Assembly (NCBI GenBank): GCA_029775875.1
Contig: JARVKD010000001.1
Location: forward strand, 810-64,809
Source of the DNA: Nitrososphaeria archaeon
GTDB taxonomy: Archaea; Thermoproteota; Nitrososphaeria; Nitrososphaerales; JACAEJ01
Reading direction: 5' to 3'
DNA: 64,000 nucleotides
Made by a program: the position numbers and the translations under genes. The notes beneath the pieces were generated by a model that saw only the letters and a program-made list of their open reading frames with translations, did no database searches and was not told the origin of the DNA. Position 1 is the stretch's first letter. Each line of letters opens with the position of its first letter. This document shows positions 1 through 64,000 of the stretch, in pieces.

Positions 1-1452
1 TAAAGACCTATCTTTAATCTTATTCTTCATAAAATTGTCCAGCTTTCTTTCAATATCTGGATCGAGTTGCTCTACTTTATGTTCAGACAAAAGCTTTTTT
101 GCATATATTATAGCTCTTTTGCAAATGTTTTCTGGCTTGTATTTTCTATCTGACCTTGTCTTTCTGTCCAAAACCAGTGAAGGGATGTATTGCTCCTTCT
201 TGAACCAGTTTTGAGTGTGCTTATTCGTCAAAAAGTTTCCTTCATGAGCTATGGTTTTTATTATGTCTATAGCCAATGTTTTGTTTGAAAACTTTATGCC
301 TTTGCTAAGCCTTATAGCTTGACCGCAGATTTCATTGTCTATTATGAGCTTCTCAAAGCTTTGACAACTCTCAAAGTCTAGCATTCCAGGACCTGATATT
401 ACATTAATTCCTGCCAAAGTGCCCATGAGTATACCGATGCCAGACTCGAAACCAGACTGAGCATCTACCGTTTTAGAATCGCTCAAGCCCAAATAGGCAT
501 GAACAGGCAAGCCCAGATACTTCCCAATTTCAGAAGAGCAGCATTGGATCATCATACTCTCGATAGCGCCCATGGGTGTAGTGCCAAACCTCATATCAAA
601 GATAGAAGCCGAACTTCCATAAATCACGGGAGCTTTAGGATTAGTCGATTGAGCTAGCACTATCCCACTTAGAGCTTCTGCAGTATGTTGAACGAGTGTA
701 CCGGCTAAAGTCGCAGGACTTAAGGCTCCAGCTAACGGCATCGGCACTATTTCAGCAGGAATCATGAATCTTGAGCAATCTATAAGGTTCTGAGAAACAA
801 CTTCACTCCAAACCAGGGGTGAATGTGGGCATACGTCAAATATTGCCATTGGCTTCTTGGCGAGATTCTCTTCACCCATTACAATTGCTAGCATTTTCTT
901 CATATCACGAACTCCGTCTTTTGTGAAGGTTCCAGTAATGACGGGCTTTGTAGAGTTTTTTAATACTGTATAAAGCCTATACCTGTCTACAATATTTTGA
1001 TTAACATCAGAAATTACGAGAGCAGTACTTTGAGCCTTTATGTTGTCTAGAGCGTCTGTGAGTCTAACGAAATCAATGAAATCTTTTGAATTCGGCTTTC
1101 TGATTTCACCACTATCCGTGTCTATGATTTTGATAGCAGTTGATCCAGGGTTAAAGATTACATTACTTTGCTCTAGCACTATTGCAAGCTTGCCATTCCT
1201 ATCATAAAGAGATATTTTAGATGGGGCTTTTACAATACTTTCCTTGATTAGCTCTTCAGGAAGTCTAGCCACCATATCCTTTTTGTTAACTTCTCCTCCA
1301 TTATCGCTTATGATTCGTAAAGCCTCTGAGTTGTGATACTTTGCTCCTTTCTCGTTTAATAATTCTAAAGCTCCCGCATATATCTCACTTATCTCATCAC
1401 TACTTAAGAGCCGAAGACGTTTTGAAAGATTGGCGAATGAAAACTTTGGCAT
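1..1452 (-). CDS. MttB-superfamily corrinoid methyltransferase (trimethylamine/glycine-betaine type); 3' end runs off the window
   Basis: Absent from ORF track (edge-truncated). My translation from ATG 1452..1450 gives MPKFSFANLSKRLRLLSSDEISEIYAGALELLNEKGAKYHNSEA. Spot checks at ~660 (VLAQSTNPKAPVIYGSSASI) and at 60..1 stay open. No amber codon seen in the stretches checked, so apparently a non-pyrrolysine member. Confidence 0.7.
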   Translation of the reverse strand, partial: MPKFSFANLSKRLRLLSSDEISEIYAGALELLNEKGAKYHNSEALRIISDNGGEVNKKDMVARLPEELIKESIVKAPSKISLYDRNGKLAIVLEQSNVIFNPGSTAIKIIDTDSGEIRKPNSKDFIDFVRLTDALDNIKAQSTALVISDVNQNIVDRYRLYTVLKNSTKPVITGTFTKDGVRDMKKMLAIVMGEENLAKKPMAIFDVCPHSPLVWSEVVSQNLIDCSRFMIPAEIVPMPLAGALSPATLAGTLVQHTAEALSGIVLAQSTNPKAPVIYGSSASIFDMRFGTTPMGAIESMMIQCCSSEIGKYLGLPVHAYLGLSDSKTVDAQSGFESGIGILMGTLAGINVISGPGMLDFESCQSFEKLIIDNEICGQAIRLSKGIKFSNKTLAIDIIKTIAHEGNFLTNKHTQNWFKKEQYIPSLVLDRKTRSDRKYKPENICKRAIIYAKKLLSEHKVEQLDPDIERKLDNFMKNKIKDRSL

Positions 1453-1584
1453 TTTATTAACAGTTTTCTTTTAGCAAGTATAAAAGCTGTAATGGGTTTG
1501 ATAATCTACAGTCTTCAGTATCATCTCCCTCTGCAAGATGCCAATTCCTTTATGGATGGATTGAAAGATCTGTATATAACTTAA

Positions 1585-1980
1585 TTATATGGTCCTTTTT
1601 CTCGAAGCTACTGCAAATACGATACCCAAGATGGAGAAAACAAGAATTGGAATCCCATAATTGTAAAACATCCTCATCCATGCATCACGCAGAAATCCTT
1701 CAGGGTAGACGAAACTCCATAGGAGCGGTAAAATGCCATTTATCAGCAATATCGCCATGCCTACTAGTGTTAATCCAAGGGATCTTCTTTTTATCATGAG
1801 GACGCCAGAGATTAGCCCAAACGAGAAACCAAAGATTGCTATCCACCACGTGACCAAAGGGTAAGAATCGTTGAACCATAGGTAACTCACACTAACTCCT
1901 ACAATTAGACTCAACGATGCTGCAACGATTGTTAAGATGCCGCCAGCGATGGGCAGTCCACTCTCTTTAAATTCTTCCAA
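1585..1980 (-). CDS. small integral membrane protein (about 4 TM helices), unknown function
   Basis: 131-aa ORF made almost entirely of hydrophobic helices; no recognisable family. Confidence 0.5.
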   Translation of the reverse strand: MEEFKESGLPIAGGILTIVAASLSLIVGVSVSYLWFNDSYPLVTWWIAIFGFSFGLISGVLMIKRRSLGLTLVGMAILLINGILPLLWSFVYPEGFLRDAWMRMFYNYGIPILVFSILGIVFAVASRKRTI

Positions 1981-2109
1981 GGCTATTCACCTTCTCGATT
2001 TTGTTTGAGAGTCTTCATTTTAAAGTGAATTATGATGAGCATTTAACCTAATTGTTGAAAATTGTTGAGCTTTAAGCATTAGAATTGCGATGAGGAAAAG
2101 AATTTTGAA

Positions 2110-3780
2110 TTGTCTCAACTCATAACTGAATACCCTTATGGTTTAGAAATCAATCCATTTTCCCACGTACCAACTCCCAGCTTAACGGCTGCAAAAGTTC
2201 TAGGAGGTAGAAGGTGGAAGGGGGTCAAGGAAAGGATTTTGATCTGTGTTAAAGAGCTAAATGAATCTATGAATAAGGGGCAGAAGGTTTTCAGCATAGT
2301 AAACATAGTTGGACCTTTGGGAACAGGAAAGACTCATCTTGCTCTTCACATGAAGACCTTAAAAGATGAATTTGAATGCGCCTATGTAGATTTAACGAGA
2401 ATCGAACCAAAAGACCTTCCAAGCATTTACTTGGCTATAGTTAAAGAATTGGGCGAAGGTTTCTTTCATGAATTGCGCAATAAGCTCATTCTAAAGTTAG
2501 GAGATAGGGCTGAAAGGGGAGAAAAAAATGCAAGAAAAGCGCTGAGAATTGGCATAATAGATAGGATATTTGGAAGAAGCCCTATCAGAATAGCCCAAGA
2601 AATTGTGGAAAAGAAAAGAACCATGAATGTTTATGCTTTGAGAGAAGCCTTTCCAGAAATTCTTGATGACGACGCGTTTGAATCAGTTTTTAATATTCTA
2701 TCAGAAAATCTAAACTGGTTCTTAGAGGCAAAAGATTTCAACGAAGCTTTGGGGAAAATAAAAGGTCTCGCTAGAGTCTCATGCAGTCTGGGCAGGGTTT
2801 TGCTCATAGAAATAGACGAAATATCCGTCAACAAACCTTTGATGGATGGATTGAAAGCTATAATAAACGAAAAGCCGCCAGGAGTTGTTTTGGTGACAAT
2901 TTTGAGATCAGAGGTAATGACAGAGATGAGCAATGCCGATCCTTCTCTCGCCGATCGTCTTCAAAAAGCACCTTTCACATACTTTCTAGCACAACCTGAT
3001 GATCCTGAAGAAATCTGGGACATCATAAAAGAGTATCTAAAGTTTCATTATGCAGTAATCAGTGAACAAGACGGTGAAGCACTAAAGAACCTGATAAAGT
3101 ATGCTTTCAGTGAATTTGGCATGAATAAGCTTAGGGATGTTCTCGCTTTAATGAGAGAAGCATTCGAAATTGCCAAAGGTAGCGAGAGAATAAGAGAAGA
3201 CCACCTCATAGGAGCCATAATTAGAATTAGACCTAATGCAGAGTTAAGGGATAGCTTGATGCGTATACCCATTCCTGATTACTTCAGGATAACAAAAACA
3301 AGTACAAAGACTTACGAAGAGATTTCTGATAATCTAACAAGAGCTATAAGAGACCTGGGACGATACTTATTCATGAAAGGAGCGATATTTTATGCCCACG
3401 GAGCTTCAAGGAGAATAGACACGCCAGGAGGTTCAAGAAGTTTCCGTTTAGCAGACCTGTATTTGGAGGAAAAAGATGGTAGAAAAGTCGTTGTAAACGT
3501 TAAAATGTCAGAAAAAGAATGCTTGACAAGACAGGAGATAGAGGATACCTTAGAGATGGTAGAGCATGGAAGGGTAGACCAAGCCATAATCTTGACGAAT
3601 GCTGCCTATAGCAAAGATCTTGAGCATCCAAAGTTGATATTTGCAAAGATAGGGGATAAGCATAACATTGCAGATTACATCTACTTTAGCGAGAAGTTTC
3701 AGGCCAATAGGTTGAATGAAGAAGACGAAAAGAATGTAGTAAGACTTGCAAAATGCCTAGGGGTTGGCTACTGGGAATAA
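2110..3780 (+). CDS. P-loop (AAA+/archaeal-ATPase-like) NTPase with Mrr/restriction-endonuclease-like C-terminal domain
   Basis: TTG start. Walker A GPLGTGKTH; Walker-B-like VLLIEIDEI. C-terminus FRLADLYLEEKDGRKVVVNVKMSEKE...QAIILTNAAYS has the Mrr_cat-like strand order. Confidence 0.6.
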   Translation: MSQLITEYPYGLEINPFSHVPTPSLTAAKVLGGRRWKGVKERILICVKELNESMNKGQKVFSIVNIVGPLGTGKTHLALHMKTLKDEFECAYVDLTRIEPKDLPSIYLAIVKELGEGFFHELRNKLILKLGDRAERGEKNARKALRIGIIDRIFGRSPIRIAQEIVEKKRTMNVYALREAFPEILDDDAFESVFNILSENLNWFLEAKDFNEALGKIKGLARVSCSLGRVLLIEIDEISVNKPLMDGLKAIINEKPPGVVLVTILRSEVMTEMSNADPSLADRLQKAPFTYFLAQPDDPEEIWDIIKEYLKFHYAVISEQDGEALKNLIKYAFSEFGMNKLRDVLALMREAFEIAKGSERIREDHLIGAIIRIRPNAELRDSLMRIPIPDYFRITKTSTKTYEEISDNLTRAIRDLGRYLFMKGAIFYAHGASRRIDTPGGSRSFRLADLYLEEKDGRKVVVNVKMSEKECLTRQEIEDTLEMVEHGRVDQAIILTNAAYSKDLEHPKLIFAKIGDKHNIADYIYFSEKFQANRLNEEDEKNVVRLAKCLGVGYWE

Positions 3781-3886
3781 GTAAGTGATAAGAAATCGAT
3801 TTGAGGAAAGTAGAGGCTATACTATTTAGTGAATTTAACATAAAAATCCCAAAAGTTTAAGGCAATCCAATCATGCAATATAGTCA

Positions 3887-4531
3887 ATGCTATTGGAACT
3901 CTCGATCTTATTCTTCTCTTCCCTTATCATAGGCTACTCTGGAGCATTGATGCCAGGACCAGTACTTATAGTGACCATAAACGAGGCTGCGAAGAAGGGA
4001 TTAAAGTCTGGCTTTTATGTGTCCGTAGGCCACGCTTTCCTCGAACTTATTTTGGTAATCCTTCTTACCCTTGGCTTGGCTGAAATCTTATCTTTAAAGC
4101 CCATAGTTGCTCTTATAGGTCTTTTGGGAGGAGCATTCCTTTCTTGGATGGCATATAACATACTGAAGGACGCCTTAAGAAGAAAAATCTCTTTGAGCTT
4201 TTATGTTAAACCAGATGATCATAAAATGAGTTCTATGGTATTGGGAATCTTCACAAGCTTATTCAATCCCTTCTGGCTCATATGGTGGGTATCTGTCGGA
4301 GCAATTTTTCTACTTAACTCCCTTGAATTCGGCATAATGGGCGTGATGGCATTCTATTTCGGTCATATATTGGCTGATTTGAGCTGGTACGGCTCAGTTT
4401 CCTTTGCCATGGCTCGAGGTAAGAATTTTATAAGCGATAAAACTTATAGGACCATTCTAACACTTTGTGGTTCTATTCTTATCTTTTTTAGCGTTTTCTT
4501 CATAAAGTCTGGGCTGGAAGCCCTTCTGTAA
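3887..4531 (+). CDS. LysE/RhtB-family amino-acid exporter
   Basis: 214 aa, 6 TM. N-terminal GALMPGPVL motif typical of LysE/RhtB translocators. Confidence 0.75.
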   Translation: MLLELSILFFSSLIIGYSGALMPGPVLIVTINEAAKKGLKSGFYVSVGHAFLELILVILLTLGLAEILSLKPIVALIGLLGGAFLSWMAYNILKDALRRKISLSFYVKPDDHKMSSMVLGIFTSLFNPFWLIWWVSVGAIFLLNSLEFGIMGVMAFYFGHILADLSWYGSVSFAMARGKNFISDKTYRTILTLCGSILIFFSVFFIKSGLEALL

Positions 4532-4576
4532 TGGTAAAAAACCATAAATCTGTTAAAATTTTAATCACAATTAAAG

Positions 4577-5212
4577 TTGTCAGCTTGGATGAAAGACGAA
4601 ATTCCCATTAAGAAACAAGAGATTCGTGAGAGGCTATGGTCAGAGATGGAGAGGAAAGGCATTGCAACCTTTCCTTTACCATGTTTTGGGCGCATACCAA
4701 ACTTTAAGGGCGCTGAACTTGCTGCATTAAAACTTCAAAGCGTAAATGAATACAAGGATGCTTCTTTTATAATGGTAGGTCCAGACTCTCCTCAAGCCCC
4801 TGTTAGAAGGCTAGCTTTGCTCGATGGTAAATTATTGGTCATGCCTAGCCCTGGTTTAGAGTCTGGCTATTTGATCATAAGACCTAGTAGAGTCAAGGGC
4901 AAAGAAAAGGAGGCTAGCACTATAAGAGGAGCCTTCAAGTATGGAGAATCGACCAATGCTCCTCCACCTTTAGATTTGATCGTTGAGGGTTCAGTGGCTG
5001 TAGACTTGGATGGATATAGATTAGGTAAAGGGAAAGGCTTTGGGGATAGGGAGATATCATTGGCTGAAGATATAGCTAAGAAAAGCATTACCGTAGTTAC
5101 CACTATTCATGATATACAGATAGTAGATTTCGTGCCAAGAGAGGAGCATGATAAGAAAGTTGACATCATAGTCACGCCTACTAGAATAATAAGAATCTCC
5201 TCAAAGGCTTGA
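4577..5212 (+). CDS. 5-formyltetrahydrofolate cyclo-ligase family protein
   Basis: GKGKGFGDRE near the C-terminus resembles the MTHFS G-x-G-x-G-[FY]-x-D-R motif. ATG at 4589 (MKDEIPIKKQEIRERLW) is a likely alternative to TTG 4577. Confidence 0.7.
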   Translation: MSAWMKDEIPIKKQEIRERLWSEMERKGIATFPLPCFGRIPNFKGAELAALKLQSVNEYKDASFIMVGPDSPQAPVRRLALLDGKLLVMPSPGLESGYLIIRPSRVKGKEKEASTIRGAFKYGESTNAPPPLDLIVEGSVAVDLDGYRLGKGKGFGDREISLAEDIAKKSITVVTTIHDIQIVDFVPREEHDKKVDIIVTPTRIIRISSKA

Positions 5213-5325
5213 GCTAACTTGATTTTTGTGATAAATTTTTCCAAGCTATCGCTAATGGGATCAGCATTAAAGTTCTCTCTAAAGTCTGTTCATCCGAACT
5301 ATCCAAAGACCTTATAACCGCTTAA

Positions 5326-6018
5326 TTGATTAAGATGAAAGATATGAAGTTAAAGGCAGTTCTTTTCGATTTCGATGGCACAATAATCGATCTTAATTTC
5401 AAATACGAAGAATCCCGTATGGCTATTTTTGAAGTTCTCAAAGGATTAGGCTTTAATATATCGTTTTTCACTTTACGTGACACTGCCCAGACTATCTTAG
5501 AAAAGGTTGAAAGGCAAATAATAGAAAAATCCATGAATGTAAAATTATCTGATATCAAGAACAAGATCTGGTCCATCATAGATGAATTTGAAATAGAAGC
5601 AGTTAATTCTTCTGAATTGTTAAAGGAAACGAAATCTATCCTAGATTTTTTATCAGAAAAAGAAGTCAAAAAAGGTTTAGTTACTAACAGCGGGAGGAAA
5701 GCTGTTCAACTTGCTTTGATAAAGCATGGCTTGGAGAATAGTTTTGATGTTATAGTAACAAGGGATGAGGTTGATAAGCTAAAGCCTTTTGGCGATGGCA
5801 TAAAGTTAGCTTTGAGAGTAATAGATGTCCAAACTAAAAATGCACTATACGTAGGAGATAGCATTAACGACGTTCTTGCTGCTAAAGATGCAAATGTATA
5901 CTCTATAGCCATAGGCAGATGGCCTCAACATATCGAAAAATTAAGGAAGTTATCACCTTCTTATATTGTCAAATCTTTGAGTGAAACTGCAGATTTGTTA
6001 AAACAATTGATGGATTAA
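5326..6018 (+). CDS. HAD-superfamily hydrolase (phosphoglycolate phosphatase-like)
   Basis: AVLFDFDGTIID (motif I), VTNSG (motif II), K...GDSINDVLAAK (motifs III/IV). Confidence 0.8.
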   Translation: MIKMKDMKLKAVLFDFDGTIIDLNFKYEESRMAIFEVLKGLGFNISFFTLRDTAQTILEKVERQIIEKSMNVKLSDIKNKIWSIIDEFEIEAVNSSELLKETKSILDFLSEKEVKKGLVTNSGRKAVQLALIKHGLENSFDVIVTRDEVDKLKPFGDGIKLALRVIDVQTKNALYVGDSINDVLAAKDANVYSIAIGRWPQHIEKLRKLSPSYIVKSLSETADLLKQLMD

Positions 6019-6695
6019 ATCTTGATAACATCTGAAGCAATTTTTGCTCTAGCCAATAGCCTTGCCAACCTTATAGGCTCTGGTATTGCGCCTTGGATGG
6101 TGAATTTATCAAGAATTCTTTTAGAAACCTCTAAAGAAATCCCGTAAGGTCTGATGTAAACTATATAATTTGTATGAAGTTTCACAGCCTCTCTCGCACC
6201 AAGTCTATTATAAGCTGATAGTTTTTTCTCCCAAGAGTCTGGGAAATGATGCTTTATATGAGGCTCAAGCCCCTCAGACTCTTCAAATGTTATGCTTATC
6301 ACTGGTGTATTTGTCCTATCTCCTAAAGAGTCTATATCAATGATGTTATACATGCTTATGACGCTCCCCCCTAGCATGATCACATTAATGTCGTTTCGAT
6401 TCAGTCTTTGGAACATGCCTACAATTTCGTCTGTCGCATCGTCTCCCCCTATCTCTGCACTTCCAAAGATGAAACCATCTATGATCAGATCACTTCTCAT
6501 AACTACGCCTGCCAGTACACTTCTTTTATTTTGGCTTTTTCTAAAGCTTTCAGCTATCCCTAACGCTCTAACGCCCTTCTTCTCAACGTGAATTCTCATG
6601 ACCTTACTATAATTAACATAGGAATTTAATAAAACTGACTGAAGTTCATTAGAATAAAATCTTTTGCAATCAATAATGTCTCTGCTAATGTTCAT
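6015..6695 (-). CDS. DUF99/UPF0215 family protein (endonuclease-V-like fold)
   Basis: KKGVRALGIAESF...GVVMR...IDGF pattern typical of archaeal UPF0215. Confidence 0.65.
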   Translation of the reverse strand: MNISRDIIDCKRFYSNELQSVLLNSYVNYSKVMRIHVEKKGVRALGIAESFRKSQNKRSVLAGVVMRSDLIIDGFIFGSAEIGGDDATDEIVGMFQRLNRNDINVIMLGGSVISMYNIIDIDSLGDRTNTPVISITFEESEGLEPHIKHHFPDSWEKKLSAYNRLGAREAVKLHTNYIVYIRPYGISLEVSKRILDKFTIQGAIPEPIRLARLLARAKIASDVIKI

Positions 6696-6773
6696 TGATG
6701 CGTTCTGAATCTAACTTGACAGCCTATAAAAAAGTAAATTCTATTTAGAAATATTTTGTAATCGCAGAGATAA

Positions 6774-7202
6774 TTATTCGGGCATGATTTTGCGCGATAC
6801 TTTGGACACGGGATGGCTTTTGACACATAGTTCGAATTTGTCTCTCCAGCCAAAAGGTGTCTTTAAAACATTATAATTCTTAGAATTGAGATGAAGCTTT
6901 ACATCGTCTATTATTCTCTTAGCTATTTGTGGAGATGACAGATCGTCCGATAGATGTGCAAAAGAGTGCAAAGCAATGTTCTTCTCTTTAACCTGCCTTG
7001 CTATATCCATGATTTCTTCTGCAGATTTCTTGGCAACTTTTGTTGGATCTTTTTCATCAACTTTTTCTGAGCTGATTAATACAACAAGAACCGATTCATC
7101 AACTTTTCCAATCATCTCTTCCTCGTCAACTTCCTCGGAAAGGCGAGTTCTCCCAACCACCTCGTATCTGAAATAGTCACAATGGAGCATGAGCAATCTC
7201 AA
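6774..7202 (-). CDS. free-standing archaeal threonyl-tRNA synthetase editing domain (ThrRS-ED/DTD-like fold)
   Basis: MRLLMLHCDYFRYEV...ISSEKVDEKD...HSFAHLSDDL...KTPFGWRDKFELCVKSHPVSKVSR aligns end to end with the N-terminal editing domain of Pyrococcus-type ThrRS (from memory). The ORF track starts at TTG 7229; TTG 7202 matches the homologue N-terminus. Confidence 0.7.
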   Translation of the reverse strand: MRLLMLHCDYFRYEVVGRTRLSEEVDEEEMIGKVDESVLVVLISSEKVDEKDPTKVAKKSAEEIMDIARQVKEKNIALHSFAHLSDDLSSPQIAKRIIDDVKLHLNSKNYNVLKTPFGWRDKFELCVKSHPVSKVSRKIMPE

Positions 7203-7363
7203 TTCTGTATCTCGTCTAAATGATATCAAAAATGGTTATTTAACTTTAGAGTTGTTAAAATCAAATCTCTTCAATTGATAGCTTTAGAACTCTATCAGGG
7301 AAATGGACTAAGACCCACAAATGCGAAAATCATGGTTGCATGCAGTCAGTATTTAGAATAAAA

Positions 7364-7379
7364 TTAGTCAATTGACTAA
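7364..7379. promoter_or_regulatory. 16-bp perfect palindrome TTAGTCAATTGACTAA, candidate operator
   Basis: Read directly. Lies in the 220-nt divergent intergenic region, about 70 nt upstream of the decarboxylase start at 7449. Confidence 0.25.
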
Positions 7380-7448
7380 ATTGAGTGATTGAATTTTTGG
7401 ATAGGATAATGTTTTTAAGCAAAAAATTATCAAGTATGCCCCAAAGAA

Positions 7449-8774
7449 ATGGTTGAAGTCGCTTATCATTACCTTCCGAAAATAGAGGTTTCAACTCCTA
7501 TCATCGATCAGCAAGTCCTTTATGATCTGGCCACAAAATATGGTACTCCATACTTTATTATAGATGAAGCTACACTCCGCTCGAAATTAAGGGAACTGAA
7601 AGATGGATTCAAAGATTTCTCTAACACTGTCAGAATCGCCTTTTCTATGAAGGCTAACTTTAACCCTTCAGTCATAAAGGCCTTTGTTTCTGAGGATACC
7701 CTCTTTGATGTCACATCCATAGGCGAATTATTCTTCTACTTAAATTGTGGTGGAGCAACTGAAAATGTTATTTACACAAGCGTCACAGAGACCAAAGAGG
7801 AGTTTTGTGAAGTACTGGAAAAGGGCGTTAGGCTTATAGTGATTGGCTCATTCAACGGTCTTTTAAACCTGATCGATGCCGCATCAGAAAAAAGAATTAT
7901 ACCAAGTGTGATGATTAGAGTCAATCCTGAAGTGGGCGTAAAAGCTGAAGTAAGAGCAAGCTATAGATATGGTAAATTTGGGGTACCTCTCAACGGTCAC
8001 ACTACAGACAGCGCTTCGAATTTGCTAAGAAATATTATTAACAGCAAGAACTTGATCTTCGAGGGCTTTCACTTTCATTTAGGTTCTCAGATAGAGAATC
8101 CTATATGCTTTGTTAACGCTTTAGAAAAACTAGAGACATTCATCCTAAAAATGCGTAAAGAGTTTCCTGACCTACATATTAAGATCATAGACATTGGTGG
8201 TGGCACTCCTGTGTCATATGGCAGTCCTGTGCCCAGCCCATCTGAAATCGGTAGTATTGTGACCAAAAAACTCAACTCAATGGCTCAAAATCTTGGAGAT
8301 CGATTCACGCTTATTGTTGAGAGTGGAAGGTTTCTATCTGCTGAAGCTTCTATCTTAGTTTCAAAGATAATAAACCTAAAGGTCTACGAAGGGCATAAGT
8401 TCATCTTTGTCGATGCTGGTTATCATTTGCTTTTGGATGCTGCCCTACTTCGTCAAGAATATCCTCAGGAAGTCGTGCCCTGTGTAGAGGATACAGAAAA
8501 CTTAAAGATTAATCTTGCAGGTAGACTGTGCGATACTTATGATATCTTTCCTCTATCCCCTGCTTCTAAGCTCTCAGGAGCTGAACTAGGCAAGCTAATA
8601 GTATTCAGAAATGTTGGTGCCTATTCTATAGTCTTCAATATGCCATTTCATTGTCAAACAAAACCTCCTATATTGTTTAGGAAAACAAACGGTGAATTCG
8701 TTTTAGTCAGAAAAGGTGAAACCATAGAGGAGCTTTTCGAAGAGGAAGGCGGCAACATTAACACTGAAGTTTAA
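7449..8774 (+). CDS. PLP-dependent Orn/DAP/Arg decarboxylase family (diaminopimelate decarboxylase-like)
   Basis: FSMKANFNP (PLP-lysine motif), HFHLGSQ, IDIGGGTPV, ESGRFL, GRLCDTYD. Confidence 0.85.
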   Translation: MVEVAYHYLPKIEVSTPIIDQQVLYDLATKYGTPYFIIDEATLRSKLRELKDGFKDFSNTVRIAFSMKANFNPSVIKAFVSEDTLFDVTSIGELFFYLNCGGATENVIYTSVTETKEEFCEVLEKGVRLIVIGSFNGLLNLIDAASEKRIIPSVMIRVNPEVGVKAEVRASYRYGKFGVPLNGHTTDSASNLLRNIINSKNLIFEGFHFHLGSQIENPICFVNALEKLETFILKMRKEFPDLHIKIIDIGGGTPVSYGSPVPSPSEIGSIVTKKLNSMAQNLGDRFTLIVESGRFLSAEASILVSKIINLKVYEGHKFIFVDAGYHLLLDAALLRQEYPQEVVPCVEDTENLKINLAGRLCDTYDIFPLSPASKLSGAELGKLIVFRNVGAYSIVFNMPFHCQTKPPILFRKTNGEFVLVRKGETIEELFEEEGGNINTEV

Positions 8775-8878
8775 CTTAGCCTCCCAGTTCATCGCATTAT
8801 TTTTTATTATTTCTATTATTAGACAGATTATATTAGGGGGTTAAACTATGTCTTAGATAAGAATAGTCGGTGCTTCTT

Positions 8879-9098
8879 ATGCGAAAAGCAATCATTATGG
8901 GTGCAGATGGTAGAGATCTTCACAACTTTAACGTGTTCTTTCGAAACAACACAGAATATAGGATGGCCTTCATAGCATCCCAAATCCCTTTCATAGAGAA
9001 AAGACAAGCCTGTTGCAAAAGCTAGGATAGAAGCTGTTGATGCAGATAAGCCTGACTTAGAAGATATATTGATGGAAAAAATGAAAAGTTTTATTTAA
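8879..9098 (+). pseudogene. remnant of a COG2403-type GTPase / cyclic-2,3-diphosphoglycerate-synthetase-like gene
   Basis: 48-codon ORF MRKAIIMGADGRDLHNFNVFFRNNTEYRMAFIASQIPFIEKR... matches the N-terminus of ~440-aa COG2403 proteins (from memory). It stops at 9023-9025. A short C-terminal-like piece follows in another frame, and only ~330 nt lie between the flanking genes. Confidence 0.45.
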
Positions 9099-9101
9099 AA
9101 A

Positions 9102-10364
9102 TTACTTCATCAAAGAAACTATCAGAGGTAAAACTTCTGCCCCCTTCAAGGTCTTTAAGCTACCTTTGGAAGCCTCTTTTTCAGTAAACCTGCATGTGCC
9201 ATCTTTGGCTTTACTAATTCCAGATATGAGCAATGGTACAGGATCTGCGCTATGATTCTTAATCTGACAAGGTGTTGAATGATCTGCAGATATGGCGATT
9301 ATAACGTCATCTAAACTGATAAGATTTATCAAAGTTCTAAAGAACCTTGAATCAATGTCTTCTATCACCTTTTTCTTCAAAATGGCATCTCCATCGTGTC
9401 CAGGCTCATCAGGTCCTTTTATGTGCACATAAACACAATCATAACTCTTTAGCAACTCGGCAGTCCTTTTCGCTTTTATTTCATAATCCTTGATTCCACC
9501 AGCTTCAACCTCTACCATGCCAGTTAGCCTTGCTATCCCTCTCTCTACAGGCATGTCCAATAAGCATGCGAACTTTAAGCCGTACTTTTCATCAAGCCTC
9601 TTAAGTCTTGGTAAAGAATTTCCTGCATCCCTTAACAATATTACATTGGCAGGCTTCTTGCCAGATTTCTCTCTAGACAAATTTACAGGATGATTCGTTA
9701 AAACTTCAATCGATTTTTCAGTAAATTCATTGACCAAATCAGCAGATAGCTTTGTTTCAAATCTATCATCCAAGGCTTGAACCCTCTGTAACTTTAGAAC
9801 TTCTTGCTCTGTCTTTGCAACTCCAATCCCTTTCAACCTTAAGTACGCTGGATCCGAATTAGATATGTTCGATGATAATAGTACACCTTCCACTCTGATC
9901 GATAAAGCTGCTCTATGGGCTACAGTCGATACGAATTCAAAAGAAGTCTTTGGATGAGATAGTTTTACTTGTTTGTTGATAGATTCTGCAAGTATCTTAG
10001 CTTCTTCGTTTGATAAATCTCTCCCAGCCCTTCTATCTAATATATTCATACCTTTGTCGATGGTGGCAAAATTAGCCCTTAGCGCAAGGTCTCCGTCTCT
10101 AAAATCAACTCCTGAGCCAATAACCTCTATAACTCCTCTCCCAACATAGCCTTCTTTGAATTCATAGCCAAGCATGTTGAATACAGCTATATCTGATTCG
10201 GGCGCAATACTCTTGCCTACGGGATAAACAAGACCGCTGAACCCTTTTCTAGCCAAAGAATCTAAATTTGGTGTATATGCTGCCTCAAGAGGCGTAATAT
10301 AATTTAGCCTAGGGTCAGGCCTATCGCCCACACCATCAAGCAAAACATAAACCAATCTACCCAT
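9102..10364 (-). CDS. apgM: 2,3-bisphosphoglycerate-independent phosphoglycerate mutase, archaeal type
   Basis: MGRLVYVLLDGVGDRP N-terminus, ...HIKGPDEPGHDGD..., SADHSTP; length 420 aa. Confidence 0.9.
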   Translation of the reverse strand: MGRLVYVLLDGVGDRPDPRLNYITPLEAAYTPNLDSLARKGFSGLVYPVGKSIAPESDIAVFNMLGYEFKEGYVGRGVIEVIGSGVDFRDGDLALRANFATIDKGMNILDRRAGRDLSNEEAKILAESINKQVKLSHPKTSFEFVSTVAHRAALSIRVEGVLLSSNISNSDPAYLRLKGIGVAKTEQEVLKLQRVQALDDRFETKLSADLVNEFTEKSIEVLTNHPVNLSREKSGKKPANVILLRDAGNSLPRLKRLDEKYGLKFACLLDMPVERGIARLTGMVEVEAGGIKDYEIKAKRTAELLKSYDCVYVHIKGPDEPGHDGDAILKKKVIEDIDSRFFRTLINLISLDDVIIAISADHSTPCQIKNHSADPVPLLISGISKAKDGTCRFTEKEASKGSLKTLKGAEVLPLIVSLMK

Positions 10365-10418
10365 GGCTTATTATCGTTATTCTCATCCATAAGAACTTGT
10401 CGAGGTTTGCTGAAGCTT

Positions 10419-11157
10419 TTACTTTCTTATTCTTTGGACTATCGTGGCTACTTTTCCTTCAAAATCTGTAAAGGCTTCGGCTGGAAAGCTATAATATGGC
10501 TGCGCTAATTCTAACTTTTTTATTTGACATATAAAGAAGATAATCGCTTTGCTGGAAGAACCTCCAAATCTTAGTAATGCCAGCATCATTAATCGCTTTT
10601 ATATAAGGTGCTAGATTCAAAATCCTATCAAAGCTTATTCTTTGCATTGGATTATCTAACCATGGACTTATATCTTTACTGTTGCCCAAGATATAGTCCT
10701 AACTTCTGGGATTATAATAGTCACAGTTGGTTGTAGATTTCTTATGGTTTCTGTTGGCATACTCCATTTTAAATTATCTTTTTTAGCTACCTCTATTGGC
10801 AACTCCTTTAGAAATTCGAATATCCCTGTATCTTCAGTATTGTATTCGCCAAATGTCTCTATCTCTAAAGCAATGGATATGACATCTCCAGGCGTAGCAG
10901 CAAGCCAATCACAATACCTTTCAGCCGTTAAAGGGTTTATCTGACTTTTCAGTAGAAATTATCATTTCCATTAAATAATTAAGAGTTGGATTGTAGCATT
11001 TCTTGAATAATCTCTCGAAAACTTCTTGGTTTAATTTATCATCAAAGTATCTATCCATTAAGGATGCTCCTTCTGTCATCCTTTTAACTCTCTCATAAGG
11101 AAAGGCTTTGTTGAGCCTTATAGGTTGGTGCATAATAAGATAGAGACAAATATGCAT
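10419..11157 (-). pseudogene. decayed GH57-family glycoside hydrolase (alpha-amylase/COG1449-like)
   Basis: Three frames on the minus strand carry consecutive GH57 pieces. These are MHICLYLIMHQPIRL...YFDDKLNQEVFERLFKKCYNPTLNYLMEMI (stop at 10921), RYCDWLAATPGDVISIALEIETFGEYNTEDTGIFEFLKELP...ISWA, GNSKDISPWLDNPMQ...WRFFQQSDYLLYMS, then QPYYSFPAEAFTDFE. At least 2 frameshifts plus a large internal deletion. Confidence 0.65.
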
Positions 11158-11380
11158 ACTATCTACGCGAACATCTTTTTCTTGCATCTCCAAATTATTC
11201 AAGTTTTCATCTGGTTGTAGGTTCTTATCTGTCTTTATAAGCATAAAAGCATCAGAGTTTATGGGAGTTTGTATAAACATATAACACTTTTTTCATATCA
11301 AACTACCAATCATCATGCACATATTCTAAAACATCCATAAAGACTATTAATCATAATACTTAAGATAAGTAAGATAAAGA

Positions 11381-12421
11381 TTGGGCGAGCTTAGAAAAGA
11401 TTACTTTACTGATAGATTAGCAATAGTCACAAAAGGCGTAACTAAACGCCCTATGGCTCTTAGATTTGAGGAAGAGATTAGTAAGAAATGCCCCTACTGC
11501 CCTGGTCATGAGGATATGAGTTTACCAGCAGAACTTGTACTCGTTCAGAGAGAAGGGGCTCTAATTAAGCTTGCTGATACGGAAGGAGAAATCATAAGGG
11601 ATTGGTGCGTGAGAGTCTTACCCGATAAATTCCCTATAGTGGCTCTCGACGCTGCTACTACTTATGGTGATGAACCTCTTTATCGTGAACCCGCTTATGG
11701 TTATCATTACATCATTGTAGCTAGCCCAAAACATGATGAGTTCTTTTCAAGGATGAGTCTAGACCAGTGGGTAAACGTACTCTCAGTAGTTCAAGATAGA
11801 GTTAGATGGCTATATAGTCAAAAAAACGTGTCATACGTCTCAATTTTTGCTAATCATGGGAAGGACGCTGGCGCTTTGGTCGAGCATCCACATCTCCAGA
11901 TTATCACTTTACCCCGCTTACCCCCTGTTATAGAACAGGAGGCATCTAAAGTACAAAAATCTATGAGTGAATTAGGTATCTGCCCCATGTGTAATGTATT
12001 GCACATTGAATCAGGCGGTCCAAGACAGATTCTTGCTACAGATCATTTTATTGCCTTTAGTCCATGGGCCCCATCCTATGCTTTTGAATACTGGATTTTC
12101 CCAAAGAAGCATCAGACTAGCATCCTTAGAATCACTCAAAAAGAAATCAAAGATTTGGCGTTGACACTAAGATCAACACTAGGTGGCTTATCCAACGTTC
12201 TGAACGATCCATCTTACAGTATGATATTCCATATATCTTCTGAGAAAAAAACTACAAGACAACTTCATTGGCATATAGAGATTTACCCACAGCACAAAAG
12301 GCTAAATGGTTTTGAGATAGGTACAAAGACATACATAAATCAGCTTTCGCCAGAGCAGGCAGCTGAATTGCTTGGTAGTGCATCCAGGAAGGAGCTTGCA
12401 AAACTTCTTGGTATCTCTTAA
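11381..12421 (+). CDS. galactose-1-phosphate uridylyltransferase-family (GalT-like) nucleotidyltransferase
   Basis: TTG start. CPYCPGHE zinc motif and HPHLQI (HxHxQ) active-site motif. Confidence 0.8.
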   Translation: MGELRKDYFTDRLAIVTKGVTKRPMALRFEEEISKKCPYCPGHEDMSLPAELVLVQREGALIKLADTEGEIIRDWCVRVLPDKFPIVALDAATTYGDEPLYREPAYGYHYIIVASPKHDEFFSRMSLDQWVNVLSVVQDRVRWLYSQKNVSYVSIFANHGKDAGALVEHPHLQIITLPRLPPVIEQEASKVQKSMSELGICPMCNVLHIESGGPRQILATDHFIAFSPWAPSYAFEYWIFPKKHQTSILRITQKEIKDLALTLRSTLGGLSNVLNDPSYSMIFHISSEKKTTRQLHWHIEIYPQHKRLNGFEIGTKTYINQLSPEQAAELLGSASRKELAKLLGIS

Positions 12422-12433
12422 AGTGGAAAGTAG

Positions 12434-13165
12434 GTGAAAAAATCTATGGCGAAACAGAATCTGAAAGCTGTAATCCTAGCGGGAGGTCTTGGGACAAGAC
12501 TTCATCCATACACCCTCTTCATGCCCAAGCCCATGTTGCCATTGGGGGATAAGCCTGTTCTTGAGCACTTGATATCTTGGCTATACAATAATGGAATAAA
12601 AGAGATGATTATTTGTGTGAGCTATCTAAGAAGAATGATAGAAGACTATTTCAGAGATGGGAAGGAACTAGGAGTTAAGATCACCTATGCAAGGACAAAT
12701 ACGCCCATGGGTACAGCAGGTCAATTGAAAAGTGCAGAGAAGTTCGTAGATGGAACTTTCTTATGCGTTTATGGAGATTCAATTTATGATTTTGATGTTA
12801 AAGATATGATAGACTTTCATTATAAAAAAAAGGCACTAGCAACCATAGCTTTGTTACCATATAAAACAACTCTAAAATACGGTTTCATAGACATTGATAA
12901 AAACGAACTCGTTAAGAGATGGAGAGAGAAGCCTAGCATAGAAGGCCTAATTAACATAGGTTGCTACGTCATGGAGCCAAAGTTTCTAAATTATGTGCCA
13001 AAAGATACCAGGTTAGGAATGAATTTTGCCTTCGAGAAAGCCATGAAAGAAAAGGAGAAAATATATGGTTATAATGTTAAGGGCAGCTTTATAGATATTG
13101 GGGATAAGAGAGGCTATATTGGAGTTTATAAAAAGTTTCTAGGTAAATTGGGAGACATACTTTAA
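12434..13165 (+). CDS. sugar-1-phosphate nucleotidyltransferase
   Basis: AVILAGGLGTRLHPYT (G-x-G-T-R-L signature); 243 aa. ATG 12446 is a possible alternative to the GTG start. Confidence 0.85.
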   Translation: MKKSMAKQNLKAVILAGGLGTRLHPYTLFMPKPMLPLGDKPVLEHLISWLYNNGIKEMIICVSYLRRMIEDYFRDGKELGVKITYARTNTPMGTAGQLKSAEKFVDGTFLCVYGDSIYDFDVKDMIDFHYKKKALATIALLPYKTTLKYGFIDIDKNELVKRWREKPSIEGLINIGCYVMEPKFLNYVPKDTRLGMNFAFEKAMKEKEKIYGYNVKGSFIDIGDKRGYIGVYKKFLGKLGDIL

Positions 13166-13328
13166 TATAGAATTCGGCTTAACTTGGTTACGATCAAATC
13201 TTGTCTTGATTCAAAATCATGCAAAAGTTTGCCATATCTTGACGACTCAGTCAAATGCCTTTATCTCATTTGTTCAGATTAACTCTGAAACATCATCGTC
13301 GTCTTAACTATTATCTCTTTTCGCGTTA

Positions 13329-14015
13329 TTATACTTTATTTTCCTTTTTGAGGCTATCAAGCAAGGCTATAATATCTCTTAAAGAATATATGAGATAATC
13401 TGGCTCTGATTCAACCAAATTTTTGATATTTGATACGCCAGTCGGTACAGCCACAGAGATGACTTTAGCTACCTTCGCTGCAAGAATGTCTATGACACTA
13501 TCTCCGACATATATCGCTTCTTTTGCATTAATTCCTAAAACTTCTATAGCCTTTTTTATGCTACCCCCATCTGGCTTTAGTTCCTTTGAATCCTCCCTTG
13601 TGATTATTACATCGAAGAAATCATTCAATCCAAACTTTTTTGAGACAATGCTTGTTGCTTTACGTCCGTTATTCGTCACTATTGCCAACTTCAGCCCAAG
13701 ATTTTTGATTTTAGCTAGAGTTTGAAGTGCATCGGGTTGAATATTCGTCTCATTTGCAGCCCTTAATTCTATCTTCTCCAGAATATCCCAGAAAGACTTT
13801 TTCAGATCTGAGAAGGTTCTTGCATCTGTACGCTCTTCTATCACCTTAAGCATAGAGTATAAATTTAATTTTTCAGACAAATTTTCAATGTTTATGCCTT
13901 TTCTTCTTATCGCTACAATAGCCTCTTTGCGGGCTTTTATGAAATCTAATGTGAATTTTACCAAGGTCCCATCGAGATCAAAGATTACTGCCTTTATGAT
14001 CAAACTCTCTACCAT
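13329..14015 (-). CDS. HAD-superfamily hydrolase, paralogue of 5326..6018
   Basis: AVIFDLDGTLV, VTNNGRK, KPDGG, GDSVIDILAAK; colinear with the other HAD protein. Confidence 0.8.
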   Translation of the reverse strand: MVESLIIKAVIFDLDGTLVKFTLDFIKARKEAIVAIRRKGINIENLSEKLNLYSMLKVIEERTDARTFSDLKKSFWDILEKIELRAANETNIQPDALQTLAKIKNLGLKLAIVTNNGRKATSIVSKKFGLNDFFDVIITREDSKELKPDGGSIKKAIEVLGINAKEAIYVGDSVIDILAAKVAKVISVAVPTGVSNIKNLVESEPDYLIYSLRDIIALLDSLKKENKV

Positions 14016-14042
14016 ATCCTTGGATAAGTCAAGGATATTAGC

Positions 14043-15191
14043 ATGTTGTTATCAAGGAAATTTATGGCAACAGTTTCTGACAGGGTTTTATTGTTATTGT
14101 CGATAAAGGAAGAAGGGAAGCGTATAGGCATAGATCATATATTCGAGAAAGTTCGTAGAGATGTATTATTCACAGATAAAAGAGAGATCGATAAAGATGA
14201 AGTGGAGAGGACTATAAAAGACCTAATCTCTAAAAGGTTAGTAGAGCGTTTTGATGATGGTTACTCTTTAAGCGAAGAAGGAGAAAAGACTATGGAAAAG
14301 ATAATCCTTGAGAAGGAGAAGGAATTGAACCGCTCTTACACCATGGTTTGGTTGGCTAAGAAATACTATCCTCATGTTGCGAGGCTCATGATACCCTTCC
14401 TTAAGGATAGAGCAGTATCTGCTGTAAAAATATTCTCTGGAAAGAAGGACCCTATAAAAGAAGTGGATGCTATATTCGTGCGTTATACAAAGTATAAGCC
14501 CAAGCCAGTTTTTCTAACCATAGATTCAGAGAGTAAGCTCATGTCATTGGTTTTTGATCACTGTATAGATTTCATACCTTATGTGCATAAAATCGATGTT
14601 CATGAACCAGATTTCTTCATTCTCGATCTTGATGCAGGATCAGAAATATTAAAGAGCCAGAAGGCCTTTGATTTCATAAAATTCGTTACTTTTGAATTAT
14701 CGAGCCTACTTATAGAGTTAGATGTAGCGCCTATGGCTAAGTTCAGTGGTTCAAGGGGCTTTCAGATATGGGCTAGCTTTGACAATAGTGAATTAAGGGA
14801 TAGAGGGGATTTATTCAAAATTTATAGAGAGATGGCCATAGCCATTCAAAACAAATTGGAAGAAAGACTTCAAAGTAAGATTGATCAAATGGTTTCCATC
14901 TTTCCAGATATAGTGCATCGTGGCAAACAGATAACAACATCAACAGTTGCTCACAAAGAAGAGAGAGCTTCCCAAATTTTGGTAGACTGGTCATCTTTAA
15001 AGCCAATGGGAGATGTAAGGGCTCCTTTTTCAATTCATTACAGGACAGGCTTAGCATCCTTGCCCATTCCTATAGATAAGATAAATGATTTTGATGTAAA
15101 AGAAGCTCATCCAATAAACATCATCAAAAATCTTGGAAGATATGAGAAAGCAGCAAATATGAAAAAATGCAATCCTCCAAAGCTAGTTTAA
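14043..15191 (+). CDS. archaeo-eukaryotic primase (AEP) superfamily protein, LigD polymerase-domain-like, with N-terminal winged-helix domain
   Basis: HEPDFFILDLDAG (DxD), MAKFSGSRGFQIWASF (SGxxGxH-type motif), ILVDWSSLKPMGDVRAPFSIHYRTGLASLPI. N-terminal ~100 aa look MarR-like wHTH. ATG 14064 is an alternative start. Confidence 0.65.
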   Translation: MLLSRKFMATVSDRVLLLLSIKEEGKRIGIDHIFEKVRRDVLFTDKREIDKDEVERTIKDLISKRLVERFDDGYSLSEEGEKTMEKIILEKEKELNRSYTMVWLAKKYYPHVARLMIPFLKDRAVSAVKIFSGKKDPIKEVDAIFVRYTKYKPKPVFLTIDSESKLMSLVFDHCIDFIPYVHKIDVHEPDFFILDLDAGSEILKSQKAFDFIKFVTFELSSLLIELDVAPMAKFSGSRGFQIWASFDNSELRDRGDLFKIYREMAIAIQNKLEERLQSKIDQMVSIFPDIVHRGKQITTSTVAHKEERASQILVDWSSLKPMGDVRAPFSIHYRTGLASLPIPIDKINDFDVKEAHPINIIKNLGRYEKAANMKKCNPPKLV

Positions 15192-15253
15192 AGAGATTTT
15201 TCATAATTTATTTATATGCTTTATATGGTTATACTTTTAAAGGAAGCATTATC

Positions 15254-16066
15254 ATGAGCGCTCATAATCTTCCTATACTGGAAGTCTTGAACCTTTGGAA
15301 AAGTTACAATGGTCATCAGGCAGTAAAAGGACTCGATCTCGATGTTAAACGAGGAGAGATCTTCGGATTGCTAGGTCCTAACGGGGCTGGTAAGACAACT
15401 ACGCTGAAAATCATAGTAGGGCTCTTAAGGATGGACAAAGGAATAGTCAAAATCGATGGGGTAGACATATCTGAGCAGCAATACGATTACAAAAAACATG
15501 TTGGCTACTTGCCTGAGAACCCTACTTTGCCTGAGTACTTGACCGCTGAGGAATTTTTAGGGTACGTAGCAAAGATAAGAGATACTCCACCAAATGAGAT
15601 TAAGGATAGGATTGAATACCATCTTAATCTCTTCAACCTCGAAAAAAGAAGAAAAGATCTCATTGTTGCATTCTCAAGAGGCATGAAGCAGAAACTAGCC
15701 CTCTCAGCCGCTTTGATTCATGAGCCATCTCTCCTAATCTTAGACGAACCTCTTATAGGGATAGATCCAACAGGGCAGCATCAAATCAAGATCAAGTTGA
15801 AGGAAATGGTAAAAGAAGGGCGTTCAGTTCTTGTTTCAACGCACATGGTCGATACAGCAGAAAGGCTTTGTGATAGGGTAGGCATAATAAATAATGGCAG
15901 AAATGTAGCCTCTGGTAGCTTGGAAAAGCTAAGGCGCATAGCTGAGATGGGCGAGGATTCTACTCTAGAGCAGATATTTTTGAAGCTGACTGAAGAGGCT
16001 GAAGAAGTTGTCGAGGAGAAGCCTGTGCGAAGGAGACTTTTCGGTCTATTTAGGAAGAGAAGATAA
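15254..16066 (+). CDS. ABC transporter ATP-binding protein (ABC-2 type)
   Basis: GLLGPNGAGKTT (Walker A), FSRGMKQKLAL (signature-like), LLILDEP (Walker B). The track ORF starts at 15167, but ATG 15254 (MSAHNLPILEV) fits the family N-terminus. Confidence 0.9.
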   Translation: MSAHNLPILEVLNLWKSYNGHQAVKGLDLDVKRGEIFGLLGPNGAGKTTTLKIIVGLLRMDKGIVKIDGVDISEQQYDYKKHVGYLPENPTLPEYLTAEEFLGYVAKIRDTPPNEIKDRIEYHLNLFNLEKRRKDLIVAFSRGMKQKLALSAALIHEPSLLILDEPLIGIDPTGQHQIKIKLKEMVKEGRSVLVSTHMVDTAERLCDRVGIINNGRNVASGSLEKLRRIAEMGEDSTLEQIFLKLTEEAEEVVEEKPVRRRLFGLFRKRR

Positions 16067-17622
16067 TGGGAAAGATCACAACTATTTTAATCTTCAAAAT
16101 AAAGCAGTACTTCGGTCCCCTCAGATCATCAAAGGCTAGTCTTCTTTTAGGCATCTTAACCTTCTTGAGTCTTAATTTTGTAGGATTTTTCTTTGGCTTA
16201 GGTTTACCTAGTACGCCTTTTTGGACAGAGCCTGATCGTCTAATTGACATACTCTCAGCCTTCCTATCTATATTTCTTGCAATAAGTCTGGTCTTGAGCT
16301 TAAGAGGAGGAGTTACAGCTTTTCAAGCAGAGCTGGACTTCTTCTTTACGTCGGCCATAAAGCCCAGACAGTATATTTTGTCAGACCTGATCTTCCAATT
16401 CATAGTTCTTCACCTTCTATTTTCTCCCTTCATTCCTTTTATCATAGGTTTGGCTTTAAGGTTGGGCATAACTGCTCTGACTGCTTTGATTGCAGCTTTT
16501 ATTTACGAAATGTTTGTCTTCCTGGTGTTACTGAGCATGCAATCTCTTGGTATTCTGAATCTCATCGCCCCTCACAAGAGGACTAAAGTCTTGATTATAG
16601 CGATAATGATTGCTCTTCTCTTGCCGAGCTTGAGTTTTATACACTCTTTTCCTCTGAAATATTCTGATTTACCATATCCATCTACTTTTGCAGCAAAAGC
16701 AATTGTCCATTTGTTAGAGCAAAGTCCCGTTGAATTGTTGAACATATATTCTCTTGGAGCTTTTATTGCCCTTGCTTTTATTTTTCATTATATAATATCG
16801 AGAAAGGACCTTTTTTACTACGTCAGACCCACTGTGATGCTATCCTTTTTTGAGAGCAGACCCCAGGCTCAAGCTATTCAACAGAGGAGGATGCTTGAAA
16901 GATTTGGACCCATGACGACCTTTCTGACCCTAGACCCTACAAAAGGTTCATTGACAAGCTTTATGATAAAAAAGCATTTCATACGTATAATCAGAGACGG
17001 GAGTCTACTCCCTTTGATCATACTCTTCGTAATTTACGGAGCAGTTAGCATACTTTCTCTGAACTTTTCACCAACTTCAAGTGCAAGGGAGATTGAATCA
17101 GCTCTTTTCACTTTGACCTTCTACAGTGCTTTGGTTCCTTCTATGCTGGCTATGTCATGGAACTCTTATGAAAGAGAAAATCTATGGATACTTTTGACCT
17201 CTGGTGGGCGAATAATCGAGTACTTTAAATCCTTCTTTGTAGCTTCTTTGGTTCTTGCTCTCATTATGCCTTGGGGGCTTTTAATCATCTCCCTTCCGTT
17301 CATTGGCCTATCATCCTTATGGCTTATATTAAGTGCACTTGCTATTGCTTCCTTCTCTTCTGCTTTTGCAATTCTAACTTTAATCTTAATAAGTGTACCA
17401 AAGGAAGGTAGCCTATCTGCTGGGTACCTTTTTGTCATAATCCTGCCTATAATAGGTGCTTATGTCGGGGCCTCACCGTTTCTGGCCATGCTGGTAATAG
17501 TTTCAGACTATCCGATTCAGTCTCAATTATTATTCGCTGCAATTCTAATAGGATATCTAGCATTAGCATTGTTCGGGCTTTTGAAACTGATAGAAAAGAA
17601 GGCCAAATCCATCAAGATATGA
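16066..17622 (+). CDS. polytopic membrane protein, putative permease partner of the ABC ATPase
   Basis: 518 aa with more than 10 hydrophobic helices. Start overlaps the ATPase stop (TAATG); no family motif recognised. Confidence 0.55.
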   Translation: MGKITTILIFKIKQYFGPLRSSKASLLLGILTFLSLNFVGFFFGLGLPSTPFWTEPDRLIDILSAFLSIFLAISLVLSLRGGVTAFQAELDFFFTSAIKPRQYILSDLIFQFIVLHLLFSPFIPFIIGLALRLGITALTALIAAFIYEMFVFLVLLSMQSLGILNLIAPHKRTKVLIIAIMIALLLPSLSFIHSFPLKYSDLPYPSTFAAKAIVHLLEQSPVELLNIYSLGAFIALAFIFHYIISRKDLFYYVRPTVMLSFFESRPQAQAIQQRRMLERFGPMTTFLTLDPTKGSLTSFMIKKHFIRIIRDGSLLPLIILFVIYGAVSILSLNFSPTSSAREIESALFTLTFYSALVPSMLAMSWNSYERENLWILLTSGGRIIEYFKSFFVASLVLALIMPWGLLIISLPFIGLSSLWLILSALAIASFSSAFAILTLILISVPKEGSLSAGYLFVIILPIIGAYVGASPFLAMLVIVSDYPIQSQLLFAAILIGYLALALFGLLKLIEKKAKSIKI

Positions 17623-17627
17623 TTTGG

Positions 17628-18215
17628 TCATTTAACGATTAAAATCATATCAAGCATACCATCAAGCTCATTAAGAAAATTAGAGAATTTATCAATTGGC
17701 ACTATAGGGACCTTGCTTACAAAGAAGACTTGCTCACTATAGAGTGTGACTATTACAGGAATTACGTATAATAAGTTAAACTTTTTAGATTCATCGGCCC
17801 TTAGAAGATTCTCGACTCTTTTTATCTGGGCTTCTACTATCTTCGATATGCTTGATGCCCCCATCGAGCGATGCCAGTGCTTACAATCTATGGCCAAACT
17901 CTTTCCATCTTTAACTGCCAATACGTCTATCTCTGCCCTGGGATGCTTTAGCCTAAAGTTCTTATGAACTGTGTAGCCATTATATATCATAATAGTAGAG
18001 ATGAATTCTTCGAAGTCCTTCCAGCTCAAGACTCTTGAGACTTCATCAATACTCGAACCTAGCTTTAAGGCTAAAACTGAAGTCAATAATTTTGCTCCCT
18101 TTTCGAATTCAACAGCATTCCCATCAAACTTAGCTATATTCTCGCCTTCAAGAGAGATCAATATTTCTTTTAAAACTTCAAAACCAAGCCCACTTTTAGA
18201 AGCAATCTTCATCAA
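17628..18215 (-). CDS. PD-(D/E)xK (Mrr_cat-like) restriction-endonuclease-fold protein
   Basis: WKDFEEFISTIMIYNGYTV...RAEIDVLAVKDGKSLAIDCKHW matches the Mrr catalytic-core layout (FE..l..GY.v, D, DxK). Confidence 0.55.
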   Translation of the reverse strand: MMKIASKSGLGFEVLKEILISLEGENIAKFDGNAVEFEKGAKLLTSVLALKLGSSIDEVSRVLSWKDFEEFISTIMIYNGYTVHKNFRLKHPRAEIDVLAVKDGKSLAIDCKHWHRSMGASSISKIVEAQIKRVENLLRADESKKFNLLYVIPVIVTLYSEQVFFVSKVPIVPIDKFSNFLNELDGMLDMILIVK

Positions 18216-18363
18216 ATCATGCTTACCCTCTACAATAAATGGAATCAGTTTGATTAAAGTAGCGGGCCTCGTCTTGATCTCCTCTGATTAAATTCTTTTA
18301 TTTCGAAAGTGCAATGTAAAAATTTATCTATTTAGTTATTAAGCCTAGAGCGAGAACTAGGAC

Positions 18364-18915
18364 ATGAGTGAAGAAAAATCTCAAAATGGCCAAAACGATC
18401 AAATTAATAGGAAAAATTTGATCAAGGCAATTACTTACATTGCAATCATAATAGCCATCATGGGCATCGTCTGGCTATTACCAAGAATCGCTTTGGGGAC
18501 ATCTACACCCTTCTTCAGCGTATCTAGTGAAAGCATGGTCCCTACTCTAAATGTTGGCGATTACATCGTGGTTAAGTATGAGCCATTCAATGAATTGAAA
18601 GTGGGCGACATAATAGTATTTCATAGTCCTATAAATCCTAACGATATAATAGTACATCGCATCAATGATACCAAAATTTACACTGGGCAAGAAGTTCTAA
18701 TAACAAAAGGGGATAACAATCTTTACCCCGATCCCTGGTATGTGGAACAAGAACATTATATAGGAAAATATACAGGTTTCAAAATTCCTTATTTAGGTTA
18801 TCTTGCTTTGCTCTTCCCTTTTCCTGTTAATTATATATTCATCATAATTGTGATTTTGATAATATTTCTTATTGAATTTCTACCTGAAAAGAAAGAAAAT
18901 AAGGTGGAGTCTTAA
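18364..18915 (+). CDS. signal peptidase I, archaeal/ER type
   Basis: N-terminal TM, then VSSESMVPTLNVGD (catalytic Ser box), HRI, GDNN. Confidence 0.8.
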   Translation: MSEEKSQNGQNDQINRKNLIKAITYIAIIIAIMGIVWLLPRIALGTSTPFFSVSSESMVPTLNVGDYIVVKYEPFNELKVGDIIVFHSPINPNDIIVHRINDTKIYTGQEVLITKGDNNLYPDPWYVEQEHYIGKYTGFKIPYLGYLALLFPFPVNYIFIIIVILIIFLIEFLPEKKENKVES

Positions 18916-18966
18916 CTATTTAAATAGTATTTAAATACTAGTCTATTTTAAATGAGGTGACCTTCC

Positions 18967-19524
18967 TTGCCAATTACAAAAGCTATTGTAAGTATAGAAA
19001 ACGTAGTCGCTTCTGCCACTGTTAATCAAACTATCGATTTAAACACTATTACCAGGCTCTTTCCAGATGTTGAGTATCGCCCAGACCAGTTCCCAGGGCT
19101 TGTATTTAGATTAAAGGCTCCTAAGACCGCCACTCTAATCTTCAGCTCTGGTAAGATGGTATGCACAGGCGCAAAGTCTGAGGATCAAGCCATAAAAGCC
19201 GTCAAGACCGTTGTTAGCAAGTTACGGAAAGGTGGCGTTGAGATACTAAACGACCCAATCATAGAAATACAGAACATAGTCGCCTCGGCAAGTCTTGGCG
19301 GAAAAGTTCATCTTGAGGAAGCAGCTAGGCTGTTGGAGAGATCCATGTATGAGCCTGAACAGTTTCCTGGCTTGATTCATAGAATGATCGATCCTAAGAC
19401 AGTCATACTTTTGTTCGCGAGTGGGAAGCTCGTCTGTACGGGTGCAAGAAAAGAAGCTGACGTCTATAAAGCCGTTAATAATCTCCATGGCTTGCTTGAG
19501 GAAAAAGGGCTTATGCTATATTGA
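18967..19524 (+). CDS. tbp: TATA-box binding protein
   Basis: Two direct repeats, IENVVAS...QFPGLVFRL...LIFSSGKMVCTGAKS and IQNIVAS...QFPGLIHRM...LLFASGKLVCTGARK. TTG start preceded by GAGGTGA. Confidence 0.95.
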   Translation: MPITKAIVSIENVVASATVNQTIDLNTITRLFPDVEYRPDQFPGLVFRLKAPKTATLIFSSGKMVCTGAKSEDQAIKAVKTVVSKLRKGGVEILNDPIIEIQNIVASASLGGKVHLEEAARLLERSMYEPEQFPGLIHRMIDPKTVILLFASGKLVCTGARKEADVYKAVNNLHGLLEEKGLMLY

Positions 19525-19532
19525 CACTATTT

Positions 19533-20165
19533 TTATTGTTTAGTTTTTACCATGCTATATATTGCCTTTCTTTGATCCTCCCTAATTACGTCCATCTCGT
19601 AGAGGAGGTCTGCGAGCTCAGTTATCCTGGCGAGAGCCTTGAGCCTTATACTAGAGACTGCTAACCTCTCTCTTCCTCCTTCCATTCTATCTATCAGAAC
19701 CAAAGCATCTTCTACGATTCCTCCCTCACTTCTTATAGCTTCGGCAGTTCTTAGAATTGAGCTACCCGTGGTTATAAGATCATCTAAGATCAAAACCCTC
19801 CAGCCAGGTCTCAACAACCCCTCAACTTTCTTTTGGGCGCCATGCTCTTTTGGCTCTTTTCTAACGTATAAAAGAGGTTTTTCGAGCTTGTATGCTACTG
19901 CTGTAGAATAAGTCAATCCAGCGGTGGGTATTCCACCAATGGCGTCTATTCTATCTAGACCTATCATGTTTTTAAGGGCTTCAACGAAGGCATCGATTAT
20001 CCTCTTGAAGATTTCAGGAAGGCTGGGTACTATACGAAGATCGATATAATAAGAACTCATCTTTCCACTTGTGAGAGTAAAAGCTCCAAATTGAAGAGCC
20101 CCTGTCTTAATAAGAACTCTCCCAAGCTCTCTAATCAATTCGACTCTTCTCTTATCCCAGCTCAA
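19533..20165 (-). CDS. pyrE: orotate phosphoribosyltransferase
   Basis: FGAFTLTSGKMSSYYIDLR and PRPP-binding VLILDDLITTGSS. Confidence 0.9.
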   Translation of the reverse strand: MSWDKRRVELIRELGRVLIKTGALQFGAFTLTSGKMSSYYIDLRIVPSLPEIFKRIIDAFVEALKNMIGLDRIDAIGGIPTAGLTYSTAVAYKLEKPLLYVRKEPKEHGAQKKVEGLLRPGWRVLILDDLITTGSSILRTAEAIRSEGGIVEDALVLIDRMEGGRERLAVSSIRLKALARITELADLLYEMDVIREDQRKAIYSMVKTKQ

Positions 20166-20222
20166 AAGAATCGCTTTTTCTCTACATACCTATTTATATA
20201 AAGATAGTTTAACTTTTTGTAA

Positions 20223-21380
20223 ATGGAAATCTGGTTACCTTATGGTCAAGTTGAGGTTGCCGTTGACATAAGAGCTGAAAATTTGGCAGAAGTATTAGAG
20301 TCAAATTTGCAGAAGCTCGATGATAGATCTCTTTATGAGAAATTGAATAGTATTGAAATCACAGAGAAATCGGTGATAATGCTGTGCGATGTGACAACTG
20401 TAACGCTTAAGGTTTTGAAGTCTCTCATGGATTTGCAGAAGGAAAAAGGCAGATCGAAAGATATCGTTATAACTGTCCAGAAAAATCATCTTAAAACAGT
20501 GAAGAAAGCCCTTGAAGAGAAGTTTGAAAACATCGTTGCCATTGGGGAACCTCTTTTAGATTCTGGCATAGCTGATGGTTTTCCAGTTAAAGTGCCCAAA
20601 GTCTTTTCAGAGTATAGAAAGGTTATGATCTCGGAAGTCGGCTTTGACCCATTGTTCGGCTTTGGAGGAGGGCCTTCTTCTCTCATTAGAGCTATAGACC
20701 TTAAATTGGTAGAAGAAGCATTCAAGAGACGCCTTGACGACAACCCTAATCCTGGATCGGATACGAACGCAGCTTGGTTTGCATCAAGGGTAGCAGAGGA
20801 AATCGGTGAAATCTATTCGATAGAAGTTCTAAATACAAAAGGCGAAGTTTCAAGCATATTTCTTGGCGACATAATTGATGCCCATTCAGAAGCATCGAAG
20901 AAGCTTTACGAATCTGGGAAAAAGGTTCTACATCAACCAGCCCGTGCGATGGTCGTAAGTTTAGGCGATCCTTCAAAGAGCTTGACTTTATCCTCATCAT
21001 TGAAATCACTTTGGAATGCCATAGGGGGTTTAGATGAAAAGGGAATAGCTGTTCTTTTGGCGGAGTGTTCAGAAGGTTTAGGCTCAGAGGCCTTCAAGCT
21101 TTATGTTACGAATAGGTTGAAGTTAGAGGAGTTTATCAAACATGGAAAGTACGTTGTAGGTCTTGAAGATTTATTGTATCTCAAAAATGCTCTGCAATCG
21201 CGTAACATTGTACTTATCTCTACCTTACCAAATTATTACTCAGAGACAAAGCTAGGATTGCGCACTTTTAAGAAAGTTAGCGATGCCTTAGATCATGTAA
21301 TAACTAACCTTGGGGCAAGAGTAAAGCTATGTGTGGTGGTAGACGCATCTAACACTCTTTTGATGACTCAAAGCCGTTAA
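20223..21380 (+). CDS. LarA-like (DUF2088, lactate-racemase N-terminal domain) protein
   Basis: MEIWLPYGQVEVAVDIRAENL start resembles the LarA/DUF2088 N-terminus; the rest is weakly similar. Confidence 0.45.
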   Translation: MEIWLPYGQVEVAVDIRAENLAEVLESNLQKLDDRSLYEKLNSIEITEKSVIMLCDVTTVTLKVLKSLMDLQKEKGRSKDIVITVQKNHLKTVKKALEEKFENIVAIGEPLLDSGIADGFPVKVPKVFSEYRKVMISEVGFDPLFGFGGGPSSLIRAIDLKLVEEAFKRRLDDNPNPGSDTNAAWFASRVAEEIGEIYSIEVLNTKGEVSSIFLGDIIDAHSEASKKLYESGKKVLHQPARAMVVSLGDPSKSLTLSSSLKSLWNAIGGLDEKGIAVLLAECSEGLGSEAFKLYVTNRLKLEEFIKHGKYVVGLEDLLYLKNALQSRNIVLISTLPNYYSETKLGLRTFKKVSDALDHVITNLGARVKLCVVVDASNTLLMTQSR

Positions 21381-21547
21381 TCAATTTAGAATAAGGTAAG
21401 CGTAGGACATTCCAAGTTCGACCCTTTTTCATTATGAATCAAGTTTCTTACGGTTTCCAAACCTTTAAAAGTTTTAAAACCTATTTGTGGCATAAGAATC
21501 ACGTGATGGAGTTGCAGAAGGTATCCCTTAGGAAGATAGGCGATTAC

Positions 21548-22009
21548 ATGATAAGAAGGTGTAAAAGAGAGGATATACCTCTCGTCATCTCGATAAATCT
21601 GACCAGCTTACCTGAGCATTACTCCGACCTTTTTTTCGAAGAAATTTTGAATGAACTGCCTGAAGCCTTTCTTGTAGCCGAAAGGGATGGTATAGTAGTT
21701 GGCTACATAATGTGCAGGATTGAGTATGGTTTATCTATCCTCCGCAAGTTTGGACTAGCTAGAAAAGGGCACATAGTCTCTATAGCAGTGCTAGAGGAAC
21801 ATCGCAGAAAGGGTTTAGGGCAGGGTCTAGTTGAAGAGGCATCACAAGCATTGAAGAATAGGAACTGCTCAGAAATCTACCTCGAAGTAAGGGTCTCTAA
21901 CTCAGAAGCTATAAGACTTTACGAAAAGCTGGGTTTTAAGGTCGTATCTAGGCTCAGATGGTACTATCGAGATGGAGAGGACGCATACATGATGGCAAAG
22001 GCTCTTTAA
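21548..22009 (+). CDS. GNAT N-acetyltransferase (RimI/Ard1-like N-alpha-acetyltransferase)
   Basis: GHIVSIAVLEEHRRKGLGQGL (Q/RxxGxG/A acetyl-CoA motif). ATG 21548 (MIRRCKREDIP) is preferred over the track start 21434. Confidence 0.8.
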   Translation: MIRRCKREDIPLVISINLTSLPEHYSDLFFEEILNELPEAFLVAERDGIVVGYIMCRIEYGLSILRKFGLARKGHIVSIAVLEEHRRKGLGQGLVEEASQALKNRNCSEIYLEVRVSNSEAIRLYEKLGFKVVSRLRWYYRDGEDAYMMAKAL

Positions 22010-22028
22010 GTATCTAGCTCAATACTGT

Positions 22029-22115
22029 TCAAATGCTAGACTTAAAGCCTCCTCCATATATCAAAACAACTTCATGTTCGGCTATTCCTCTTTTCAATTC
22101 TTCTGCCATGCCCAT
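22029..22115 (-). pseudogene. possible remnant of a LOG/TIGR00730-type Rossmann protein
   Basis: 28-codon ORF MGMAEELKRGIAEHEVVLIYGGGFKSSI* carries the g..lvyGGG motif typical of LOG-family proteins. Isolated in a 183-nt intergenic gap; weak evidence. Confidence 0.25.
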
Positions 22116-22192
22116 ACTTCTTCAGATACTTTGCTCCCGCTACCTTTGACTGTTATTTGCCTATCAGTACCTAGGTAAGAGGCTCATTTATT

Positions 22193-22633
22193 TCAATTAT
22201 TTTTGACAAGATTTGAATTATGTAAAAAGTAAGAGTTAGCCATTAAATTCATATTACTATAGACATTAACAATACTTTTAGCTATCGCATTAAGATTATC
22301 TCCCATATAGTATAAGTGGCTCCTACACCCTTCTTTGCAGTCGCTAACTCCGAACCCTTTTATAGGCTTTGCAGTCATGCTGGCTATCTTTCTTACGATC
22401 TTACACTCATATCCTGTATTACTCGCTGCACAAATTATTGCTTCGATGGATGAATATTCGTTGCTCAAAAGGTAATCTATGTGCCAGAAGCATTTTTTAT
22501 CTTTCTTCATATGTCTCTGAATCCTTCCCATCAACCCTCCTGAACCTAAAGCTGAGCCCGTATAGGTGTACCATCCCTTCTCAAATTTTAATGAACCTAG
22601 GCTTCCTACTTTCAATTTCACTTTCTTGGTCAA
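22193..22633 (-). CDS. GIY-YIG-like DUF123 protein
   Basis: GWYTYTGSALGSGGLMGRIQRHMKKDKKCFWHIDYL matches the DUF123 (URI/GIY-YIG-like) signature. Confidence 0.65.
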   Translation of the reverse strand: MTKKVKLKVGSLGSLKFEKGWYTYTGSALGSGGLMGRIQRHMKKDKKCFWHIDYLLSNEYSSIEAIICAASNTGYECKIVRKIASMTAKPIKGFGVSDCKEGCRSHLYYMGDNLNAIAKSIVNVYSNMNLMANSYFLHNSNLVKNN

Positions 22634-22709
22634 TTTTATTATAAGAGTATATACTCCTTTGCCATTCTTGATTGCTAACTCGATTTAGACCACCTTTATT
22701 GTTTAAGTT

Positions 22710-24146
22710 CTAAGGGATGGGTATGGGTGAATCCTTCTCTGGTATTACGACGTTTGTAATATCTTTGAATAGTTCATGAAAAGCCTCAGGGTGCTCTGTA
22801 TGAATTGGTATGAGCATTTTTGGCTTGACTTCATTTACGAATCTCATCAAATCCAGAGGGGTTGCATGGCCTGAACTATGAAGGCGATACACTATTAAGC
22901 CATGCAAGGCTAGTGAATTGATAAAGCGGTCCTCATCGTACTCTTCCTCTTCGCTCACATGCTCAGAAATACTTTGTATGTAAAGAGAACCTTTTGGAGG
23001 AGTTGTACCAAAGACGTTAAACCTACCAGAATCAAGTAACACTGTTCTTTCCTTAGGATTAATTATTGCCTCATCATCGAGGATTTCCATATCCTCGTGT
23101 TTCTCTATAAGCTCTTTCTCCCATCTCATAAACCTACCTTTTGTGAAAAGCTTTACCTCATCTTTCAACTTCGGTATGCCGTGCAATAACCTTGCTTCCA
23201 GTCCAGACCGCTTTATCTTATCAAGAATGTAGGCAACTCTAGTAGTAATAGCTATGATGCTATTAAGGCTCTTTGCGACTCTTACGAAGGCATTGATCCT
23301 ATCTATATCACTCGATTTGACCTCTATTATCGCTAATTTATTGCCCAATTGAAAACTTTTTTCAATCAATTCATGAGCATCTTTTTCAACCTTTTCTTCG
23401 GAGCCTACACGCCCAACGTTCATGTTTGTACCCTCGACTATTAACACATCAAGACTCTCTTCTCTTAGCCTATCTTCAAACTTCTTTGATAAATTCTGAG
23501 CAGGTCCATGGAATCTGAAGTCACCAGTGTATGCAATTCTTGCTGATGAGCTTTCTATAACAAAGCCATAAGCACCAGGGACGCTATGATCTACTGAATA
23601 AGGAATAACTCTTAGCCTATCAGTTTCCATCTCCATGCCATCATGAAACTTTGAGATTTTTAATCTTGGCTCAATTTCATCCTTCTTTGGCAAGTTCCAA
23701 TAAAGCTTATTCTCTAAAGTTACATCCTTTCTTGTTTCAATGTTTGAAGAATAGATTAACTCCGACATGGATCCCATATGAATGTTTAAATCACTTCTGA
23801 GAAGAGTAACAAAGCCTGAATGGTCTAGATGGGGATGAGTGATGAATACGTGCTGCAAGGGACAAGCAACCCTTGGCTCTATTATTTCTGTCCCTTCATA
23901 ATCAACGTACAAAGGCAATTTTTGCCTCTTCGACGTCTTTATTTCTGGCAATAGGCAAGTCTTAATCAATTCTTTTTGAACTGATTTTGTGGGCATAGTA
24001 AATGGAAATTGGAAAAACTTTCTATACTTGTCAAAGTCTTTGCCTAGGTCAAAGATGATCATAGATTCCTTATCTTCTAAAAGTATGGAGTTTCCACCTA
24101 TCTTCCCTACTCCTCCAAATAGTGTAATGTAGCAGTCTAAGGGCAT
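22710..24146 (-). CDS. metallo-beta-lactamase/beta-CASP ribonuclease, archaeal RNase J-like
   Basis: ITHPHLDHSG (HxHxDH) and C-terminal HSSGHATPLDLMRFVNEVKPKMLIPIHTEHPE. Confidence 0.75.
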   Translation of the reverse strand: MPLDCYITLFGGVGKIGGNSILLEDKESMIIFDLGKDFDKYRKFFQFPFTMPTKSVQKELIKTCLLPEIKTSKRQKLPLYVDYEGTEIIEPRVACPLQHVFITHPHLDHSGFVTLLRSDLNIHMGSMSELIYSSNIETRKDVTLENKLYWNLPKKDEIEPRLKISKFHDGMEMETDRLRVIPYSVDHSVPGAYGFVIESSSARIAYTGDFRFHGPAQNLSKKFEDRLREESLDVLIVEGTNMNVGRVGSEEKVEKDAHELIEKSFQLGNKLAIIEVKSSDIDRINAFVRVAKSLNSIIAITTRVAYILDKIKRSGLEARLLHGIPKLKDEVKLFTKGRFMRWEKELIEKHEDMEILDDEAIINPKERTVLLDSGRFNVFGTTPPKGSLYIQSISEHVSEEEEYDEDRFINSLALHGLIVYRLHSSGHATPLDLMRFVNEVKPKMLIPIHTEHPEAFHELFKDITNVVIPEKDSPIPIP

Positions 24147-24258
24147 GGCAACTTATAGATAAAGCAGAGTTATATTTAATTCATTATCTAAATGTGAAGA
24201 ACTTTTAGATGATTAGGCTAATTAAAAATAAATAAAACAATTGCAATAGTTCTGAATA

Positions 24259-25710
24259 ATGATCAATTTGGATGAGGATTTGCTGTCATCAGTTATAGAC
24301 CTTGCTCAAAGACTTGGCGCAGAATATGCAGAAGCTAGGCTACACAGAACAAAACATTTGGGCTGTCTATCAAGGAACGGAGTTCCAGAGCCAGCTTTAA
24401 TAGGAGATGCTTACGGCATAGGTATGAGAGTGATCCACTCTGGCGCTCTAGCCTTCTCTGCCACAAACGATCTATCTAAAGAGAACATCAAGAATATGGT
24501 TGAGAAAGCTGTTAAAAAGGCTAGAGCGTCGTCGCCGCTTTTAAGGCATAAAGTTCTTTTAAGTAAGGAAAAATCGATCAAAGCTAATTGGAGGTCAGAA
24601 GAGAAAAAAAGTGTAGATAATGTTGACTTTGACGACCTTTTTGGTTTGTTAAAAGATATTGATAATCTTATAAAAGATGGGAAGAACGATGTCTCTTTTC
24701 CTAATAGACTATTGGCATCCTCAATCCTTCTTGAAGAAAAAATATACATGAACAGCAACGGGACGATAATAAAGAGTAGAGTGCCAAGGGTGGGTTTTAG
24801 TAGTTACATTACAACCTTTTACAAAGGCAAGATTACTACCATAACCATACCTTCAGGCTATTCTCAACTTGGAGAGAGTGGTGGATGGGAGGTGATTGAG
24901 AGATTGGAGATTTTCGATTATGTTGAAAAGGAAGCCGAAAATCTTTCTCTAGCGGTTAAAAGTGAGCAGAAGCCACCAAAAGAAATAGTAGACGTGATCC
25001 TTGGTCCTCAAGTCAGCGGTATAATAGCCCACGAGTCAGCTGGCCATCCTGGAGAGGCTGATAGAATTCTTGGAAGGGAGGCAGCTCAGGCAGGTGAATC
25101 CTATCTCAAGCCTAACGATCTTGGCATCAAAATTGGGAGCAAAGAAGTCCATGTGAGTGATGACCCCACTATTCCTCATTCCAATGGCTTTTACCTCTAC
25201 GATGATGAAGGAGTTCCTGCTAGGAAGAGGAAGTTGATAGATGCAGGGATAATTCGTGAATTTTTGCATAATAGAGCAACAGCCTATGAATTCAAAATCT
25301 CAAGCAACGGTTCATCAAGGGCTACAAGTTATGATAGAGAGCCCATTGTAAGGATGGCAAATACCTTTGTAGAGCCTGGCGATTACTCTCTAGATGAGCT
25401 TTTTGAGGACGTTAAGCTAGGTGTTTACATAAAATCCTTCATGGAGTGGAATATAGATGACAAACGATTGAATCAAAGATACGTTGGTCTTGAAGCTTAC
25501 TTGATAGAGAGAGGAGAGATGAAAGGAATGGTAAAGAACCCCGTTCTAGAGATAACAACTCCTAGGCTATGGAGTAGCGTTGATGCAAGGAGTAAAGAAG
25601 TTGAGTTTGTAGGTGCAACTTGTGGTAAGGGAGATCCCATGCAAGGAATTCCAGTCTGGACCGGAGGACCAAACATGAGACTTAGGGCCATAAGATTAGG
25701 TGAGAGGTAG
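24259..25710 (+). CDS. tldD: TldD-family metalloprotease
   Basis: HESAGHPGEAD (HExxxH-type motif); 483 aa. Immediately followed by its PmbA partner. Confidence 0.85.
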   Translation: MINLDEDLLSSVIDLAQRLGAEYAEARLHRTKHLGCLSRNGVPEPALIGDAYGIGMRVIHSGALAFSATNDLSKENIKNMVEKAVKKARASSPLLRHKVLLSKEKSIKANWRSEEKKSVDNVDFDDLFGLLKDIDNLIKDGKNDVSFPNRLLASSILLEEKIYMNSNGTIIKSRVPRVGFSSYITTFYKGKITTITIPSGYSQLGESGGWEVIERLEIFDYVEKEAENLSLAVKSEQKPPKEIVDVILGPQVSGIIAHESAGHPGEADRILGREAAQAGESYLKPNDLGIKIGSKEVHVSDDPTIPHSNGFYLYDDEGVPARKRKLIDAGIIREFLHNRATAYEFKISSNGSSRATSYDREPIVRMANTFVEPGDYSLDELFEDVKLGVYIKSFMEWNIDDKRLNQRYVGLEAYLIERGEMKGMVKNPVLEITTPRLWSSVDARSKEVEFVGATCGKGDPMQGIPVWTGGPNMRLRAIRLGER

Positions 25711-27039
25711 ATGGAGATAATCGAACTAGCCGATTTGGCGCTAAAAGAGGCATTAAAGCTTGGGGCGACAGACGTATCATCTATATGTACTAAAACGAAT
25801 GAAAATCTAGTAAGGTTCAGCAACAACTCTATTACTGTCAGTAAGAACATAAAGAACTTGGAACTCTTTCTTTATTTGGCTAAGGATAAGAAGAGGATAA
25901 TGGGGTCCTCATCCAATCCAAACATAGAAGAGATAAAAAATTTCACTTCAAACTTGATAAAAGCTTGTGAAGCATTATCACCAAGTCCAGATTACACACC
26001 TTTACCAAGAATAGAGACCCAATACCTTTCTCATGGAATTTATGATCAAAAATTAGCTGAAGATGAGATAGATCTGATAGAATTTGTGGAGAGCGCTATA
26101 GATGCGAGTTTACGAGCAGGGGCGGATAGAGTCTCAGGTTCTTTGATGACTTCAGAGGAAAATTTAGCGATTCTTACATCAGGCAATGCTACCGGTCAAG
26201 ATAAAAGGACGAAAATATTGCTCAACGTAAGGGCTTTTTCTGGAGATGCAAGTGGTCATGGGTTGTCTTGCTCTTCAAAGCTCGAAAATTTTAATCCTTA
26301 TGAAGCAGGCAAGGAAGCAGGAGAGTATGCGAAGGCATCTATTAATCCTAGCCCTTGGGAAGAAGGAGTTTATGATCTTATTACACTACCAACCGTAACA
26401 GCGGACATAATTCAGCATATTGGATCTTTTGCTTCAGCATTTGCAGTAGATTCTGGCTTGTCTTTTTTGGCTGATAAGATTAATCAAAAAGTAAGCGTAA
26501 ATGACTTTACTTTGAGAGACTACGGTGTAATAGAAGGAGGATTGGATGGTCGGGGTTTTGACGACGAGGGATTTCCAACACGTGAGAATGTGATAATTGA
26601 GGAAGGGGTTTTAAAAACTTACCTTCATAATAGCACTACAGCGAAAAAGTTCAATACATCTTCAACGGGCAATGCAGGGATAATAGACCCTCACCCATGG
26701 AACCTTGTGGTAGATCCTGGGTCTGTGAGCATAGATGATATGATAAGAGAAGTCAAGAAGGGCGTAATGGTAACTAACAATTGGTATACAAGGTTTCAAA
26801 ATCTGAGGTCTGGTGAGTATTCGACTATACCCAGAGATGCAGCCTTTCTTATCGAGAACGGAAAGATAAAGCATCCAGTTGTAGGGCTAAGAATCAGTGA
26901 TAGCCTTCCAAGACAATTGGCAAATATCATGGCTATATCTAAGGAGAGAAGATGGATTGAATGGTGGGAAGTATCTATCCCAACTCTTGCTCCTTCGATG
27001 CTTATAAAAAGCGTTGTGATAACTAAGGCTTTAGGATGA
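25711..27039 (+). CDS. pmbA: PmbA/TldE-family protein
   Basis: 442 aa, colinear with TldD/PmbA-family proteins. ATG abuts the tldD stop (TAGATG). Confidence 0.8.
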   Translation: MEIIELADLALKEALKLGATDVSSICTKTNENLVRFSNNSITVSKNIKNLELFLYLAKDKKRIMGSSSNPNIEEIKNFTSNLIKACEALSPSPDYTPLPRIETQYLSHGIYDQKLAEDEIDLIEFVESAIDASLRAGADRVSGSLMTSEENLAILTSGNATGQDKRTKILLNVRAFSGDASGHGLSCSSKLENFNPYEAGKEAGEYAKASINPSPWEEGVYDLITLPTVTADIIQHIGSFASAFAVDSGLSFLADKINQKVSVNDFTLRDYGVIEGGLDGRGFDDEGFPTRENVIIEEGVLKTYLHNSTTAKKFNTSSTGNAGIIDPHPWNLVVDPGSVSIDDMIREVKKGVMVTNNWYTRFQNLRSGEYSTIPRDAAFLIENGKIKHPVVGLRISDSLPRQLANIMAISKERRWIEWWEVSIPTLAPSMLIKSVVITKALG

Positions 27040-27104
27040 TGGGAATATCTGGGAGTAAAATATAAAAGTAAGAAAAATCGGCAATTATAATATAGGTGAT
27101 CTAG

Positions 27105-28772
27105 ATGTCTACAACAGCAATTCCGGCAGTTACATCAAGTGGGCAGCCGATACTCATCCTTAAAGAAGGATCTACGCAAACTCGTGGTAGAGACGCTCAA
27201 AGGAACAACATAATGGCGGCTAAGCTGATATCAGAAATAGTAAGGTCTTCCTTAGGGCCAAGGGGCATGGATAAGATGCTCGTAGATACCCTAGGAGACG
27301 TTACTATAACCAACGACGGAGCCACCATATTGAAGGAAATCGATGTTCAGCATCCATCTGCAAAGATGATGGTTGAAATTGCCAAGACCACTGATAATGA
27401 AGTTGGAGACGGAACAACCTCGGCAGTAGTCCTAGCGGGGGCTCTCTTGGAGAGAGCGGAGGAGCTTATCAATAAGGATGTCCATCCAGCGGTCGTAGTA
27501 GATGGCTACAGAAAAGCTGCTGATCAGGCTTTGAAGATTCTTGATAAGATAGCAGTGAAAATCCCTCCTGAGCAAAAGGACTGGTTAATCAAGATAGCTA
27601 AGACTAGCATGGAGACAAAGATGGTTTCTCAAGATAGCGGAATTTTGGCAGAACGTGTAGTCGACGCTCTTCTTCAGGTCGCTGAAAAGTCAGATGGAGC
27701 ATACAAGGTTGACATAGATGATGTTAAGGTAGAGAAAAAGGCAGGTGCATCTTTGGCTGAGACCCAGCTCATAAAAGGCCTAGTATTGGATAAAGAAGTT
27801 GTCCATGCAGGAATGCCTAAGAAAATCAAGAATGCGAAAATAGCCCTTATAAATGCTCCTCTTGAAATAGAAAAGACAGAATTCGATGCCAAGATCAACA
27901 TAAACAACCCTGAGCAGATAAAGCTATTCTTAGAAGAAGAAAACCGTATGCTAAAGACTATGGTGGATAGAATCGCTGAAGTAGGGGCCAATGTTCTCGT
28001 CTGTCAAAAAGGTATTGACGATATAGCTCAGCACTATCTGGCAAAAGCAGGAATAATGGCTGTTAGAAGGGCAAAGCAGAGTGATATGGACAAGCTGGCA
28101 AAGGCTAGCGGAGGCAGGGTTGTAACAAACCTTGAAGATTTATCAGCCAATGATCTGGGATTTGCCGAGACAGTTGAGGAAAGAAAGATAGAAGAAGACA
28201 AATGGGTTTTCATCGAAGGATGCAAGAATCCGAAGGCTGTAACAATATTGATAAGAGGCGGGACTCAGAGGATCGTTGATGAGGCAGAAAGATCTGTGCA
28301 CGATGCCCTTTGCGTAACAAGGGATGTTATGCAAAAACCAGCCATAGTAGCAGGCGGCGGAGCTCCCGAAGCTCATATCGCTCATGAACTAAGAGAATGG
28401 TCTCATACTCTTTCTGGAAGAGAGCAATTAGCCGTTCAAAAATTTGCGGAATCCATGGAAGTAATACCACTCACACTTGCTGAGAATGCAGGGCTCGATC
28501 CTATAGACGCTCAAGTGGAGTTAAGGTCAAAGCATGGCCAAGGCATGGTCTGGGCTGGCATCGGAATCTTTGACGGAGGAATCATAGATACCTATGAAAG
28601 GGGTATCTTCGAGCCATTGGCTGTAAAGGAGCAGATTATAAAGTCAGCCACAGAAGCCGCTTGCATGATACTTAGAATCGATGATGTCATAGCTGCTGGC
28701 AAGATGAGGGAGACGGGAGGAAGGCCAGGCAAGGGCGCAGAAGAAGCGACACCTCCTAGTGGAGAAGACTAA
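27105..28772 (+). CDS. ths: thermosome subunit (group II chaperonin)
   Basis: [50 protein letters not shown] sits 4 nt upstream of the ATG. Confidence 0.95.
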
Positions 28773-28789
28773 TCCCAAACCCTTCCCAA

Positions 28790-28795
28790 TTTTTT
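28790..28795 (+). terminator. oligo-T tract downstream of the thermosome gene
   Basis: CCCAATTTTTTATT about 18 nt after the stop. Archaeal intrinsic termination uses T-runs. Confidence 0.3.
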
Positions 28796-28876
28796 ATTCC
28801 TAGCTTTTATGCTACAAAAAAATTATCTATTAGTGTTTACTATGCTTTGAACAAGTCTCTAAATCTGGTGTAAAAT

Positions 28877-30217
28877 TTGCAAAAACATGACATTATAATT
28901 GTAGGTGCCGGCACTGCTGGATGTCTTGCAGGGATGGCTAGTGCTGAACATAGTTCGAAAGTTTTGATGCTTGATTGCAAAGACTTCAAGGAAATAGGTA
29001 AGAAAGTCTGTGGTGATGCTATAGGGGTTCATCATTTTAAGAATGTCAAGCTAAAGACTCCTCCGAATAGCGTTGTGAGAAGTAAGTTTAATGCGATAGT
29101 TGTCTGCTCTCCATCAGGCAAACATGTCTATAAGGTTGAAGGAGAGGGCTACGCTTTAAATAGATATGAATTTGGTCGTTGGCTTTTAGATCAAGCTCTG
29201 GATAAAGGTGTAGAATTAAAGCCAAATACAAAGGTAACATCTCCTATTATAGAAAAAGATAGGGTTGTAGGAGTTAGAGCTTTGAATAATAAGACTGGAG
29301 AAGTTCAATCTTTCTCATGCAAAGTTGTTATAGATGCTAGTGGCTGGACAGGAGCTATAAGAAGAGCATTGCCTGATTTTCCTGGTCTTGTAAAGGAACC
29401 AGAATGGGCAGACTTTGATATATGCTATAGAGAGGTAAGGAAGTTAAGGAATAGTGTGAATGATTTAGGTTTGGCCAAGATTTACGTGGATGCAAGGATC
29501 GCGCCAGGGGGCTATTGGTGGTTTTTTCCTCAAGGCGAAGATTTGGTGAATATAGGAATAGGAGTTCAAGGAGGCCGTGGAAACGACCCTAAAAATCTTT
29601 TTAAAGAAAATCTTTCAAACCTTCCAATTCTTAAAGATTCAGAAGTTATAGATGCAGGCGGTGGGGTTGTACCAACTCGAAGGTCTCTCCACTCTATAGT
29701 GGCTTTTGGGGCTATATTTGCTGGAGATTCTGGCTTTACAGCAAATCCCATAAGCGGTGGTGGCATAGGACCATCTATGATAGCAGGAAAAATAGCAGGA
29801 AATGTCGCTGCACAGAGCTTGAACGAAGAAGATCCTAAAAAGACTTTGTGGAAAGTCAACAAAGAATACGTCAAAGCTTATGGAATGAAGGCTGCTGGTT
29901 TAGAGATCTTTAAAATCTTCCTGCAAGAGTTAAGTAATGATGATTTGGAGTTTGGCATGGAGAAGAAATTGATAACAGAAGCAGATTTGACAAGGCTTGG
30001 CAATGGCAAGGATCTATCTATAAGGGAGAAAGCTGTAAGGATAATAAGAGGAATAAGAAGACCTAGTGTTCTTATGCATTTGGCAGCAACTGCTAGCTAT
30101 ATGAGAAAAGTTAAGGAACTTTATGAGAATTATCCTGACGAAGAAGGTTATGAGGATTGGTCTAGATCTGTTTATGATCTTTTCTCTGATTTTAAGAGGA
30201 AGATCAAGCCTAGTTAA
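28877..30217 (+). CDS. geranylgeranyl reductase family flavoprotein
   Basis: TTG start. DIIIVGAGTAGC FAD fold, GDAIG, GGYWWFFP. C-terminal ~100 aa extension. Confidence 0.8.
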   Translation: MQKHDIIIVGAGTAGCLAGMASAEHSSKVLMLDCKDFKEIGKKVCGDAIGVHHFKNVKLKTPPNSVVRSKFNAIVVCSPSGKHVYKVEGEGYALNRYEFGRWLLDQALDKGVELKPNTKVTSPIIEKDRVVGVRALNNKTGEVQSFSCKVVIDASGWTGAIRRALPDFPGLVKEPEWADFDICYREVRKLRNSVNDLGLAKIYVDARIAPGGYWWFFPQGEDLVNIGIGVQGGRGNDPKNLFKENLSNLPILKDSEVIDAGGGVVPTRRSLHSIVAFGAIFAGDSGFTANPISGGGIGPSMIAGKIAGNVAAQSLNEEDPKKTLWKVNKEYVKAYGMKAAGLEIFKIFLQELSNDDLEFGMEKKLITEADLTRLGNGKDLSIREKAVRIIRGIRRPSVLMHLAATASYMRKVKELYENYPDEEGYEDWSRSVYDLFSDFKRKIKPS

Positions 30218-30271
30218 TGCTAAGCGTAATCTTCTTTCTTACGTCAATTTTATTGTTGGTGTGTTTGGTCG

Positions 30272-30871
30272 TTAAGTTCCAGAATTAGCACTTTCTTTTA
30301 ATTTCTTCCTCGATCTTGACCTTGTAGAATTGTTGGACCTAGTTTTACGTGATCTTTTTATTTTCGATTCAGGCTGAATGTTTTGGGAGAGTGTATCTTC
30401 ATGTTGAACGAGCTGGACATTTTCAGACTGCATGTTTTCGGGCTGAATGGCTAAAGGCTGTATAGAATCGGTTTGATTGGTTGGAATAATCTGAGAGGGT
30501 ATATTCTCAGGCTGAGTAACTGATGGTAGTATAGGATCGCTTTGGATTAATTCAGGCATAACAGGAATATCTTGAGATGGCGTATTTTCATTCTGATTTG
30601 CTATGGGCTGTGCAGTGTCGTTATGAAGTTGCTCTTCATGAGCAACTTCCAATGTTTGTATTGGTTTTTCTACTTTTGAATCTTGTTCTTTGTTCTCTTC
30701 AATTACTCTTTGAGGACCAACTTCACTTACTAGTGGTGCAATTGGTGAGGGCGATGGAGGTTCGATTTCTACCTTGGGAGAAGGGACCGGACTATTCTCA
30801 CCAACGGATGGTGCAATAGGCAAACTTGATGTTCTAAACAACCAGCCTTTTATTTTACCTAGTATTCCCAT
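30272..30871 (-). CDS. low-complexity P/Q/E/S-rich protein with basic tail, unknown function
   Basis: 199-aa ORF. Degenerate repeats (VTQPENIPSQIIP / AIQPENMQSENVQ / NIQPESK), N-terminal MGILGKIKGWLF, C-terminal KRSRKTRSNNSTRSRSRKKLK. Could be non-coding. Confidence 0.4.
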   Translation of the reverse strand: MGILGKIKGWLFRTSSLPIAPSVGENSPVPSPKVEIEPPSPSPIAPLVSEVGPQRVIEENKEQDSKVEKPIQTLEVAHEEQLHNDTAQPIANQNENTPSQDIPVMPELIQSDPILPSVTQPENIPSQIIPTNQTDSIQPLAIQPENMQSENVQLVQHEDTLSQNIQPESKIKRSRKTRSNNSTRSRSRKKLKESANSGT

Positions 30872-31066
30872 TTCATGTTAGAATGATATTAGAATAATAT
30901 GTAATGAATAGTCAACTTCTTTAAACAATTATGTTAAATCACAACAAATGTGAACCCTCTGTTTTGGTGAATTATGTATTGGTTTTGCCATGATGACTTA
31001 GTCATCACATTGGAGCTTGTTTAACCGCATATGCTCTCCCTACGATTCAGAATTCAACGGTACAAT

Positions 31067-31094
31067 AGTAAGACTGGGAATGGTCTTACTTTTT
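31067..31094 (+). terminator. 8-bp stem hairpin followed by T5 (orphan terminator-like element)
   Basis: AGTAAGAC-tgggaatg-GTCTTACT-TTTT read directly. No annotated + strand gene lies upstream of it. Confidence 0.2.
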
Positions 31095-31154
31095 CGCTTC
31101 GTCAACATTAGAATAGGTATTTTTAAATACAATTATGAATATATTTGTCTAGAT

Positions 31155-31661
31155 TTGTGGAAAAGAATTCAAACGCAGTTTAAGAAGCAGAAAGGAAGGT
31201 TAAATGTAGTAAGGAAGATGATAGAACTTGGTATGAGAGTAGACGAAAATGGTAAGCTTTATGTGGGTGAGGCAGAAGTTGACGATACTGCCATTGCCAG
31301 AGCTGCTGGCGTTGATAGGAGGGTTATAAGAAGTACGACCAAGCAAATTCTGGATAATTCAGAGCTACGTGAAATATTCACAAGAATAAAACCTGTTGGG
31401 GCAAGCCTGGTCGAGATAGCAAAGATTCTTGATTATAGCGTTTTAGTGATAAGATCAGACCCTCATAAGCCGGGAGTCATAGCTAGCGTAACGAGTGTTT
31501 TAGCAAAACATGACTTAGTTGTAAGACAAGCCTTGGCCGATGATCCTGATCTGGTTCCTGAGCCTTGTTTAACTCTTGTGATAGATGGCAAGATACCAGC
31601 AAAAGCCATAGATGAGATAAGGTCTTTACCATTGGTTAAAAGCTTAACAATGCTAAAGTAG
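31155..31661 (+). CDS. ACT-domain regulatory protein (COG2150-like predicted amino-acid metabolism regulator)
   Basis: From TTG 31155: MWKRIQTQFKKQKGRLNVVRKMIELGMRVDENGKLYVGEAEVDDTAIARAAGVDRRVI, then an ACT-like VLVIRSDPHKPGVIASVTSVLAKHDLVVRQ. TATA-like TTTTTAAATA at 31120-31129. The track start 31017 looks like a spurious extension. Confidence 0.6.
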   Translation: MWKRIQTQFKKQKGRLNVVRKMIELGMRVDENGKLYVGEAEVDDTAIARAAGVDRRVIRSTTKQILDNSELREIFTRIKPVGASLVEIAKILDYSVLVIRSDPHKPGVIASVTSVLAKHDLVVRQALADDPDLVPEPCLTLVIDGKIPAKAIDEIRSLPLVKSLTMLK

Positions 31662-31692
31662 TTCATGGAAAATAAGATAAGATTGCTTTTTA

Positions 31693-32979
31693 TTAACTTG
31701 TTTTCATTCCTCTTCCTATCGCTTCTAATCCATTCATGTAAGGCTTAAGGACTTCAGGTACTCTGATAGAACCATCCTTTTCTTGATAGTTTTCCATTAT
31801 TGCTATCAACGCTCTCTCAGTAGCTATAGCAGTGCTGTTCAATGTGTGGACAAAACTCGGCTTTTCGTTGGGCTTGTCTCTGTACTTTATATTTAGCCTT
31901 CTCGCTTGATAATCCAAGCAATTGGAGCAACTAACCATCTCTCTATATTTTCCTTGACCTGGCAACCAAGCTTCAAGATCATACTTCTTTGCGGCAACAG
32001 TTCCAAGATCTCCAATACATACATTCATTATTCTATAAGGTATTCCAAGAAGCTGAAATATTTCTTCAGCGTTTTTTATTAATAATTCATGCTCTTTCCA
32101 TGAATCCTCTGGTCTTGAGAATACAAATTGCTCTACCTTTTCAAATTGATGAACTCTGAAGATTCCTTTTGTATCTCTGCCATGCGCTCCTGCCTCCTTT
32201 CTATAGCAAGGGCTTATTCCAGCATACTTGAGAGGTAATTGCTTACCATCAAGAATCTCATCCTTATGAAGACCAGCTATGGCATGCTCAGAAGTAGCCA
32301 AGAGGTAAAGGTCCTCTTCTTCAATCTTATAGATGGCATCCTCAAAATCAGATAGAGCAACACAGCCAGCCACAACTTCTCTTCGAAGCATGTACGGCGT
32401 TTGTATCACTGTAAAACCTTTCTTTTTCATGAATTCTAATCCAAATCTGATAAGAGCAAGGTTGAGCAAGACCAAATCTCCTTTTAAATAGTAAAACCTT
32501 GCCCCTGCTACTTTTGCTGCTCTTTCTACATCTATCAATTCCAAATCAAGTCCAAGATCAATATGATCTTTAGGCTGAAAATCAAATCTAGGCAGTTCTC
32601 CCCATCTTCTTATTTCAACATTATCGTTTTCGTCCTTCCCTTGCGGGACTGTCTTATCAGGTATATTTGGTATGGTCATCATTATGTCCTGAATCTTTTG
32701 TTCTAAATCCTTGATTTTTGCATCAGCCATTGAAATTTCATCTGAAAGCTTCTTCATCTCTTCTATCTCTTTCTGTGCATCCTTGTTTTCCCTCTTGAGT
32801 TCTGCAATCCTCAAAGATACAAGATTCTTCTTGTGCTTTAGCCTTTGAGCTATAGTTATGAGATCTCTCCTTTCTTTATCACTTTTTATCAAATCATCCA
32901 AAGGCACACTCATGTTCCTCATCTCTAGCATCTTTCTAATCAAATCTTGATTCTCACGAACGAATTTTATATCCAACAT
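31693..32979 (-). CDS. serS: seryl-tRNA synthetase
   Basis: MLDIKFVREN coiled-coil arm; class II motifs RVHQFEKVEQF, TLNSTAIATERALIAIMENYQ. Confidence 0.95.
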   Translation of the reverse strand: MLDIKFVRENQDLIRKMLEMRNMSVPLDDLIKSDKERRDLITIAQRLKHKKNLVSLRIAELKRENKDAQKEIEEMKKLSDEISMADAKIKDLEQKIQDIMMTIPNIPDKTVPQGKDENDNVEIRRWGELPRFDFQPKDHIDLGLDLELIDVERAAKVAGARFYYLKGDLVLLNLALIRFGLEFMKKKGFTVIQTPYMLRREVVAGCVALSDFEDAIYKIEEEDLYLLATSEHAIAGLHKDEILDGKQLPLKYAGISPCYRKEAGAHGRDTKGIFRVHQFEKVEQFVFSRPEDSWKEHELLIKNAEEIFQLLGIPYRIMNVCIGDLGTVAAKKYDLEAWLPGQGKYREMVSCSNCLDYQARRLNIKYRDKPNEKPSFVHTLNSTAIATERALIAIMENYQEKDGSIRVPEVLKPYMNGLEAIGRGMKTS

Positions 32980-33051
32980 AATCTTACACCGATTTGATCT
33001 TTTTACATATGTGAATTCGAAGTTTCATATAAGTCGATCGTATCGACTTAT

Positions 33052-33297
33052 CTATCCGATTTCTTTCAGAGTGTTCACAGAAGCTTGGCAGCATGTCAAA
33101 AGATCGTCTATAGTTGAGATTAAAGTCTCTAGCTTACTGACGGAAGAGAAATTTATCACTAAAAGCATCTTGTTAACGTTCATCTCTATGCTTAACCCTT
33201 TTGGCAAGTTTATGTTATCAGGCTTAAGAGAACTGTAAATAGCCTTGGCTTCTTTTTCACTATTAAAGTCAATTGATATTTTGACCTTTACCTTCAT
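33052..33297 (-). CDS. pcc1: KEOPS subunit Pcc1-like protein
   Basis: 81 aa, MKVKVKISIDFNSEKEAKAIYSSLKPD... has a Pcc1/CTAG-like pattern. Overlaps the upstream recJ-like gene by 29 nt; kae1 and bud32 lie within 4 kb. Confidence 0.55.
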   Translation of the reverse strand: MKVKVKISIDFNSEKEAKAIYSSLKPDNINLPKGLSIEMNVNKMLLVINFSSVSKLETLISTIDDLLTCCQASVNTLKEIG

Positions 33298-34702
33298 TTA
33301 CTTCCCTTAACCTATCTTCTATAACCTTTAAGAAATCGTTTAATCTTTGAGGAGGAATTCTGGCTCCAGCAGCTACATCATGCCCTCCCCCAACTCCATC
33401 AAATTTACTGGCTTCAGCCATAATCAAACCTAGATTCAAAGCAGGGCTACAGCCTTTTGTCTTCCTTGCTGAAAAACTTATGTCACCATCATTTGTAACA
33501 GTTCTAACAAAAAGAGCCTTTCCCTCAAACTTGGCAATTCCGCTCAGTATTGAAGAGATGGCTCCTAGCATTTTTTCATCTATTAGACCGTCACCAACTA
33601 TCATAAGGTACCATCTCCCTTCAACAACTCTTTTTTCATCACTCAAAATAGTTTGGACATAATTGTTAAGAGTATACTTATACTCTGCCAAAATCCTCTC
33701 ACCTTCTTGTAAGGCGAAATCCCTATCCCCAAGACAGATAGAAACTCCTACTCCCCCATTCCCTGTTCTTCCACAAGCGTTCAACAAAGTGGCAAACTCT
33801 CTACCATCCCTTAAAGAAGTATGCTCATCCTCTTTCTCTAAGATGTATATGTTCCCTATAAGTTCCTTCACTTTGTCTGTAGCATTAGGGGCTAAAGTAA
33901 GATAAGGTATTATTGCCTCAACAATTTTCCCCTTTTCTTCTTCTGAAAGTTCAGCTATAGTCTTCCATCTTGCTCCCTCCTTAAGCCTTATTCCTGCCGA
34001 TGTGAGAGTAGCAAGGCAAGAATCTCTATTCCCTGTCAATCCTGGTATGAAAGGTGTAGTTGTTGAGGCTATGGCTTCATGTATGGGCTTTGTCTCTCTT
34101 CCATAGAACATCAAATCCTTTGTAACTTCTAAGCATCCGTTCTCAATGGCGTCCTTTACAACGATCTCATTCAATCCTATCAAAGATCTACCTTCTCCTT
34201 GGTCTTGCTTATCACCAAGGGCGCCTACTATAGCTAAACACGATAAGTCTATGTTGTTCTTATCCATATTTGAGGCTACTATATAGCACATGCCAGCAGC
34301 GCTGATCTCTTTTGTACCATCTACGTCAAACTGCCATGAATTGATGACATTGTCAATACCTTTTTCAGTCTCACTAATCTGATGATGATCTATTGCAACC
34401 CATTTATCATCAAGGGCTTCTTTTATCTGCCTTCCCATTCCTGCTCCTAACTCACAAAATATGTAAAAATCATAGTCTTCTTCCTTCAGCTCATAAATGG
34501 TTTTTAGCTTTAAGCTGTTAGTAATTCTAACGACAATGCGCCCATTCTTTCTTAATATCGCTTTGGCTATTATACTAGCAGAGGCAATGCCATCAGCATC
34601 AAGATGGCCAAGTATGATTATATTCTTCTTTTCTCTCACTTTCTGATCTATAACTTCGCCAATTCTCTTCGCTCTATTGAATAATTCATTAATGTTGCCC
34701 AT
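33269..34702 (-). CDS. DHH-family RecJ/Cdc45-like (GAN-type) phosphoesterase
   Basis: IILGHLDADGIASASI (DHH motifs I/II), DHH at IDHHQ, GGGHDVAAG (DHHA1). Adjacent to S15, as in many archaea. Confidence 0.8.
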   Translation of the reverse strand: MGNINELFNRAKRIGEVIDQKVREKKNIIILGHLDADGIASASIIAKAILRKNGRIVVRITNSLKLKTIYELKEEDYDFYIFCELGAGMGRQIKEALDDKWVAIDHHQISETEKGIDNVINSWQFDVDGTKEISAAGMCYIVASNMDKNNIDLSCLAIVGALGDKQDQGEGRSLIGLNEIVVKDAIENGCLEVTKDLMFYGRETKPIHEAIASTTTPFIPGLTGNRDSCLATLTSAGIRLKEGARWKTIAELSEEEKGKIVEAIIPYLTLAPNATDKVKELIGNIYILEKEDEHTSLRDGREFATLLNACGRTGNGGVGVSICLGDRDFALQEGERILAEYKYTLNNYVQTILSDEKRVVEGRWYLMIVGDGLIDEKMLGAISSILSGIAKFEGKALFVRTVTNDGDISFSARKTKGCSPALNLGLIMAEASKFDGVGGGHDVAAGARIPPQRLNDFLKVIEDRLREVNEGKGQNIN

Positions 34703-34712
34703 TTTCTCAGCT

Positions 34713-35186
34713 TTACATCAATTGAGCCACTACTGTAGTATACTTCCAATCTTCTGGTAATAATCCCACAGATTTGTAGTACTTTGATAGTCTATGAATC
34801 TTGGCTTCCAGCAATTCTAAAGATCTAACATTCTTTCTATCGCCCTTGTGGGCTTTAAGATGTTCTTGTAATCTCTTAGCCTTCTTTATCAGTCTGTCGA
34901 GCTCCTCAGGGAGAGAAGGTCTCAAGCCGTTCTCTTCTAGAATCTCCAAAACTGATTTTCCTAATACGGACTTGACCAAAGGCACGCTATACTCATCCCT
35001 CAGTCTTAATCCGATTTCACTAGGGGTTAAGCCATCCTTAGCCATTTTGACAATTTGAGTCACAATTTCATCAGCACTATAAGTTGACCAAGTAGGAGCC
35101 CGCTTCGATGTAGGGCGTATTGAATGAGATTTTCCTCTTCTATGTGAATGTATACGAGCCAATCCTAAGATTTGGTGAAAGATCAT
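34713..35186 (-). CDS. rps15: 30S ribosomal protein S15 (uS15; eukaryotic S13e type)
   Basis: ARIHSHRRGKSHSIRP...LTPSEIGLRLRDEYSVP...HLKAHKGDRKNVRSLELLEAKIHRL. TTG 35162 (MARIHSH) is an alternative start to ATG 35186. Confidence 0.9.
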   Translation of the reverse strand: MIFHQILGLARIHSHRRGKSHSIRPTSKRAPTWSTYSADEIVTQIVKMAKDGLTPSEIGLRLRDEYSVPLVKSVLGKSVLEILEENGLRPSLPEELDRLIKKAKRLQEHLKAHKGDRKNVRSLELLEAKIHRLSKYYKSVGLLPEDWKYTTVVAQLM

Positions 35187-35244
35187 CGCACATAAAGATT
35201 TCGTTATATTTGGTAGCGCACCTTGAACTCAGCTTGTGTTTATA

Positions 35245-35814
35245 CTATGGATTTTTTAAAAACCATCTTGCAAACTTTCTCAAAGCAATCGCTCTATGCG
35301 AGTATTTGTTCTTATCTTCTAAGGACATTTCTGCAAACGTCTTTTTTGATCCCTTTGGTATAAATATAGGATCGAATCCAAAGCCTGATTTGCCTCTTGG
35401 TTTTCTTGCAATCTTTCCTTTTGCAACACCTTGATAGGTCTTTACCACTGAAGAGCTGCCAAAGGCAACGACAGACCTGAATTCAGCGTCTCTATCGTCT
35501 TTCCTCCTCATGAGTTTAATGATACCATCGATGCCTAAAGTCTTATGAACATAGGATGAATAGGGTCCAGGGAAGCCGTTCAGTGCATTTATGAACAGTC
35601 CGGCATCCTCAACTATCATGGGTAATTTATCGCTTATCAAAGCTTTTTTTAAAGCATGAAGAGCTATCTTTTCTAGATTCTCACTCTGGATTTCTTCAAC
35701 TTTTCTATTTATCATCCTTAACTCGATGCCATAATTCTTGAGAACGTCTCTAGCCTCATTGAATTTGTGCTTATTACTTGTTGCAAAGTACACTGATTTA
35801 CTCAACACGGGCAT
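35245..35814 (-). CDS. non-canonical purine NTP pyrophosphatase (RdgB/HAM1/ITPase family)
   Basis: YFATSNKHKFNEA, EDAGLFINALNGFPGPYS, GFGFDPIF, SHRAIALRKF. Confidence 0.85.
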   Translation of the reverse strand: MPVLSKSVYFATSNKHKFNEARDVLKNYGIELRMINRKVEEIQSENLEKIALHALKKALISDKLPMIVEDAGLFINALNGFPGPYSSYVHKTLGIDGIIKLMRRKDDRDAEFRSVVAFGSSSVVKTYQGVAKGKIARKPRGKSGFGFDPIFIPKGSKKTFAEMSLEDKNKYSHRAIALRKFARWFLKNP

Positions 35815-36433
35815 ATCTGCCTCTTCTTTCTATCTCTTTTATCTTTCTAACTAAATCTTTTATCATGTTCATGCCAGCGATCTCTGCATAGCCTTCTAGT
35901 ATCTTGTTGAAGGCTTCATCAGCAACCTCTATATGAGCACTTTGTAATACTCCTTTCATCAAATGAAGATCTACAGCCATGTCCTCAAGTCTTTGGGAAA
36001 AGAATGCTAGACCAAAATCTATGAAGACCAGTCTATTTTTGACAACCAAGAAGTTGGAAGTAGTTAAGTCGCCATGAATTATGTTGTTTTTGTGAAGCCT
36101 TGCTATGCATCTTCCAACTTCTGAACATAAAGCATCAATGTTGCCCATCTTTCTATCTGAAATCATCTCTTTGAGCCTTACACCTTTGATATATTGCATA
36201 ACTATCTCTGCCTTATTCTGATCTATGAAATATATTAAAGGCGTTGAAACTCCTGCCTTTCTTGCATCCATCAAAAAAGATGCTTCATGCAAAGTCCTTT
36301 TCTTTCTTATTTCAACGTCTAATTCAGACTGTCTATATGGCTTTGGCTTTCTTATCTTTAGAATAGCCTCTTTTCTAAACCATTCTCCAAGGTAAATGTC
36401 TGCTTCTGCTCCTTTTCTTATCAATCTCTCCAT
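35798..36433 (-). CDS. bud32: Bud32/PRPK atypical kinase (KEOPS subunit)
   Basis: KGAEADIY, ILKIRKPKPYR, IIHGDLTTSNFLV, IDFGLA. Overlaps kae1 by 13 nt. Confidence 0.8.
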   Translation of the reverse strand: MERLIRKGAEADIYLGEWFRKEAILKIRKPKPYRQSELDVEIRKKRTLHEASFLMDARKAGVSTPLIYFIDQNKAEIVMQYIKGVRLKEMISDRKMGNIDALCSEVGRCIARLHKNNIIHGDLTTSNFLVVKNRLVFIDFGLAFFSQRLEDMAVDLHLMKGVLQSAHIEVADEAFNKILEGYAEIAGMNMIKDLVRKIKEIERRGRYARVE

Positions 36434-37431
36434 TTTACATCAACCTTGTCTAGCCTCCAAGACTGTCTCACAAAACTCTTCTCAATATCCACTGAAATGT
36501 TTGCCGAATGAGCTAGCAATCCTGTCCAAGCAATTTGAGCGCCACAGTCTCCACTATACTCCTTTGGCACTACAAAGAATTTTGCATCATGTCTATTGCT
36601 AACCTCCATCAGCATTTCTTGTAATCTTTTATTTGCTGCTACACCACCAGCCAACAGAACTTCTTTCTTTTCAGTAAAGGCAAGGGCTCTCTCGGTAACT
36701 TCTGCCAGCATGGCAAAGGCAGTCTCTTGAATAGAAAAGCATAGGCTATCTAAATCCTTACCCTCTTTGAACAATTTTTTCGCGGTTGTCAATATGCCAG
36801 AGAAAGAAACATCATTACCCTTCACGGTGTATGGTAAAGATATATATTTGGATGATTTTTTTGCCAACTCTTCTATCCTTTGTCCTGATGGAGAACTAAA
36901 ACCAATTTCTCTCCCAAATTGATCTAAGAGTTGCCCAACAGTGAGATCAAGAGTCTCTCCAAATACTCTCCATCTGCCAAGAGAGAAGGCTGTAATCATA
37001 GTGTGACCACCAGAGACCAGTAGCACTACGGGATCTTTTGCTCCGGTCAACATTATAGCTAATTCAATATGACCTATGGCGTGGTTTACAGGGACCAAAG
37101 GTTTATCATAATAGAGAGCTAGTGCCCTAGAAACAGTCGCTCCAACCCTTAAGCAAGGTCCCAAACCTGGACCTGCTGAGAAGGCTATGGCGTCAACTTC
37201 CTTCATGTTTAGTCCTGCTTGAATTAAAGACTGTTTGACAACTTTTGGTGCTACTTCAATATGATGTCTTGACGCCTCTCTTGGATGAATCCCTGATCCA
37301 GGAGGGGGAGTATAAATGCTTTTTACATCTGATAGAATCCTTCCATCGGATTTTAAGACTGAGCATGAAAAAGTATGGGCTGTAGACTCACATCCCCAGC
37401 AAACAATTCCTTTATCTAATCTATTCTTCAA
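36421..37431 (-). CDS. kae1: tRNA N6-adenosine threonylcarbamoyltransferase Kae1
   Basis: GCESTAHTFS, HHIEVAP, GPGLGPCLRVG, VNHAIGHIE, LLVSGGHT, GGVAANKRL. Confidence 0.9.
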   Translation of the reverse strand: MKNRLDKGIVCWGCESTAHTFSCSVLKSDGRILSDVKSIYTPPPGSGIHPREASRHHIEVAPKVVKQSLIQAGLNMKEVDAIAFSAGPGLGPCLRVGATVSRALALYYDKPLVPVNHAIGHIELAIMLTGAKDPVVLLVSGGHTMITAFSLGRWRVFGETLDLTVGQLLDQFGREIGFSSPSGQRIEELAKKSSKYISLPYTVKGNDVSFSGILTTAKKLFKEGKDLDSLCFSIQETAFAMLAEVTERALAFTEKKEVLLAGGVAANKRLQEMLMEVSNRHDAKFFVVPKEYSGDCGAQIAWTGLLAHSANISVDIEKSFVRQSWRLDKVDVKWRD

Positions 37432-37658
37432 TCTGCATTACAGAACAAGATAGTCAAAAGCTATTATTTAATCATCACATATACGTAAAAGTGATTTCTT
37501 TGATCAATAAAGTATGGTAGTGAGTTAATTCTGCTTATTTCTCACTTTCCTAATTCGGCATCTAAAAACCAGGGTGAGGGACATTGGAACGTGAGGTAAC
37601 TCGTCTGGCTAGATATCTACTGAACAGCATTGGCTGAGAGAAAAAGGGAGAGGGGTGA

Positions 37659-39044
37659 TTAGTAAGGCAAGGTTTCTAGCCACGGGTATAGTTCCCTTAG
37701 CCTCCTTATAGCCTTCTTCACTTCCTCTTCTGGGTATTCGTAAGGTGGTAATTTACCTCGGAGGTAATCGTCGTAGGCTTGCATATCGAAGTGGCCATGA
37801 CCACACAGCAGGAAGAGTATGACTTTTTCCTCTCCAGTCTCTTTGCATTTCAATGCTTCATCAATGACACCCTTTATGGCATGAGATGGTTCGGGGGCTG
37901 GTATTATGCCCTCTGTTTTAGCGAACAGCCTTGCGGCGTCGAAGACTTCTATCTGATCATAGGCTCGCGTCTCCAACTGCTTCTCCTGACTCAAGATGCT
38001 TAGGGTAGGGGCTATACCATGGTACCGTAACCCTCCAGCGTGAATTGGGGCTGGTATGAAATCATGGCCTAAGGTATGCATCTTGACTAGAGGTGTAAGC
38101 CTTGCTGTGTCGCCGTGGTCATACATGTATTCCCCTTTAGTAATAGAGGGGCAAGCCGTGGGTTCGATAGCTATAAACCTGGCATTCTTCGGGGCTTTTT
38201 TTGAAACTTTGTCATAGTAGAAGGGCCAGAGGAGACCTGAGAAGCTGCTGCCTCCACCTATGCACCCGATGATTATATCAGGGTAGTCTTCCACTAGTTC
38301 GAGCTGCTTCATAGCCTCTTGACCTATCACGGTTTGATGTAAGAGAACATGATTGAAGACGCTGCCTATCCCATAGTTCGTTTCTTCATGAGTAAGGGCA
38401 TCCTCCACAGCCTCACTTATAGCAATTCCCAGGCTTCCAGGGCACTTAGGATCTTCTGCTAAAATCTTTCTGCCAGCCTCTGTTTTAGTGCTCGGGCTGG
38501 CATGCACTTCAGCGCCCCAAAGTTCCATCATAACCCTTCTGTATGGCTTCTGATTGTAACTTGCCCTTACCATGTATACAGTACATCCAAGATCGAAACA
38601 CATGCAGCCAAAGGCTAGAGCAGAGCCCCACTGCCCGGCTCCCGTTTCCGTAGCCATGCGTTCTTTGCCTTCCTTCATGTTGTAGTAGGCCTGTGCAACG
38701 GCAGTGTTAGGCTTGTGACTTCCTGGGGGGCTGACGCCTTCATACTTATAATAGATCTTTGCTGGGGTCTTCAAAGTTTTCTCTAGTCCAACAGCTCTGA
38801 AAAGAGGAGTCGGTCTCCAGAGACGGTAGACATTTCGAACCTCTTCAGGTATGTTTATCCATCTATCCGTACTCATCTCTTGAGCGAGGATCTCTTTGGG
38901 AAATATCTGAGGTACGATACCCGGTCCTGGCGCTCTCTTCATCGGATCTATTATTGGAGGTAGCGGTTTAGGCAGATCGGGCAGTATGCAGTACCATTGC
39001 TTAGGTATGTCTTCCTCATCCAAAAGTACTTTCCTAGTGACCAT
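37659..39044 (-). CDS. trpB2: TrpB2-type tryptophan synthase beta-like PLP enzyme
   Basis: [14 protein letters not shown]-terminal extension, [17 protein letters not shown] (PLP lysine), [23 protein letters not shown]. Visibly GC-richer than neighbouring genes. Confidence 0.9.
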
Positions 39045-39161
39045 ATAAATTCACTTTATGCCACTTTATGACGTTGATGTCCATTTATATACTTTCCTAA
39101 AGACATAAATTAAACCCTATTTTTATGAAACTACTCTTGCTCTATATTCCATGCGTGATAG

Positions 39162-39995
39162 TTATTCTGACATCCCCCGAATCCTTTTCTGCACAATTTT
39201 CCAAGAATTTGTAGTCAAGAAGCTTTCTTCCATGTTCTGGACCATTCTCTCGAACTTGTGCATAGGTGTCGAAAATGAGAGCGTGTTCTCGGAAACAAAG
39301 GGGCGAACTGTAACATCAAATAAACCTATGACAGCTCTTGGATGGGTAGAGTTTTTCTCAAGGAATGGATATTGTACGATTGAGGAACATCCCGAGCCAA
39401 AAGGTGTAAAAACAGCGTTCGGTTCAGCCTCGTCAAAGCCTGCCAGTGTGAAGAGACCTGAAAGGACATCAGGGCATGCGAAAAAAATTACTACATCAGG
39501 TTCATCAGACTCATCCAACAAATCCCATCTCTTGAAAACGATGAACTTTGCAGGAGCCTTAAACGACGGTACAAGTTTAACTGACTGAGCGACGAGTTCT
39601 GGCGTTTTCTTATACCGTTCGCCTTCAACTTTTCCAGGAATCCCACACGAAAGAAAATACTCAAAATCAGGCCTCAGTTTTTCAGAGAATCCGAGATATC
39701 TTCTTCCTCCGGAACAACCAATCGACTCTGCATCTAAACACAAAGCTCTTCCTTTCCTCACTAGCGAAAGCGCAGCGATCACGCACCTATGAATTGAGCC
39801 AGGCTTCACAAGTTCTGCGTGCCCTTCTTCATCTGTATAATAAAAAGCAATTGGAAGCTCTGCTTCGCCAAAAAATCTTCTCCAAAGAACAATAAAATTC
39901 TCTTTGAACTTGATATCCATAGATGGCTTCTCTAGCCTATAAATGAACCCCATGTAACTAAAATATCTTTCCGTTTGCGAGCTTCTCAGGTTCAT
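39162..39995 (-). CDS. DUF169 (COG2043) family protein
   Basis: LPIAFYYTDEE...HRCVIAALSLVRKGRALCLDAESIGCSGGRRYLGF is DUF169-like. ATG 39920 (MDIKFKENF) is a plausible alternative start. Confidence 0.7.
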   Translation of the reverse strand: MNLRSSQTERYFSYMGFIYRLEKPSMDIKFKENFIVLWRRFFGEAELPIAFYYTDEEGHAELVKPGSIHRCVIAALSLVRKGRALCLDAESIGCSGGRRYLGFSEKLRPDFEYFLSCGIPGKVEGERYKKTPELVAQSVKLVPSFKAPAKFIVFKRWDLLDESDEPDVVIFFACPDVLSGLFTLAGFDEAEPNAVFTPFGSGCSSIVQYPFLEKNSTHPRAVIGLFDVTVRPFVSENTLSFSTPMHKFERMVQNMEESFLTTNSWKIVQKRIRGMSE

Positions 39996-40174
39996 CTGCT
40001 ACCTGACTGACTGCTCAGCATAGCGTCGATCAGGATTTGAACCAAATTACAACTCGGAGTTTGCAATTCTGCAATTACTTCTTGGCCTTCTTCCAGAATA
40101 GATGGCTCCTTCCTATCTGTTGGGTGCGTTGATACAAGTTTTATAATCTTCTTTGAGCATTCATGAGCAAGCAT
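39992..40174 (-). CDS. hypothetical 60-aa protein (doubtful)
   Basis: ORF only. Its stop overlaps the long-form DUF169 start by 4 nt, and it shares the GC-rich composition. Confidence 0.2.
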   Translation of the reverse strand: MLAHECSKKIIKLVSTHPTDRKEPSILEEGQEVIAELQTPSCNLVQILIDAMLSSQSGSR

Positions 40175-40255
40175 CTTAGAGTATCACAGCCATTTATGTT
40201 TGGACTTTAACCCACAAGTATTTCTAGGAGAATTGATTATAGATGTAAGAAGCAA

Positions 40256-40678
40256 ATGGAGTTTTCCTCAATTGAAATTACTTGGATGATTCATGCAACG
40301 GAGGAAGGAGAAAAAGTTGTAAAGAAGATAGTCGAGCTCCTCCATTTGAGTAATTATGATGTGAAATCTTTTAACTTAGAAGGCCATTTTGGCAATCCTA
40401 TTCTTCTTTATAAGACTAGATTGATTGGTGCTGAGGCAAGCAAATTCGTTCATGTCTTGTTCTCTTCTCTAAGTGATACGGACAAAAAGATTCTGGAGCG
40501 TGAGCTGTCAAAGCATTTAGATGAACATGGCGCTTTTTACATTCGTATAGACAAGCAATTGTTATGTGAAGGTAAAATCGAACTTTCAGAGAAGGACGCT
40601 ATAAAAATAAAGCTCAAGCCTAAGAACGGATTAAAATTTGATGAAAAGGTATCACACTACAGGGGGTTGTTAAAATAG
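40256..40678 (+). CDS. DUF54/UPF0201 RNA-binding protein (COG1325, predicted exosome-associated subunit)
   Basis: ITWMIHATEEGEKVVKKI...GHFGNPI...AFYIRIDKQ matches the hpTED.eKV / lyfRlDKQ signature. Upstream of rpp30-pop5, as in the archaeal exosome/RNase P superoperon. Confidence 0.65.
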   Translation: MEFSSIEITWMIHATEEGEKVVKKIVELLHLSNYDVKSFNLEGHFGNPILLYKTRLIGAEASKFVHVLFSSLSDTDKKILERELSKHLDEHGAFYIRIDKQLLCEGKIELSEKDAIKIKLKPKNGLKFDEKVSHYRGLLK

Positions 40679-41319
40679 GCGCCATAGATCTTCACGTAAA
40701 TATGACTGATGAATTTAAGAGAACCATAAAAATAGCTAAGTTCTTAGGTTTCTCTGTTCTTGGCTTAGATTTGGAAGATAATCGGGATTTAAAGGAAAGA
40801 GTTACAAACATGTGTAAAGAAGAAAAAATGCGGTGCATCTTCAGGGCTAATATAAGTGAATTTAAAAGATCGGAGGCTCTAAAAGGTGACCATCTAATAT
40901 ACACAGCAAGAAATGTAGATGAGGCTAGATCATGTAATGTTCCCTTCTATTTGCTAGAGGCTGGTAAGGACATAACTGAAACTCTTAAAGTGATAGAATT
41001 CTGTGCAAGGCAATCAAACATAAATCTTGCGATTGAGTTTGATTTTGCTCCTTTGCGTTTACACAATGAATTTTCTTTTGCCAGTTATATGAAATGTTTG
41101 AAAAAGTTGGTAAATATCTGCAAAAGAAGGCAAATTGTTACTATATTCTCAAGCGGAGCAAAAAATTCCAATGAGCTAGTATCCCCAAGGATACTCTACA
41201 GCTTTTACAAGATTTTAGGTGGAAATCTAACGAGAAGAAAAATTTTGCACGAGATTCCCAATAGGGAAGTAATCGAGAAGATTGATCTAGGTCCAGAGAT
41301 AATTGGTAGATCGGAATGA
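40675..41319 (+). CDS. rpp30: RNase P protein component 3 (Rpp30)
   Basis: The first ATG is 40702, but the conserved first strand GAIDLHVN lies in frame upstream (compare human Rpp30 ADLDLRAGSD..LGYSVVAI with AIDLHVNMTD..LGFSVLGL). No ATG/GTG/TTG between the in-frame TGA 40642 and 40702. ATA 40675 overlaps the upstream stop (ATAG) and sits 7 nt after AGGGGGT. Confidence 0.7.
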   Translation: MGAIDLHVNMTDEFKRTIKIAKFLGFSVLGLDLEDNRDLKERVTNMCKEEKMRCIFRANISEFKRSEALKGDHLIYTARNVDEARSCNVPFYLLEAGKDITETLKVIEFCARQSNINLAIEFDFAPLRLHNEFSFASYMKCLKKLVNICKRRQIVTIFSSGAKNSNELVSPRILYSFYKILGGNLTRRKILHEIPNREVIEKIDLGPEIIGRSE

Positions 41320-41633
41320 AATATGAGAGAAAGAGATACATATTGGTTTATTATGAGATGCAAAATGACCATAAGGAACTCGAAACAGAAATTACGGCTA
41401 GGGTAAAAGACCTCTTTGGTGCCATAGGTCTACAATCCATCGATTTGAAGCTCGTTAAAATGGAACCTAATTTCCTCATCATTCATTGTAGTCATAAGCA
41501 TGTCGATGATGCACTCTTTGCATTAAGTTCAATGAAGTTTAAGGATTCCACTTTCCTTCCACTAAGAGTTTCAGGAACGATAAAGAAACTCAAAAGAGTT
41601 ATGGCTAATTTCGTTCAATACAGAAACCTCTAA
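41316..41633 (+). CDS. pop5: RNase P protein component 2 (Pop5)
   Basis: 105 aa, RKRYILVYYEM...DLFGAIGLQSIDLKLVKMEPNFLIIHCSHKHVDDALFAL is Pop5-like. ATGA overlap with rpp30. Confidence 0.65.
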   Translation: MKYERKRYILVYYEMQNDHKELETEITARVKDLFGAIGLQSIDLKLVKMEPNFLIIHCSHKHVDDALFALSSMKFKDSTFLPLRVSGTIKKLKRVMANFVQYRNL

Positions 41634-41656
41634 ATCATAGACTACTCTATATATAG

Positions 41657-41736
41657 TGGGATGAAGTGCTCGCTGCCCCAGACTGAGCCTGTGATTAGCT
41701 CACATAGGCGTTGAAGACCTCGCGACGACACTGACC
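41657..41736 (+). ncRNA. candidate structured small RNA (GC-rich intergenic island with C/D-box-like motifs); strand uncertain
   Basis: About 80 nt at ~57% GC (my count 46/80) against a ~36% background. Contains GGGATGA, CTGA, GTGATTA and CTGA, plus a hairpin GCC-UGUGA-UUAGC-UCACA-UA-GGC (41687-41709). TATATATAG lies just upstream. Confidence 0.25.
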
Positions 41737-41815
41737 ATAACCAATTTAATATCGCTTTTTAATCCTCTAAGGGTGTTGATAAAAGCATGGCACAAGCTTA
41801 AGCCTCTTCTATGAT

Positions 41816-42295
41816 TTAAATCTCTCTTGCCTTTTGGATCAATTGACTGATCATAAGTTTTAATTTTTCTTCTTTCTCTTTATTAGAGGCAAGAATTAAA
41901 TCAGCAAGCTCAACAAAGATCTTCGCTAAATCTTTTTCTGCAACTTGAGCCATGACACTAATAAATATGAATTGTCTCTTAAGGACTTGATCTGCGACCT
42001 TAATGAATGAGGACAGTATGGCCATGCCTTTGTTCGTAGTTATGTATCTTTTTACATTCGCATCAGGGCTTATTACCTCAGAGATCATTCCCTTCGAAGA
42101 AAGCTCATTCAATATGAAATATATGGAGCCTGGGCTTGGCCTCCATTCATTATTGGTGTAAAGGTTGATCTGGTCTGAAATATCAATGCCACTCACAGGC
42201 ATCTTAGATGCAGCTTTTAGAATGAAGACCTTAAGCATCCCTCTTGGCGCGCTTAAGAATTCAGCCGATTTCAACATACTTAATTTGATCTTCAA
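41816..42295 (-). CDS. PadR-family winged-helix transcriptional regulator
   Basis: TTG start. PVSGIDISDQINLYTNNEWRPSPGSIYFILNELSSKGMI is a PadR-like recognition helix/wing. Divergent from the trp operon. Confidence 0.7.
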   Translation of the reverse strand: MKIKLSMLKSAEFLSAPRGMLKVFILKAASKMPVSGIDISDQINLYTNNEWRPSPGSIYFILNELSSKGMISEVISPDANVKRYITTNKGMAILSSFIKVADQVLKRQFIFISVMAQVAEKDLAKIFVELADLILASNKEKEEKLKLMISQLIQKAREI

Positions 42296-42351
42296 AAGAG
42301 GTTAATAATTCTTACCGAGGCAACTAATGAACATATATGTGCACAAAAGTC

Positions 42352-42359
42352 TTAAATAA
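42352..42359 (+). promoter_or_regulatory. TATA-like box TTAAATAA upstream of the trp operon
   Basis: Lies about 22-29 nt upstream of ATG 42381, which is the spacing expected for a leaderless transcript. Confidence 0.3.
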
Positions 42360-42380
42360 TACATTGATCAAGCGTTGGCG

Positions 42381-42431
42381 ATGGAGGAAGAAAAGTTGGG
42401 TGATTTAGTTTGGTTACGAGCGATACAATAG
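42381..42431 (+). other. 16-codon upstream ORF MEEEKLGDLVWLRAIQ* overlapping the trpE 5' region, out of frame
   Basis: ATG positioned like a leaderless start. A single Trp codon at 42411-42413 follows GGGTGAT-TTA-GTT. Coding status unproven. Confidence 0.3.
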
Positions 42432-43803
42432 TTCATCTAATCTTAAACTAAACCTTAAATCCTTCCCATACATTCCTCCAATTCAAATCTTCAAAAAGAT
42501 TCATAAGAAATTTGATACTGCCTACATACTAGAATCAGTCACAGGTCCAAAGAAATTAGCCCGGTACTCCTTTATAGGATTCGAGCCTAGGCTTATCTTA
42601 AAGGCGAAGGGTAAAGAGTTAGAGATAAAGGATTGTAAAGGAGGATTTTTGGAAAGGAAGAATGTAAAGGACCCATTATACATTATAAAAGAAATGCAAG
42701 GAGGTTCTATTCATGATCAAAGATGGCCAAGGCTGATTGGAGGGGCTGTTGGCTATGTATCCTATGATGCTATTGAATACTGGGAAAGAATCAAATCAGG
42801 TAAGAATGATTTAGGCTTTCCTTATATGGAATTTGGCATCTTTGATGATGGTATAACGTTTGATCATATAAATCATCAAGCCTTTTACTATTTCCAAGAA
42901 GAGGATCGTAGCAAAGAGATAAAATCTGCTCTTAAAGAGCCTGAAAATATTGATGATCTGTATTATTCTCAGCCTAAAGTGAATATAGAATTCAATTCTT
43001 TTTGTGAGAAAGTATCAAAGATAAAAGATTACATATTTTCTGGAGATATATTTCAAGCAGTTTTATCTAAGAGATACGATCTCAAGATAAAAGGTGACCT
43101 TATTCACTTCTATGAGTCTTTAAGGAGAATAAACCCTTCTCCTTACATGTATTTCATGAAGATGAGTGATAGACAGATAGTCGGATCTAGCCCAGAGATG
43201 CTCGTAAGAGTGGATAATGGCATTGTTGAGACATTCCCTATTGCTGGCACAAGACCTAAGCTCGAAGATAAAACTATGAACGATATTGTGCAAAAAGAGC
43301 TTCTTATAGATCCAAAAGAGCGCGCAGAGCATATAATGCTAGTGGATTTAGCAAGAAACGATATAGGAAAGGTCTGTGAGTTTGGTAGTGTCCATGTTCC
43401 AGAGTTTATGAAAGTCCATCAGTATAGCCATGTGCAACATATAGTTTCAAGAGTTTTAGGTAAGTTAAGAGAAGGCAAAGATGCCTTTGATATGTTTAGA
43501 GGAGTATTCCCTGCTGGAACAGTTACTGGAGCCCCTAAGATAAGAGCCATGGAAATAATAGATGAATTGGAACCTTCAAGAAGAGGACCTTACGCAGGAG
43601 CTATAGGATACTTCTCTAACAATGGAAATGCAGATTTTGCCATAACAATAAGAACTTTGGTAGCGAGTAGGGATAAAGCATACATTCAGGTAGGATCAGG
43701 AATAGTCGCTGATTCTGACCCATCAAAAGAATGGCTAGAGACAGAGTACAAAGTAGAGGCTTTGATGAAGGCTTTGAAGGTATCTGGGAGAGGTTTTGAA
43801 TGA
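42409..43803 (+). CDS. trpE: anthranilate synthase component I; N-terminal 80 codons are open in frame but lack a canonical start (first one is TTG 42649)
   Basis: Codons 42409-42648 encode ...FDTAYILESVTGPKKLARYSFIGFEP (TrpE LLES/RYSFIG signature). The downstream core has INPSPYMYF, GSSPEMLVR, IAGTRPK, EHIMLVDLARND, FPAGTVTGAPK, RGPYAGAIGY. Confidence 0.85.
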   Translation, partial: FGYERYNSSSNLKLNLKSFPYIPPIQIFKKIHKKFDTAYILESVTGPKKLARYSFIGFEPRLILKAKGKELEIKDCKGGFLERKNVKDPLYIIKEMQGGSIHDQRWPRLIGGAVGYVSYDAIEYWERIKSGKNDLGFPYMEFGIFDDGITFDHINHQAFYYFQEEDRSKEIKSALKEPENIDDLYYSQPKVNIEFNSFCEKVSKIKDYIFSGDIFQAVLSKRYDLKIKGDLIHFYESLRRINPSPYMYFMKMSDRQIVGSSPEMLVRVDNGIVETFPIAGTRPKLEDKTMNDIVQKELLIDPKERAEHIMLVDLARNDIGKVCEFGSVHVPEFMKVHQYSHVQHIVSRVLGKLREGKDAFDMFRGVFPAGTVTGAPKIRAMEIIDELEPSRRGPYAGAIGYFSNNGNADFAITIRTLVASRDKAYIQVGSGIVADSDPSKEWLETEYKVEALMKALKVSGRGFE

Positions 43804-44387
43804 GGATTCTCATAATAGATAATTATGATTCCTTCGTCTACAATTTAGTTCAATACGTAGGCGAACTAGGAGCTAATCCTTTAGTTTATAGGAACGATCA
43901 GATAAGCCTTGATAATATTGAGAGGATAAAGCCTAATGGCATAATATTATCTCCTGGTCCTGGTACCCCTGAAAATGCAAAGTACTTTGGTATTTGTTCA
44001 TCGATTATAAGGCAAATGGGCTGTAAGATTCCTATATTAGGCATATGCTTAGGACATCAAGGGATAATTCATTCCTTTGGAGGAAAGATAGTTCGTGCAC
44101 ATAACATAATGCATGGCAAGACGAGCATGATAAAGCACGATGGAAACGGAGTATTAAAAGGAATAAAGAATCCCTTTAAAGCTACTCGCTATCATTCACT
44201 CGTTGGCGATAAATTAACACTTCCTTCTTGCCTCAAAGTTACTGCTGAGTCTTTAGATGATGGTGAAATAATGGGAGTAAGGCATATCTCATACCCCATA
44301 GAAGGTTTGCAATTTCATCCTGAATCCATTCTTACAGATAATGGCAAGAAGATAATTGGAAACTTCCTAAAGAGTGGTTCAAAATGA
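43800..44387 (+). CDS. trpG: anthranilate synthase component II (glutamine amidotransferase)
   Basis: ILIIDNYDSFVYNLVQY, GICLGHQ (catalytic Cys), LQFHPES. ATGA overlap with trpE. Confidence 0.9.
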   Translation: MRILIIDNYDSFVYNLVQYVGELGANPLVYRNDQISLDNIERIKPNGIILSPGPGTPENAKYFGICSSIIRQMGCKIPILGICLGHQGIIHSFGGKIVRAHNIMHGKTSMIKHDGNGVLKGIKNPFKATRYHSLVGDKLTLPSCLKVTAESLDDGEIMGVRHISYPIEGLQFHPESILTDNGKKIIGNFLKSGSK

Positions 44388-45445
44388 TAAGGGAAGGGAT
44401 TCAAAAGGTTGTAGATGGTAAGGACCTTAGCCATTTAGAAGCTCGAACCATAATGAAAGAGTTAATGTCAGGCAATGCAACCAATGCTCAGATAGCCTCT
44501 TTTTTGACTGCTTTGAGGATGAAAGGAGAGAGCATCGGGGAGATTTCAGCCTTTGCCAAAGTTATGAGGGATTTCTGCCTTAAAATTCATCCTCGTGTCA
44601 ATAAGCGCATCATAGACATAGTTGGTACAGGTGGAGATAGAATCAAATCCTTCAATGTGAGTACGACGGCATCTTTCATAGTTGCTGGTGCTGGTGCAAT
44701 AGTTGCAAAACATGGCAATCGATCATTCACAAGTAAATGTGGCAGTGCGGATGTTCTTGAGAAATTGGGCTATAACTTGAATACAGAACCTAGCATTATT
44801 GAGAAATCTATTGAGCAAATAGGAATAGGATTCATGTTCGCGCCAAGGTTTCATCCAGCCATGAAGTATGCTTTAGAACCAAGGAAAGAGATAGGGATAA
44901 GAACGATCTTCAACATTCTAGGTCCAATAACTAACCCAGCAAATGCAAGTGGATACCTGTTAGGCGTTTATGAAAAGAAATTAACAAAGATCATGGCTTA
45001 CGTTCTAAAGAATCTCGAAAGCGAAGAGGCTATGGTAGTTCATGGCTTAGATGGGTTGGATGAAATCTCAACTATAGGCAAGACTGAGATGGCATGGTTA
45101 AAAGAAGGCAAGATAAGCGTAACGGAATTATCCCCTAAAGACTTTGGAGTTAGACTGGCAAAGCAAGACGAGATTGAAGGTTCTAATCCAGAAGAAAATG
45201 CCGAAATTGTATTCAGAATTCTAAACGGATTTTACAAGAAAGGAGATCCAAAGATGGATATGACTTTGGTAAATGCAGCCAGCGGGATCGTTGTTGGCGG
45301 GCTTACTGATAAATTCGATAAAGCAATGGAACTGGCTTACGAATCTGTTAAGAGCGGTGCTGCTTATAGCAAGCTCAAGACGATGATAAAATTCTGCGAA
45401 GGAAACATGGAAAAGTTAGAGGAGTTAGAAGTTAAATTTGGTTGA
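44384..45445 (+). CDS. trpD: anthranilate phosphoribosyltransferase
   Basis: DIVGTGGDRIKSFNVST, KHGNRSFTSKCGSADVLE, NILGPITNPA. Confidence 0.9.
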   Translation: MIREGIQKVVDGKDLSHLEARTIMKELMSGNATNAQIASFLTALRMKGESIGEISAFAKVMRDFCLKIHPRVNKRIIDIVGTGGDRIKSFNVSTTASFIVAGAGAIVAKHGNRSFTSKCGSADVLEKLGYNLNTEPSIIEKSIEQIGIGFMFAPRFHPAMKYALEPRKEIGIRTIFNILGPITNPANASGYLLGVYEKKLTKIMAYVLKNLESEEAMVVHGLDGLDEISTIGKTEMAWLKEGKISVTELSPKDFGVRLAKQDEIEGSNPEENAEIVFRILNGFYKKGDPKMDMTLVNAASGIVVGGLTDKFDKAMELAYESVKSGAAYSKLKTMIKFCEGNMEKLEELEVKFG

Positions 45446-46217
45446 TTTTTTAGACTTTATTATTCAAAATGTGAAGAGAACCATTAAAGAAGGGTACTAT
45501 AATGTTCAATTTGATGAGAGAAGGTTACAAAGGAGCTTAAAAGATTCTATTGTAAAATGCAAAAAGATTCCAATCATAGCTGAGATAAAGCCCGCATCTC
45601 CAAAAGATGGTGTATTAAAAAAGGAAATGGATGCAAAAGAGATGGCAATTGCTATCAAAAGAGGGGGGGCAGTAGGAATATCTATACTTACCGAACCAAA
45701 GCACTTCAAAGGTTCTTTAGAGATTTTATCTATAGTGCGAAAAACTGTGGATTTACCTATTCTGATGAAAGACTTCATAATAAGTCCAGTTCAGATAGAA
45801 GCTGCTGATAAAATTGGTGCTGATGCTATTCTTTTGATAAAGTCCATTTTTGACCGTGAATTTGGTGAAAGGAATTTAAACGAAATGATCGAAATCGCGA
45901 AATCAAAAGGTATTGAAGTTTTGCTTGAGGTTCATAATGAGGATGAATTTCTTTCGTCCCTTCAAACGGAAGCTGACATGATAGGTATAAACAATAGAGA
46001 CTTAACAACTTTGAATGTCGATCTTGAGGTCACAAAGAGAATATTGAGTAAGATAGAGAATAGAGGGAGAATAATAGTAAGCGAAAGCGGGATTAACCAT
46101 CCTACTGATGTAAAAGCATTACACAATTTCAACATTAAAGCCTTTCTCATAGGTAAAGCCATTATGACTGCAAGAGACGTTGAAGCCAAGATTCGCGAAT
46201 TCGTGGAGGCTACATAA
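45438..46217 (+). CDS. trpC: indole-3-glycerol phosphate synthase
   Basis: IIAEIKPASPKDG, ISILTEPKHFKGS, LMKDFII, IGINNRDL. TTG start overlaps the trpD stop. Confidence 0.9.
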   Translation: MVDFLDFIIQNVKRTIKEGYYNVQFDERRLQRSLKDSIVKCKKIPIIAEIKPASPKDGVLKKEMDAKEMAIAIKRGGAVGISILTEPKHFKGSLEILSIVRKTVDLPILMKDFIISPVQIEAADKIGADAILLIKSIFDREFGERNLNEMIEIAKSKGIEVLLEVHNEDEFLSSLQTEADMIGINNRDLTTLNVDLEVTKRILSKIENRGRIIVSESGINHPTDVKALHNFNIKAFLIGKAIMTARDVEAKIREFVEAT

Positions 46218-46219
46218 GT

Positions 46220-46867
46220 ATGGTAAGAGTCAAAATATGCGGCATAACCAATGAAAAGGATCTTAAGAATTCAATAATTGCCGGAGCTGATGCTCTCGGC
46301 TTTGTAATAGATGTGAATTCATCGCCAAGAAGTATCAGCATAGATAGAGCTAGAGAATTGATGGAAAAGGTTCCTGTATTTATAAGCAAAGTGGCTGTAA
46401 CTGTTCTTGATGATTTTGATCAAATCATTAAAATAAAGAATAGGTTAAAGCCTGAATACATTCAAATTCATGGGGATTTTGACTTCGATGATGATTACAT
46501 GCTTAAGGCTTTATATGATATGCGCATGATAAGGGCAATAACATTAAAATCAAATCTATCATTGGAATCTGTTTTAAATGAAGCAGAGAATTTTGACGCT
46601 ATTCTCGTTGATTCTTATAAAGAAGGTAAGTATGGAGGAACAGGAATGGTTAACGACTTTAGAATTTGTAGAGAAATCCGAGAAGCGATACGCCCAAAGC
46701 CATTGATATTGGCTGGCGGCTTAAATCCAGATAACGTCGAAGAGGCAATACGCAGAGTCAAACCATTTGCAGTAGATGTTAGCAGCGGGGTTGAATCATC
46801 TCCAGGCATAAAGGACTATGAGAAGATGTCAAATTTTGTAGCTAGTGCTAAGAGGGTTAAGAATTGA
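46220..46867 (+). CDS. trpF: phosphoribosylanthranilate isomerase
   Basis: [35 protein letters not shown]. Confidence 0.85.
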
Positions 46868-48054
46868 AGGAATTTACGAAATATCCAATAGATGGAAAAT
46901 ATGGAAAATATGGTGGGCGATTCATGCCAGAGACTTTGATGAGCGCTGTTCTTGATTTAGAAAAAGCATACTTGAAGCTGAAGAACGACCAAGTTTTCAA
47001 AAAAGAACTTGATTACTATCTATCAGAGTACGCTGGCAGACCTACTTCACTATATTTTGCCAAGAATTTGTCAAAAAAAGTAGGAGGCGCAAAGATCTAT
47101 CTTAAAAGAGAGGATCTATTGCATGGAGGAGCCCATAAGATAAACAACACTCTAGGTCAAGCTCTAATGGCAAAGAAGATGAGAAAGAATAGAGTGATAG
47201 CTGAAACTGGGGCTGGTCAACATGGTGTAGCAACAGCCATGGCATGTGCAGTTCTTGGTTTAAAAGCTGAAATATACATGGGAAAAGAAGATATTGAGCG
47301 CCAAAAGCTTAATGTCTTTCGTATGAATTTATTAGGTGCAGAAGTTCATCCAGTTGGGTCTGGGTCAAAAACACTAAAGGATGCAATAAACGAGGCCCTT
47401 AGAGACTGGGTAGCGAATGTTAAGACAACTTATTATCTCATAGGCTCTGTCGTCGGTCCTCACCCTTATCCTATGATAGTTAGAGACTTTCAAAGCGTGA
47501 TAGGAAAAGAGATCAAATCACAGATAATGGAGAAAGAGAACAGATTGCCAGATGCCTTAATTGCTTGTGTAGGAGGAGGGAGTAATGCCATGGGTACCTT
47601 TTACCCATTCTTAGACGATCATAATGTCAAATTATATGGTGTTGAAGCAGGAGGGCATGGTATAGAATCAGGGGCGCATGCAGCTTCTCTTTGTGCCGGG
47701 GATGAAGGAATCTTACATGGAATGCTTACATATCTTCTTCAAGATGAGCATGGTCAAATCAGTACAACCCACAGCATATCTGCTGGCCTCGATTACCCTG
47801 GCGTTGGACCTGAACACTCATTTCTGAAAACTATGGATAGAGCAAAGTATGTGAGCATGACTGACGATAAAGCTGTCAAGGCTTTTATTGAACTATCTAA
47901 AACTGAGGGTATAATTCCTGCTTTAGAACCTTCTCATTCTTTAGCCTATGCTATAGAATTGGCTGAAAACATGAAAAAAGATGATTTGATAGTTGTGACT
48001 TTATCCGGTCGTGGGGATAAAGATGTGCAAGTTGTAGCAGATTATCTAAAGTGA
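46864..48054 (+). CDS. trpB: tryptophan synthase beta chain (TrpB1 type)
   Basis: [23 protein letters not shown] (PLP lysine), [39 protein letters not shown]. Confidence 0.95.
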
Positions 48055-48058
48055 AGAT

Positions 48059-48877
48059 TTGATGAGCATGAAGGAAACTTTTGAGAGGCTTAAGGATAGG
48101 GGTGAGGGCGCCCTTATCAGCTATATAATGGGAGGAGACCCTAGACCTGATCTCACACCAAAGATAGCTGAAGCGTTAATAGAAGGTGGAGTAGACATAT
48201 TGGAGCTAGGAATCCCCTTTTCAGATCCTATAGCAGATGGTCCAACGATTCAAGCAGCAAACTTAAGAGCTTTGAAATCTGGTACAACTCCTGTAAGAGT
48301 CTTAGAAATAGCCAATCAAATCAAGGGCTATCATAATATACCTGTCGTTATTCTTACTTACTATAACATCATCTTTAGAATAGGTTTAGAGAATTTCTTC
48401 GATAAAGCAAAGAAGAGTAAAGTCGATGGTATAATTGTGCCAGATTTACCAGTGGAAGAAGCTCAAGATTACAAATTTATAGCCAATAAGCATGGCATTG
48501 ATACAATATTTCTTGCCTCTCCTTCCACGAGCATTGTTAGGTTGAAGAAAATTATTGAGTATACTTCAGGCTTTCTCTATATTGTATCTCTCTTTGGTGT
48601 AACTGGTGCTAGAAAGACACTTAAAAGATCAACTATTCGCCTTATAGAAAAAATAATACCTTACATTAAGGGTAAGACACCTCTTGCAGTAGGCTTTGGC
48701 ATTTCTCAACCATATCAAGTCAGGAGCATCATAGAGGCAGGAGCAGATGGGGCTATAGTGGGAAGTGCTTTTGTAGAAATAATTCAGAAAAATGAATATG
48801 ATGAGGATAATATGCTAAACAGCATAAGGAATTATGCAAATGAATTGAAAAAAGCCACCATTTTGGAAGGTGAATAA
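48059..48877 (+). CDS. trpA: tryptophan synthase alpha chain
   Basis: DILELGIPFSDPIADGPTIQ, YYNIIF, GFGISQP, GAIVGSA. ATG 48062 is an alternative start. Confidence 0.9.
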   Translation: MMSMKETFERLKDRGEGALISYIMGGDPRPDLTPKIAEALIEGGVDILELGIPFSDPIADGPTIQAANLRALKSGTTPVRVLEIANQIKGYHNIPVVILTYYNIIFRIGLENFFDKAKKSKVDGIIVPDLPVEEAQDYKFIANKHGIDTIFLASPSTSIVRLKKIIEYTSGFLYIVSLFGVTGARKTLKRSTIRLIEKIIPYIKGKTPLAVGFGISQPYQVRSIIEAGADGAIVGSAFVEIIQKNEYDEDNMLNSIRNYANELKKATILEGE

Positions 48878-48880
48878 AAA

Positions 48881-48888
48881 TTTATATA
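48881..48888 (+). promoter_or_regulatory. TATA-like box TTTATATA just after trpA
   Basis: 4 nt after the trpA stop. It would give a ~125-nt 5' leader ahead of the aspartate kinase start. Confidence 0.25.
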
Positions 48889-48967
48889 TGTGCAAGCTTC
48901 TAATTGCCGTCATTTAAGATAAGAGGCGATTGACTTTATTTGCCGAACTGGATCCCGCATAATTCCG

Positions 48968-49024
48968 ATGGATTCTTCGCCTACTTCTGGAACTAGATAC
49001 TTTTTCTTTAACTTCTATTACTAA
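48968..49024 (+). promoter_or_regulatory. candidate Phe/Tyr-rich leader-peptide ORF MDSSPTSGTRYFFFNFYY*
   Basis: ATG 48968, TAA 49022-49024. 7 of the last 8 sense codons are Phe/Tyr. It ends 14 nt before TTG 49038, and the SD-like GAGGT (49026-49030) follows its stop by one nucleotide. Confidence 0.35.
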
Positions 49025-49037
49025 AGAGGTTTTCATC

Positions 49038-50252
49038 TTGGAAAAGCCCATAATTGTGGTGAAATTCGGCGGTTCTGTTCTCATGAATGAGGAGAATCTG
49101 AAAAAGGCTGCAGATATGATAAAATCTGAAGTGGAAAAAGGTTCAAGACTCGTGCTAGTTGTCTCAGCGCTTAAGGGTCAAACAGATGAACTCCTCAATT
49201 TAGCCAACAAAGTAGCGCCAGATGTATCTTTATCTTACCTTGATGAGATTTTGGCCATGGGTGAGAAGACCAGCGCTCGCATCATGTCTGCTGCTCTTGC
49301 TTCAAAAGGTCTAAATCCCTACTTAATAGATACAGAATCCCCCCATTGGCCCATAATTACTGATGACAAGCATGGTGATGCTAATCCGTTACTAGATGAA
49401 ACTTCAAGAGCTATAGAAGAAAAACTGATTCCCGTAATAGAATCAGGTAAGATACCTGTAATATGTGGTTTTATTGGCAAGAGCAAAACGGACAAAGTAA
49501 CCACTATGGGAAGGGGAGGGAGCGATACAACCGCTGTACTATTAGGTAGTTGTTTAAATGCAAAGGAGGTTGTCCTTGTTAAAGATGTAGGCAGCATTCT
49601 ATCAGCGGACCCATCGAAAGTTGAGGGTTCAGTCCCAATTGATATACTAGATCCAGAGGAAGCCTATATCCTAACTGCAGGAGGGGCGAAGATTCTTCAA
49701 GCCAAGGCTCTCAGGTACAAAAAGGATGATTTGATAATAAGAGTAATTAGCCTTGAAAATAAGAATCTCACATCAGGCGGGACTTTGATCGGCAAAGGCT
49801 CTCTTGGATACGAGATTGAGTGTTATGATAAACCTGTTACAATGGTTACTATAGTAGGTGCTGAGGCGTCGAATCCTCAATCATTGGCTTTGTTGGCATA
49901 TGAGGTTCAAAGATCTGGGGGCGACATAGTATCTATTACTTCTGATGAAAAATCCTCGATTCTTTACATATCAAATGGTAGAAAACTCCTTAACAACTTG
50001 CACAAATTGATGGTGGAGAAGAGGATAGGAAAGGCAGTAAGCTCCTTTGAGGACTTGTCCATGGTGTCGATTAAGGGGAGGCAGTTGGAGACCAACCCAG
50101 GAATAATACAAAGATTCATAACACCTCTGGCTGATCAAGGCATAAACATTTACGGTCTAGTCACCATAAGCTCTTCTATCAAAATCTTTATTTCAAATAA
50201 AGAAATAGAAAAAGTTCTTACCTTGCTTAGAAGGGCATTGAAGGGTGAATGA
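49038..50252 (+). CDS. aspartate kinase with C-terminal ACT domains
   Basis: TTG start. IIVVKFGGSVL, MGRGGSDTTAVLLG, VKDVGSILSADP, two ACT-like repeats. Confidence 0.9.
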   Translation: MEKPIIVVKFGGSVLMNEENLKKAADMIKSEVEKGSRLVLVVSALKGQTDELLNLANKVAPDVSLSYLDEILAMGEKTSARIMSAALASKGLNPYLIDTESPHWPIITDDKHGDANPLLDETSRAIEEKLIPVIESGKIPVICGFIGKSKTDKVTTMGRGGSDTTAVLLGSCLNAKEVVLVKDVGSILSADPSKVEGSVPIDILDPEEAYILTAGGAKILQAKALRYKKDDLIIRVISLENKNLTSGGTLIGKGSLGYEIECYDKPVTMVTIVGAEASNPQSLALLAYEVQRSGGDIVSITSDEKSSILYISNGRKLLNNLHKLMVEKRIGKAVSSFEDLSMVSIKGRQLETNPGIIQRFITPLADQGINIYGLVTISSSIKIFISNKEIEKVLTLLRRALKGE

Positions 50253-51310
50253 ACATGAAAAGAATCAAGACCGCAATTCTTGGAGCAACTGGGATGATAG
50301 GACAGAATTACCTATACCTTCTCTTAAACCATCCTTGGTTTGAAGTTACGACTCTAACAGGGGGAGAATCTGCTGGCAAAAAGTATGGTTCTACAGGCAA
50401 ATGGTTAATGTCTCCAGATATGCCTGAGCAGTATAAAGACGTAATCGTCAAGTCTACAGAACCAAAAGAAGTTGATGCAGATCTGATCTTTTCAGCTTTA
50501 CCGACTTCTGCAGCAAAAACAGTAGAGCCAAAGTTTGCTGAGGCAGGCTTTCACATAATAAGTGATTCCAGCGCTTTCCGTTTATATGATGATGTGCCAG
50601 TGGTCATACCTGAAGTGAACCCCGATCATTTAAGCCTATTAGACGTTCAAAGACGTAAGAGGAAATGGAACGGTTTCATCGTTTCAAATCCAAACTGTAC
50701 TGCTCTAGGCCTGACTATAGCCTTAAAGCCTATACATGATTTGTTAACGATAAAGAAGATGGTAGTTACAACTATGCAGGCTTTATCAGGAGCAGGCATC
50801 CCAGGGGTTCCCTCTCTCTTAATAACCGATAACGTCATACCTTTCATAGCTGAAGAAGAGGAGAAGGTTCAATTGGAACCATGTAAGATACTAGGTAACA
50901 TAGAAGGAGATAGAATAAAGCCAGCAGATATAAAAGTTGAAGTGTCTTGTAACAGAGTTCCAACGATAGACGGGCACTTAGAATCAGTGTATATTGAGAC
51001 TAAGGAAAGAGTTGATGTGGATATAGTAAAAGATGCCCTAAGGTCTTTTAAAGGAAAACCTCAAGAGTTCAAACTTCCAATGGCTCCAACTCAGCCCATA
51101 ATAGTTAGAGAAGAAGAAGATAGGCCTCAACCTCGCCTTGATAGGCTTGCAGGTTCTGTACCAGGAATGAGTGTAACTGTTGGCAGAGTTCGCCGTGGAT
51201 CAGACGCGAACTCTCTTTGGTTGCATGTCCTTAGCCACAATACAATAAGGGGTGGCTCAGGCTCATCTATACTTTTAGGAGAATTGATAGTAGCTTTGAA
51301 GATGATCTAG
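50249..51310 (+). CDS. asd: aspartate-semialdehyde dehydrogenase
   Basis: AILGATGMIGQ, VSNPNCTA (active-site Cys), SHNTIRGGSG. ATGA overlap with aspartate kinase. Confidence 0.9.
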   Translation: MNMKRIKTAILGATGMIGQNYLYLLLNHPWFEVTTLTGGESAGKKYGSTGKWLMSPDMPEQYKDVIVKSTEPKEVDADLIFSALPTSAAKTVEPKFAEAGFHIISDSSAFRLYDDVPVVIPEVNPDHLSLLDVQRRKRKWNGFIVSNPNCTALGLTIALKPIHDLLTIKKMVVTTMQALSGAGIPGVPSLLITDNVIPFIAEEEEKVQLEPCKILGNIEGDRIKPADIKVEVSCNRVPTIDGHLESVYIETKERVDVDIVKDALRSFKGKPQEFKLPMAPTQPIIVREEEDRPQPRLDRLAGSVPGMSVTVGRVRRGSDANSLWLHVLSHNTIRGGSGSSILLGELIVALKMI

Positions 51311-51319
51311 TGAATTAGT

Positions 51320-52108
51320 ATGGTTTGGGGAAAAAGAGTTCGCTTAGACAGGATTACATCTAATGGAAAGATGATATGTGTACCTATGGATCACGGCGTT
51401 ACCATGGGGCCTATGAAAGGATTGACAGATATGGATTATATCATCAAAAAAGTTAGTGAGGGAGGAGCAACATCAGTTCTAGTGCACAAAGGCATAATTC
51501 ACTCACTGAAAGAGCCGCCAAGAATCGGGATGATAATGCACCTAACAGGTAGCACAAATTTAAGCTTGGCCCCTAATAGGAAGGTTCAGGTTGGATTCGT
51601 TGAGGAGGCTATAAGGCTTGGTGCCGACGCAGTATCTGTGCATATTAACATAGGATGCAAAGAAGAGCATGAGATGCTTGAAATTCTTGGAAATCTGGCT
51701 TGTGATTGTGATGCACGGGGAATGCCCCTTATAGCCATGATGTATCCAAGAGGGGAGAACATAAAGGATCCTAATAATCCAGAAGTAATAGCTCATGTAG
51801 CAAGAATAGGGGCTGAGCTTGGTGCAGATATTATCAAAACTGTATACACAGGAGACCCGGAATCTTTTAAGAAAGTCGTTAAAGGTTGTCCTGTGCCTAT
51901 AGTGATAGCTGGGGGACCAAAGTCTGAGACTGACCGTGATGTATTAGAAATGGCTTATGGTGCAATAAAGGCAGGCGCTATAGGAGTAGCCTTTGGTAGG
52001 AACGTTTTTCAGCATGATCGCCCAGATGCCATGGTTCGTGCACTACACATGATTATAATGCAAGGTAAAAGTGTTGAGAAGGCTTTAGAGGTCTTAAAAA
52101 TTGGCTAA
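51320..52108 (+). CDS. aroA': 2-amino-3,7-dideoxy-D-threo-hept-6-ulosonate synthase (ADH synthase, class I aldolase DhnA family)
   Basis: GKRVRLDRI...ICVPMDHG, DIIKTVYTG. Followed by DHQ synthase II, as at MJ0400/MJ1249-type loci. Confidence 0.8.
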   Translation: MVWGKRVRLDRITSNGKMICVPMDHGVTMGPMKGLTDMDYIIKKVSEGGATSVLVHKGIIHSLKEPPRIGMIMHLTGSTNLSLAPNRKVQVGFVEEAIRLGADAVSVHINIGCKEEHEMLEILGNLACDCDARGMPLIAMMYPRGENIKDPNNPEVIAHVARIGAELGADIIKTVYTGDPESFKKVVKGCPVPIVIAGGPKSETDRDVLEMAYGAIKAGAIGVAFGRNVFQHDRPDAMVRALHMIIMQGKSVEKALEVLKIG

Positions 52109-53183
52109 GAAAAATCCTGATAAAGAGATCATAATTGTCTTGCCTAATGAGAAGAACACTGCCTCTGAAATTTTAAAGAACGCCCTTGAGAATAACATCA
52201 AATCATTTCTATGTGATCCAAAATTAATAGATGATGATGTTCGTAGCAAAGTTAGATTGTTCTCATCATCTAAGGAAGGAGATGTTGTATTAATAGACTC
52301 TTTAGACAAAGTTGCAGGAGTCAAAAGAATGGGTAAAGCATTCGCTTTAAGTGTTAAAATTTCAAAGAAAGAGGATGAAGACGTTGTGATTAATGCCTCT
52401 AAACAAGGAGCCATAGGCGTTTTGATTGAAACAGAGAATTGGAAGATAATTCCGTTAGAGAATTTAGTGGCTCAATTACATAAGAAGAATACAAAACTTT
52501 ATGCAAAGATAGAGCATTTGGAAGAAGTTCAAACCATGTTTGGGGTGCTTGAACTAGGTGTTGATGGTGTAGTATATGCTCCAAAAAGTCCTGACGATAT
52601 AAAAAGCCTCGTAGGCTATCTTTCTAAACAAAAAAGGCTTGAATTAATCTCTGTGAAGATAAAAGAAGTGAAAGATGTTGGAATGGGTGATAGAGTTTGC
52701 ATAGATACTGCATCTATGTTAGAGATTGGCGACGGAGCATTAGTAGGTAGTCAATCTGACTTATTCTTTCTTATTCATAGTGAGACAATAGGCTCTGAGT
52801 TCACTTCCCCAAGACCTTTTCGTGTAAACGCTGGAGCAGTTCATAGTTACATACTTTTGCCAGATGCTAAAACAAAGTACCTATCCGAAATCGAGGCAGG
52901 AGATGAAGTCTTGATTGTGAATAGTCAAGGCATAACTAAATCAGCCATTGTAGGAAGAGCGAAGATAGAAAGGAGACCATTGCGCTTAATAAAAGCAACA
53001 TACAATGGAAGAATAGCGAGCATATTGGTTCAAAACGCAGAAACGATAAGGTTAGTTGGTAGGAACAATAAGTTGATTTCTGCTACAGAAATAAAGCCCG
53101 AGGATGAGGTGTTGGCTTATGTCCATGCGCCTAGCGGTAGACACTTCGGTATTCAAGTAGATGAGCATATAATAGAAAAGTAG
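52101..53183 (+). CDS. aroB': 3-dehydroquinate synthase II (archaeal type)
   Basis: 360 aa. VLELGVDGVVY, VCIDTASML, GDGALVGS, RPFRVNAGAVHSY are characteristic of DHQ synthase II. Confidence 0.85.
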   Translation: MAKKNPDKEIIIVLPNEKNTASEILKNALENNIKSFLCDPKLIDDDVRSKVRLFSSSKEGDVVLIDSLDKVAGVKRMGKAFALSVKISKKEDEDVVINASKQGAIGVLIETENWKIIPLENLVAQLHKKNTKLYAKIEHLEEVQTMFGVLELGVDGVVYAPKSPDDIKSLVGYLSKQKRLELISVKIKEVKDVGMGDRVCIDTASMLEIGDGALVGSQSDLFFLIHSETIGSEFTSPRPFRVNAGAVHSYILLPDAKTKYLSEIEAGDEVLIVNSQGITKSAIVGRAKIERRPLRLIKATYNGRIASILVQNAETIRLVGRNNKLISATEIKPEDEVLAYVHAPSGRHFGIQVDEHIIEK

Positions 53184-53194
53184 ATAATTTCAAA

Positions 53195-53890
53195 ATGCTA
53201 AAGAAAAGGGTAAAAATCTGCGCATCTATAGGTGTTAGAAATATAGAAACACTCAATGAGAAGATAGAAGAAGCTTTCAATCTAGGCTCAGATTTCGTTG
53301 AAATAAGAGTAGATTATTTATCACAAATAAACTTCTCAATTATGAAAGAAGCCATAAAAGAGCGCATTGATAGATGCATATTAACGTGCAGAGCCAAAAG
53401 CGAGGGTGGAGAGTTCAAGGGTAGCGAAGAAGAAAGACAAAAAGTGTTATTGAATCTCTCAAAGCTTAAACCTGCTTATATGGATATCGAGTTAAGCCTT
53501 GCTCGAAATAATCTTGAGCTTTTGAGTTCGATAAAGAATTCAGAAGCTTCGATAATTTTGTCTTGGCATAACTTTGAAAAAACTCCTTCTTTCCAATTCC
53601 TTAAAAGCACTCTTGATAAAGCCAAGCCTCTGGGAAAAATAGTAAAGATCGTTACAATGGCTAAAGATTTTTCTGATAATATCTCGATTTTAAATTTGTA
53701 CAAGCATTCAAAACCTAATAAACTAATTGCTTTTTGTATGGGTGATAAAGGGCAGATATCAAGGATTCTTTGTCCAATACTTGGTAGTCCATTTACATAC
53801 GCTTCATTACCAGGCTCGTCTACTGCACCAGCTCAGATTATGGTTAAGGAGTTAAGAGAGCTTTATGGGATACTCGAATTGTATTGTTAG
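53195..53890 (+). CDS. aroD: 3-dehydroquinate dehydratase, type I
   Basis: DFVEIRVDYL, ILTCRAKSEGGEF, ILSWHNFEKTP, KIVTMA (Schiff-base Lys region). Confidence 0.8.
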   Translation: MLKKRVKICASIGVRNIETLNEKIEEAFNLGSDFVEIRVDYLSQINFSIMKEAIKERIDRCILTCRAKSEGGEFKGSEEERQKVLLNLSKLKPAYMDIELSLARNNLELLSSIKNSEASIILSWHNFEKTPSFQFLKSTLDKAKPLGKIVKIVTMAKDFSDNISILNLYKHSKPNKLIAFCMGDKGQISRILCPILGSPFTYASLPGSSTAPAQIMVKELRELYGILELYC

Positions 53891-54734
53891 CAATAAAACT
53901 CGTCTATGTTGTGTAATAGGTCATCCAGTCGATAAATCCTTGTCCCCAATAATGCATAACGAAGCCTTTAGAGCTAAAGGTCTTAATTATGTTTACCTTG
54001 CCTTCGATGTTGATACTTCCCGTTTGAAGGAAGCTGTAGAAGGTCTAAGGGCTTTGAAGGTTAAAGGCTTTAATGTCACAATGCCCCATAAAGTTGCCAT
54101 TTTGAATCTTCTTGATAGAATTAATGAAGGTGCATCTTTGGTTGGTGCTGTGAACACCGTAGTCAATGATGATGGTGAACTTATTGGTTACAATACAGAT
54201 GTAAATGGAATTATATCAGCATTAGAAGCAAAGGTTCGTTCTTTAAAGGGTTTGAAAGCTTTGTTGATAGGGGCTGGGGGCGCTGCTAGAGCCTGTATAG
54301 TTGCACTAGTTTCGAAAGGTTGCAAAGAGATCATTATTATGAATCGTACTTTTGATAAGGCAAAGTTAATGGCAGAGGATTTGGGTAAGAAGCTGAAGAT
54401 GAATTATAATTTAGAGGAGCTTAGCATGAACTCTCTAAAGAAAGCTATAAACTCTGTAGATATTCTCATGAATGCAACTCCTATTGGTACTAATCCAAAT
54501 TTAGATGAGAGCATTGTTCCACAAGAATTGATAAAGAAAGATATGGTAGTCTTCGATGCAGTTTATAATCCTAAAAAGACGAAGCTAATTAGAGATGCTG
54601 AAAAAATGGGTGCAAAAGTCATCCCTGGGTATGAAATGTTTGTAGGACAAGGAGCTGCTTCTTTTAAGCTCTGGACAGGAATAGATGCGCCTATTGATAT
54701 AATGAGAAGAGCAGTTCTTAAAGCTCTAGGGTGA
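53865..54734 (+). CDS. aroE: shikimate dehydrogenase
   Basis: VIGHPVDKSLSPIMHN, GFNVTMPHK, GAVNTV, GYNTD, GAGGAARA. Overlaps aroD by 26 nt. Confidence 0.85.
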   Translation: MGYSNCIVSNKTRLCCVIGHPVDKSLSPIMHNEAFRAKGLNYVYLAFDVDTSRLKEAVEGLRALKVKGFNVTMPHKVAILNLLDRINEGASLVGAVNTVVNDDGELIGYNTDVNGIISALEAKVRSLKGLKALLIGAGGAARACIVALVSKGCKEIIIMNRTFDKAKLMAEDLGKKLKMNYNLEELSMNSLKKAINSVDILMNATPIGTNPNLDESIVPQELIKKDMVVFDAVYNPKKTKLIRDAEKMGAKVIPGYEMFVGQGAASFKLWTGIDAPIDIMRRAVLKALG

Positions 54735-54738
54735 TTTT

Positions 54739-55611
54739 GTGAGAGGAAAAGGAATAGCTTTCGGCGCTATATCTATAGTGAACGCCATTGCAACTGGCAA
54801 TGGTGCTGCCCTTGGGGCTCAGTTAAAGACAGAAGCTGAAGTAGAATTGATAGAGAATTCTGATCAAATAGATGTAAAGATCATTGGTAGCGATAATGAA
54901 GAAGATAAGACCTTAGCCAAATATGCCGTAGAAGAAGTTTTGACTAATTTAGGCTATAAGAACTATGGGGCAAGAGTTACTACAAAGTCTGATATTCCCA
55001 TTGGAAAAGGTCTCAAGAGCTCGAGCGTTGCTTCAAACGCAATAGTGTTAGCAACTTTGGCTGCTTTAAGGATGAATTTAGACGATTTAAGGATAATAAA
55101 TTTAGGTGTAGATGCTTCCATAAAGGCAGGCGTAACCATAACTGGAGCTTTTGACGATGCTTGCGCATCTTATTTTGGAGGATTGGTTGCAACTGATAAC
55201 ACTAAGCGAGTAATAGAAAAAAGAGAAATGTTGAAAGATGATTACCATATAGTAATATACGCCCCGCCTGAAAAGGCTTATACAAAGGATGTTGACAAAA
55301 CTAGGCTTAAGAAATTTGAATCCCTTTTCAAGGAAGCCTATTCATTGGTTATGAAAGGTGAGTATTGGGAAGCCATGGTTTTAAATGGTTTAGTATGCTC
55401 TACTGCATTAGGCTTTAGTACAAAGCCAATTTTAAATGCTCTATTAGCTGGAGCTAAAGGTTCAGGTCTTTCAGGAAAAGGGCCTGCTGTGGTTGCTATC
55501 TGCCATCCTGATAGAGTTAATGGAATAGCTTCAGTTTGGGCTGACTTGCCTGGAGAAATAATATACACAAGGATAAACTATGAGAAGGCAAAAGCGGTGA
55601 TATTGGATTGA
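54739..55611 (+). CDS. aroK: shikimate kinase, archaeal GHMP-kinase type
   Basis: GTG start. AISIVNAIATGNGAA, PIGKGLKSSSVASNA (GHMP motif), GSGLSGKGPAV. Confidence 0.8.
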   Translation: MRGKGIAFGAISIVNAIATGNGAALGAQLKTEAEVELIENSDQIDVKIIGSDNEEDKTLAKYAVEEVLTNLGYKNYGARVTTKSDIPIGKGLKSSSVASNAIVLATLAALRMNLDDLRIINLGVDASIKAGVTITGAFDDACASYFGGLVATDNTKRVIEKREMLKDDYHIVIYAPPEKAYTKDVDKTRLKKFESLFKEAYSLVMKGEYWEAMVLNGLVCSTALGFSTKPILNALLAGAKGSGLSGKGPAVVAICHPDRVNGIASVWADLPGEIIYTRINYEKAKAVILD

Positions 55612-56900
55612 CGAGTGTTAAAGTATTCAAAAGCGATCTTCATGGTAGAGTCAAAGCTCCACCAAGTAAGAGCTATACTCATAGAGCATTAGTATTGTCA
55701 AGCCTTGCATCTGGAAGATCTAGAATAAATAAGCCTCTTCTAGCAAGAGATACCATTGCTACAATAAAGGCATGTCAAGCTTTAGGCTCATTGATAGATA
55801 AAAAGGAAGATTATCTTCAGATTGAAGGAAATCCAAATCTCAAAACTCCCGATGATGTTATCAACGTAGAGAATTCAGGAACTACTATGCGCTTAATAAC
55901 AGCCATAGCATCTTTAGCGCCAGAGGGTTATTCGATAATTACTGGCGATGATAGCATAAGGTCTAGACCTATGCAACCGTTACTTTCAGCATTATTGAGC
56001 TTAGGAGTTGAATGCTATTCATCCCGCCAAAATGGCTTGCCGCCAATAATAGTGAGAGGTGGTGGAATTAAGGGAGGGGAAGCTGAAATAAGAGGAGATG
56101 TCTCATCTCAATTTATATCTGCTCTCTTGATTTCAACCCCTAAAGCTAAAAACAAAACAGTGATAAAAGTTCATGGCAAGACTGTATCAAGACCATACAT
56201 AGATGCAACTTTGAGCATGATGAAGATTTTTGGAGGAAATGCTATTCATAAAGATTATAAAGAGTATGTTATTCCACCAAAACAAGATTACCATCAGTCA
56301 GATTTTGATGTGCCGGGGGACTTTAGCTCAGCATCCTTATTGATAGCGTTTGCGCTATTGGCTGGAAAAAAGGTTACAATAGAGAACTTGAACTTTTCTC
56401 TTCCTCAAGCAGATATGCGTATTTTAGATATATTAGAGAATATCGAAGCTGATTTTAACGTTAATAGATCAAAAGGTGAGATCACTCTATCAGGAGGTAA
56501 GATTTTGAAGGGAGGAGAATTCGACTTATCAGACTCTCCTGACTTATTGCCTGTTTTATCAGTAATAGCTCTAAAGGCTAGGCCAAAGATCATCATAAAA
56601 GGCGTTGAGCATGCTAGGTTCAAAGAAACAGATAGAATATCCATACTTGTGAAAGAATTAAGGAAACTTGGTGCTAAAGTGCAAGAGTTACGGGATGGTA
56701 TAGTAGTTGAATATTGTGAAAAATTGAAGGGTTGCTCATTAAATGCTTATAGCGATCATAGACTCTTTATGGCTTTTTGTGCTGCTGCTACGGCTTCATC
56801 CGAGCCTTGTATAATAGAAGGTCTTGAGTCAGTAGACATATCCTACCCTAATTTCATCAAAGATATTAAATCGCTAGGAGCAATCATAGAAGGAGCATAA
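55608..56900 (+). CDS. aroA: 3-phosphoshikimate 1-carboxyvinyltransferase (EPSP synthase)
   Basis: PPSKSYTHRAL, ENSGTTMRL, GDDSIRSRPM, SSQFISALL, KETDRI, DHRLFMAF. Confidence 0.9.
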   Translation: MTSVKVFKSDLHGRVKAPPSKSYTHRALVLSSLASGRSRINKPLLARDTIATIKACQALGSLIDKKEDYLQIEGNPNLKTPDDVINVENSGTTMRLITAIASLAPEGYSIITGDDSIRSRPMQPLLSALLSLGVECYSSRQNGLPPIIVRGGGIKGGEAEIRGDVSSQFISALLISTPKAKNKTVIKVHGKTVSRPYIDATLSMMKIFGGNAIHKDYKEYVIPPKQDYHQSDFDVPGDFSSASLLIAFALLAGKKVTIENLNFSLPQADMRILDILENIEADFNVNRSKGEITLSGGKILKGGEFDLSDSPDLLPVLSVIALKARPKIIIKGVEHARFKETDRISILVKELRKLGAKVQELRDGIVVEYCEKLKGCSLNAYSDHRLFMAFCAAATASSEPCIIEGLESVDISYPNFIKDIKSLGAIIEGA

Positions 56901-56901
56901 A

Positions 56902-58008
56902 ATGACAGGAAATATTCTTGGAGAAAGATTCTTAGTATTAAGCTTTGGCGAGAGTCACGGTAGGTGTATAGGGGTAGTAGTAGACGGTTGCCCTGCAGGT
57001 TTGCCTTTGAGTGAAGATGATATCCAACATGACCTTAATTTAAGAAGACCAGGCTTATCCATGGTAACGAGCGAAAGGTCTGAGGAGGATAAAGTAGAAT
57101 TAATATCAGGAGTCTTTAATGGATATACTACAAGCGCTCCTATTTGTGCATTAATATGGAATAAAGATGTAGACTCAAAGCCTTATGAACAGATAAGAAA
57201 GACCCCAAGACCAGGTCACGCTGATCTAACAGCCTTTTGGAAGTATGGAGGCTATAATGATTGGAGGGGAGGGGGACGCTTCTCAGGTAGAATAACAGCA
57301 TCCTTTGTTATAGCAGGAGCCATAGCTAAGAAGCTTATCCGCTATACTCTTGGCATAGAAGTTTTCGCCTATTCCATTGAGATAGGAGGCATCAAAGCAA
57401 GAGAAGTATCTGATGATGAGATTAGGCGACTTAGGTACTCTAATGAAGTAAGATGTGCAGATTTAGAAGCAGCAGAAAAGATGAAGATAAAGATAACTGA
57501 AGAACAATTAAAGGGAGATAGTGTAGGAGGAATAGTTGAATGCAAAGTTTTCAACGTACCCATAGGCTTAGGAGAACCTGTCTTCTCTTCCCTTGAATCT
57601 GACTTGAGTAAAGCTCTATTCTCCATACCCGCTGTGAAAGGCATAGAATTTGGTATCGGTTTTGAAGCTTCAAGGCTAAAGGGGTCTGAATGTAACGATC
57701 CTTTTTCTGTGAAGAAAGGGAAGATAATAACATCATCAAATAGAGCTGGTGGAATTCTTGGCGGGATTTCTAACGGCATGCCCATAGTGTTAAGGTTAGC
57801 CTTTAAGCCTACCTCATCAATAGGGAAGCCACAAAAGACGGTTCATCTTGACACCTTAAAGAAAGTCGATTTAATAGTGTCTGGGCGCCATGACCCATGC
57901 ATAGTACCAAGAGCAGTTCCTGTAGTTGAAGCCATGGTATCTTGTGTTATGGCTGATCATTCTATAAGAGCAGGTTTGATACCTCCAGTCATAAAAACTA
58001 GGCCTTAA
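56902..58008 (+). CDS. aroC: chorismate synthase
   Basis: SFGESHG, RRPG, RPGHADL, GGGRFSGR, GGISNGMP, GRHDPC. Confidence 0.9.
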   Translation: MTGNILGERFLVLSFGESHGRCIGVVVDGCPAGLPLSEDDIQHDLNLRRPGLSMVTSERSEEDKVELISGVFNGYTTSAPICALIWNKDVDSKPYEQIRKTPRPGHADLTAFWKYGGYNDWRGGGRFSGRITASFVIAGAIAKKLIRYTLGIEVFAYSIEIGGIKAREVSDDEIRRLRYSNEVRCADLEAAEKMKIKITEEQLKGDSVGGIVECKVFNVPIGLGEPVFSSLESDLSKALFSIPAVKGIEFGIGFEASRLKGSECNDPFSVKKGKIITSSNRAGGILGGISNGMPIVLRLAFKPTSSIGKPQKTVHLDTLKKVDLIVSGRHDPCIVPRAVPVVEAMVSCVMADHSIRAGLIPPVIKTRP

Positions 58009-58021
58009 TTAAGGATGATGG

Positions 58022-59425
58022 ATGTTGCCAAGTGAATCAGAGCTTGAGGCTTTGCGTAAAGAAGTCAAAGAGATTACAAATGAGATAATAAGGTTAATAG
58101 GTCTTCGCCTCTCATTAGCAAAAAAGATTAACGAAATAAAACGTTCTATGAGCTTACCTATCATAGACTATAAAGTGGAGAGAGACCTTAGAAACTCTGT
58201 CATAAACTCATGCAAGAAGTACAATGTTGATGAGGGCTTTGGGTTAAGGCTTCTAAACCTTCTGATAGATGAGGCTGTAAAAACTCAGAAGATTTCTATA
58301 AATGAAAGCAAAAAAGCCATTAGCGTAGTAGACATGTTCGTTTTAGCCAAAAGAATGGAAAAAGAGGGGAAAAAAGTAATCCATCTAGAAGTTGGAGAAC
58401 CAGACTTCGGTCCTCCACAGAAGGTGAAAAGGGCAACTTGTGATGCAATATCAAAAGGCTATACTCACTATACAGAACCCTCAGGAATCTCAAGTTTAAG
58501 AGAAAGTATTGCAGATTCTGTAAGTGAGCGTTATGGCATAGATGTATCACATGAGCAAGTTGCTGTAATATCTGGTGGCAGATTTTCTATCTACGCTAGC
58601 ATTTTATCAACCCTCCCCCAAGGTGGCGAAGCTATAATTATACAACCTGCATGGCCAGCTTACATTGATTGCGTAGAAGCTATTGGAGGAAGAATCATTA
58701 ATATTAAAACCAATCTTGAGAATGGCTGGAAACCAGATATAGAATTCATATCAAATCTCATAAATGATTCTACAGAGTTAATTATAATCAACTATCCTAA
58801 CAATCCAACAGGAAAAGTTCTTGAGAAGAGAGATATGAAGGCTTTAGTAGATTTGGCAACAGATAGAAATGTAACTATACTGAGTGATGAAGTCTATTCA
58901 GATTATTCTTTCCAGCCTTTTGATAGCATATTAGAGTTTCATGACTGCAAATCTATATGTGTATCATCCTTTTCCAAAAGCTATGGCATGACAGGCTTTA
59001 GGATTGGTTATGCTATATCTGATACTGAAACCATAAGGAAGATTTCAAGGATTCAAGCCTTGGCATCCACAAGCGTTCCAGAATTCATTCAATACGCTGC
59101 AATTGAAGCTCTAAAATGTAAGAAAGACGTCAAAAGATATGCTAATCTAGTCAGAAAAAGGATAAGTTTAGTTTGCAATAGGTTAAAAAAGATGAATTTA
59201 TCCTATTATGAGCCTGATGGCGCTTTCTATGTATTTCCTAAGGTAAGCAACGATAGGAGTTTTGATGCTGGAAAGTTTGCTCTTGATCTTCTAAAGGACA
59301 AGAATGTTTGTGTAGCCCCTGGTATAGCCTTTGGGGATTATCCTAACTTTATAAGGATAAGCGTCTGTCAATCAGAGAACTTACTGTTAGAAGGGTTGAA
59401 AAGAATGGGTGAAATGTTAGGATGA
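58022..59425 (+). CDS. fusion protein: AroQ-type chorismate mutase (N-terminal ~95 aa) + class I/II aminotransferase
   Basis: N-terminus: LEALRKEVKEITNEIIRLIGLRLSLAKKINEIKRSMSLPIIDYKVERDL (CM_2-like). C-terminus: HLEVGEPDF, NYPNNPTGK, SFSKSYGMTGFRIGY (PLP lysine), IRIS. Confidence 0.8.
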   Translation: MLPSESELEALRKEVKEITNEIIRLIGLRLSLAKKINEIKRSMSLPIIDYKVERDLRNSVINSCKKYNVDEGFGLRLLNLLIDEAVKTQKISINESKKAISVVDMFVLAKRMEKEGKKVIHLEVGEPDFGPPQKVKRATCDAISKGYTHYTEPSGISSLRESIADSVSERYGIDVSHEQVAVISGGRFSIYASILSTLPQGGEAIIIQPAWPAYIDCVEAIGGRIINIKTNLENGWKPDIEFISNLINDSTELIIINYPNNPTGKVLEKRDMKALVDLATDRNVTILSDEVYSDYSFQPFDSILEFHDCKSICVSSFSKSYGMTGFRIGYAISDTETIRKISRIQALASTSVPEFIQYAAIEALKCKKDVKRYANLVRKRISLVCNRLKKMNLSYYEPDGAFYVFPKVSNDRSFDAGKFALDLLKDKNVCVAPGIAFGDYPNFIRISVCQSENLLLEGLKRMGEMLG

Positions 59426-60285
59426 GAGTAGCGATAATAGGCGGAGCAGGCAGGATGGGAAGATGGTTTGCCCGATACTTTAAATCAAAAGATCATGCTG
59501 TTATTATTTCAGATATAGAAGAGAAGGCAAGAAATATTGCTGAGAAGGAAGGATTTCTATTCGCTAAATCTAATCAAGATGTAGTAAAAGGTGCAGATTT
59601 GATCGTAATATCTGTCAGTATAGAATCCACGCCCAATGTAATTAAAGAGATAGAACAAAATTTGAAAGAGGATGCGATAGTTGCAGAGATTTCCTCCATA
59701 AAGACTCATGTTATGAAGACATTGACAGATCTAGTTCAAAAGAATGTGACGGCTTTATCGATACATCCACTATTCGGCTCTGGCGCAAAGACTTTGAAGG
59801 GGAAAAAGATCGCTGTAATACCTGTTAAAGACCCAGAAAGGGAAGTTAATTTAGTTCAAAAGTTCTTTCCTGAAGCTACCATCAATGTAATAGGCGCAGA
59901 AGAACATGATAGGATCATGGCTTTGACTCTCTCTTTACCTCATTTTCTGAACTTAATCTTCGCTTCAACTTTATCCAATGAGGATATAAATGGTTTGAGA
60001 AGGTTTGCTGGTCCCTCTTTTACTTTGCAATTGATACTTGCGGAGAGTGTACTGACAGAGAATCCAGATATATATGCATCGATACAGATGATGAATAGGC
60101 ATACGTATCCATGCTTGGAAAAGCTTATGAATCAAGCTAAGGCTTTAAAAGAAATAATTCGTAATAACAAGCGAGAAGAACTTATAAGATTCTTTGGGAA
60201 AATACGTAGTAATTTCTTGAAAGATATAGAAGCGATTAAACCTTATGAGAAGCTATATGAAATCGTAGAAAGATTAGGGTCTTGA
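59422..60285 (+). CDS. tyrA: prephenate/arogenate dehydrogenase
   Basis: VAIIGGAGRMGRWF (NAD fold), SIHPLFG, HDRIMALTLSLPHF. Confidence 0.8.
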   Translation: MRVAIIGGAGRMGRWFARYFKSKDHAVIISDIEEKARNIAEKEGFLFAKSNQDVVKGADLIVISVSIESTPNVIKEIEQNLKEDAIVAEISSIKTHVMKTLTDLVQKNVTALSIHPLFGSGAKTLKGKKIAVIPVKDPEREVNLVQKFFPEATINVIGAEEHDRIMALTLSLPHFLNLIFASTLSNEDINGLRRFAGPSFTLQLILAESVLTENPDIYASIQMMNRHTYPCLEKLMNQAKALKEIIRNNKREELIRFFGKIRSNFLKDIEAIKPYEKLYEIVERLGS

Positions 60286-60340
60286 AATCGATTAGAAAAC
60301 TATTTAACAATAACATTTCTCTTAAATATTGAGGTAAAAT

Positions 60341-60631
60341 TTGGTCGCTGAAGAAGAAATAATGAGAGAATTGAGCAATGTTGTCGATCCAGAAATAGGT
60401 ATGTCTATCGTGGATATGGGTTTAGTTGATGAAGTTAAGATAGAAGGCAACAAAGTTTCTGTCACCTTTCATCTTACAGCACCCTTCTGTCCACCAGTAT
60501 TTGCTATGATGATCGCAAAGGACATCAAAGACAGACTGTCCAAAATGGCTGGAGTAAAAAATAGCGAAGTCAAGCTAGTGGGTCATATAATGGCAGACCA
60601 GATCAACGAGATCATAAACAAACCCTCTTAA
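60341..60631 (+). CDS. DUF59/MIP18-family (Fe-S assembly-related, PaaD-like) protein
   Basis: TTG start after GAGGT. VVDPEIGMSIVDMGLV...LTAPFCP. Confidence 0.7.
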   Translation: MVAEEEIMRELSNVVDPEIGMSIVDMGLVDEVKIEGNKVSVTFHLTAPFCPPVFAMMIAKDIKDRLSKMAGVKNSEVKLVGHIMADQINEIINKPS

Positions 60632-60712
60632 AATCATAGGTTCCGCTAAGAGGAATACTTTACAGTAAATTTGCCTAATGTATGTAATGCATAAGAATAA
60701 TTTATTTTTTGA

Positions 60713-61312
60713 TTACTCTATCTTGATGCGTTTGCCCTTTGGAGTAGGTACTGCTTTCTTGATCTTTACTTCTAATATGCCATTGTTGTAAGATGCTTTT
60801 GCACTTGCTGGATCGATTTCTGAAGGCATATCAATTTTCTTATTGTACTTCCTTCTTTCAGTACTTGCAGATATAGTCATGGTCTTCTCGGTTGACTCTA
60901 TATTTATGTCCGATTTATCAACTCCAGGCAATTCAGCAACTACTCTGATAGAATCTCCTTCATCAAACACGTCCACCAAAGGTTCTCTTTCTTCTTTAAC
61001 TTCCATTCCCAGTTTTGGCGCTCTAAATGGTAAAGGCTTTGTAGAAGGTTTGACGTTACCAAATTCTCTTATCACAGGTTTACCATCTGGACCTATCGTT
61101 ACAGAGTAGCCGTAAACAAATGGTCCAAACTCTCTAGCAACACTCCCATCTGGAAGCCTTCTTTCTCTTATAAGGTCTTTAGGAACTTCTTTTTCAATTC
61201 CCTTAAAGAACTCTTCGAACATTTTGTCAAAATCTTCAAAGAATCTTCTGCCGAAGAAAGGCATGTGCCAACGCCTTCTGAACCATTCATCTATATCTTC
61301 ATCCCAAGACAT
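60713..61312 (-). CDS. hsp20: Hsp20/alpha-crystallin small heat-shock protein
   Basis: PLVDVFDEGDSIRVVAELPGVDKSDINI...ASYNNGILEVKIKK. ATG 61312 (MSWDEDIDEWF) is preferred over the track start 61426. Confidence 0.85.
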   Translation of the reverse strand: MSWDEDIDEWFRRRWHMPFFGRRFFEDFDKMFEEFFKGIEKEVPKDLIRERRLPDGSVAREFGPFVYGYSVTIGPDGKPVIREFGNVKPSTKPLPFRAPKLGMEVKEEREPLVDVFDEGDSIRVVAELPGVDKSDINIESTEKTMTISASTERRKYNKKIDMPSEIDPASAKASYNNGILEVKIKKAVPTPKGKRIKIE

Positions 61313-61403
61313 ATTGTTCACTTCAGTGTTGATTTGGTAAAACTTGGATATATTTTTTGCTAAATTCAAAGATAAATAGTTGGAATAGTAAATAAAAATT
61401 GCA

Positions 61404-62513
61404 TTGAAGAGAACAGGTTTCACCATTCTTCCTTTACATAGGGGACATGCACCGAGATGGCTAATATATAGAATGGAGAATTTGTCAAAAGAGATAATAT
61501 GGCTTATGATCGATGAGTATGGAACTGATGAAGTTTTAAGAAGGATTTCGAATCCATACTGGTTTCAGGCTTTAGGCTGTGTATTAGGTTACGATTGGCA
61601 CTCCTCAGGCTTAACCACGGTAGTTACAGGAGTATTGAAGAGAGTACTTTCTAATGAGAATTATGGAATAAAGGTAGCAGGTGGAAAAGGAAAAGCTTCC
61701 CTAAAAACTCAACTAGAAATAGATAAGATAGGTGAAGATTTCAATTTATCATCCTCGAATATTGACAGACTAAAATATGCAAGCAGAATCTGTGCAAAGG
61801 TCGATAATACAGCCATTCAAGCGGGTTATCCATTATATCATCATGTATTTTTCTTGACTGAGAAAGGAGGTTGGTCTGTTATTCAGCAAGGCATGAACAT
61901 ACAAGACAGGACTGCAAGGCGTTACCACTGGCTCTCCGAGGATCTAGATAGCTTTATCGTTGAACCTCATAAAGCCATTGTGGGGGATGTAAAAAGGCCT
62001 TTAGTGCTAAACATGACGGCAAAAGAAGCTGAAGAGAATAGGAACACATGTGTCGATTTGGTAAAAGGAAATCCTAACAATCTAGTGTCTTCCATAAGAC
62101 GAATAAGCAATCCTTCTACACTTGATCTTTGGACTCAAGATCAGGTCAAAATTGCAAGTATAGAGGGTTTTTCAATGCCAAGAAATCTGAATTGGGAAAC
62201 CTTCAAAAGATTGTATGAATTTCAGCCGAAGAATTATGAAGAGCTATTATCATTTAAGGGAGTTGGTCCTTCCGTTGTTAGAGCATTGGCTTTGATCTCT
62301 GAATTGGTTTATGGTAAGCAAGCAAGCTGGAAAGACCCTGTTAAGTACTCTTTTGCTTTCGGGGGTAAGGATGGAGTTCCAAGACCCATCGATAAGAAAG
62401 AGATGGACAAAGCTATCGAAATCCTTTGTAATACTTTAGAGCAAGCTAAAATTGGTCAAAAGGATAAGGTGCAAGCCCTTAAAAGGCTTCAAAGATTTGT
62501 AACCATTGGATGA
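61404..62513 (+). CDS. DUF763 family protein
   Basis: TTG start. MKRTGFTILPLHRGHAPRWLIYRM is the DUF763 N-terminal signature. Confidence 0.65.
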   Translation: MKRTGFTILPLHRGHAPRWLIYRMENLSKEIIWLMIDEYGTDEVLRRISNPYWFQALGCVLGYDWHSSGLTTVVTGVLKRVLSNENYGIKVAGGKGKASLKTQLEIDKIGEDFNLSSSNIDRLKYASRICAKVDNTAIQAGYPLYHHVFFLTEKGGWSVIQQGMNIQDRTARRYHWLSEDLDSFIVEPHKAIVGDVKRPLVLNMTAKEAEENRNTCVDLVKGNPNNLVSSIRRISNPSTLDLWTQDQVKIASIEGFSMPRNLNWETFKRLYEFQPKNYEELLSFKGVGPSVVRALALISELVYGKQASWKDPVKYSFAFGGKDGVPRPIDKKEMDKAIEILCNTLEQAKIGQKDKVQALKRLQRFVTIG

Positions 62514-63457
62514 TAATCTATAAGACCCTTTATCACTTCAAGCCAAGCTTTGGCAACATTATCAGGATTGTAGCCTCCTCCACCTAAAGCCAATATTCTT
62601 CCATCACATAATTCATGTGAGATTTTGTGTAACTTCTTTGTTGCGTATCTATGGGCTTCTTCTGTATAGACTAGATGTGTAAGAGGATCATTTCTTAATC
62701 CATCCGCTCCACATTGGAATATTATCAGTTCAGGCTTTATTCGATGAGCAAACTCCTCAATTTCATCAAAAGCTTCCTTGAACTCTTCATCCCCTGCTCC
62801 AGGCTTCAATGATATGTTTAACTTCGTTCCTTCAGCCTCCCCAGAACCGGTTTCATGACTGAATCCAGTTCCTGGATACAAATACCTTCCATCTTCATGT
62901 ATATCAGCGGTGAACACCATGGGGTCATCATAGAATTCGTAGCAAACACCGTCTCCGTGATGGGCATCTATATCAACGTATAATATTCTTTTAAGACCAT
63001 GGTTCTTCTTAGCATGAATTATTGCTATGGAAGCATCGTTAAAAACACAAAACCCTGCTGCTCTATCCCTTCTTGCATGGTGCATTCCTCCAATAGGATT
63101 AAAAATATGATCTATTTCTTTCTTCAAGATTATGTCCAAGCCCAAAAGAGTAGATCCTACAACGTAGCTTGATGCTTCAAAGACCCCTTTGAAGGCAGGC
63201 GTATCACCATAATCGAGATAGCCAAAACCATATTCAGAGGCTCTCTTCACAAAATCTACATATTCTTTAGTATGGAAAAGAAGCAAAAGGTCTTCACTCG
63301 CAATTATGGGTTCCATGACCTTTATGCTTTCTTTATTACCAAGCTCTTCTCTGAATTTATTTAGGAAAATTTCAACTCTGCTACTCCTAAGTGGGTGATC
63401 ATCAGGGAAAGAATATCTTGGAGTAGTCTCGCCTAAGAATATTCCAACAGAGCACAT
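62489..63457 (-). CDS. histone deacetylase-family (AcuC/acetylpolyamine amidohydrolase-like) enzyme
   Basis: GGMHHARRDRAAGFCVFND, YVDIDAHHGDG, GGGGYN. Convergent 25-nt overlap with the DUF763 gene. Confidence 0.8.
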   Translation of the reverse strand: MCSVGIFLGETTPRYSFPDDHPLRSSRVEIFLNKFREELGNKESIKVMEPIIASEDLLLLFHTKEYVDFVKRASEYGFGYLDYGDTPAFKGVFEASSYVVGSTLLGLDIILKKEIDHIFNPIGGMHHARRDRAAGFCVFNDASIAIIHAKKNHGLKRILYVDIDAHHGDGVCYEFYDDPMVFTADIHEDGRYLYPGTGFSHETGSGEAEGTKLNISLKPGAGDEEFKEAFDEIEEFAHRIKPELIIFQCGADGLRNDPLTHLVYTEEAHRYATKKLHKISHELCDGRILALGGGGYNPDNVAKAWLEVIKGLIDYHPMVTNL

Positions 63458-63703
63458 GCAGATATGAACATCATTTAGTAATTTAAAGGTTGACTTGTTT
63501 TTGATAAGGATTAAACTTAATGGATTCTCTTTAACACTTGTCTTTCTTTAATTTGATGCATGGATAGAGGCAAGTTTTCATGTTAACTAGGTGTTTTCAT
63601 GCTCAAATGAAAATCCATCATAATCATCAAAAAGCCTTGAACTATCAAATGATCCATTACTTTAACGATAATATTATTTAGGCAGAAATAGGTAATTTTT
63701 ACT

Positions 63704-64000
63704 GTGAATATAGTGAAGCCTCTGGCTGATACAGTCTTACGTGGGAATTTAGTCAATGTCTATACAGGTATGATATATGAATCATACATAGGCATAAAAG
63801 ATGGGATTGTCAATTACGTAGGTAAGAATCCTATACCATCGGAAGAGCAGATCGATTTGAAATCAAGGTATATTCTGCCAGGCTACATAGATGCCCACAT
63901 ACATATAGAAAGCTCCATGATGATTCCTAGCCAATATGCAAGAGTAGTTGTTCCTAGAGGAACTACTTGTGTTATAGCCGACCCTCATGAGATAGCAAAC
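63704..64000 (+). CDS. ade: adenine deaminase, N-terminal fragment running off the window
   Basis: Not in ORF track. My translation from GTG 63704 gives [22 protein letters not shown]...[17 protein letters not shown]...[10 protein letters not shown] (amidohydrolase HxH motif, Ade-like). Confidence 0.75.

Follow-up and report, generated by a model that had tools for sequence, protein, structure and literature searches.

The window, by which we mean the whole stretch of 64,000 nucleotides analysed here, carries a tryptophan (Trp) biosynthesis operon headed by trpE, with a PadR-family gene lying divergent from it. Several trp junctions overlap or abut, and the genes are therefore probably translationally coupled. 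The features of the operon and of the trpE start region are as follows:

42337–42364, forward strand: promoter, with the TATA box CTTAAATA at 42351–42358, flanked by the operator-like half-sites ATGTGC (42337–42342) and ATACAT (42359–42364); an invariant block of the alignment
42383–42387, forward strand: Shine-Dalgarno (SD) sequence GGAGG, 8 nt 5' of the conserved start codon; relatives have GGAG, GGGG or GAGG ahead of the 0-frame start
42396–42398, forward strand: conserved 0-frame initiation codon TTG; ATG in L004, L116 and 63/69 loci
42396–42431, forward strand: short 0-frame ORF (M)GDLVWLRAIQ, the predicted product without a shift
42399–42404, forward strand: SD-like hexamer GGTGAT, consensus RGKRAT in a logo of 95 distinct sequences, at −12 to −7 from UGG
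42405–42407, forward strand: 3-nt spacer TTA, overlapped by the trpE-frame stop TAG (42406–42408)
42408–42413, forward strand: putative shift site GUU-UGG, with NUU as P-site codon and the Trp codon in the A site; after a +1 slip the next codon would be GGT (42412–42414)
42412–43803, forward strand: trpE body in the +1 frame; predicted frameshift product of 468 aa, MGDLV/GYERYNSSSNLK... (the slash marks the junction, here and below)
43800–48877, forward strand: trpG-D-C-F-B-A, with ATGA overlaps at trpE/trpG and trpG/trpD

In relatives, the promoter half-sites read ATGTAC and GTACAT and form an inverted repeat around the TATA box; a similar GTAC and TATA arrangement is found in Bathyarchaeia. 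From the usual archaeal TATA-to-start spacing, transcription would begin near 42381. In Methanothermobacter, trp genes are repressed by TrpY through TRP boxes that overlap the trpE promoter, and trpY is adjacent. Crenarchaeota mostly have neither TrpY nor Tar (PMC6737238).

The trpE frame of the window contains a TAG at 42406–42408 and is open from 42409 (...WVI-stop-FGYERYN...). The 80 codons past this stop include no ATG, GTG or TTG, and the earliest canonical start is TTG 42649, which the ORF track uses. Start-type codons make up 5.7% of the remaining trpE, and the probability of an 80-codon run without any is about 0.009. Conservation of TrpE extends along the whole protein (E = 7e-100 with 1QDL, the solved TrpE of S. 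solfataricus); residue 21 of the post-TAG ORF aligns to residue 10 of 1QDL, and Pfam Anth_synt_I_N covers residues 23–159. Since TTG 42649 is residue 81 of this ORF, a start there would cut about 65 N-terminal residues, a conserved part of the fold. The first-pass annotation had reported the stop, the open frame and the missing canonical start, all of which were confirmed in the sequence; its statement that a start at TTG 42649 deletes the N-terminal signature was borne out by the Pfam match and the 1QDL alignment.

Two out-of-frame initiation signals had also been proposed there. ATG 42381 opens the ORF MEEEKLGDLVWLRAIQ, which stops at 42429–42431, and TTG 42410 opens, in the third frame, (M)VTSDTIVHLILN, which ends at TAA 42449–42451. 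Both ORFs are as described, but neither codon held up as a start. ATG 42381 is not conserved: L003 has ATA instead, the ATG of L005 lies in another frame, and in L116 a TGA comes directly after it. TTG 42410, 5 nt past GGTGAT, is universal as a by-product of the invariant UUUGG in which it lies, but its frame stops 13 codons on, and a conserved −1 slippery site that would lead from it back to trpE was not found. The conserved start is TTG 42396, which follows GGAGG and is ATG in L004, L116 and nearly all Bathyarchaeia. Of the earlier suggestion that ribosomes slip out of the frame of ATG 42381, the frame was thus right and the start codon was not. Similarly, the SD-like motif said to be shared with the thermosome and tbp genes is present ahead of the former (AGGTGATC), but tbp has GAGGTGAC and not GGTGAT. 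For some Bathyarchaeia, gene callers place the start at an in-frame ATG further upstream (MVQNLRS...WGIAFG). This was rejected as well: the ATG is part of a conserved GTATGCTTCTGAAC block some 9 nt ahead of where transcription is predicted to begin, and whether it is in frame with trpE depends on the clade.

Such a frame break could stem from an error in sequencing or assembly, from a 1-nt indel of recent origin, or from decay of trpE into a pseudogene in a Trp auxotroph, and one added base would restore a single ORF from TTG 42410 or TTG 42396. The first-pass annotation preferred the indel, and comparison with other genomes refuted it. TTG/ATG-GGT-GAY-YTA-GTT-TGG and the trpE-frame TAG are kept in the window and in six independent assemblies of its clade (L001–L005, with TrpE identities of 77–94%, and L116, for which there is no identity score); in all six, the in-frame start is missing and the start is out of frame. 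The same arrangement occurs in more than 60 further species, TrpE is conserved along its whole length with full-length domain hits, and all seven trp genes are intact. We therefore consider error, indel or pseudogene to have a negligible probability.

The module common to about 95 distinct sequences from Bathyarchaeia and Nitrososphaeria consists of the promoter, an SD, a start in the −1 frame, RGKRAT, a 3-nt spacer, NUU, UGG and usually C, after which TrpE continues in the +1 frame. RGKRAT-NNN-NTT-TGG is shared by 95 distinct sequences, 26 of them from ammonia-oxidising Nitrososphaera (AOA); these sequences are related, and the counts given here are not independent. The hexamer stands at −12 to −7 in 95/95, 3 nt 5' of the P-site codon as in prfB, with an invariant G at −11, A at −8 in 90% and T at −7 in 95%, and its pattern occurs once within the 64-kb window. 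At the shift site, TT and TGG are invariant in 95/95. Among species-level loci with the site, 68/69 have a start, four codons, NTT and TGG (the exception, L054, has six codons), and 61/69 have C directly 3' of TGG. The NUU codon is CTT in 39, GTT in 18, ATT in 7 and TTT in 5 of these loci. The Phe-frame codon at the site is always TTT and never TTC, while TTT makes up 42–59% of Phe codons elsewhere in trpE. Past W, the 0-frame peptide shows no sequence conservation and stops after 2–19 codons in relatives; nearly all of these peptides contain a single W, and those of the N. gargensis subclade contain two.

Canonical in-frame starts were sought in the 36–44 codons that separate the conserved LES motif from the upstream stop. 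No trpE-frame ATG, GTG or TTG was found there in 6/6 window-clade genomes and 33/62 Bathyarchaeia; in all, 39/68 species lack a canonical in-frame start. The alignment of related trpE 5' regions, named as a check in the first-pass annotation, thus revealed a conserved GUU-UGG/SD-like context and no simple start in the window clade. In-frame ATG or GTG codons at −1 to −3 or further upstream are present in Nitrososphaera (all but L105), L056, L165 and 23 Bathyarchaeia. A normal start is possible in these genomes, and the case for frameshifting by every copy of the module is weaker for it. L054 and L056 were dropped as frameshift-only cases because both have an in-frame GTG. A link to Nitrosopumilus via L056 also failed, as the closest relatives of L056 are Bathyarchaeia-like.

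These starts bear on the view that the 0-frame ORF is a separate Trp-codon leader peptide, with TrpE beginning independently at a non-canonical or near-cognate codon past TAG 42406–42408, or by re-initiation. In its favour, a short Trp-codon-bearing ORF that precedes trpE resembles bacterial trpL, in-frame starts adjoin the site in AOA and some Bathyarchaeia, and in relatives PGAP has called CTG or ATT as the start. However, the PGAP starts differ in position, and no near-cognate codon is conserved across the window clade, where one site has CTA, CTG or TTA and another ATT, ATA, GCC or ACA. The 0-frame stop lies at variable distances past W, 2 to 19 codons, with no start nearby. Moreover, a ribosome stalled at UGG would mask adjoining in-frame starts, and less TrpE would be made exactly when Trp is scarce. 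A separate leader also leaves unexplained the invariant NUU and TTT, the natural in-frame fusions in L030 and L161, and the coding signature that runs from TTT-GGN onward. Such a leader is unlikely, though it is the strongest of the competing explanations.

That coding signature locates the frame switch. Within the window clade, the substitutions 5' of the site (GGT/GGG, GAT/GAC and TTA/CTA) all leave the 0-frame amino acid unaltered, and 3/4 alter the residue in the trpE frame. Directly past the site, substitutions become synonymous in the trpE frame and indels are multiples of three; GGT/GGC, TAC/TAT, GAG/GAA and a 3-nt indel all fit. In L003 and L004, a trpE-frame TAG at codon −1 and a 0-frame TGA two codons past TGG confine the switch to GTT-TGG-CTA. 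G-I conservation in the trpE frame 5' of the site was set aside as a coding signal, because the nucleotide hexamer RGKRAT accounts for it.

A few loci carry natural in-frame variants. L030 reads ATG AGG AAC CAC CTT GAC AAC..., encoding MRNHL-D-NQTTK, and the prediction for its relative L022 is MRNSL/G-NQTTK. L161 has ATT TGG GCT and L014 has CTT TGC. In these three variants the 0-frame start is fused to TrpE, and the length is that expected of the +1 product. The variants in L014 and L162 may be long-read homopolymer errors.

The same protein would arise if polymerase slippage or editing dropped one U from UUU at the RNA level: NTTTGG minus one T gives exactly the predicted product, and the T run is invariant. 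However, the run is only three long in the window and most Bathyarchaeia, and known slippage requires far longer homopolymers (PMC5009743; poly-A runs, PMC3711429). Slippage also needs no invariant UGG, no hexamer at a fixed distance and no start exactly four codons 5', and correction in the RNA is very improbable.

A start at the in-frame GTG 42400, with TAG 42406–42408 then read through by suppression or pyrrolysine, can be discounted almost entirely. The trpE frame does read GTG ATT TAG TTT GGT, AOA annotations use the homologous GTG as the start, and in L056 and L165 it is open. Nevertheless, L003 has GGG for GTG, with a second in-frame TAG upstream and no start between; Bathyarchaeia have GGA or GGG at this position, and GGAGG lies 12 nt from the GTG.

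We also looked for RNA elements around the site. No terminator-like site was found in 42200–42700 and no Rfam family was matched. The window RNA folds well (z = −3.2). A conserved RNA structure or riboswitch was rejected on the absence of an Rfam match, on folding z-scores that average −0.33 over 95 loci with only 2% below −2, and on a weak RNAalifold result for the clade.

What the comparison shows directly is a conserved out-of-frame start, an invariant N-UUU-GG, a hexamer at a fixed position, many species lacking an in-frame start, and the position of the frame switch. On these grounds the frameshift itself is well supported, as is the +1 slip at GUU-UGG, with GGGUGAU three bases 5', that the first-pass annotation had offered as a speculation; its predicted junction, GDLV/GYERYN, stands. 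We propose that TrpE is made via a programmed +1 ribosomal frameshift at GUU-UGG that is probably Trp-sensing, and we give this reading a probability of roughly 70%. That the frame changes on the ribosome, that the efficiency of the change depends on the level of Trp-tRNA, and that the anti-SD mediates the effect of the hexamer are what we infer from the arrangement of the parts.

The proposed process would run as follows. The ribosome would bind at GGAGG, initiate at TTG 42396 and translate M-G-D-L-V in the 0 frame, arriving with tRNA-Val on GUU (42408–42410) in the P site and UGG (42411–42413) in the A site. In case charged tRNA-Trp is plentiful, UGG would be decoded and translation would terminate at TAG 42429–42431, leaving an 11-residue peptide and no TrpE. 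In case it is scarce, the A site would remain empty, and the P-site tRNA could re-pair at +1 on UUU, followed by GGU, yielding the 468-aa TrpE (MGDLV/GYERYN...). Through coupling, synthesis of TrpE would bring about translation of trpGDCFBA too. GGUGAU, 3 nt 5' of the P-site codon like the prfB stimulator, would promote the forward slip by base-pairing with the 16S rRNA 3' end. On slipping to UUU, GUU keeps 2/3 base pairs, CUU may form a G:U pair at the first position, and only UUU keeps all three. The match of the hexamer to the anti-SD is imperfect in most Bathyarchaeia (GGGAAT, AGGGAT), and we know of no SD-stimulated frameshift on archaeal ribosomes.

A +1 frameshift might also be real and constitutive, fixing the yield of TrpE at a set efficiency with no response to Trp. 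Free-living prototrophs always need TrpE, and Ty1-like heptamers shift efficiently without any signal (PMC5009743). Any slow codon would serve a fixed-rate device, but the A-site codon is UGG in 95/95 sequences, at the head of a Trp operon, and a constitutive shift is accordingly a rather unlikely reading. For the Trp-responsive frameshift, it is this identity of the invariant, putatively slow codon, a Trp codon heading the Trp biosynthesis operon, that supports the sensor logic. Kept in about 95 related sequences, the layout looks like a built-in Trp sensor. We lean, by a smaller margin of confidence, towards an ancient translational switch common to Bathyarchaeia and Nitrososphaeria and extending, probably, to ammonia oxidisers (Ca. 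Nitrososphaera gargensis, for example): a pause at one Trp codon 5–7 codons in and a +1 slip aided by hexamer-rRNA pairing, with TrpE made only then.

Our literature search found no earlier description of a trpE or Trp-sensing frameshift. A 2016 review noted that hungry-codon frameshifting could yield starvation-specific trans-frame proteins, of which "no examples are known" (PMC5009743), and for trp regulation in TACK-type archaea the scarcity of TrpY and Tar "raises the possibility" of a third mechanism (PMC6737238). If true, the trpE module would be the first natural case of hungry-codon frameshifting controlling the matching biosynthetic operon and the first programmed +1 frameshift in a cellular gene of Archaea, and it would count as evidence for an action of the anti-SD on ribosomes during elongation in archaea. 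In hundreds of public genomes the annotation of trpE is wrong, in that the gene is cut short or begins at an arbitrary CTG, ATT or upstream start, and a simple motif could correct gene callers. The model is directly testable by proteomics of cultured Nitrososphaera and with short reporters; in Ca. N. gargensis the predicted frameshift junction would give the peptide GGYFGQLAGSSIQIHK, as opposed to VTFGQLAGSSIQIHK from the annotated GTG start.

Among known systems, the +1 site of E. coli prfB, AGGGGG-UAU-CUU-UGA-C, shares with trpE a short 0-frame ORF, an SD-like hexamer at −12 to −7, a 3-nt spacer, an NUU codon that could re-pair on UUU and an A-site codon, putatively slow at trpE, usually followed by C. 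Both encode most of the protein in the +1 frame, and the proposed feedback loop senses the pathway's own output. However, the prfB A-site codon is an in-frame UGA read by its own product RF2, and that of trpE is the sense codon UGG; the sensed molecule would thus be charged tRNA-Trp and not a release factor. In addition, trpE encodes a biosynthetic enzyme, in archaea, and its site lies only 5 codons from the start, compared with 25 in prfB. We therefore regard the site as prfB-like, not as a member of that family. The fucA1 gene of Saccharolobus solfataricus is likewise a cellular archaeal gene that requires a frameshift for expression, but by a −1 shift on A-AAA-AAT with a stem-loop, in one species and with no known regulatory logic; among cellular genes of archaea it is the only one for which a programmed frameshift has been demonstrated, and a +1 shift has been demonstrated for none (PMC8211752).

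The Ty1/ABP140 heptamer CUU-AGG-C is one base away from the Bathyarchaeia heptamer CUU-UGG-C, present at 39/69 trpE loci, although the window itself has GUU-UGG-U. As is the case in Ty1 (PMC5009743), the P-site tRNA at the CUU-UGG-C loci would be a Leu tRNA slipping onto UUx, with GGC as the +1 codon in the A site and slow decoding of a sense codon as the driver. The Ty1 heptamer alone gives about 40% +1 frameshifting (PMC5009743). Ty1 lacks an upstream SD-like stimulator, and its tRNA is permanently scarce, which fixes the efficiency, whereas scarcity at trpE would follow the Trp supply. In antizyme, too, +1 frameshifting is both sensor and effector of a metabolic feedback loop; it differs in being eukaryotic, in shifting at a stop codon under stimulation by polyamines and a 3' pseudoknot, and in that its product represses the pathway and is not a catalyst of it. 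Finally, as in trpL attenuation, a ribosome pausing at a Trp codon in a short ORF ahead of trpE would report charged tRNA-Trp. The output, however, would be a change of frame in place of a choice between terminator and antiterminator hairpins (neither a terminator nor a conserved RNA structure was found here), and the leader would become fused to TrpE itself.

Re-reading the window confirmed what the first-pass annotation had described at 42351-42651. The trpE frame has a TAG at 42406-08 (...SWVI*FGYERYNSSSNLKLNLKSFPYIPPIQIFKKIHKKFDTAYILESVTGPKK...), and the first ATG, GTG or TTG after it is TTG 42649, the start used in the mechanical ORF list. The intervening run of 80 trpE codons without a start-type codon is already unusual (P ~0.009, given a start-type frequency of 5.7% in the remaining trpE). 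The N-terminal part that a 42649 start would remove matters to the protein: within the post-TAG ORF, Pfam Anth_synt_I_N spans residues 23-159, residue 21 is aligned with residue 10 in the solved S. solfataricus TrpE (1QDL), and TTG 42649 is residue 81. The locus holds a complete trpE-G-D-C-F-B-A operon, with several gene junctions overlapping or abutting.

The missing start had been ascribed preferentially to a recent 1-nt indel or sequencing error and, speculatively, to a prfB-like +1 slip at GUU-UGG. With one genome taken per species, a scan gave 79 loci. Close relatives of the window were L001-L005 (TrpE identity 77-94%; labelled Nitrososphaerales or Nitrososphaeria; independent assemblies) and a sixth, L116, from a metagenome scan. 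All six keep the TAG directly 5' of TTT-GGN, together with TTG/ATG-GGT-GAY-YTA-GTT-TGG, and none has an in-frame trpE start. The indel is refuted because these features are kept in all six, and a pseudogene or error does not explain the full feature set. The +1 reading gained support from the comparison, with its start codon corrected from ATG 42381 to TTG 42396.

We then located the switch between the 0 frame, that of TTG 42396, and the trpE frame, which is +1 to it. Within the window clade, the substitutions between start and site (GGT/GGG, GAT/GAC, TTA/CTA) are all synonymous in the 0 frame, where MGDLVW is invariant; read in the trpE frame, three of four are non-synonymous. Right after TTT, the changes (GGT/GGC, TAC/TAT, GAG/GAA and a 3-nt indel) are all compatible with the trpE frame. 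L003 and L004 have a trpE-frame TAG at codon -1 and a 0-frame TGA two codons past TGG; the switch is therefore confined to GTT-TGG-CTA. A frame change at the site, GUU-UGG at 42408-13 in the window, is well supported by the comparison, and passage from NTT in the 0 frame to GGN in the trpE frame implies one skipped base, a +1 shift. The predicted window product is MGDLV|GYERYN..., 468 aa. At the site the Phe-frame codon is always TTT and never TTC, against a TTT share of only 42-59% among the other Phe codons of these genes; in ammonia-oxidising Nitrososphaera (AOA) it is TTT in 30/30 (nominal P ~6e-8, a statistic that ignores relatedness). RNA-level loss of a single U does not explain the full feature set.

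The site belongs to a module that recurs in the window clade, in 62 Bathyarchaeia and in 26 distinct AOA sequences. A TATA box is followed after ~37 nt by a start codon, preceded by a GGAG-type SD and out of frame with TrpE. Of 69 loci, 63 use ATG as this start; the window has TTG 42396, L004 and L116 have ATG, and L164 has GTG. Directly 3' of it (two codons later in AOA) lies an SD-like hexamer, RGKRAT (GGTGAT 42399-404 in the window), then three variable bases, N-TT, TGG and usually C. A gapless alignment of 95 distinct sequences, anchored on TGG, shows no variation in TT, TGG or the G at -11; position -8 is A in 90%, -7 is T in 95% and +3 is C in 79%. Apparent G-I conservation in the trpE frame 5' of the site was rejected as a coding signal, being the hexamer read in another frame in this alignment. 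The P-site codon is always NUU (CTT 39, GTT 18, ATT 7, TTT 5; 69 loci), and RGKRAT-N4-TTTGG has a single match in the 64-kb window, at trpE. L164 (GCA_041862095, labelled Lokiarchaeia) has a Bathyarchaeia-type trp promoter, the full motif and a TrpE 60% identical to the window's; either mis-binning of its contig or transfer of the operon accounts for this.

No canonical trpE-frame start was found between the upstream stop and the conserved LES motif in 6/6 window-clade and 33/62 Bathyarchaeia genomes; in six further Bathyarchaeia such starts occur solely 3' of the site. Many Bathyarchaeia have the 0-frame start codon within ATGA, whose TGA closes the trpE frame. No near-cognate start position was conserved among the relatives compared. 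Public gene calls (P0001-P0120) conflict: PGAP uses CTG or ATT, other pipelines truncate to 375-403 aa, and further calls take an ATG/GTG at codon -1 or an upstream ATG, which probably precedes the transcription start. These calls amount to a systematic annotation error, and use of the motif could correct it. A GTG start with TAG read-through does not explain the full feature set. In every AOA sequence but L105 the hexamer (RGTGRT) contains a GTG in the trpE frame, and in L056, L165 and 23 Bathyarchaeia in-frame starts lie at -1 to -3 or farther 5'. Initiation could be ordinary in all of these, yet none has lost the out-of-frame ATG with its SD, NUU-UGG or the invariant TTT. In the cultured ammonia oxidiser Ca. 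Nitrososphaera gargensis Ga9.2 (L080/L082), the annotated trpE start is the GTG inside the hexamer, and an SD-led ATG ten bases 5' of it opens MSKGGYFWSACWQLDPDTQTSYV* (L080, 1485-1560), with two Trp codons, the first at UUU-UGG. Its annotated TrpE N-terminus may be wrong, which proteomics can check.

Rarely, leader and trpE share one frame; in three such loci a small indel falls right at the shift site. L030 (Ca. Bathycorpusculum, JGI metagenome assembly; ~2955-2975) reads ATG AGG AAC CAC CTT GAC AAC CAA... in one frame (MRNHL-D-NQTTK...), and its relative L022 has the predicted +1 product MRNSL|G-NQTTK.... L161 (MAG, GCA_027492105; 401-420) reads ATT TGG GCT CGA in one frame from the same ATG. 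In both, the frameshift seems to have been truly lost in evolution. L014 has CTT TGC (2914-2935), which may be a homopolymer or long-read error; L162 (401-450) is fused through a 2-nt insertion farther downstream, possibly an assembly or long-read error given its long-read-style contig name. The in-frame lengths fit a +1 product, not -2, and such variants show that the short 0-frame N-terminus and TrpE form one protein.

No conserved RNA structure was found at the site among the loci compared. The window leader (42382-42480) folds unusually well (-26.9 kcal/mol, z = -3.2), GGAGGAA 42383-89 pairing with UUCCUCC 42472-78 and the hexamer and shift site with 42446-61; this fold is not conserved among the relatives or across the other 94 loci. 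An inverted repeat flanks the TATA box CTTAAATA: ATGTAC-N16-GTACAT in the relatives, with ATGTGC and ATACAT as the half-sites in the window (42337-42364). In Bathyarchaeia, ~70-110 nt 5' of the shift site, GTACATTTTTGTAC lies just upstream of AAGCCTTAAATA, with ACAT downstream. The repeat looks like a repressor operator, recalling the TRP boxes of TrpY, and would add a layer of transcriptional control. Two neighbouring features are:

41816-42295, minus strand: PadR-family regulator gene, divergent from the trpE promoter
49038-51310, plus strand: aspartate kinase (ACT domains) and aspartate-semialdehyde dehydrogenase genes, mutually overlapping, 3' of trpA

The PadR-family gene has the same place in L001, L002 and L116, not in L003-L005; its product is a candidate operator-binding protein.

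We propose that with abundant charged tRNA-Trp, UGG would be decoded and translation would end at 42429-31, giving no TrpE. With scarce charged tRNA-Trp, the empty A site would let the P-site tRNA slip onto UUU, GGN would be read and TrpE made, and the downstream trp genes would follow through translational coupling. A sensor is the simplest reading because the slow codon is invariably a Trp codon at the head of a Trp operon; a constitutive frameshift does not explain the full feature set. Neither does a separate leader peptide with non-canonical initiation, and a plain leader-peptide model has the wrong regulatory direction in lineages with in-frame starts, because a ribosome paused at UGG would cover them. 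We infer that the change is ribosomal and Trp-dependent and that the hexamer takes part. GGTGAT-like sequences act as Shine-Dalgarno elements in this genome: AGGTGATC stands 3 nt before the thermosome start (27077-27113), and the tbp TTG, said earlier to follow GGTGAT, is in fact preceded by GAGGTGAC and 5 nt (18939-18975). The bare hexamer GGTGAT is not enriched in the window (20 observed, 22 expected). Speculatively, the fixed short start-to-site distance may mean that a ribosome, once paused, occludes its own ribosome-binding site.

Full-text literature searches found no trpE or Trp-sensing frameshift. The fucA1 -1 shift is the sole proven case listed in a review of recoding in archaea from 2021, which leaves tryptophan unmentioned (PMC8211752); anthranilate synthase is not among the clusters of the GeneTack survey (PMC3711429). 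Atkins and colleagues (2016) have no trpE entry and record no known natural starvation-driven hungry-codon frameshift yielding a functional trans-frame protein (PMC5009743). Work in T. kodakarensis noted that TrpY and Tar are mostly missing from Crenarchaeota, where a third mechanism is possible (PMC6737238). The widespread, directly testable trpE module is probably programmed +1 frameshifting in a new domain of life, with charged tRNA-Trp as the putative new sensed signal. Its layout and that of E. coli prfB (AGGGGG-UAU-CUU-UGA-C) agree at every position: hexamer at -12 to -7, 3-nt spacer, NUU, slow A-site codon and C. The Ty1 heptamer CUU-AGG-C, which alone gives ~40% +1 frameshifting (PMC5009743), is one base from the Bathyarchaeia CUU-UGG-C, and the incoming +1 codon is GGC in both.
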